A DNA stretch of 20,000 nt from an uncultured virus (IMG/VR IMGVR_UViG_3300030012_002620) (lineage: Duplodnaviria; Heunggongvirae; Uroviricota; Caudoviricetes; Crassvirales): the IMG/VR virus record IMGVR_UViG_3300030012_002620; one strand, written 5' to 3'. Positions within the stretch are counted from its first letter, which is position 1. The number at the start of each line of letters is the position of its first letter. Made by a program: the position numbers and the translations under genes. A model generated the notes under the pieces. It was not told the DNA's origin and searched no databases. It worked only from the letters and a program-made list of their open reading frames with translations. Of the stretch, positions 1 to 20,000 are shown piece after piece.

Positions 1-543
1 TGGAAAAGAACTAGTGAAGTCTAAAACTCCAACATTGTTAATAGCGTTATCATTTAAATCTAAATCACCACCAAAACTATGATTACCAGTAAAATCAGGA
101 ATTGATACTTTACCATTAGAACCACTTATAGTAATTCTAGGAGTATAACTACCACCACCCATAATTTCAACATTACCTCCATAACTCCAACCATATTGTA
201 GTTTATTACTATTTGCTCTTGCTATAGTTCTTACAGTACCAGCAGAATCTAATGTTCGTAACTCTGCTGTATAAGGTAATTCTATGTGAGCATTAGGTAT
301 TATTTTATCAGAAAAAGTAACACCAGAAGTCGTAAATTGAACTCTATTTGTACTAGCACCATTTGGTCTCAAATATATATTACCATTACTTTTTAAGTAA
401 ACAGTACTAGAGTCACTTTCTAAATCTAAATACTTAGAACCAGTTGGTCTAAGTCTTAAACTAGAAGTACCGTCTGTAGTTATTTCTGGATACTGATGAC
501 TCCCAGAAGAATAAAACTCTATTTTATCAAATCTTAATGCCAT
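1..543 (-). CDS. Tail fibre/virion structural protein, N-terminal 181 aa (runs off window start)
   Basis: Not in the ORF track. ATG at 543, 4 nt after the upstream TAA, open to base 1: MALRFDKIEFYSSGSHQYPEITTDGTSSLRLRPTG...GGDLDLNDNAINNVGVLDF. G/S/T/N-rich beta-type sequence with a GGDLDLN fibre motif. Confidence 0.8.
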   Translation of the reverse strand, partial: MALRFDKIEFYSSGSHQYPEITTDGTSSLRLRPTGSKYLDLESDSSTVYLKSNGNIYLRPNGASTNRVQFTTSGVTFSDKIIPNAHIELPYTAELRTLDSAGTVRTIARANSNKLQYGWSYGGNVEIMGGGSYTPRITISGSNGKVSIPDFTGNHSFGGDLDLNDNAINNVGVLDFTSSFP

Positions 544-547
544 ATCT

Positions 548-3500
548 TTATATTAATCGTCTAAATTTAAATCTAAATATTTTACCACCATTAGAATTAT
601 CTAATGCTCCATTATAACTCATATTATGTTTTACTTGCAACATTAAACTTCCACTAGGGTGTCTTTCTGTTCTAAACTGTACATCACCATTATTAGGTGC
701 ATGACCAGCTCTATGTACAGGTATTTCATCAACATGCGAACTGTTAGTATTTTGACCATACCAACTTATCGTAGCTGAATAATATTCATAATAATGTCCG
801 CCACCAACGTTGAAATCACTTACAAAAACTTGCATAGCATATGTACCAGTAGCAAGATCTGAACCAGCAATATCAGTGTCTGTCCATGTGTTTGCAGTTA
901 ACTGGAATGTCATTGCAAATTCTTTTATCTGATCAATATCAGTACCATCTGTTGGAGTAAGACCGTGGTGAGTTATATTACCAGCAACACTCATGTCACT
1001 ACCACTAATTATAACAGCGTCTGTATCAGTACCACTACCTAGTCTTAGTACGTTTGAACCATTAGCATGAACTGCTGCATAACCAGCATCCCAAGTTAAA
1101 GTACCATAAGCTGTACTCTGTACACCAGGTCCCCAATGTGTTACAGCTGATGTTGTAGTCCATAATCCTTTACCACCAAAAGCTGCTGCTGTATACGTTA
1201 CATTACCAGTTGATGCTGGTGTTCCTGTTGTTGTACCAAATACAAACTTGTCAGCTGATTCATCCCATAAGAATGCTGCATTGTCTCCTGTACTTCCTCT
1301 TTCTATAATTAAACCTGAGTCATTTGAATTAGATGTAGCACCTCTGTTTAAACCTATAATATTATCTGATACGTCTAAGTTTGTTTGATTAACAGTTGTA
1401 GTAGTACCAGTTACTTCTAAATCTCCGTTTACTTTTACAGGTCCTTGAAACTCTGATAATAACGAATCATTAGTACCAAACTGTACAACTTCTTCTAAAC
1501 TAGAAGAGTTATTCTTTTTAGCAAATATTTTTGTATAACCTGAACTACCACCACCACCTCTATAAAAGTGTACACCTGTTACTTCAACTGAGTTATAAGC
1601 AGCTATTCTCCAAACTTCTACATTACTTAAATCTTGTCTATTATTATATAACTCTAATCTACTACCAGCGTTTTGTTGTTTTGTAAATCTAGCTCCAGTA
1701 GACGTGGTGCCTAATCTAAGATCATTATCGTGATATAATTCTACAGCACCATCTTTAATCATCTTTGCGTGATAATCATTAGTATCTGAAAGAAACTGTA
1801 TTTGAGAATTGCTTTTTAGTCTTAGTTGTCCTGTTCCTATATCTTCTATATATGAATGACTACCATCGTGATATATTTCTAAATCACCACTGTTTCCAAA
1901 AGTAGCTGGATAACCGTCTTTCCAATTAATAGCAGCATATATACTTTCATCTCTAAATTTATCAAGATAGTTTGTATCGCCTTCTAAATATTTATAAGCA
2001 AATATGTGGTTTATTCTAGTTGAGGTTGTATTCCAGTTAGTTAATGTATATCTAATTTTATTAAATGAAACATTGTTACCACCGTGGTAAGTTCTTACCG
2101 TGGCGTGAGGTTGATTATTTTGAGAATATATATTAGTGTAGTTAGCACCATTATCTGTTGATATTTCTATATCAATATCCTTAGCTCTCCACTGAGCTGC
2201 TCCAAAAGCAATACCGTACCACTGACCATAACTAAGTGCCCATCCAGCGATTTCTATTATTATAGTATCTGTGTTAGCTGTTGATACACTATATGTTTCT
2301 TCATGCGCGAGGAAAGCAGGACCTAACGAAGCAGCAGAAATAGATGTTCCATTTTTAGTTGCAGTAACTGTAAGTCTTCTATGTGCACCAGCAAACTCAT
2401 TTGGTGAAATACCTGGTATATAACAGTGATAAGTATCTTCTAAAGCTGTGTTTATTGTAAAACCTCCTAATTGTACTTGACTGTCATTTACTGATTTGCT
2501 ATAAAATGCACCAATATTTAAGTAAAGACTACCAGCATCACTACCTGCTCTTCTAAGATTTAAATCTTCATTATAAGAAGTAACTATACCCGTATCAACT
2601 TGTATTTGTTTGTTAAAATAAAAGTTTGTTCTATCTGTATTAATATGAGCATGTGATGTATTTTGTGGACCTATATCTATATAACCAGAATTAGTTGCTA
2701 TAGTAACTGCGTTTCCAGTACCGCTTCTTCTATATAATCTTGTGTTAGTATCATCAATATATATATCACCACCTTCAACAGTTAGATCACCTCCCATTGC
2801 TATATCACCAGCAGATGAGAAAGCAACTCTTCTTGTATTATCGTGTTGGTTGTTAGTTCCAAAATTAAAATTCAAGGAACTATCTCCAACACCACCTGTT
2901 GTTTTTCTAGCAATACTCCATACATCAGTGTTTGCATTACTACCAGCTGCTTCTACAAAATTAATTGCAGAACCCCAAGTACCGTCAGATGTACTTAATA
3001 AATCTAATTGAGCATCTGTATCTTCTATAAGACCTTTAGAATAAACAGTAGCAATACCTGCAGTGTCAGAATATTTTACATGAAGTTTTTCTAATGGGCT
3101 CGTTTCTCCAATTCCTAAATAACCACTACTTGTAAGAGTTAAATTGTTGGCGTGAGTTGTATCAACAGTACCCATAAATGTTGTGCCATTTGAAGTACCA
3201 AAATATGATATATCATTGTTATCTTGTATAAGAATTCTAGCTTTAGCATCTGTTGAAACAAAACTTGCAACAGTATCTGAACCTCCAGCGTTGACATCAA
3301 GTTTAGTGCCTGGGTTTACAGTTCCCAAACCAACATTACCTCCAGATTTTATATAAATACCTTTAGTAGATGTTGCACTTATGGTACTTAAAGTATCTGT
3401 AACAATAGATATATTTTGCTCATTATTCCAAGCGCCTAGCTGCATTAAATCTGTACTACCACCATAAGCAAAAATACTCATAGTGTTTTGACCTGAGTGA

Positions 3501-4831
3501 GTAAATCTTGCTAATTCATTTCTAACAGATCCGTCTGATTGTGCTGGTATTGTTACATGTAGTCTTGCGCTAGGGTTTCCTCCTATACCTAGTTTACCAC
3601 CAGTTATTGATAAAGCTGAAGAAGTGGAATTATCTCCTACATAAGTATAACTACCAGTATGCCATAAAATAGCATTTCCACCCCACGTTAAATATTTATT
3701 ATCATTTAAATTAACATGATGAGGAAATGCCCATCGTCCTTCATGATTATATGTAGTTGTATTAAAACCAGATGAATTAGCTGCTCTAGTATAAAGCACC
3801 ATTTCACCACCTCTAGTAGATGTGGTTCCTCCTTGTGTTCTTGTTCTTATTATACCAAGTCTATCGTCAGTACCTTCTGCAGCTGTATTATTCCAGTTTA
3901 TATCACCTATAATAGTTGAATCACCTGTTGTATCAAACCTTAAAGTAAATTGTGAGTTTCCTGAGGCAGCATCAATTGCTAAAGCACCAGTTAAAACACC
4001 ACCAGTTAATGGTAGTTTTGTGTTATCAGTTGATGATATATTTGTTAAGTTACTACCATCACCGTATAATGTGTCAAAATAACCATTTGCAAATCTTGTA
4101 ACACTGGTACCTATATCATGCGTTGAATCAGCACTTGCTTTTATGTCAGTGTAAAATATTGAGCTTCCAGGATTTATAACAAGTTTTGGTGAAGCATTAT
4201 GTACACCACCAACTCCTATTTGAACATTAGCAGCAGAATCTGTATTAGCATTAGTAATATATACATTACCTCTATTACCTATTATACCATAACCACTAAC
4301 TCGTAAGTTATTTGTTGATGGTGTAGGGTTTCCAGAATCTACTGCATCTGCTATAAATGTAGTTGCTGCTTTTACTGTACCTGAAAACTCTACATTTCCT
4401 GCTCCATCAAATGCTAATTCTTCTCTGTTAGAATCAGTTTCATTAACTATTCTTAAACCCTCTGAATTACCTAAACATATTCTATATGAATCATGACCAG
4501 ACCTTGTTAGTTTATAACCATTAGTATAAGTGGTTCCTTGAACAGCAAGAAATTTAGGCGCTTGAGTCTCGCCTATAAAAGTTGCACTATTATCAGAATA
4601 ATCTAAAGCAAATAAAGTTCCAGCATGAGCACCAGTTGATAAATTTCTTTTAGTAAACTGTAATTCATCATCCCAGCCATAAATTTTAAATTTTGATGAT
4701 ACATTTCCGTTTATATCGTGAAGCTCTAAAGTGTCAGTTTTCGTGTTTCCGTTAACCGTTAACTCACCATCAACTAGTGTCAGATTACTACTAGATTCTA
4801 AAGTTACATCTGATAAGAATTTTTGTGCCAT
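548..4831 (-). CDS. Large modular tail fibre / receptor-binding protein (1427 aa)
   Basis: Repeated fibre motifs GKLGIGGNPSARLHV, GNVGLGTVNPGTKLDV and GYLGIGETSPLEKLHV. Also DIGTSVTRFANGYFDTLYGDGSNLT, GDLEIYHDGSHSYI...GAVELYHDN and GDLEVTGTTTT..DNII.LN modules typical of marine phage fibres. Confidence 0.85.
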   Translation of the reverse strand: MAQKFLSDVTLESSSNLTLVDGELTVNGNTKTDTLELHDINGNVSSKFKIYGWDDELQFTKRNLSTGAHAGTLFALDYSDNSATFIGETQAPKFLAVQGTTYTNGYKLTRSGHDSYRICLGNSEGLRIVNETDSNREELAFDGAGNVEFSGTVKAATTFIADAVDSGNPTPSTNNLRVSGYGIIGNRGNVYITNANTDSAANVQIGVGGVHNASPKLVINPGSSIFYTDIKASADSTHDIGTSVTRFANGYFDTLYGDGSNLTNISSTDNTKLPLTGGVLTGALAIDAASGNSQFTLRFDTTGDSTIIGDINWNNTAAEGTDDRLGIIRTRTQGGTTSTRGGEMVLYTRAANSSGFNTTTYNHEGRWAFPHHVNLNDNKYLTWGGNAILWHTGSYTYVGDNSTSSALSITGGKLGIGGNPSARLHVTIPAQSDGSVRNELARFTHSGQNTMSIFAYGGSTDLMQLGAWNNEQNISIVTDTLSTISATSTKGIYIKSGGNVGLGTVNPGTKLDVNAGGSDTVASFVSTDAKARILIQDNNDISYFGTSNGTTFMGTVDTTHANNLTLTSSGYLGIGETSPLEKLHVKYSDTAGIATVYSKGLIEDTDAQLDLLSTSDGTWGSAINFVEAAGSNANTDVWSIARKTTGGVGDSSLNFNFGTNNQHDNTRRVAFSSAGDIAMGGDLTVEGGDIYIDDTNTRLYRRSGTGNAVTIATNSGYIDIGPQNTSHAHINTDRTNFYFNKQIQVDTGIVTSYNEDLNLRRAGSDAGSLYLNIGAFYSKSVNDSQVQLGGFTINTALEDTYHCYIPGISPNEFAGAHRRLTVTATKNGTSISAASLGPAFLAHEETYSVSTANTDTIIIEIAGWALSYGQWYGIAFGAAQWRAKDIDIEISTDNGANYTNIYSQNNQPHATVRTYHGGNNVSFNKIRYTLTNWNTTSTRINHIFAYKYLEGDTNYLDKFRDESIYAAINWKDGYPATFGNSGDLEIYHDGSHSYIEDIGTGQLRLKSNSQIQFLSDTNDYHAKMIKDGAVELYHDNDLRLGTTSTGARFTKQQNAGSRLELYNNRQDLSNVEVWRIAAYNSVEVTGVHFYRGGGGSSGYTKIFAKKNNSSSLEEVVQFGTNDSLLSEFQGPVKVNGDLEVTGTTTTVNQTNLDVSDNIIGLNRGATSNSNDSGLIIERGSTGDNAAFLWDESADKFVFGTTTGTPASTGNVTYTAAAFGGKGLWTTTSAVTHWGPGVQSTAYGTLTWDAGYAAVHANGSNVLRLGSGTDTDAVIISGSDMSVAGNITHHGLTPTDGTDIDQIKEFAMTFQLTANTWTDTDIAGSDLATGTYAMQVFVSDFNVGGGHYYEYYSATISWYGQNTNSSHVDEIPVHRAGHAPNNGDVQFRTERHPSGSLMLQVKHNMSYNGALDNSNGGKIFRFKFRRLI

Positions 4832-4841
4832 TTCATTTAAG

Positions 4842-6665
4842 TTACATTACTTTATGTATCAGAACTCTGTAATCATCGTCTGTTACTGAACTAGCAAATG
4901 CAACTTTAACTGTATCAACGTCGGTTCGTGTGATATCGACATGTACTGTGTCGTATGTAGGAGTTCCTGCTGAAATATCAACAACTTGAACAAGAACATC
5001 AAATGAATTTAATTGATGGTCTACTGTATAAGTGTTACCTGATTTTGTAACAGCTGATTCTCCTGCATCTAAATCAACAGCAAAGCCTGTTGCTGCTAAT
5101 GCACTATCTACATGAGCTTTAACTCCTGCTGGTGTAACAGCTCTAGCTGTATCTGTACCAGTAGTTGCTTCTGTATTTGTTGCTAATTCAAGAGCTCCTC
5201 TTTTTGTTGTTGTTCCTTGAACAACGTTAAATTCTAATTGGTTGGCAGATGGGTTTGTAATTGTAACCCCACCATGCTCTGTAGTTGTACTTAAAAATTC
5301 TACCGCTTCAGTACTTGCTACAGATGCTCCACCTGTAGTATTACTTCCGTCTAATTTTAAGTTCCATCCTATATAATTGTCAGCTCCACCTAAATCTGCA
5401 AGAGTTAATGTTCTTGTAGTGGCTGCTGTAATTACACCATCAGTTAAAGTTATATCATCAATAACTGTTGCCCCTGATGTTGTTATATCTGTGTCTGTTC
5501 CAATTGTTGGGTTGTATTCACCTGTTATTGGAATATTGTAATATGTTGATCCGTTATTAGTAAACTGCCATCTGTCACCATCTTCTTTAAAGTTTAGTAA
5601 AACGTTGGTAGAACCACCTCTTTCAATCTCAATACCAGATAATAATGTATTTGATGGAGAACCTGTTTGATTTTTATTAAGTACTATTATATTATCTTCA
5701 ATTGTTAAATTGGTAGTATCGATAGTTGTGGTACTTCCGTTTACAGTAAGGTCTCCAGAGATTGTTATGTTCCCACTAAATGTTCTTGCTCCACCAATAG
5801 TATTTTTAAGGTTGAATATAATTTCTTCTGAACCTTCTGTTGTAACTTCTGTAATTTCAATAGCATCATCATCTCCTGTAAATGTTACTGAATCATCATC
5901 CCCAGAACTTGCGTCTAACTTTAAAGAAGCAGAATTAGATCCTGCTGCCTCCACTCTTAAATCATATGTTGTATTATCAGATGCTGGTACTGTAACTGTC
6001 TTTGTATTTACTCCTGTAATGTGACCTCTTGCATTTGATGTAATACTATCAATAGCTGTGAATGTAGCGCCATAAGCTGGGCTTGCACTCGAAGTTGTGT
6101 TAGTTCTTGTAACATCTGCGTGACCAATAGTTAATGTGTCTGTTGCTGAAACTGTTGCTTCAATTTCATCTGATTGACCTACAGTTAAAGTGTTACCTGA
6201 AGCAATAGCTTGATTATTACCATTGCCATCTTCGATACTCCATCCTGAATAAGATGCAACTGAATTTGTTGTAACTCCTGTTATTCTACCTTGTCCGTCT
6301 ATTGTAATAGATGGAATTGCTGTAGCTGAACCATGTGTTCCAGAAACGTTTGCTATATCTGTTAAGCCTAAAGTAACACTGAATGCACCACTTGTTGCTG
6401 ATGCACTTCCTGCTTCTACTTCTAAACCTGTTCCTGCATTAACTGTTACAGATGAAATATCACCTGAACCATCTAGTGTAACCCACTGGCTTCCATTTGA
6501 TGAACTACCATTGTGGAACTTGATAGCATTATCTGACGAGTTGTATATTACTCTACCTTCATAATCCGCGCCTACGTATGTAGGATCTGAAGAAACGACA
6601 TCTAATTTTGCGTTTTTTAATTCTAGGTTTTCTAGAGAAATATTATGTAAAAATTTTATAGCCAT
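4842..6665 (-). CDS. Tail fibre/virion structural protein (607 aa)
   Basis: Thr/Ser/Gly-rich and acidic. Motifs ITIDGQGRIT, GDLTVNGSTTT..DNIIVLN and the fibre repeat ELATNTEATTGTDTARAVTP; C-terminal HQLNSFDVLVQV domain. Confidence 0.8.
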   Translation of the reverse strand: MAIKFLHNISLENLELKNAKLDVVSSDPTYVGADYEGRVIYNSSDNAIKFHNGSSSNGSQWVTLDGSGDISSVTVNAGTGLEVEAGSASATSGAFSVTLGLTDIANVSGTHGSATAIPSITIDGQGRITGVTTNSVASYSGWSIEDGNGNNQAIASGNTLTVGQSDEIEATVSATDTLTIGHADVTRTNTTSSASPAYGATFTAIDSITSNARGHITGVNTKTVTVPASDNTTYDLRVEAAGSNSASLKLDASSGDDDSVTFTGDDDAIEITEVTTEGSEEIIFNLKNTIGGARTFSGNITISGDLTVNGSTTTIDTTNLTIEDNIIVLNKNQTGSPSNTLLSGIEIERGGSTNVLLNFKEDGDRWQFTNNGSTYYNIPITGEYNPTIGTDTDITTSGATVIDDITLTDGVITAATTRTLTLADLGGADNYIGWNLKLDGSNTTGGASVASTEAVEFLSTTTEHGGVTITNPSANQLEFNVVQGTTTKRGALELATNTEATTGTDTARAVTPAGVKAHVDSALAATGFAVDLDAGESAVTKSGNTYTVDHQLNSFDVLVQVVDISAGTPTYDTVHVDITRTDVDTVKVAFASSVTDDDYRVLIHKVM

Positions 6666-6677
6666 CTTTCAATTTTT

Positions 6678-7385
6678 TTAGTTAAAATATGCATAACCTG
6701 CAATGTTCTTTCCAAATCTTATTGTAACATTGTTAGCATCTACATATTCAATCTTCCCCATTATTTTATGTCCCTGGTCATCTACTATCGTTACACTTGG
6801 TTTTTTGTTAAGTCCATGATTCATTGACCAAGTAGCTGACGGTGTTGCTTGTTCAACCGCTTTATGCTTATCCAGGTCGTCATACCTAAACAACAACAAA
6901 GATAATAAATAATCTTCTTCATCTTGTAGGCTTCCATTTCCTCCTTTGAAGATAACACCTATATCATACAAGTCTGTATTGTTTGTGTTTTGTGTAGAAG
7001 TATTCCATTCAAACACTCCAAATTGAGTTGGGTCATTAGCTTTTTGTATTAAAACCACGCTTCTTTCTATTGTTTCATAAAACGTATTAATATCGACATC
7101 TGCTGCTGATTTTTTATGTAATTGCAAAGTAGATATTGAAGAAAAAGCTACTGTTGCACCTTGATCTACTGGCAACCTTATATATCCATACGTTTGTTTG
7201 CTGTTAGAAGGTCTAATAAATTTAAATCTAGAGCCAGTGGTTTCTACAGAAGAACTTTTATTTAAAAAATCTGTTATATCTGATATTTTATAATTTCTTG
7301 TATGTGTTCCTGCAGAATCAGTTCCAATAACTTTATCATTCTTCGTCACATTAGAGTCTAACGCATAAGTGCTAATTCTTGCCAT
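6678..7385 (-). CDS. Virion structural/tail-associated protein (235 aa)
   Basis: First gene of the fibre run. N-terminal MARISTY..D...DKVIGTD module shared with 10728..10985; C-terminal WSMNHGLNKKPSVTIVD domain. Confidence 0.7.
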   Translation of the reverse strand: MARISTYALDSNVTKNDKVIGTDSAGTHTRNYKISDITDFLNKSSSVETTGSRFKFIRPSNSKQTYGYIRLPVDQGATVAFSSISTLQLHKKSAADVDINTFYETIERSVVLIQKANDPTQFGVFEWNTSTQNTNNTDLYDIGVIFKGGNGSLQDEEDYLLSLLLFRYDDLDKHKAVEQATPSATWSMNHGLNKKPSVTIVDDQGHKIMGKIEYVDANNVTIRFGKNIAGYAYFN

Positions 7386-7403
7386 TATAATTTTTTATAT
7401 ATG

Positions 7404-7411
7404 CAAAGATA
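7404..7411 (-). promoter_or_regulatory. Bacteroidota-type -7 promoter element TATCTTTG upstream of the fibre genes
   Basis: Exact TAnnTTTG match in a 44-nt intergenic gap, 18 nt upstream of ATG 7385. No clear -33 TTTG at canonical spacing. Confidence 0.65.
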
Positions 7412-7429
7412 ATATTTTAATCAAAGTGA

Positions 7430-7564
7430 TTATCTGCCTTGGCCTCTATATCTCTTTTGGTAGTTTTTGCTACTCACGCATTTTGAAGTCTTTGTTTTTG
7501 CGTGAACACCTGGTCTTTTCTTTTTCTGCGCTTTTACGTAAGGCTTATAAATTATCTTAGCCAT
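7430..7564 (-). CDS. Small basic protein ending YRGQGR (44 aa)
   Basis: Not in the track. MAKIIYKPYVKAQKKKRPGVHAKTKTSKCVSSKNYQKRYRGQGR has 15 K/R and no D/E. TAATG overlap with the upstream gene. The ending recalls small marine-phage proteins. Confidence 0.8.
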   Translation of the reverse strand: MAKIIYKPYVKAQKKKRPGVHAKTKTSKCVSSKNYQKRYRGQGR

Positions 7565-7878
7565 TACTTTTTTAACTCATACACAACCTCTTGTATATCA
7601 CTTCTGTTTAATGCCAATTTGAAATCTAAACCTGCTTGAAAGGTTCTTACAATTTTTCCGTCTTTTTCTATTAATATTACAGGAACAGATTTAATTTGAC
7701 TTTTAAGTTTAGGACCCTGGTCTTCTAACCAAGCGTAATCATATTTACAACCTCTTAAGTCTTCAAGATATACTGTATTTTTTTGATTCCACTTAGCATT
7801 GATTTGAACTACTCTAATTTGTTGGCTATAGCTTGTATAACTAAAAAATAAGAATAGAATTATAATTAAATTTCTCAT
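7564..7878 (-). CDS. Exported thioredoxin-fold-like protein lacking CxxC (104 aa)
   Basis: Signal-peptide-like N-terminus (MRNLIIILFLFFSYTSYSQ). VVQINAKWN lies where thioredoxins have F.A.WCxxC, followed by the cis-Pro-type motif IKSVPVILIEKDGK. ATGA overlap. Confidence 0.6.
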   Translation of the reverse strand: MRNLIIILFLFFSYTSYSQQIRVVQINAKWNQKNTVYLEDLRGCKYDYAWLEDQGPKLKSQIKSVPVILIEKDGKIVRTFQAGLDFKLALNRSDIQEVVYELKK

Positions 7879-8183
7879 CTTTTATAAACTTTATCTTCTA
7901 TTTTATTTATTCTTTCTTTATTATCTAAAATGTCTTCTTTAAGTACGTCTGTTGATTTTTCTATTTGTATAATAGTGCTTCTGACAAGTTCATCTTTTAA
8001 TTGAAATTCCATTTTTTGTACAAACTCATCACTGCTAAAATTATCTACTTTATTATTGAGGTCTTGTATTTCACCCTGTAAAGTAAACCACATGCTGGCA
8101 ATAGCTACTGTTCCTGCCACCAACATTCCTATTGTTTTTAAATCTAGTTTTACTTCTGTTTCTTCGCTAATTTTTTTTGCCAT
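7875..8183 (-). CDS. Single-TM plus coiled-coil protein (102 aa), paralogue of 9698..10003
   Basis: Hydrophobic IGMLVAGTVAIASMWF followed by heptad-like sequence; shares KDELVRST with its paralogue. Confidence 0.7.
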   Translation of the reverse strand: MAKKISEETEVKLDLKTIGMLVAGTVAIASMWFTLQGEIQDLNNKVDNFSSDEFVQKMEFQLKDELVRSTIIQIEKSTDVLKEDILDNKERINKIEDKVYKR

Positions 8184-8206
8184 GGTTTTTTATTTTATGT
8201 TCACAA

Positions 8207-8668
8207 TCATTGTTTTTTAAAAATACTCGTTGCTTTTTCTGTCGTCCTTCCTCCGAAATAAGCTAGAACAACGGCCATCATAACTTTTTCAAAAGTATCA
8301 TTCCATGTAACACCAATATTAAAAGGTATTGACTCTACGCTATCTAATATTCCTGCTAATGAAAAAATAGTTATACACCAAACTAAAACCAAAGGACGTA
8401 CATTCTTCGAAAGCCATGAATCTGATGCGGCGTCTGCTTGCCACCTGTTGGTTATAGATTCAATCTCCTTGTTTTGTTGTTCGTAAATTAATTGTTGTAA
8501 TTTTATTTTATCTTCATTACTTACATCAGATTTTCCAATTGCTGCAATTGCTTCTTTTGGACTTGTAACACCTTGTAACACGCTTCCAAGAGTTGGGTTT
8601 ATCATTCCAGCAGCTCCTAGCAACAATTTACCTACAGTTGTATTTTTAAACTTTTTCTTGTCGCTCAT
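8207..8668 (-). CDS. Putative holin (3TM holin / DUF3154-like, 153 aa)
   Basis: RWQADAASDSWLSKNVRP followed by hydrophobic helices and AYFGGRTTEK. ATGA-coupled to the endolysin. Confidence 0.7.
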   Translation of the reverse strand: MSDKKKFKNTTVGKLLLGAAGMINPTLGSVLQGVTSPKEAIAAIGKSDVSNEDKIKLQQLIYEQQNKEIESITNRWQADAASDSWLSKNVRPLVLVWCITIFSLAGILDSVESIPFNIGVTWNDTFEKVMMAVVLAYFGGRTTEKATSIFKKQ

Positions 8669-9126
8669 ATTACCATGTATTTAGTTTTTCCATCTTCTTT
8701 ATATGCTTTCAAACACCTGTTTCTGTTTTTTTGTGCATCTACATATGATACATGAACCCAGGATGGGTTTTGATCTGTTCCAAATTCCCATATCATTTGA
8801 TCATAATCAAGATTTGCTTTGATCCAGTCAAACATAGCCGCATTTGAAGCGTGACCATAAACATCATCAATATCTATCGCTTGACCTTTACAATGCTGAG
8901 ATTTTGTAGAACCTCCTATAGCTTTGTTAAGTTCTGGTGATCTATAAAAAGAATTTATCTTTATAGGTCCGCCCACCCAATCCCTCAAAGGTTGAAAAAT
9001 CATTTCAGCTACAGTCATCATATTTCCAAGATGTTCATCTGTAGGCGTGTTGTCTATTCCTCTCCTCTTTGCTGTTTCAGAATGGATAGCTTCATTGTAC
9101 GATACGTTTTTTGACAATTTATCCAT
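8665..9126 (-). CDS. Peptidase M15A-family endolysin (153 aa)
   Basis: Motifs INSFYRSPELNKAIGG, SQHCKGQAIDI and WVHVS supply the H/D/H Zn ligands; adjacent to the holin. Confidence 0.9.
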   Translation of the reverse strand: MDKLSKNVSYNEAIHSETAKRRGIDNTPTDEHLGNMMTVAEMIFQPLRDWVGGPIKINSFYRSPELNKAIGGSTKSQHCKGQAIDIDDVYGHASNAAMFDWIKANLDYDQMIWEFGTDQNPSWVHVSYVDAQKNRNRCLKAYKEDGKTKYMVI

Positions 9127-9508
9127 GAAATCTTTTTTGTTTCTTTTTAAATCTTCTAATAATTCCTTGTGCTCTACGCTCAGATATTTGTTTTTTTCTA
9201 GCGTCTCCTCCTCCTCTTTGAACTGTTCTATAGTAAGAATCTCCTTCTTTTGTCACACCTACATATCTGCTAGAACTTCTCTGGTCTCCTGTTAAACTTT
9301 TTCTATCTTTTGTTTTTAGCTTGAATCCTCCTTGTCTATTTACATCCATAGCTGCATCATCAATAGAATTATAGTCAACACCAACAGTCAATGTTTTAGT
9401 TTTTGATTTTGCCACGTCAAAACAAGGCACCCCAGGAGGACACTTCATTCTCGTAGACTTATTCTGTTTAGTAAGACTAGATATGTAAGAAAATTTATCT
9501 TTATTCAT
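9119..9508 (-). CDS. Basic hypothetical protein (~129 aa)
   Basis: ATG at 9508 preferred over the track's TTG at 9517, which overlaps the upstream micro-ORF. K/R-rich with a CPPGVPC motif; 8-nt overlap with the endolysin. Confidence 0.7.
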   Translation of the reverse strand: MNKDKFSYISSLTKQNKSTRMKCPPGVPCFDVAKSKTKTLTVGVDYNSIDDAAMDVNRQGGFKLKTKDRKSLTGDQRSSSRYVGVTKEGDSYYRTVQRGGGDARKKQISERRAQGIIRRFKKKQKRFHG

Positions 9509-9510
9509 AT

Positions 9511-9552
9511 TTAACAACCTTTACAAAAAGGACAATTGAAATCACAATCCAT
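9511..9552 (-). CDS. Cys-rich micropeptide MDCDFNCPFCKGC (13 aa)
   Basis: Fills the gap almost exactly: ATG 3 nt after the upstream TAA, and its TAA 2 nt before the next ATG. A-rich start context; 4 Cys in 13 codons. Confidence 0.6.
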   Translation of the reverse strand: MDCDFNCPFCKGC

Positions 9553-9555
9553 AAT

Positions 9556-9696
9556 TTATTTTTTTAGTGCTTGTTTTACTGCTTTCGCTTTTCTTTTTAT
9601 TTTATTAGCTTTCGCTATAATTATGTCATCTACTGTAGTTTTACTCCATAATAAAACCCACATGTCTTTCCAATATTCTTTAGTTAATTTCCACAT
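9556..9696 (-). CDS. Trp-rich cationic amphipathic peptide (46 aa)
   Basis: Not in the track. MWKLTKEYWKDMWVLLWSKTTVDDIIIAKANKIKRKAKAVKQALKK; ATG 1 nt after the upstream stop. Confidence 0.75.
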   Translation of the reverse strand: MWKLTKEYWKDMWVLLWSKTTVDDIIIAKANKIKRKAKAVKQALKK

Positions 9697-9697
9697 A

Positions 9698-10003
9698 TTA
9701 TTTTTTTTCAGTTAATTTATATAGCCTTTCATCCATTTTTAACAATCGTTCTTTTATTTCACCAACATCTTCTTTAACAGAATTTACATCTAATTGTATT
9801 TTTTCTACCGTGCTTCTAACTAATTCGTCTTTGTATTGCAACTCTATTGAGCTGACTTCTGGTTCTGGCAACTCTTTAGCCTCTTGTATTTGAGCTTGAA
9901 GACTAAAATATGTTCCTGCAAACATTATTGTTCCAAATATCATAATACCTATTGTTCCTAAATCTAATTGCACTTTAGTGTTTTGACCTATTTTCGTCGC
10001 CAT
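9698..10003 (-). CDS. Single-TM plus coiled-coil protein (101 aa), paralogue of 7875..8183
   Basis: LDL.TIG...G...A...F.LQ..IQ...KDELVRST aligns with the paralogue over the whole length. Confidence 0.75.
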   Translation of the reverse strand: MATKIGQNTKVQLDLGTIGIMIFGTIMFAGTYFSLQAQIQEAKELPEPEVSSIELQYKDELVRSTVEKIQLDVNSVKEDVGEIKERLLKMDERLYKLTEKK

Positions 10004-10004
10004 T

Positions 10005-10250
10005 TTATTTCTTTTTGCCTCCGCCCCTAGCTCTGTTGGATTTTTGTTTTTCTAATACCAACCTTCCGCTTCGGTGCGAACAATCTAACTTATCACCTTT
10101 ACGTGATTTTTTATTTTTTCTATTGAATAAATTACATTCGACTCTTTTTCGCACAGCTTCTTTTTTCTTCTGCGCTTTAGCACTTGATTTTCTGTGCTTT
10201 TTTCGAGCTTCAGGGTTGTCTCTGTAATATTTTGCAGTTCTACTTAACAT
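10005..10250 (-). CDS. Small basic protein, possible degenerate HNH-like fold (81 aa)
   Basis: KGDKLDCSHRSGRLVLEKQKSNRAR resembles the GDGKDVxH...NR pattern of small phage HNH-like proteins. Preceded by AAGGAAG. Confidence 0.55.
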   Translation of the reverse strand: MLSRTAKYYRDNPEARKKHRKSSAKAQKKKEAVRKRVECNLFNRKNKKSRKGDKLDCSHRSGRLVLEKQKSNRARGGGKKK

Positions 10251-10258
10251 CGCTTCCT

Positions 10259-10411
10259 TTATTTATAAGGAAACATCCTGTTAAGTGAATCTCTACGTTC
10301 CGAGCAGCCACAGTCTTTTCCCATTTTTTTTGAAATAGTATCTACAACTTTCTTAACTCCAGTTGCAGTTGTAACCTTTTCAATAGTGTCTCCTAAACCT
10401 CTACTTTTCAT
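10259..10411 (-). CDS. Small phage protein with GLGDT...DCGC...LN..FPY motif (50 aa)
   Basis: Not in the track. MKSRGLGDTIEKVTTATGVKKVVDTISKKMGKDCGCSERRDSLNRMFPYK; fills the gap on the operon strand. Confidence 0.8.
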   Translation of the reverse strand: MKSRGLGDTIEKVTTATGVKKVVDTISKKMGKDCGCSERRDSLNRMFPYK

Positions 10412-10415
10412 TTTA

Positions 10416-10423
10416 CAAATTTA
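10416..10423 (-). promoter_or_regulatory. Bacteroidota-type -7 promoter element TAAATTTG
   Basis: TAnnTTTG in a 26-nt intergenic gap, 4 nt before ATG 10411. Confidence 0.55.
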
Positions 10424-10437
10424 ATAAAAATATGATA

Positions 10438-10728
10438 TTAATATTTACCCTGTCTACTCTTAGGAGAGGACTGTGTAGAGCCTCCTTTTCCAGCCCATAA
10501 TTTTTTACAAGCCCAGTACCTGGCGGTTAGCTTGTTAGTAGCAGAGGAGCATTTGTGTCTTGCTTTGAATGACTTTCTTGCTTTATCTGAATAATTGTGC
10601 CCGTAGCCTTTTGCTCCGAAATGAATTATCTTTTCTTTTCCATTTGCACAGGCTTTAACCATCTTTTTTTTGCCCGCTCTATCACTAGCACGAACAACGT
10701 TGCACTTCATTTTTGCCTTGTCTGCCAT
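10438..10728 (-). CDS. Basic Cys/His protein, DUF5754-like (96 aa)
   Basis: KIIHFGAKGY...ARKSFKARHKC...ARYWACKKLW recalls the IHFG...RH...W..LW viral family (assignment from memory). TAATG overlap. Confidence 0.65.
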   Translation of the reverse strand: MADKAKMKCNVVRASDRAGKKKMVKACANGKEKIIHFGAKGYGHNYSDKARKSFKARHKCSSATNKLTARYWACKKLWAGKGGSTQSSPKSRQGKY

Positions 10729-10985
10729 TACGATACTCTTATTTTAACTACGCTTCCTGTTCTGTATAAACCATTTACTGGTACATTTCCTGCAGCAGCA
10801 GCTGAATCATCAGCATAATCAGCTAATCCAGTTATAGATGGTGAAGCAAACATAAAAGACTCTAAAGCTGCAACGGTATAGTTTTTTGTTTTACCGCCAT
10901 CAGCACCAGATGATCCGTCTGTTCCAATCAGCTTATCTGCCGCTTCTACAGTTCCGTCGTTATTGTATGTACTAATTTTTGCCAT
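10728..10985 (-). CDS. Small acidic virion/mini-fibre protein (85 aa)
   Basis: N-terminal module shared with 6678..7385. C-terminal YADDSAAAAGNVPVNGLYRTGSVVKIRV resembles fibre end motifs. Confidence 0.7.
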   Translation of the reverse strand: MAKISTYNNDGTVEAADKLIGTDGSSGADGGKTKNYTVAALESFMFASPSITGLADYADDSAAAAGNVPVNGLYRTGSVVKIRVS

Positions 10986-10991
10986 AGTTAT

Positions 10992-11243
10992 CTATTTAGT
11001 ATAATTTTTTGTTACTTTTCCAGCTTTAGTATTACTAACAACTGTTTTTCCTTTCCTGCCTTCTCTTTTCTTTTTTCTGGCAGTTTTAGCTCTTTCTGCT
11101 TTAGACATTGACCTAGCTTTTGCTAAGGGTAAACATCTATCAGGGTTTTTTTTATCTTTACTAGTTCCGCAGGCTCCTTTAATAGAACCATCTGAACCTA
11201 TACGCACCCATTTTTGTTCACGCCATTTTTTTAACTCACCCAT
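10992..11243 (-). CDS. Basic protein, DUF5872-like L..W..xKW...CG...C.P part (83 aa)
   Basis: GELKKWREQKWVRI...GACG...RCLPLAKA; K/R-rich. Family assignment from memory. Confidence 0.65.
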   Translation of the reverse strand: MGELKKWREQKWVRIGSDGSIKGACGTSKDKKNPDRCLPLAKARSMSKAERAKTARKKKREGRKGKTVVSNTKAGKVTKNYTK

Positions 11244-11359
11244 TATCCTTTTCTATTTTTCCTGAGCTTTTTAAAATCAGCTCCAGTGATCTTGTCAAAA
11301 GGAGGTGCAAGCTTTGCAATTTTCATTTGCGCAGGTGTCAGTTTCTTTTTTTTATTCAT
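11243..11359 (-). CDS. Small basic protein with KITGADF..LR motif (38 aa)
   Basis: Not in the track. MNKKKKLTPAQMKIAKLAPPFDKITGADFKKLRKNRKG; ATGA and TAATG overlaps at its two ends. Confidence 0.8.
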   Translation of the reverse strand: MNKKKKLTPAQMKIAKLAPPFDKITGADFKKLRKNRKG

Positions 11360-11505
11360 TTTTTGTGAACTTTTTGTATTTCAAAATTAAAAGACTGACT
11401 TCCGCCTTTATGTGGTTTGTATCCGCCTTTTGGGTCTTTCATCAATTTTGGAGCTCCCTTTCCTGATTTCATCCAGTGGTAGCCTTTAGGTGCTTTTACT
11501 TTCAT
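11356..11505 (-). CDS. Small basic protein with APKGYHWM motif (49 aa)
   Basis: Not in the track. MKVKAPKGYHWMKSGKGAPKLMKDPKGGYKPHKGGSQSFNFEIQKVHKK; start/stop overlaps at both ends. Confidence 0.8.
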   Translation of the reverse strand: MKVKAPKGYHWMKSGKGAPKLMKDPKGGYKPHKGGSQSFNFEIQKVHKK

Positions 11506-11585
11506 TATTTTTTCTTTTTCTTTTTCTTTTTTTTCTTCACGACCTTTTTCTTTTTAGGTCCATATGTTGCGCTTCCGTATGGCAT
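11505..11585 (-). CDS. Poly-lysine micropeptide (26 aa)
   Basis: MPYGSATYGPKKKKVVKKKKKKKKKK. Mixed AAA/AAG codons all in the Lys frame; A-rich start context; TAATG coupling. Confidence 0.75.
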   Translation of the reverse strand: MPYGSATYGPKKKKVVKKKKKKKKKK

Positions 11586-11608
11586 AATTTCTAATTTTAA
11601 TATTAAAC

Positions 11609-11770
11609 TTACTTTTTCTTTTTACTACCCTTAGCGTAATTAGGGTCTTTACAATATTTACTAGCCGCCATGTTTGCATACGCAGACGGATATGTGTCAA
11701 AAGTTCTTTTTGCCCAGGCTATACCAGCTGCACAAATTTTATTACTTTTTTTCTTTTTTTCCTTTGCCAT
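11609..11770 (-). CDS. Small basic protein with YPSAYAN motif (53 aa)
   Basis: Not in the track. MAKEKKKKSNKICAAGIAWAKRTFDTYPSAYANMAASKYCKDPNYAKGSKKKK; ATG 2 nt after the upstream stop. Confidence 0.8.
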   Translation of the reverse strand: MAKEKKKKSNKICAAGIAWAKRTFDTYPSAYANMAASKYCKDPNYAKGSKKKK

Positions 11771-11772
11771 AA

Positions 11773-12672
11773 TTAAAATGTTGTTTTTACTCTATCAGGA
11801 TATGCTTTTCCGTAAGCAGTATTAAACCTGTTTTGGAATTTTTTATAATTCGTGTTCTGACCTCCAGATACAACACTTCTAGTTTTCATGAAAGAAACAT
11901 TTCTTGCATTATACAAACCTCCTGTGTTTTGGTTGCCAATTGTTATATTAGCTCTTTTATTAGACTGATTTGCTTTTGCTTGTTTGTCAAAGTTTTTATA
12001 AGAAGCATATATAGGATTTGCAAAAGTTGTAGGTTGTCCTGCAGCATTCATTAATCCTGTTCCTATCTTTCTATTACTCTTTCTGTTTTGCACAGCACCT
12101 TTAAAATAAGCCTTTTGTCTAACGTCAGTAGCTTTACCACCTATTCTGCTTGCTATCTTTTCTACTTTCTGTGTGTATTTGTTTCCTACGTTAGTAGCTC
12201 TCTTTTGTAGTTTTTTTAGTTTCTTTTCACTTACTGAACCTGGATTCATCACAGCAGATAAGTATTTGCCATAAGCTTTTTGTACTCTAGGTGAAAATCT
12301 TTTACTTACCTTGTCTATCTTTTTTTCTCCTTTAGATATAAGTTTTTCAGATTTTACGTATCCTTTTTGAATTGTTCTAAAACTTTTACCGTAAGACTTT
12401 AATCCTTTATTAACTGTTGATGCGTGAGATTGATTCATTACAACCCCCCTGTCAGTGCTTCTTCTTGATGTTTGAGAAGTTTGTACGTTTCTTCTATAAT
12501 ATCCTCCTCGGCCAGTAGCAAAGTTTCTTGTATATCCTCCTCCTCCTTCATTATATCTTACGCTTTGGTTGTGAAAGCTGACAGGCATTGCTGGGTTTAT
12601 AAAAGCTTGATTTCTTTTTATAAAACCTTTTGATAGGCCAGTATTTCTAAATGGTTTGTTTCCGTTTGACAT
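11773..12672 (-). CDS. Highly basic low-complexity protein (~299 aa)
   Basis: ATG at 12672 preferred because the track's TTG at 12705 lies inside the promoter box. K/R/N/Q/G/S/Y-rich, about 10 acidic residues, no Cys or Trp. Confidence 0.8.
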   Translation of the reverse strand: MSNGNKPFRNTGLSKGFIKRNQAFINPAMPVSFHNQSVRYNEGGGGYTRNFATGRGGYYRRNVQTSQTSRRSTDRGVVMNQSHASTVNKGLKSYGKSFRTIQKGYVKSEKLISKGEKKIDKVSKRFSPRVQKAYGKYLSAVMNPGSVSEKKLKKLQKRATNVGNKYTQKVEKIASRIGGKATDVRQKAYFKGAVQNRKSNRKIGTGLMNAAGQPTTFANPIYASYKNFDKQAKANQSNKRANITIGNQNTGGLYNARNVSFMKTRSVVSGGQNTNYKKFQNRFNTAYGKAYPDRVKTTF

Positions 12673-12702
12673 ACCTTTAAATTTTTTTCGTTTATTTTGT
12701 AA

Positions 12703-12710
12703 CAAAGATA
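12703..12710 (-). promoter_or_regulatory. Bacteroidota-type -7 promoter element TATCTTTG heading the basic-protein operon
   Basis: Same octamer as 7404..7411, located in the 51-nt divergent gap. Confidence 0.65.
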
Positions 12711-12723
12711 AATAAAAATAACA

Positions 12724-13203
12724 TTGAATATTTTGGATAAAAAAGATGTAAATCTAAACAAACGCAGAAAGCCACGATTACAGCCAAGAGAAAGAAAATA
12801 TAACTTTTTAAAGTATTTAAGGGTGGTAAAATACTATGTCCGTAAAAAATATAACATTACTTCTTCTGAATTAGATATGCTTCTTTATTTGTATGATGTT
12901 CCTTTTTTCAGAAAAGATGAATTCAATTACTATGAAAACTCTATGTCCTGGGATAAAAGAAGGTTTTATAGAATGGTGCAAGAAGGTTACATCAAAGAGT
13001 GGAGGTCTGGAGGCACCAAACTTGGAAAAAGTAAATTATATGAATTGACACAAAAATCTAAAACGATTTGTTCTAATATGTATAAAAAACTTATGAAAGA
13101 AGAATTAATATCCGAAGATCCACGATCTAACCCTATATTTAAAAAACAAACCTATACTGATAAAGTCTATAAAAATATTATAGAAAAAATGAATTCTAGA
13201 TAG
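12724..13203 (+). CDS. Putative winged-helix (MarR-like) DNA-binding protein (159 aa)
   Basis: KYNITSSELDMLLYL...RMVQEGYIKEW...KLYELTQKSK fits a wHTH pattern. It is the only credible plus-strand gene in the left arm; TTG start uncertain. Confidence 0.65.
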   Translation: MNILDKKDVNLNKRRKPRLQPRERKYNFLKYLRVVKYYVRKKYNITSSELDMLLYLYDVPFFRKDEFNYYENSMSWDKRRFYRMVQEGYIKEWRSGGTKLGKSKLYELTQKSKTICSNMYKKLMKEELISEDPRSNPIFKKQTYTDKVYKNIIEKMNSR

Positions 13204-13942
13204 CGTCTTCGTATTTTTTTACTGCTTTCTTTAAAATACTATAATCTCTAATTGATGTTATTTGTTTGAGCTGTCTCATTTTAAGTCTATTACCACCTTC
13301 TGTCAATTCATCTATAGCTTCAATAGCTTTGGATATTAGGTTGGTTTCTTTTATAATTTCGTTGAGGTCTTTAATTTTTTGGGTTACTCTTTCATCAAAA
13401 TACCACTTAACCATGTATCTTGATGTTCTTGCCACCTCAGCGACTTTACTTATAGTAATTTTAATATTATCCTGCCATAGCTCTTGTACTATGTTGTCCA
13501 GGTATTGTTTTGCTGGTCTTTGTTTGCTACTTATTAGGTTTCCGACTATTTTCATTTTTTCCTTTCTATCTATCCTTTTGGACGGATTGAATATCACTTT
13601 TCTTTTTCTTGCACAATAAGGAACTTTATTTTGCTCTGATACCACTAATACCATATTTTCAACTCTAGTTTGACCATAGGTTCTTATAATATGCCCATTA
13701 CTTCTATCTGATAAATCTAAAAATAGTTTTATCATCAGTGGTATATCAAAGTCTGGGTTAAGGTATATAAACTTTTCAGCTATATATTGCAGCTCTTTAA
13801 ACGAATTTATCTTTCGCGTAGTTCTGTATAGCCTGTAATAATTAACACCTTTTGGAAAAAACAAGTAGTCTTTACCGTCAAAACGGAAATAAGACTCCAT
13901 GATAATCCTGTGTTTGTTATAATCAAATAACGGAATTAACAT
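13196..13942 (-). CDS. Hypothetical DNA-binding protein with C-terminal HTH-like motif(s) (248 aa)
   Basis: KITISKVAEVARTSRYMVKWYF is HTH-like, with a second similar unit RLKMRQLKQITSIRDYSILKK. Confidence 0.6.
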   Translation of the reverse strand: MLIPLFDYNKHRIIMESYFRFDGKDYLFFPKGVNYYRLYRTTRKINSFKELQYIAEKFIYLNPDFDIPLMIKLFLDLSDRSNGHIIRTYGQTRVENMVLVVSEQNKVPYCARKRKVIFNPSKRIDRKEKMKIVGNLISSKQRPAKQYLDNIVQELWQDNIKITISKVAEVARTSRYMVKWYFDERVTQKIKDLNEIIKETNLISKAIEAIDELTEGGNRLKMRQLKQITSIRDYSILKKAVKKYEDAI

Positions 13943-14201
13943 CTTTCATGGTTACTACAACGTCTTGTTCTCGTATAGCTTTATATTTCTCCCCTTTTAC
14001 TCTCAGGTCAGAACCAGCAACCTTATCGAAATAAACAAAACTTCCTGGCTCTACTTCTTTAACCAAGTCGCCTACAGTTATTACTTCACCTATTATATAT
14101 CTGATGTTTAAATCTGATTGTTCTGTAATAATAAGTCCTAATTCATTCTTTTGAACGACCTCGTCGTCTTTAACAATTATAAAATTTCCTACTGCTTTCA
14201 T
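13923..14201 (-). CDS. groES: Phage co-chaperonin (Cpn10/GroES-like, 92 aa)
   Basis: Mobile loop KNELGLII, then GEVITVG, V.PG..VYF and GEKYKAIREQDV; lies near groEL. Confidence 0.9.
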   Translation of the reverse strand: MKAVGNFIIVKDDEVVQKNELGLIITEQSDLNIRYIIGEVITVGDLVKEVEPGSFVYFDKVAGSDLRVKGEKYKAIREQDVVVTMKDVNSVI

Positions 14202-14413
14202 TGAGTTTGTGGTAATTTCGGTGCCCTTTTATAATTTATATTGGGCTTTTTATCATCATCAACATTCCACTTTGTAATTACCTGTCCTTCCAAGTCTATT
14301 ACAGTATAGCCTTGTCTAGCTAGAAGCTTTATAGCTCCGTTTACTTGTTTTGCTTGCTCCCTAAAATGAGTAAAAATTTGATTCTCAAAAGGGTGGTGAT
14401 CGTGTTTTGCCAT
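14198..14413 (-). CDS. Hypothetical protein between groEL and groES (71 aa)
   Basis: ATG 3 nt after the groEL stop; ATGA overlap with groES. Confidence 0.75.
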   Translation of the reverse strand: MAKHDHHPFENQIFTHFREQAKQVNGAIKLLARQGYTVIDLEGQVITKWNVDDDKKPNINYKRAPKLPQTQ

Positions 14414-14416
14414 AAT

Positions 14417-16024
14417 TTAATTTTTATTTATTTCTTCTTTTTTTATTCTTTTATTTGATACAACGCAAGATGTAGTTAAAATTACACCAGCAACAGAGGC
14501 AGCATTCAAAACTGCGTTCTTTGTTACTTTAAATGGATCAATAATTCCAGCTTTATACATATCGCTGAATTTTTTGTTTTTTACATCATACCCATAGTTC
14601 AATCTACCTGCCATACAAATTTTATAAACAGGCTCTGAGCTTTCTCCTGAATTTTCAACTATCTTCCTGAATACATCAGAAAGCGCATCAAATACTATAT
14701 TATAGCCTACCTTGAAAGAATCGGAAGAGCTTCGAGGGGCTTTTTTGCGATTTTTTTTCTTGGTGGCGTTTAATAGAGCTGCTCCTCCACCAGCAACTAT
14801 ACCTTCTTCTAAGGCTGCTTTAGTTGCATGGATGGAATCATCTACCCTATCTTTCTTTTCTTTAAGTTCTACATCAGAGTTACCTGCTAATTTTATAGTA
14901 GCTACACCTCCAGCTAGTTTTGATAATCTATCTTTCAGATGCCACTTATCAGATTTATTCTTTGTAAGCTTAATTTCATTGGTTAGCCATTCTATTGTTT
15001 CTAGCTTTTTTGGGTTTTCTTCTCCTTCGAACACCAAAATTGTCTCATTTATGTCTGAAATCATGGTTTTACACGTTCCAAGGTAGCTAGAATCTATATT
15101 TTGTGCTGAATCACCAGATAATTCTGAAATTATACGAGCTCCTGTCATCAAACACAGGTCTTCAAGTAATTCAAACCTCTTAATTCCTATTCCTTCTGGT
15201 GTAATAAAGTTTGCAGTTAAGTTTTTCTTGTTAATATTCTGTGTAATGAACAATTTTACCCTATCATCAAGCTCAGAAATGATTAAAAGTGGTCTTTTTT
15301 GCTTAATTGACTGTTCAAAAGCAAAATGTAGTCTTTCGTGCATGTCAATTTTAGTGTCACTTATAACAATTAGAGGATTTTGAAACTCAACTGTACGTTT
15401 TCTAAGATTATTGACGGAAAAAGGAGTGCCATACCCTCTTTTTATACGTGTTCCATTAGTTATTTCGGTATAATCCTCGTTTGTGGAGGACTCATCCATA
15501 GTAACTACCCCATCTTTACCTACTTTATTGTAAGCGTCTGCTATCATATTACCTAAATACGTGTCTCCATTTGCTGAAATCGTCGCTACTTCTACTAGAC
15601 TAGCTTCGGTGACGTCTTTTTTGTTTTTTTCCAAAATTGACACCACATCTTTTGCAGCTTGTTCTATACCTTCTTTAGCTTGAGTAACATTATCTATTGT
15701 TTCAACTTGGTCAAAACACCTATCTATGATCGCTTTTGCTAAAACACACGACGTAGTTGTACCATCTCCAGCTTCTGTCGCTGTTTTTTGAGAGGCCTGA
15801 CGTAAAATACTAACCCCTAAGTTTTCTACAGGGTCTGATAATACTATACTGTTTGCAACAGTTACTCCATCTTTAGTTACATGGGGGGTTCCAAATTGGT
15901 CTTCGATAATTACTGTTCTACCAGAAGCTCCAAGAGTGGAGGCCACAGCTTCAGCTAATATATCAATACCTTTTTTTAGGTTATACCTACCTTCAGAACC
16001 GAAGGATATGTTCTTTTCTATCAT
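14417..16024 (-). CDS. groEL: Phage chaperonin (Cpn60/GroEL-like, 535 aa)
   Basis: Motifs VTKDGVTVA, AGDGTTT, ATISANGD, KKDRVDD, EEGIVAGGG and GIIDPFKV..A..NAASVA. Confidence 0.97.
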   Translation of the reverse strand: MIEKNISFGSEGRYNLKKGIDILAEAVASTLGASGRTVIIEDQFGTPHVTKDGVTVANSIVLSDPVENLGVSILRQASQKTATEAGDGTTTSCVLAKAIIDRCFDQVETIDNVTQAKEGIEQAAKDVVSILEKNKKDVTEASLVEVATISANGDTYLGNMIADAYNKVGKDGVVTMDESSTNEDYTEITNGTRIKRGYGTPFSVNNLRKRTVEFQNPLIVISDTKIDMHERLHFAFEQSIKQKRPLLIISELDDRVKLFITQNINKKNLTANFITPEGIGIKRFELLEDLCLMTGARIISELSGDSAQNIDSSYLGTCKTMISDINETILVFEGEENPKKLETIEWLTNEIKLTKNKSDKWHLKDRLSKLAGGVATIKLAGNSDVELKEKKDRVDDSIHATKAALEEGIVAGGGAALLNATKKKNRKKAPRSSSDSFKVGYNIVFDALSDVFRKIVENSGESSEPVYKICMAGRLNYGYDVKNKKFSDMYKAGIIDPFKVTKNAVLNAASVAGVILTTSCVVSNKRIKKEEINKN

Positions 16025-16183
16025 AAAAAATCAATTTAATTATATTTTTCTTTTTATTCTTTTTAATATATCTATATATAGAATATATTTATGTTTGTCG
16101 TTTTTTTACACAACAGAAGACTATGTTCCAAAAAAGCGCTGTAAGTGTCTTATAATCAGTCATTTGTGTTTGACACCTGTTTG

Positions 16184-16330
16184 TCACTTGCTTGTCGCGT
16201 CATCTTGTCCAGTTTTTGTTGGAGTAATTGTATATATAATCTTGGTGCGTTCTCCAATTTCATACGAACAATTTCTCGCATCAGGGCTAAACTCAACTTG
16301 TCCATAGCTATCTGTTGTATAGTTAAACAT
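16184..16330 (-). CDS. Hypothetical protein (48 aa), first leftward ORF
   Basis: MFNYTTDSYGQVEFSPDARNCSYEIGERTKIIYTITPTKTGQDDATSK; ATG 4 nt after a TAnnTTTG box. Confidence 0.5.
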   Translation of the reverse strand: MFNYTTDSYGQVEFSPDARNCSYEIGERTKIIYTITPTKTGQDDATSK

Positions 16331-16334
16331 ACTA

Positions 16335-16342
16335 CAAATATA
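16335..16342 (-). promoter_or_regulatory. Bacteroidota-type -7 promoter element TATATTTG heading the chaperonin operon
   Basis: TAnnTTTG at the edge of the non-coding region, with a T-rich upstream spacer like the other boxes. Confidence 0.55.
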
Positions 16343-16840
16343 AGGAAAAAGATTTAATGTGGCGGATTCCTGTAAATAGTTATACACTAATTATATTAGT
16401 TAGATCTATTTTACTTTTTAGGCCACCAGATATACGTAGCATTTGGGCAATACATTATTTTACACACACTACCTTTTATACAAAGTCATTTTATTTTACC
16501 CCACCCCCTTTTGCTAACTTATTTACATTTTCTAATTTTTTAGCTTTTTTACTAGCTCATTTTCAGATTCTCAAATCTCATGTAAGCGGACTCGGGGTCA
16601 AGCCCCTCGAGGTTTTATGTTTTCTTTCAGATTCACAATCATTCGATAGCCACCCCTATCCCCTTGTTATTATCAAACAAACTATCACCGTTGGGCTCGC
16701 GTCTTCTTGGAATATGGTCAACGTGTCAATGTCAACACAACTGTTAACCGTTCATTTGTATTCCGTTCTTTCATATATTTTTTCTCTTAAACAATTCAAA
16801 ACTAAATAATATTCATTCTTCCTCAAAAGCATTTAGTTCA

Positions 16841-16857
16841 GAAAATCGTAGATTTTC
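16841..16857. repeat. Perfect 7-bp inverted repeat (operator or hairpin candidate)
   Basis: GAAAATC-GTA-GATTTTC, upstream of the first rightward gene. Confidence 0.45.
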
Positions 16858-16927
16858 AGACATTCCTTTTGTTCCAGTATGAATTTTATTTATCCACCAC
16901 GATATGTTTAATTTAAAAAATAATTAT

Positions 16928-17554
16928 ATGAAAACTTCTTACAAATCGGTTCCAGTTGTTTGTTCAATCATTGGTACCAAAACTCGTAAATCTATGTACA
17001 TCTACAATGTTAAATCATTAAATGGAGATACTGTCTATCAAGATAGATATGTACCTGTCAAATGGGGTAACAACGTAACTATTGAATGGGAACGCACTAC
17101 TGATGAGTTCGTTCAGTTTCCACTATCAATGGCTCGTCCAATTATGATAATTCCAAAGTTCAATGAAATTGGTGTATCTAACATATCACAATCACGTGTC
17201 AATGGTAAAGTTCAATCTTACTACGAGATGACTGATAGATACATTGTCTACATACCTATGTGGTTATTTCTTCCACAAAAAGATGACAATGGTAACAACA
17301 AACCAAATACTGGTTTCAAAACTAAATACACTAAAGTATTACCTAAAGCAGATGATGATTTATTTATCAATGATGATTCACCTTATACAATTGCAGAAGA
17401 TATTGCTTACAAATCAGAGCAAGATTTAGCATTTGATTACAGACCATCTGCTGATAAAATGTTATCTGGTTTAGAATTCGAAAATGATTCTCTAGCCCAA
17501 TGGGAAATCGAGAATCCAGAATATGCTAATGACGATAACTTACTGTTTAATTAA
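16928..17554 (+). CDS. Hypothetical early protein with acidic C-terminus (~208 aa)
   Basis: ATG 16928 follows TTTAATTTAAAAAATAATTAT, a typical Bacteroidota start region; the track start is 16904. Beta-rich N-terminus and D/E-rich tail. Confidence 0.8.
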   Translation: MKTSYKSVPVVCSIIGTKTRKSMYIYNVKSLNGDTVYQDRYVPVKWGNNVTIEWERTTDEFVQFPLSMARPIMIIPKFNEIGVSNISQSRVNGKVQSYYEMTDRYIVYIPMWLFLPQKDDNGNNKPNTGFKTKYTKVLPKADDDLFINDDSPYTIAEDIAYKSEQDLAFDYRPSADKMLSGLEFENDSLAQWEIENPEYANDDNLLFN

Positions 17555-17557
17555 TTC

Positions 17558-17581
17558 AACCCTTCGGGTTTATTATTTTAT
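17558..17581 (+). terminator. Short hairpin plus U-rich tract, possible weak terminator
   Basis: AACCC-TTC-GGGTT followed by TATTATTTTAT, just after the stop codon. Confidence 0.35.
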
Positions 17582-17686
17582 GAATCTTTTGATTCTTTAC
17601 AAAAAACTATCGAGTAACAAACAGCTTGGGTTTTGATAGTTTCCCAAGTTTAACCAACCACAGTAGTGGTTCTAAATTTTATTATT

Positions 17687-17992
17687 ATGAGTAAATCATT
17701 ACAGTCGCCAGTAAGCGTGACATTCAAAATCAAAATGGAAACCGATAAGGCTTTCATAGTAGAAGACTTGCAAATCAACAGCAAGCCATACATCTCAAGT
17801 ACTAACCTACCTAAGATGTACGTCGACAATGCTAAGACTAACAAGGATGACGTTACATCAGCTTCCGTTGAGTCTTGGATTATCGAACAGAGATACGATG
17901 AATTGTATTCTGAAGACGCTAAAATCAATGCTCAAAAATTACTGAGCAAAAAGTTTAGTACTGCCGAGGTCGAACAAATGCCTTGGGATTAG
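17687..17992 (+). CDS. Hypothetical early protein (~101 aa)
   Basis: ATG 17687 after an AT-rich leader; IKMETDKAFIV...LPK...VESWI is a small beta-barrel-like pattern. Confidence 0.75.
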   Translation: MSKSLQSPVSVTFKIKMETDKAFIVEDLQINSKPYISSTNLPKMYVDNAKTNKDDVTSASVESWIIEQRYDELYSEDAKINAQKLLSKKFSTAEVEQMPWD

Positions 17993-18072
17993 TTAACAAA
18001 TACGAGTTGAATCTGACTAAGTTTCGTAATTGTAGCAGCGCGTCGCTACTCCTCGTTTTTATTTTCACAATC

Positions 18073-18246
18073 ATGACAATGTCAAAATACATAATCAAAA
18101 ATATGGTTGATAGTCTAACAATGACAAAAGACGACAACGCTGAATCTCTAGCAAAGCTAGACAAGTTCGATGAACAAGTAAGAGTTGTAAGAAGGTTTCT
18201 TATAAATCAGCGTAAGTTTTATATCAACCGATCACAGGATGATTAG
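18073..18246 (+). CDS. Hypothetical protein (~57 aa)
   Basis: ATG 18073 or 18079 preferred over TTG 17983; MTMSKYIIKNMVDSL...YINRSQDD. Confidence 0.6.
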   Translation: MTMSKYIIKNMVDSLTMTKDDNAESLAKLDKFDEQVRVVRRFLINQRKFYINRSQDD

Positions 18247-18273
18247 GGACAATGTGCCGATGTCATCCTACTT

Positions 18274-18345
18274 GGCCCTTTCGTCTAATGGTTAGGACGT
18301 TACCCTTTCACGGTAAAAATAGTGGTTCGATTCCACTAGGGGCTA
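18274..18345 (+). tRNA. tRNA-Glu (anticodon UUC)
   Basis: Acceptor GGCCCTT/AGGGGCT, D arm GTC-TAATGGTTAG-GAC, anticodon arm TTACC-CTTTCAC-GGTAA, T arm AGTGG-TTCGATT-CCACT, discriminator A. CCA is not encoded (CAA follows). Confidence 0.95.
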
Positions 18346-18381
18346 CAATGCGTAATCACCTTGAGTTCAATTACGTATAGT

Positions 18382-18461
18382 CAATAATTTAGGCAACACC
18401 AATTAAGAACGTTGTTGATTGGAAAAGGTCAGATTGAGGGTATCAGTTGCCTTTATTATTG
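18382..18461 (+). ncRNA. Candidate structured RNA downstream of the tRNA
   Basis: CAATAAT-tt-AGGCAAC pairs with GTTGCCT-tt-ATTATTG, enclosing an inner stem CCAATTA/TGATTGG. Confidence 0.4.
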
Positions 18462-18493
18462 CATTTAACTAACAAATTGTTTATATTTATATT

Positions 18494-18793
18494 ATGAAAA
18501 CTAAAACTCTACCAACAGGTATCGTTACTACTCAACGCAAAGTAGGTAAAAAAATTATTATTGACGTCAAACGTCCAACAAAATCAAAGACTGTAACACG
18601 CTTACAAAAACTAGTGGTTGGTTTTTTGTTTAGTTTGGCTTATCTCGGAATATGTGGTGCGATGTATTTCACCTACATGGACCTCTTTTCAAGAGCTCTT
18701 GGTGTGATATTTCTTCCACTATTCCTTGGTAAGATTTACGTACTCACAATCATGGGATATCACATGTTCCATGACTTAAAAACTAACTGGTAA
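18494..18793 (+). CDS. Membrane protein with basic N-terminus and two TM helices (99 aa)
   Basis: Hydrophobic LVVGFLFSLAYLGICGAMYF and ALGVIFLPLFLGKIYVLTIMGY. Confidence 0.75.
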   Translation: MKTKTLPTGIVTTQRKVGKKIIIDVKRPTKSKTVTRLQKLVVGFLFSLAYLGICGAMYFTYMDLFSRALGVIFLPLFLGKIYVLTIMGYHMFHDLKTNW

Positions 18794-18795
18794 CT

Positions 18796-19017
18796 ATGGA
18801 AACATTTATTAAAGAACAAATTATTCATCTAGTCAAAAAAATATTATCATACAATAGCGACATCGAACAAAAAGATTTCGAATCAACATTTGATGTCGAC
18901 CCTATTGATATTGACCGTGTTGAATACGAAAGAATATTGAACGAGTCAGACCACATATATAAATATATGTATGCACTTGATAGACTCATACACCAATTAG
19001 AAAATGAAAAAATTTAA
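18796..19017 (+). CDS. Hypothetical acidic protein (73 aa)
   Basis: ATG 2 nt after the upstream stop. Confidence 0.7.
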   Translation: METFIKEQIIHLVKKILSYNSDIEQKDFESTFDVDPIDIDRVEYERILNESDHIYKYMYALDRLIHQLENEKI

Positions 19018-19171
19018 ATGTTCAATTTGTCAAGAAGATGTGACTGAGTATGGCAACAATCCGCAACCTATACTCCTCCAGTCAGGTAAGCAATGTTGTG
19101 ACGCATGTAACAACAAGTATGTCATACCAGCTCGCATGTTCTTGCGTGAACTTCTAAATAACAAACAATGA
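19004..19171 (+). CDS. Small zinc-finger protein, CxxC...CCxxC (55 aa)
   Basis: Not in the track. MKKFKCSICQEDVTEYGNNPQPILLQSGKQCCDACNNKYVIPARMFLRELLNNKQ. Confidence 0.85.
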   Translation: MKKFKCSICQEDVTEYGNNPQPILLQSGKQCCDACNNKYVIPARMFLRELLNNKQ

Positions 19172-19204
19172 AACATATATCTCACTTTACTAAATTAATA
19201 ATCA

Positions 19205-20000
19205 ATGACATCAAACAACGATACGACAAACATCGCAGAGCTACTGATGAATCTTGTGCCGATACAAAGCGCAAGTTACAAAACAGAGCGAATGCAAAAC
19301 GCAATTGACAATTGGCTATATCACAATGACTTAGGCTACACTAAAGACAAATATGGTAACATATATGTAACTAAGGGTCATGCAGAATTATATCCAACAA
19401 TGGTTTGCCATATTGATACGGTACACAGTATCAATGAACACGTAACAGCACACAAAACATCAAGCGACATCATATACGCAATTGACCAATCAACAGGTCA
19501 ACAGTACGGTACAGGTGGTGATGACAAAGTTGGTATTGCTATTACTATGGCAATGCTAAAACATTTCGACAACTTCAAAGCAGTATTCTTTCTTGACGAA
19601 GAATGTGGTTGCGTTGGTTCATCACAATGCGACTCATCATTCTTCAATGACTCAACTATTGTGTTAGAATGTGACAGACGCGGTAGTAAAGACTTTGTCA
19701 ACAAAATCGGACAAACAAAACTATACAGTAAAAAATTCAGCAAACTTATCAAACCCATACTAAAAAAGTGGGGTCGGTCAGAATGTACTGGCGGCATAAC
19801 TGACGTAGGTGAAATCGCTCGTGTTAACCGTGTCATGGTTGCTAACATGTCGTGCGGGTATCACAACCCACACTCTAATAGTGAAACTATAAATATCCAA
19901 CAAGTTATTGATACATACAACTTGTGTCGAGATATTTTCAACCTTACGATCAACAAACGTTATGAATATCAATCATTATCAGATCGGCAAGAGTCATATG
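19205..20000 (+). CDS. Zn-dependent exopeptidase, M20/M28 superfamily (runs off window end)
   Basis: Not in the track. Open from ATG 19205; metal-ligand motifs CHIDTVH, GGDDKVG, DEECGCVGS, ECDRRG and GYHNPHSNSE. Confidence 0.9.
   Translation, partial: MTSNNDTTNIAELLMNLVPIQSASYKTERMQNAIDNWLYHNDLGYTKDKYGNIYVTKGHAELYPTMVCHIDTVHSINEHVTAHKTSSDIIYAIDQSTGQQYGTGGDDKVGIAITMAMLKHFDNFKAVFFLDEECGCVGSSQCDSSFFNDSTIVLECDRRGSKDFVNKIGQTKLYSKKFSKLIKPILKKWGRSECTGGITDVGEIARVNRVMVANMSCGYHNPHSNSETINIQQVIDTYNLCRDIFNLTINKRYEYQSLSDRQESY

Follow-up and report, generated by a model that had tools for sequence, protein, structure and literature searches.

Does an open reading frame of 13 codons, wedged between two genes of an uncultured phage, encode a peptide of its own, and what would such a peptide do? 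The question was raised by minus-strand positions 9552..9511 of the window (the whole stretch of 20,000 nucleotides analysed here, IMGVR_UViG_3300030012_002620), where the 42 nt read ATG GAT TGT GAT TTC AAT TGT CCT TTT TGT AAA GGT TGT TAA and translate to MDCDFNCPFCKGC followed by a stop. The preliminary description had taken this frame for a micro-gene with a bare CxxxCxxCxxC motif and with spacers of 3 nt and 2 nt to its neighbours, and the sequence of the window confirmed these points. An in-frame stop lay one codon 5' of the ATG, and the frame closed at its own stop after codon 13. The placement of the ORF upstream of the endolysin gene held only in part, as the next gene encoded a 129-aa protein and the endolysin was the second gene downstream (Table 1).

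Table 1. Position of the micro-gene and of the surrounding features in the window.
Feature	Position	Strand	Remarks
Micro-gene, MDCDFNCPFCKGC and stop	9511..9552	(-)	ATG 9552-9550, TAA 9513-9511; Cys 3, 7, 10 and 13
Spacer att, 3 nt	9553..9555	(-)	From the stop (TAA) of the 46-aa gene to the ATG of the micro-gene
Spacer at, 2 nt	9509..9510	(-)	From the stop of the micro-gene to the ATG of the 129-aa gene
46-aa 'MWKLT' gene	9556..9696	(-)	Usual neighbour of the free-standing micro-gene
129-aa gene, function not assigned	9119..9508	(-)	Directly downstream; start ATG 9508
Peptidase_M15_3 endolysin	8665..9126	(-)	PF08291, E 2.4e-16, 60.2 bits; second gene downstream
104-aa secreted protein	7564..7878	(-)	Distant homologue of the family hosting the overlapped micro-ORF
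~100-aa paralogue	9698-10003	(-)	PHROG 1863, unknown function
~100-aa paralogue	7875-8183	(-)	PHROG 1863, unknown function
44-aa Lys/Arg-rich ORF (MAKIIYKPYVK...RGQGR)	7430-7564	(-)	Same position kept in L008 and L014
Small basic genes (81, 50, 96, 83, 49 and 53 aa)	~10000-12700		Apparently a conserved cluster; PHROG 6437 matched by one gene, E 1.8e-15
GroEL-type chaperonin	14417-16024	(-)	PF00118, E 7e-67

The window was AT-rich phage DNA (34% G+C), and nearly all genes of its first 16 kb lay on the minus strand. These included tail and tail-fibre genes, the Peptidase_M15_3 endolysin, a weak holin-like match, many small basic proteins and GroEL. The closest cultured phages by GroEL were the Flavobacterium phages vB_FspP_elemo (40% identity), and the source is probably an uncultured marine phage of Flavobacteriia. 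No match was found among INPHARED phages by blastn with a 1.7-kb region or by tblastn with the 129-aa, 109-aa and 46-aa proteins; a 56-nt query returned only partial matches (E>=1) in 89 unrelated records. Contigs from three marine DNA runs of three studies carried the region without differences. A contig from an RNA library, in which DNA carry-over is possible, spanned 9212-9379, outside the micro-ORF. The two ~100-aa paralogues bracketed the endolysin/holin-like pair, and each had one N-terminal hydrophobic segment and a coiled-coil-like tail; in relatives, one of them directly preceded a secreted thioredoxin-like gene with an ATGA overlap.

The start of the 129-aa gene was supported by the metagenomic relatives P0001 and P0002. 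Its product had only two matches with E<=0.001 (P0001 and P0003) among 1.84 billion representatives, with only one distant relative there, and two close relatives were present in 5.8 billion clustered proteins, an extremely narrow distribution. Close to its N-terminus the protein had a conserved C-x5-C, and its tail was basic. Two scans of IMG/VR found no relatives of it, and a metagenome scan led to one locus, L001. For the 46-aa MWKLT gene on the other side, no Pfam or PHROG family was found, and at least 148 relatives in IMG/VR were confirmed by tblastn. MWKLT proteins were 63-96% identical between phages and came in forms of 46-47 aa and 76-78 aa; lengths of 53, 92 and 103 aa also occurred. 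In the five loci examined, the endolysin lay downstream of the MWKLT gene, either directly or behind the micro-ORF, to which the window and L001 added the 129-aa gene. The MWKLT gene probably encodes a component of the lysis region that has yet to be described.

The CxxxCxxCxxC motif occurred once in the six-frame translation of the window, compared with a chance mean of 0.033 per window and at least one occurrence in 3% of 300 first-order Markov simulations. Short ATG..stop ORFs with at least four Cys were present in 53% of the simulated windows, and the window by itself is therefore weak evidence for a gene. Its three other short ORFs of this kind were antisense to or within larger genes, and its only 24-aa Cys-rich ORF was antisense to the tail-fibre gene. 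The micro-ORF was conserved in other contigs, so it is more than a product of chance. Locus L001 was reached solely via the 129-aa protein (79% protein identity) and carried in the same place a micro-ORF reading MDCDFNCPFCNGC before its stop. Three of the 42 nt were changed, all at third codon positions; two changes were synonymous and one replaced K with N. The upstream spacer was 6 nt compared with 3 nt in the window, the 2-nt downstream spacer differed in sequence, and the upstream gene encoded 77 aa compared with 46 aa, with a different 3' half.

When the best 80 of the 148 confirmed IMG/VR loci were examined after alignment of the MWKLT protein, an intact micro-ORF was found beside the MWKLT gene in only four of them (L039, L064, L065 and L107), which marks the micro-gene as accessory or dispensable. 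Three further motif matches among the 80 loci were an unrelated alternative-frame string. DNA scans of IMG/VR retrieved three contigs for D-C-D-F-N-C-P-F-C in any codons and 34 contigs, with one match each, for the looser C-x3-C-P-F-C-x-G-C followed by TRR; none of the 34 carried two copies. Three of these matches were chance-like (two ended in TGG and one had an internal stop), and the other 31 ORFs had a stop directly after the fourth Cys, 30 of them with an ATG 0-1 codon before the first Cys. Fixing only C-D-F-N-C-P-F-C, with both ends free, retrieved nine contigs, all with an ATG 0-1 codon upstream and an end of the form x-[GA]-C-stop. The fourth Cys (C13) was invariant in all 31 intact ORFs and in all nine ends-free matches. 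The family had the form M-[DE]-C-[DN]-[FG]-N-C-P-F-C-x-[GA]-C with one copy per contig, and its peptides included a MECNGNCPFCMGC form beside that of the window. Among the genomes of 185,579 prokaryotic species, one representative each, no match with a stop codon was found, and three chance-like matches appeared when the stop was not required. The micro-gene family is phage-only, with no host-encoded copies. At the level of titles and abstract openings, no published description of the peptide or the family was found, and matches to the motif strings were unrelated abbreviations only.

Nine distinct free-standing sequences (type A), from the window and eight contigs, stood in at least four gene arrangements. 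The micro-ORF lay between the MWKLT gene and the 129-aa gene in the window and L001, and between the MWKLT gene and the endolysin in L008 and L014. In L011 and L015, which had a 12-codon form without residue 2, it was preceded by the gene of a thioredoxin-like secreted protein and followed by the MWKLT gene. L064 shared this upstream gene, and a different downstream gene (GLGDTIEK-type) overlapped the end of the micro-ORF. In L003 and L004, an unrelated large gene stood upstream, and an inverted-repeat, terminator-like hairpin and a convergent gene followed. The 129-aa gene was absent from L008, L011, L014 and L015, where the micro-gene adjoined other genes. The upstream spacers of the relatives were 4, 6, 18 or 19 nt long and unrelated in sequence, and the downstream spacer was 2 nt in L001 and L014 and 10-12 nt in L008 and L011.

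Among the nine copies, the variable columns at codon positions 1, 2 and 3 numbered 2, 2 and 9 (binomial P=0.009). The micro-ORF frame gave a pS of 0.745, a pN of 0.053 and a pN/pS of 0.07, compared with 3.28 in the +1 frame and 0.71 in the +2 frame, a synonymous-only pattern that is partly built in because the three scans (for D-C-D-F-N-C-P-F-C, C-x3-C-P-F-C-x-G-C and C-D-F-N-C-P-F-C) imposed the Cys, Pro, Phe and Gly codons. The argument for selection is carried by the five neighbour-found copies, by the codons that the scans left free and by the conserved ends. The stops TAA, TAG and TGA all occurred, and Cys was encoded by both of its codons, Gly by all four and Pro by two. Residue 11 alone varied freely (K, N, T, Q). 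The start, the four Cys, the Asn-Cys-Pro-Phe-Cys core and the stop position were kept, and the non-Cys residues N6, P8, F9 and G12 were conserved as strongly as the Cys. The micro-peptide was as conserved as the endolysin, with 11/12 and 11/13 residues shared between the window and L011 and L008, respectively, compared with endolysin identities of 72% and 68%, in phages that have themselves diverged considerably. A fuzzy search of L001-L198 (<=9/42 mismatches, no indels) found no decayed copies, only intact ORFs. The synonymous excess in one frame only, together with the conserved start and stop, points to strong purifying selection on the micro-ORF frame as a peptide. Syntenic, Cys-conserved micro-ORFs with synonymous variation, anticipated for related phage contigs, were thus found in strength, and the proposal of a real micro-gene missed by gene callers is upheld by this conservation and by the low pN/pS. 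Judged from these patterns, the 42-nt ORF is very probably a genuine protein-coding micro-gene kept by selection.

The string 'aaatttta.aat' preceded the ATG of the micro-ORF in L003 (1908-1930), L004, L011, L015 and L064. In some loci it formed the last codons (..KF and stop) of the thioredoxin-like gene, and in L003 and L004 the upstream gene was unrelated; about 15 nt of the earlier upstream sequence seem to have accompanied the micro-ORF on its move. Fusion to the neighbours by read-through or frameshift was rejected, as the frames of the micro-ORF and the upstream gene agreed in the window and L001 and disagreed in L014 (4-nt gap) and L008 (19-nt gap), no slippery heptamer preceded the stop, and the downstream genes differed.

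A second form of the micro-ORF (type B) lay inside signal-peptide codons. In 24 contigs, an ORF reading M[DE]CNGNCPFC[MIN]GC before its stop had its ATG 5 nt after the ATG of a secreted-protein gene of ~107-112 codons. The product of this host gene began like MKWNVTVIALFVWVANFAQ, a typical signal peptide, and its mature part belonged to a secreted family related to thioredoxin. The 136-aa member in L011, which was without active-site cysteines of its own, matched PF00085 with 31 bits (cut-off 23.5), and other members fell below the cut-off. In L002, a type-A ORF lay 11 nt inside a 106-aa lipoprotein-like gene (PHROG 26616), the mature part of which was homologous to a gene of L021 with an unrelated signal peptide. 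In L201 and L207, the gene around the ORF had roughly 160-240 codons, the length varying with the locus and with the start assumed. The offset of the overlapped ORF was always frame +2 of the host gene. The free-standing carriers L014/L175, L008/L161, L011 and the window also possessed the secreted-protein gene, there without overlap. The 104-aa protein of the window was 25% identical to the 109-aa protein of L021 (E 3e-07), and no alternative-frame Cys ORF was found in the gene of this protein, whose N-terminus begins MRNLIIILFLFF. These arrangements show that the micro-ORF moves between contexts as a unit and can share its DNA with a signal peptide.

Each codon of the overlapped micro-ORF consisted of the third base of a host codon and the first two bases of the next. 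An NNT codon followed by Val or Ala gave Cys, hydrophobic xTx codons gave NNT and never a stop, and AAA or AGA followed by TGG or TGT gave ATG. Rates were calculated for 14 type-B loci with 10 distinct 13-codon sequences. The micro-ORF frame had a pN/pS of 0.18, and the pS of the host gene was 0.023 in the overlap compared with 0.617 in the mature part of the same genes. Most variable sites were second positions of host codons (V/A/G, W/S/T, A/V), and host third positions, often fourfold-degenerate, hardly varied. Pairs of genes with mature parts 30-50% identical had a median nucleotide identity of 90% over the signal region, compared with 43% for those without the Cys ORF, in groups that were defined by the motif and to whose difference recombination at the 5' end could contribute. 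Recombination would not, however, phase variation to one frame.

How often such a frame accompanies the secreted family was seen in 80 homologues retrieved through the mature part alone, without use of the motif. A CxxxCxxCxxC ORF lay in the alternative frame in 17 of them, an ATG-started CxxC...CxxC ORF in 23 (for example MCNNCVLSDFCEFCPIGH, MCNNCLFPDMCHFCSN and MCNDCFFVGMCDICTG, each of CxxC-x5-CxxC spacing and followed by a stop), and CxxCxxCxxC in 2; an ATG-started ORF with fewer than three Cys was present in 26. In 13, no ATG was found near the gene start, one of these being a motif carrier among the 17 with its ATG further upstream. An ATG-started four-Cys ORF was present in 41/80 homologues and absent from 39/80, so the Cys shadow of these signal peptides is common but not automatic. 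The CxxC-type ORFs lay in the first ~60 nt of the secreted-protein genes (L119-L198; e.g. L152-L156 and L191-L193). In the MCNNCxLSDFCE[FY]C subgroup, pN/pS was 0.25 in the micro frame compared with 1.14 in the host frame, and one Ser was kept via a TCT-to-AGT/AGC codon switch. No free-standing CxxC-x5-CxxC copies were found, as all 21 scan matches overlapped a secreted-protein gene.

These overlaps raise the doubt that the Cys frame is a non-functional shadow, an out-of-frame reading of a T-rich signal peptide, with the free copies being 5' ends stranded after recombination. The same sequence does form the +1-frame signal peptide of real genes in the 24 contigs and in L002, L201 and L207, the codon logic makes an open, Cys-rich alternative frame likely from T-rich hydrophobic codons, and a four-Cys ORF accompanied about half of the homologues retrieved by the mature protein (41/80), while occurrence beside the MWKLT gene was sporadic (4/80). 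However, the free-standing copies had lost every +1 start, none being present 5' of the shared sequence and the frame closing after 16-31 codons, whereas all of them kept the frame-0 ATG and stop. The pN/pS of 0.07 in frame 0, where synonymous change approached saturation, against 3.28 in the signal-peptide frame is unlike a neutral remnant, no decayed copy appeared in L001-L198, and 39/80 homologous signal peptides gave no such ORF. The shadow is accordingly a very improbable account of the family. Even less credible is a DNA or RNA element whose frame is open by accident, be it a promoter, a structured RNA or a linker for recombination between modules. Such an element would suit the location at module boundaries in different contexts and the ~15 nt of upstream flank ('aaatttta.aat') that seems to travel along, but the variation was phased to codon position 3, and the stop position was kept while its codon changed. 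The RNA fold at the micro-ORF had z=+1.1, with 180/200 shuffles folding at least as well, and no Rfam family matched the micro-ORF region. Because of the codon-phased variation, the lack of a fold and the lack of an Rfam match, this account is exceedingly unlikely.

Selection on the peptide could also serve a cis-acting regulatory ORF, whose nascent peptide or translation tunes the flanking genes by termination-reinitiation coupling or ribosome arrest, in the manner of upstream ORFs with conserved peptides, while the free peptide would have no role. Peptide-level conservation is a hallmark of arrest peptides, which too would show the pattern seen here, and the very short spacers (in the window 3 nt upstream and 2 nt downstream, in L014 2 nt ahead of the endolysin) agree with coupling. 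In the window and L001, however, the micro-ORF was followed by the 129-aa gene; in L008 and L014 its downstream partner was the endolysin, in L011 and L015 the MWKLT gene and in L064 the GLGDTIEK-type gene, and L003 and L004 had only a terminator-like hairpin after it. The overlapped form starts after the host start codon and therefore cannot couple into the host gene, and no conserved RNA structure was found. With a partner that varies and is missing from some contigs, a purely regulatory role is decidedly unlikely. The more specific idea of a Cys-sensing coupler upstream of the endolysin had to be abandoned, because N6, P8, F9 and G12 were conserved like the Cys and because the micro-ORF preceded four different genes and was the last ORF before the hairpin in two contigs. 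In attenuator leader peptides, conservation is confined to the regulatory codons, and alternative terminator/antiterminator RNA structures follow. An attenuator leader peptide was rejected on the conservation of non-Cys residues, a fold no better than that of shuffles and the varying downstream genes. For a peptide that acts as a product, the main alternative chemistry to metal binding is a dithiol-disulfide role, in which C-P-F-C and the second Cys pair cycle as a thiol shuttle or sensor. C-P-F-C is known from glutaredoxin active sites, the CPFC core was invariant, and the micro-ORF was linked with genes of the thioredoxin-like secreted protein without active-site Cys (PF00085, 31 bits). Four Cys rather than two were invariant, though, the wider set had CxxC-x5-CxxC or CxxCxxCxxC, a spacing more typical of metal sites, and the peptide, unlike the secreted thioredoxin-like protein, lacks an export signal. 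A redox peptide is on balance unlikely, and a metal site is the preferred chemistry.

The metal site was compared with known systems. The preliminary description had noted the radical-SAM signature, CX3CX(aromatic)C, which in the enzymes belongs to a core domain that spans a couple of hundred residues and includes SAM-binding elements; there three Cys ligate the cluster, and one iron is left for SAM. C3-DFN-C7-P-F-C10 matches this spacing, down to the aromatic residue ahead of C10, but the micro-ORF has 13 codons without an enzyme domain, and its fourth Cys would block the SAM-binding iron. No radical-SAM Pfam match was found among the 19 window ORFs scanned. With a 13-residue peptide, no enzyme domain and an invariant C13, the link comes down to a coincidence of motif. 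Small Cys4 zinc-finger proteins exist, as described in passages of two papers (PMC11241148, PMC6562870), and the zinc-finger micro-proteins of Haloferax volcanii appear in passages of three as proteins of <70 residues with two C(P)XCG motifs (PMC11241148, PMC6562870, PMC10716476); several predicted Haloferax Cys4 zinc fingers bind no zinc according to one of these passages (PMC11241148). The phage peptide is like them in being tiny and stand-alone with four knuckle Cys as the main conserved feature, here with one knuckle, C-P-F-C. The Haloferax proteins, reportedly of roughly 30-70 residues, have two CPXCG knuckles and a loop, whereas the phage peptide has 13 residues, the spacing C-x3-C-x2-C-x2-C and one C-P-F-C. 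Its Gly stands two residues after the knuckle (x-G) and is not the Gly of CPXCG, and the peptide is encoded by phages.

Ferredoxins carry C-x2-C-x2-C followed by x3-C-P, with a remote Cys-Pro after the triad. The C7-x2-C10-x2-C13 triad of the phage peptide, with a fourth Cys available, resembles the ferredoxin heptapeptide and [4Fe-4S] maquettes in spacing, but the fourth Cys is upstream here (C3-x3-C7-P), the order is reversed, and no Fe-S assembly context was seen. Short CxxCxxC peptides can hold Fe4S4, according to passages of two papers (PMC3320576, PMC10946529). A detached tail of a larger protein was rejected: all 31 intact ORFs of the IMG/VR scan were short, and none of its matches formed the end of a long protein, in a scan that diverged tails would escape. 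N-C-P-F-C-x-G-C resembles a zinc or rubredoxin knuckle. The C-x-G-C ending recalls guanylin and heat-stable-enterotoxin-type peptides, a likeness rejected as superficial because there is no export leader and the Cys count differs. For the overlapped form, a parallel is Rz1, the gene of a secreted lipoprotein lying wholly inside Rz in phage lysis cassettes. In both cases a small gene in another frame inside a lysis-region gene gives two products per DNA stretch, but the micro-ORF is of cytoplasmic type, has 13 codons, sits at the first codons of the host gene and is also free-standing. The peptide falls outside the radical-SAM, C(P)XCG, ferredoxin, attenuator and detached-tail classes but may act like a minimal Cys4 metal site.

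Taken as a whole, the best explanation, with a probability of about 0.55, is a selected micro-protein that is most likely a four-thiolate metal (Zn or Fe/Fe-S) knuckle. The micro-ORF would be translated in line with its tightly packed neighbours to a 13-residue peptide, as suggested by the tight spacers and by A/T-rich sequence ahead of the ATG. Selection holds the start, C3, C7, C10 and C13, the N6-C7-P8-F9-C10 core, G12 and the stop right after C13. In one form the ORF stands alone at several positions of the late/lysis gene region; in the other it begins 5-11 nt within three unrelated secreted-protein genes, where one DNA stretch could serve both products because NNT codons read as xTx, the hydrophobic core, in the next frame. 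The four thiolates would wrap one metal centre, most likely Zn2+ in a CPxC-type knuckle or, alternatively, Fe or [4Fe-4S] on the C-x2-C-x2-C triad plus C3. Given a fixed shape by the metal, the 13-mer could work late in infection as a small module for binding or redox reactions, and a peptide of this length would presumably need such a cross-link for any fixed shape. Metal binding is suggested by the four invariant Cys together with the literature on short Cys peptides, and metal ligation by the four Cys has about an even chance of being correct; a minimal four-Cys metal peptide would be the most economical reading of the sequences. The suggested roles in virion iron carriage or metal scavenging drew no support from the analysis. 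The adjacency of the endolysin is suggestive and too inconsistent to claim a link, and that the peptide is tied specifically to the Zn-dependent endolysin or to the timing of lysis is an outside prospect at best. That this is the smallest stand-alone metallopeptide gene of a virus, with NNT-rich codons co-opted at least three times, in the neighbouring frame, as signal peptides of unrelated secreted proteins and acting as a seed for export signals, is conceivable but doubtful; a single 40-nt stretch would in that case be selected for two products.

Small Cys-rich micro-proteins and overlapping phage genes are both kinds already known. What is unusual here is the size of 13 residues and the way in which the ORF is either a gene of its own or hidden among the codons of a signal peptide. 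If the peptide is made and binds metal, it would lower the size limit known for metal-binding or redox modules that are genetically encoded and selected, and would add a family missed by every gene caller. The overlapped form offers a clean natural example of dual coding where a gene begins, with synonymous change ~27-fold below that in the rest of the gene. There the usual drift of the signal peptide is cancelled by the overlap, which calls for caution with conserved 5' ends and with signal-peptide design. The two forms together suggest that short T-rich ORFs and export signals can arise from one another by a simple route, and the family points to unexplored thiol or metal biology late in the infection of abundant ocean bacteria.

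Follow-up and report, generated by a model that had tools for sequence, protein, structure and literature searches.

What might a tailed phage gain from a run of ten mostly tiny genes, nine of which encode basic proteins? The window, a 20,000-nucleotide stretch of an uncultured Crassvirales virus that we take to be a marine Bacteroidota phage, carries such a run, which the preliminary description read as a dedicated operon for a protamine- or histone-like core packaged with the genome or, alternatively, for a set of ribosome- or RNA-binding effectors. No functional description of the cassette was found in the open-access papers searched, and an earlier one may exist elsewhere.

Organization of the cassette

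All ten ORFs were located on the minus strand, between 12672 and 10005, with the lengths originally claimed, and are named here by letter and length: A299, B53, C26, D49, E38, F83, G85, H96, I50 and J81. The successive gaps are 2, 23, -1, -4, -1, 6, -1, 26 and 8 nt, and the described chaining by overlaps or gaps of a few base pairs thus mostly holds. The ORFs tile 97% of the small-ORF stretch, against a mean of 21% and a maximum of 62% in 1000 Markov simulations, which gave a mean of 2.5 and a maximum of 8 basic ORFs where nine are observed. The coding strand is 43% A, so that basic ORFs by themselves arise easily by chance; the tiling does not. Judged from pN/pS values of 0.04-0.30 against homologues in the fetched loci (2 to 144 homologues each), eight of the nine basic ORFs are under purifying selection, the value for C26 being calculated from two homologues, one of them probably a poly-Lys chance match. 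The simulations and pN/pS together rule out chance ORFs on an A-rich strand, and the ten ORFs are genuine genes.

The nine basic ORFs, eight of them 26-96 aa long, have net charges per residue of +0.12 to +0.54; taken as one set, they carry +171 on 775 aa. The picture of Lys/Arg-rich, acid-poor proteins is therefore accurate for these nine, and the 85-aa exception is barely acidic (net -2). Paired Cys or His residues are also present as described, with two Cys in each of B53, F83, I50 and J81, four in H96, and three His in D49. The ORFs form separate clusters, and this rules out tandem copies of a single gene. Five of the ORFs are shorter than 60 aa and are absent from a 60-aa ORF list; the preliminary description had counted five as absent from its own ORF track. 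Gene callers with a 60-aa limit and tryptic proteomics would both be prone to miss such small basic proteins.

The cassette is headed by a TAnnTTTG box, TATCTTTG (12703..12710, minus strand), which begins at 12710, upstream of the ORF run as first reported, and which we take to be the -7 element of Bacteroidota sigma-70 promoters. Of 30 related loci, 29 have a match to the motif in the 70 nt preceding the first cassette gene, compared with 310 of 5224 background windows. The cassette genes thus follow one another behind a conserved box that resembles a promoter, where the late strand begins. The intergenic region is common to the cassette promoter and a divergent regulator-like gene, T159 (12724..13203, plus strand; phrog_17028, E 5e-16), which has a weak transcriptional-regulator match (E 0.008) and is present in 30 of the 80 loci fetched with F83. 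A generic sigma-70 scan was at chance (24 vs 25.2), as was a terminator scan (3 vs 2.3), and no terminator is therefore claimed.

To call the operon dedicated is too strong, because one of its genes resembles a gene elsewhere in the window and because the run continues into lysis genes. G85 (10728..10985, minus strand), the non-basic interloper, shares its N-terminus with a 235-aa gene at 6678-7385 (41% over 51 aa, E 3e-9) and is probably an ordinary structural gene. Past the cassette the operon runs on into tail genes and, after a gap of 1 nt, genes for membrane proteins, an endolysin and a holin; the downstream neighbours include a holin and an M15 endolysin (Pfam, PHROG). Further basic ORFs, all on the minus strand, lie in this region: M129 (9119..9508; 129 aa from ATG), a variable slot directly before the endolysin, and P44 (7430..7564; 44 aa), both already described, and a third, the Trp-rich L46 (9556..9696; 46 aa), whose cassette membership is uncertain. 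Neither L46 nor M129 has a homologue in the fetched loci; P44 occurs in 14 of the 80 loci fetched with F83 (pN/pS 0.32), and in relatives it is found now in the lysis region, now within the cassette.

Could some members, namely I50, L46 and an amphipathic Trp/Cys-rich 46-aa family found in 18 of 30 relatives' cassettes, be cationic membrane-active helpers of the downstream lysis cassette, for which phiKT gp28 is a precedent? The continuity with the holin and M15 endolysin genes would suit this, as would the placement of the cluster after an M15 peptidase in HTVC106P and HTVC023P. We nevertheless regard it as highly improbable: the hydrophobic moments of I50 (0.51) and L46 (0.52) do not exceed the value for F83, other phages carry the core modules at a distance from their lysis genes, and the virion homologues discussed below would be left unexplained.

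Gene families and their distribution

Relatives retain a four-gene core, B53, F83, H96 and I50, together with fast-changing extras. B53 (11609..11770, minus strand; phrog_27331, pN/pS 0.16), with its PSAYA motif, is present in 78 of the 80 loci fetched with F83. F83 itself (10992..11243, minus strand; phrog_23735) has invariant W7, W12, C25, G26 and C37. Neither matches DUF5872 (PF19197; gathering cut-off 27.5 bits) at E 0.1. Their iterated profiles reach proteins of loci L110 and L097 and P-SCSP2 gp22, which score 51-54 bits for DUF5872, as well as S-SM1 gp115 and S-CREM2 gp160, and alignments show the PSAYA and W..W/CG/C motifs to be common to B53/F83 and DUF5872 members above the cut-off. 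By this transitive homology, B53 is the N-terminal half and F83 the C-terminal half of DUF5872.

H96 (10438..10728, minus strand; phrog_7595, part of phrog_220) is a small basic domain that scores 18.7 bits (E 0.0018) for DUF5754 (PF19058), below the gathering cut-off of 27.4 bits; DUF5754 members make up 11% of one Atlas cluster set. Its model (pLDDT 85) has three strands and two helices; that of F83 has a pLDDT of 71. Neither model found a usable counterpart among solved structures: against 48,161 chains the best Z scores are 2.1 for H96 and 2.9 for F83, and a Foldseek search of the PDB gave neither a match below E 1, which does not imply a new fold. AP2/integrase-arm matches to the two models, with E above 1, were not counted. 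I50 (10259..10411, minus strand; pN/pS 0.30) is mildly basic, with a helix and a CGC motif, and is found in 27 of 30 complete cassettes; longer forms carry an additional CxxC domain.

J81 (10005..10250, minus strand; phrog_6437) has no Pfam match. Its nearest named Atlas cluster is HNH_3 (score 0.93, 175 features), and a D-x-x-H motif and a later Asn are kept across three aligned homologues; J81 is possibly a reduced HNH-like finger. Two smaller basic proteins have homologues in Pelagibacter phage HTVC106P: D49 (11356..11505, minus strand; pN/pS 0.29), with a GYHW motif, matches gp28 (E 2e-11), and E38 (11243..11359, minus strand; pN/pS 0.23) matches gp29 (E 3e-12). By eye, the KITGADF motif of E38 is similar to a shortened EF-hand loop; three rounds of iterated profiles failed to recover EF-hand-like peptides.

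A299 (11773..12672, minus strand), which would be 310 aa if started at an upstream TTG, is a low-complexity protein of net charge +51 in a variable slot, with no Pfam, PHROG or NCBIfam family above cut-off and no homologue in the fetched loci. C26 (11505..11585, minus strand) has 14 Lys and no acidic residues; its counterparts in loci L062, L036, L175 and L189 are Lys-rich ORFs that begin with MPYG and are 27-28 aa long. The cassette proteins appear to fall into two tiers. H96, F83, B53, J81 and I50, which are folded and have invariant aromatic and Cys residues, probably recognise something specific, whereas C26 and A299, fast-turnover low-complexity polycations, probably supply charge only.

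Co-occurrence across genomes was found in the 80 loci fetched with F83 and in a set of 30 complete cassettes. In these 30, 262 basic ORFs fall into 68 clusters, 15 of them in three or more loci, SEG masking having inflated the number of single-locus clusters. Gene order and content vary widely among relatives, which argues against one fixed multi-part complex as first envisaged. The cassette of locus L073 includes DUF6321 (PF19846), a family of which the window yielded no member. The papers found describe no function for DUF5872, DUF5754 or DUF6321. About 2200 stored IMG/VR stretches match the F83 pattern and about 1500 the H96 pattern, and a cyanophage polyprotein is matched by 540 phage records. 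Contigs from marine RNA libraries (two studies) cover pieces of H96, F83, B53 and an A299-related gene at shares of 0.05-0.11; they carry no information on transcription, its level or strand, and were not counted as support.

In size and charge the proteins are like small ribosomal or nucleoid proteins, and their promoter is of host type, so they might stay out of the virion and bind ribosomes, RNA or the nucleoid of the infected host late in the cycle. Ribosomal-protein homologues were rejected, however, with no such family in Pfam, PHROG or NCBIfam scans, and the best match of the H96 sequence in the PDB has an E of only 0.17. Besides phages of Bacteroidota, SAR11, Roseobacter and cyanobacteria, these families are also represented in eukaryotic giant-virus records, which weakens the ribosome/RNA alternative, and the portal and protease fusions and protease-type borders described below point instead to the head. 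We judge host effectors to be unlikely, slightly more so than the condensing core considered next.

Charge and the proposed genome condensation

A bulk protamine- or histone-like core, packaged in hundreds of copies with genome neutralisation and compaction as its main job, was the main idea of the preliminary description. It could draw on the net charge of +171 per protein set, on Lys-only peptides such as C26 and the 232-aa Lys/Met/Ala-rich ORF of locus L073, and on giant-virus-type proteins in which H96 is joined to Ser/Arg/Lys repeats. Ascovirus P64, reportedly a protamine-like condensing protein of a large eukaryotic DNA virus (PMC6163548), would be a precedent among such cationic virion proteins. 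Those viruses condense DNA for encapsidation, however, whereas tailed phages use a terminase motor and pump naked DNA through the portal, and we claim no homology. About 380 sets, with a protein mass near 32 MDa against roughly 42 MDa for the DNA, would be required to neutralise half of the approximately 130,600 phosphates. In the stretches scanned, Panino and phi38:1 (36 kb) yielded J81 alone and Elemovirus J81 and H96, most cassette genes not being found. Because the available charge is modest and most of the genes are missing from cultured relatives, bulk condensation is less likely as the main job, and the folded modules with invariant Trp, Cys and Gly likewise leave the original proposal of a protamine- or histone-like function unsupported; we consider it improbable. 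T4 without all three of its internal proteins still grows (PMC9026906).

Homologues in virions and in head genes

Are the proteins nonetheless packaged? Relatives of three cassette genes are reported in purified phage particles. J81 is 38% identical over 81 aa to phi40:1 gp080 (profile 45.8 bits vs 10.9 for the best of 500 shuffles), whose virion status comes solely from its GenBank note, 'experimental MS/MS proteomics'; gp080 is absent from the main text of two Cellulophaga papers. S-SM1 gp115 (T4-GC119) has 13 counts in Supplementary Table 8 of PMC3037559, and S-CREM2 ORF160 (gp160) has 7 unique peptides in Table 3 of PMC10665884. Both carry F83 and B53 modules (35-41 bits vs at most 8.3 in 500 shuffles); the counts are low, come from purified particles open to contaminants, and are per protein, not mapped to modules. 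A Syn9 homologue is annotated yet undetected in virion proteomics, and nothing relevant was found in the literature for Elemovirus proteomics. A 'Virion protein' match in S-SCSM1 (E 0.16), not traced to an ORF, was not counted.

The virion evidence concerns homologues of J81, B53 and F83, and for H96 the evidence consists of head-gene fusions and context. Among the nine basic proteins, evidence of either kind is confined to these four. P-SCSP2 has five small basic genes between its scaffold and capsid genes, including B53 and F83 homologues. The H96 module lies inside the portal-InPase-MuF protein of CL131, precedes the XkdF protease in Aeromonas phage 2L372D, and elsewhere is fused to DUF5872 and Ser/Arg/Lys tails. 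The H96 fold matches ChaB/XkdF fusions and ICP1 ORF125 (E 6e-5), which is named a prohead protease in PMC9040626. The companion module DUF6321 is located within a protease-scaffold protein.

The borders of the modules in polyproteins are also informative. At the position two residues ahead of the F83 anchor, 8 of 10 T4-like cases have Glu, and 8 of 8 HK97-type cases have Lys, followed by Ser; the HK97-type loci are close kin that equal one or two events. In these same HK97-type phages a similar Lys-Ala motif is found near the N-terminus of the capsid protein. Modules in polyproteins start after the protease-type motif of their lineage, Glu in T4-like and Lys-Ser in HK97-like phages. In the window's own group, the F83 module begins within four residues of Met in 89 of 134 cases, and the window's modules start at or adjoining Met, without a propeptide.

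Virion detection fails to separate the inside from the outside of the particle, and so the proteins could conceivably decorate or cement the outer surface of capsid or tail, stabilised by disulfides; the conserved Cys pairs and the presence of G85 in the same run would fit. A location in the prohead interior is implied instead by the borders of prohead-protease type and by modules inserted in protease-scaffold proteins, and the H96 homologues in 2L372D and GR11A are without the Cys residues. Of the alternatives weighed, external decoration is the one to which we give the least credence.

Proposed role as head cargo

We therefore favour, with reasonable though far from complete confidence, a role for the small basic proteins as dispensable accessory cargo that would be loaded into the procapsid and bind incoming DNA. 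Since relatives of three of the genes are reported in purified particles, the cassette proteins are likely packed in the head with DNA; packaging with the genome, as first proposed, thus gains indirect support from these homologues and from modules in head-assembly genes. Late transcription by host sigma-70, with coupled translation, would be the first step. Loading without a propeptide would follow, probably by charge onto an acidic protein (389 aa, net -28) between the portal and capsid genes, a scaffold by position only; in other lineages the same modules would be loaded through fusion to the portal, the protease or a cleavable tag. A PHROG scan of 30 genome proteins, several of which stayed unassigned, matched no prohead protease family, and because the window's genes also have no propeptide, the loading route is a guess. 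The proteins would then stay on the DNA in the mature head, and at least some may be ejected with the genome to shield incoming DNA or block host defences.

This arrangement is reminiscent of the T4 internal proteins, which are basic, DNA-binding, dispensable and poorly conserved, T4 cutting after Glu (PMC9026906). Like IPI, IPII and IPIII, the window's genes are small, basic, clustered and variable, dispensability being indirect, from cultured relatives. The Glu-ending tags resembling the T4 gp21 site are on homologous modules of T4-like marine phages and not on the window's genes. Unlike T4, with its three propeptide-bearing proteins, the window has about nine genes, several of its families are shared across unrelated virus groups, and its phage resembles phi38:1 and yielded no prohead protease in the scan above. 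No IPI, IPII or IPIII family is listed in Pfam, PHROG or NCBIfam scans of the window. The best reading is that the cassette would work like the T4 internal proteins, by analogy and probably not as their homologue.

Other known proteins each share part of the system. T4-GC119 of cyanomyoviruses (S-SM1 gp115, S-BM3 gp185) and S-CREM2 gp160 have the B53 and F83 modules in common with the window, although in one polyprotein with Glu-bounded modules and not as separate genes. The window's B53 and F83 are linked to DUF5872 members above cut-off, and H96 is often fused to DUF5872, although the window's own proteins score below the Pfam DUF5872 and DUF5754 cut-offs. The Cellulophaga phages phi40:1 and phi38:1 (Pervagoviridae), with a capsid protein related to that of the window's phage (36% identity), have a free-standing J81 homologue, gp080, but there it is solitary.

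Implications

A broader and more speculative view, which we hold to be possible but rather doubtful, is that the DUF5872 halves, the H96 domain without a solved fold match, DUF6321 and the J81 finger could form a cross-realm kit, a minimal viral chromatin or DNA shield in the capsids of tailed phages and giant viruses. Each lineage would load it in its own way, as free genes, Glu-cut or Lys-cut polyproteins, or portal and protease fusions. The free-gene version would be at its most expanded in the present group of Bacteroidota phages, an abundant one, and would enter the cell with the genome to protect it from host nucleases.

Aquatic viruses carry these families very commonly, yet no function is given for them in the papers found. 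If the proteins do serve as head cargo, many small genes now labelled 'hypothetical' would gain a testable role, and internal-protein loading in podoviruses without a maturation protease could be tested in HTVC106P, P-SCSP2, Elemovirus and phi40:1. The variable slots would then be the place to seek injected anti-defence proteins, as T4 IPI proved to be.

Results

The window covers the final 20 kb of its contig, which is 65,305 bases long and on which family searches find terminase, portal, a 462-aa capsid-family protein, tail fibres, large ejection-like proteins, GroEL and GroES. Among the 85 records that match its capsid protein, the nearest cultured phage is Maribacter phage Panino (55%), followed by Elemovirus (50%) and Cellulophaga phi38:1/Calle (36%), neighbours that, by sequence, identify the source as a phi38:1-like phage of Bacteroidota. 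The cassette (10005..12710, minus strand) occupies the 5' end of a long minus-strand structural region. GroEL/GroES lie at 13923-16024 and adjoin the cassette in 33 of 80 fetched loci; a second GroES-like gene (G000:C1:38615-39175) adjoins the terminase.

Are the ten small ORFs of the cassette real genes? Named by letter in 5' to 3' order and by length in residues (A299, B53, C26, D49, E38, F83, G85, H96, I50, J81), they have the lengths, overlaps and composition first ascribed to them. Nine are basic, against a Markov null with mean 2.5 and maximum 8 (1000 simulations), an excess that is modest because the coding strand is 43% A, whereas ORF tiling, at 97% against a simulated maximum of 62%, is far over chance. 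Measured against homologues in the fetched loci, pN/pS is 0.04-0.30 in eight of the nine basic ORFs; A299 has no homologue in those loci. The operon is not the dedicated one that the preliminary description had proposed: a 235-aa gene further downstream begins with a stretch similar to G85, and the chain continues into membrane, endolysin and holin genes. That some of the basic proteins are themselves lysis peptides is very unlikely. Flanking the M15 endolysin and holin are three more minus-strand genes (9698-10003, 7875-8183 and 7564-7878), two for coiled-coil proteins with a membrane anchor and one for a signal-peptide-like protein, possibly a spanin substitute.

Single-sequence searches of the 80 IMG/VR loci, which were fetched with F83 so that its own count is circular, found B53 in 78, H96 in 42, I50 in 37, GroEL in 33, P44 (a basic peptide at 7430..7564, minus strand) in 14, E38 in 13, J81 in eight, D49 in three and C26 in one. 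Thirty loci, the window included and two pairs being near-identical, are intact from GroES to I50. Each holds between two and 13 basic ORFs, and the 262 together form 68 clusters; H96 and I50 occur in 27, B53 and F83 in 26. Fifteen clusters are present in at least three loci and most others in a single locus, a number inflated by low-complexity masking. From these counts, the expected co-occurrence across genomes holds for a four-gene core (B53, F83, H96, I50), and the rest is therefore many variable slots. Five more conserved small basic families, none found in the window's own cassette, are represented by L041:8317-8457 (18 of 30 cassettes), L042:7212-7418 (15), L009:5321-5515 (13), L052:6840-7001 (11) and L014:6667-6786 (9). 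One variable slot (L073:4981-5679) encodes a 232-aa Lys/Met/Ala-rich, histone-H1-like low-complexity ORF that matched nothing in a Pfam search. Cultured relatives carry little of the cassette: profile scans of phi38:1 (36 kb) and Panino (33 kb) found no cassette family except J81, and 10 kb of Elemovirus yielded J81, H96 and G85-like genes.

The promoter-like box TAnnTTTG (12703..12710, minus strand), which we take to be the Bacteroidota sigma-70 -7 element, is shared by relatives. Of 30 loci that carry T159, a divergent regulator-like gene (12724..13203, plus strand), 29 have a match to the box no more than 70 nt ahead of the first cassette gene, against 310 of 5224 background windows. In many relatives its reverse complement CAAAGATA follows a few bases past the box, forming a palindrome (12703-12740 in the window; the corresponding intergenic region in L003, L007, L009, L014, L025, L026, L032 and L040). 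TAnnTTTG/CAAAGATA may be two promoters set back to back or else the operator of T159.

The modules extend well beyond this group. B53 and F83 are, by transitive homology, the N- and C-terminal halves of DUF5872, and H96 is DUF5754-like. Pelagibacter phage HTVC106P has H96, E38, D49, B53 and F83 homologues in a single cluster, and in Prochlorococcus podovirus P-SCSP2 the space between scaffold and major capsid genes holds five small basic genes, B53/F83 homologues and the companion module DUF6321 among them. Basic peptides with an EF-hand-like single loop (L249:2740-2865, L084:4661-5026; Pfam E 9e-6 and 5e-4, under cut-off) adjoin the DUF5872 halves in P-SCSP2 and HTVC023P. At E 0.001, H96 hits 101 phage records, of which Elemovirus accounts for 68, and its homologues number 671 representatives at 50% clustering; among the matches listed, profiles also find B53 or F83 in 34 of 120 longer homologues. 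H96 sits between portal and InPase domains in CL131 gp012 and precedes an XkdF protease domain in Aeromonas phage 2L372D gp102. The fold predicted for H96 (pLDDT 85) has three strands and two helices; it matches ICP1 ORF125, ChaB fusions and XkdF fusions at E <0.001. Weaker matches (E 0.001-0.15) are with marseillevirus, iridovirus, CeV-01B and virophage proteins. ICP1 Gp125 is named a presumed scaffold protease (PMC9040626), and a listing for the algal virus CpV-BQ1 includes both DUF5872 and DUF5754 (PMC12085832). In some unnamed homologues H96 is fused with a kinase or with Ser/Arg/Lys repeats, and their giant-virus-type label is one of composition. H96 also stands at the N-terminus of large proteins of 990-1379 aa, two of which have an F83-type module (P0112, P0259, P0276; L021, L055, L060).

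Discussion

How might such proteins reach a phage head? The HK97 protease cuts at Lys-Ser. Loci were classed by independent marker genes as own-group (159), T4-like (11) or HK97-protease-type (8). In the last class a Lys stands two residues ahead of the conserved F83 Leu, followed by Ser, in 8/8, loci that are kin and therefore count as one or two events. These phages have a like Lys-Ala motif at the start of the capsid protein, and their protease-scaffold protein contains a DUF6321 module bounded by such motifs. In T4-like loci a Glu takes the same place in 8/10, the other two having Glu a few residues further up; T4 gp21 cleaves after Glu, stripping short targeting propeptides off T4 internal proteins (PMC9026906). 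The residues before F83 look like a putative processing signature. In the own group the module starts within four residues of Met in 89/134, and fused B53-F83 forms are likely among the remainder. An aromatic-x-x-Gly-Gly motif, repeated in P0112 and in small basic proteins of other phage groups, is a candidate third targeting or cutting signal, and a repeated F-E-K-x-A-like motif preceding H96 homologues P0300, P0315, P0322, P0327 and P0332 may mark a further protease class.

Three homologues have been reported from virions. The record of phi40:1 gp080, which J81 matches at 38% over 81 aa (profile 45.8 bits, best of 500 shuffles 10.9), is annotated 'structural protein, based on experimental MS/MS proteomics analysis'. 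Iterated B53 and F83 profiles from the window match S-SM1 gp115 and S-CREM2 ORF160 at 35-41 bits, where shuffled sequences score no higher than 8.3. S-SM1 gp115 (T4-GC119, 1488 nt) has 13 counts in Suppl. Table 8, where column order is deduced from S-SM1-unique rows and the family is entered as absent from S-PM2 and undetected in Syn9 (PMC3037559); in S-CREM2, seven unique peptides cover 13.1% of ORF160 (Table 3, PMC10665884). All three detections resolve whole protein and whole particle, neither module nor inside from outside; we consider an outer cement the least likely reading, and effectors acting outside the virion quite unlikely. In T4-like phages (L087:1028-2818; L091, L092, L108) the module-bearing genes adjoin a cytidylyltransferase, itself reported in S-SM1 and S-CREM2 virions.

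We favour, with some confidence, head-internal accessory cargo. Late transcription and coupled translation would yield a set of small polycations, probably pulled into the procapsid by charge, a mode of loading suggested by the lack of a propeptide on the window's modules and of any prohead protease among the genome proteins scanned. A 389-aa protein between the portal and capsid genes, net -28, would by position be the scaffold. The cassette proteins would then remain with the DNA, some of them being ejected. Arithmetic weighs against the protamine/histone-like charge neutralisation envisaged at first: one set carries +171 on 775 aa, so that 100 sets would cover about 13% of the phosphates, and offsetting half of them would take about 32 MDa of protein. 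Bulk DNA condensation is therefore unlikely as the main job. The invariant Trp, Gly and Cys of F83 and near-invariant Lys, Gly, Arg and Trp of H96 suggest that these folded members make specific contacts, with DNA, capsid wall or a host enzyme as candidate targets.

The proposed mode of action resembles that of T4 internal proteins, but the window's proteins have no propeptide and no homology to them appeared in Pfam, PHROG and NCBIfam scans, so the cassette is not a member of that system. The papers found under the names DUF5872 and DUF5754 describe no function, and DUF6321 gave no paper; literature searches on DNA condensation by small basic virion proteins led to eukaryotic viruses only, and those on the capsid targeting of internal proteins by way of gp21 gave, judged by title, nothing on the cassette families. 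What the window adds is an expanded, free-gene version of these modules, with a core, variable slots and a conserved promoter-like box, and the linking of three published or database virion detections to cassette homologues.
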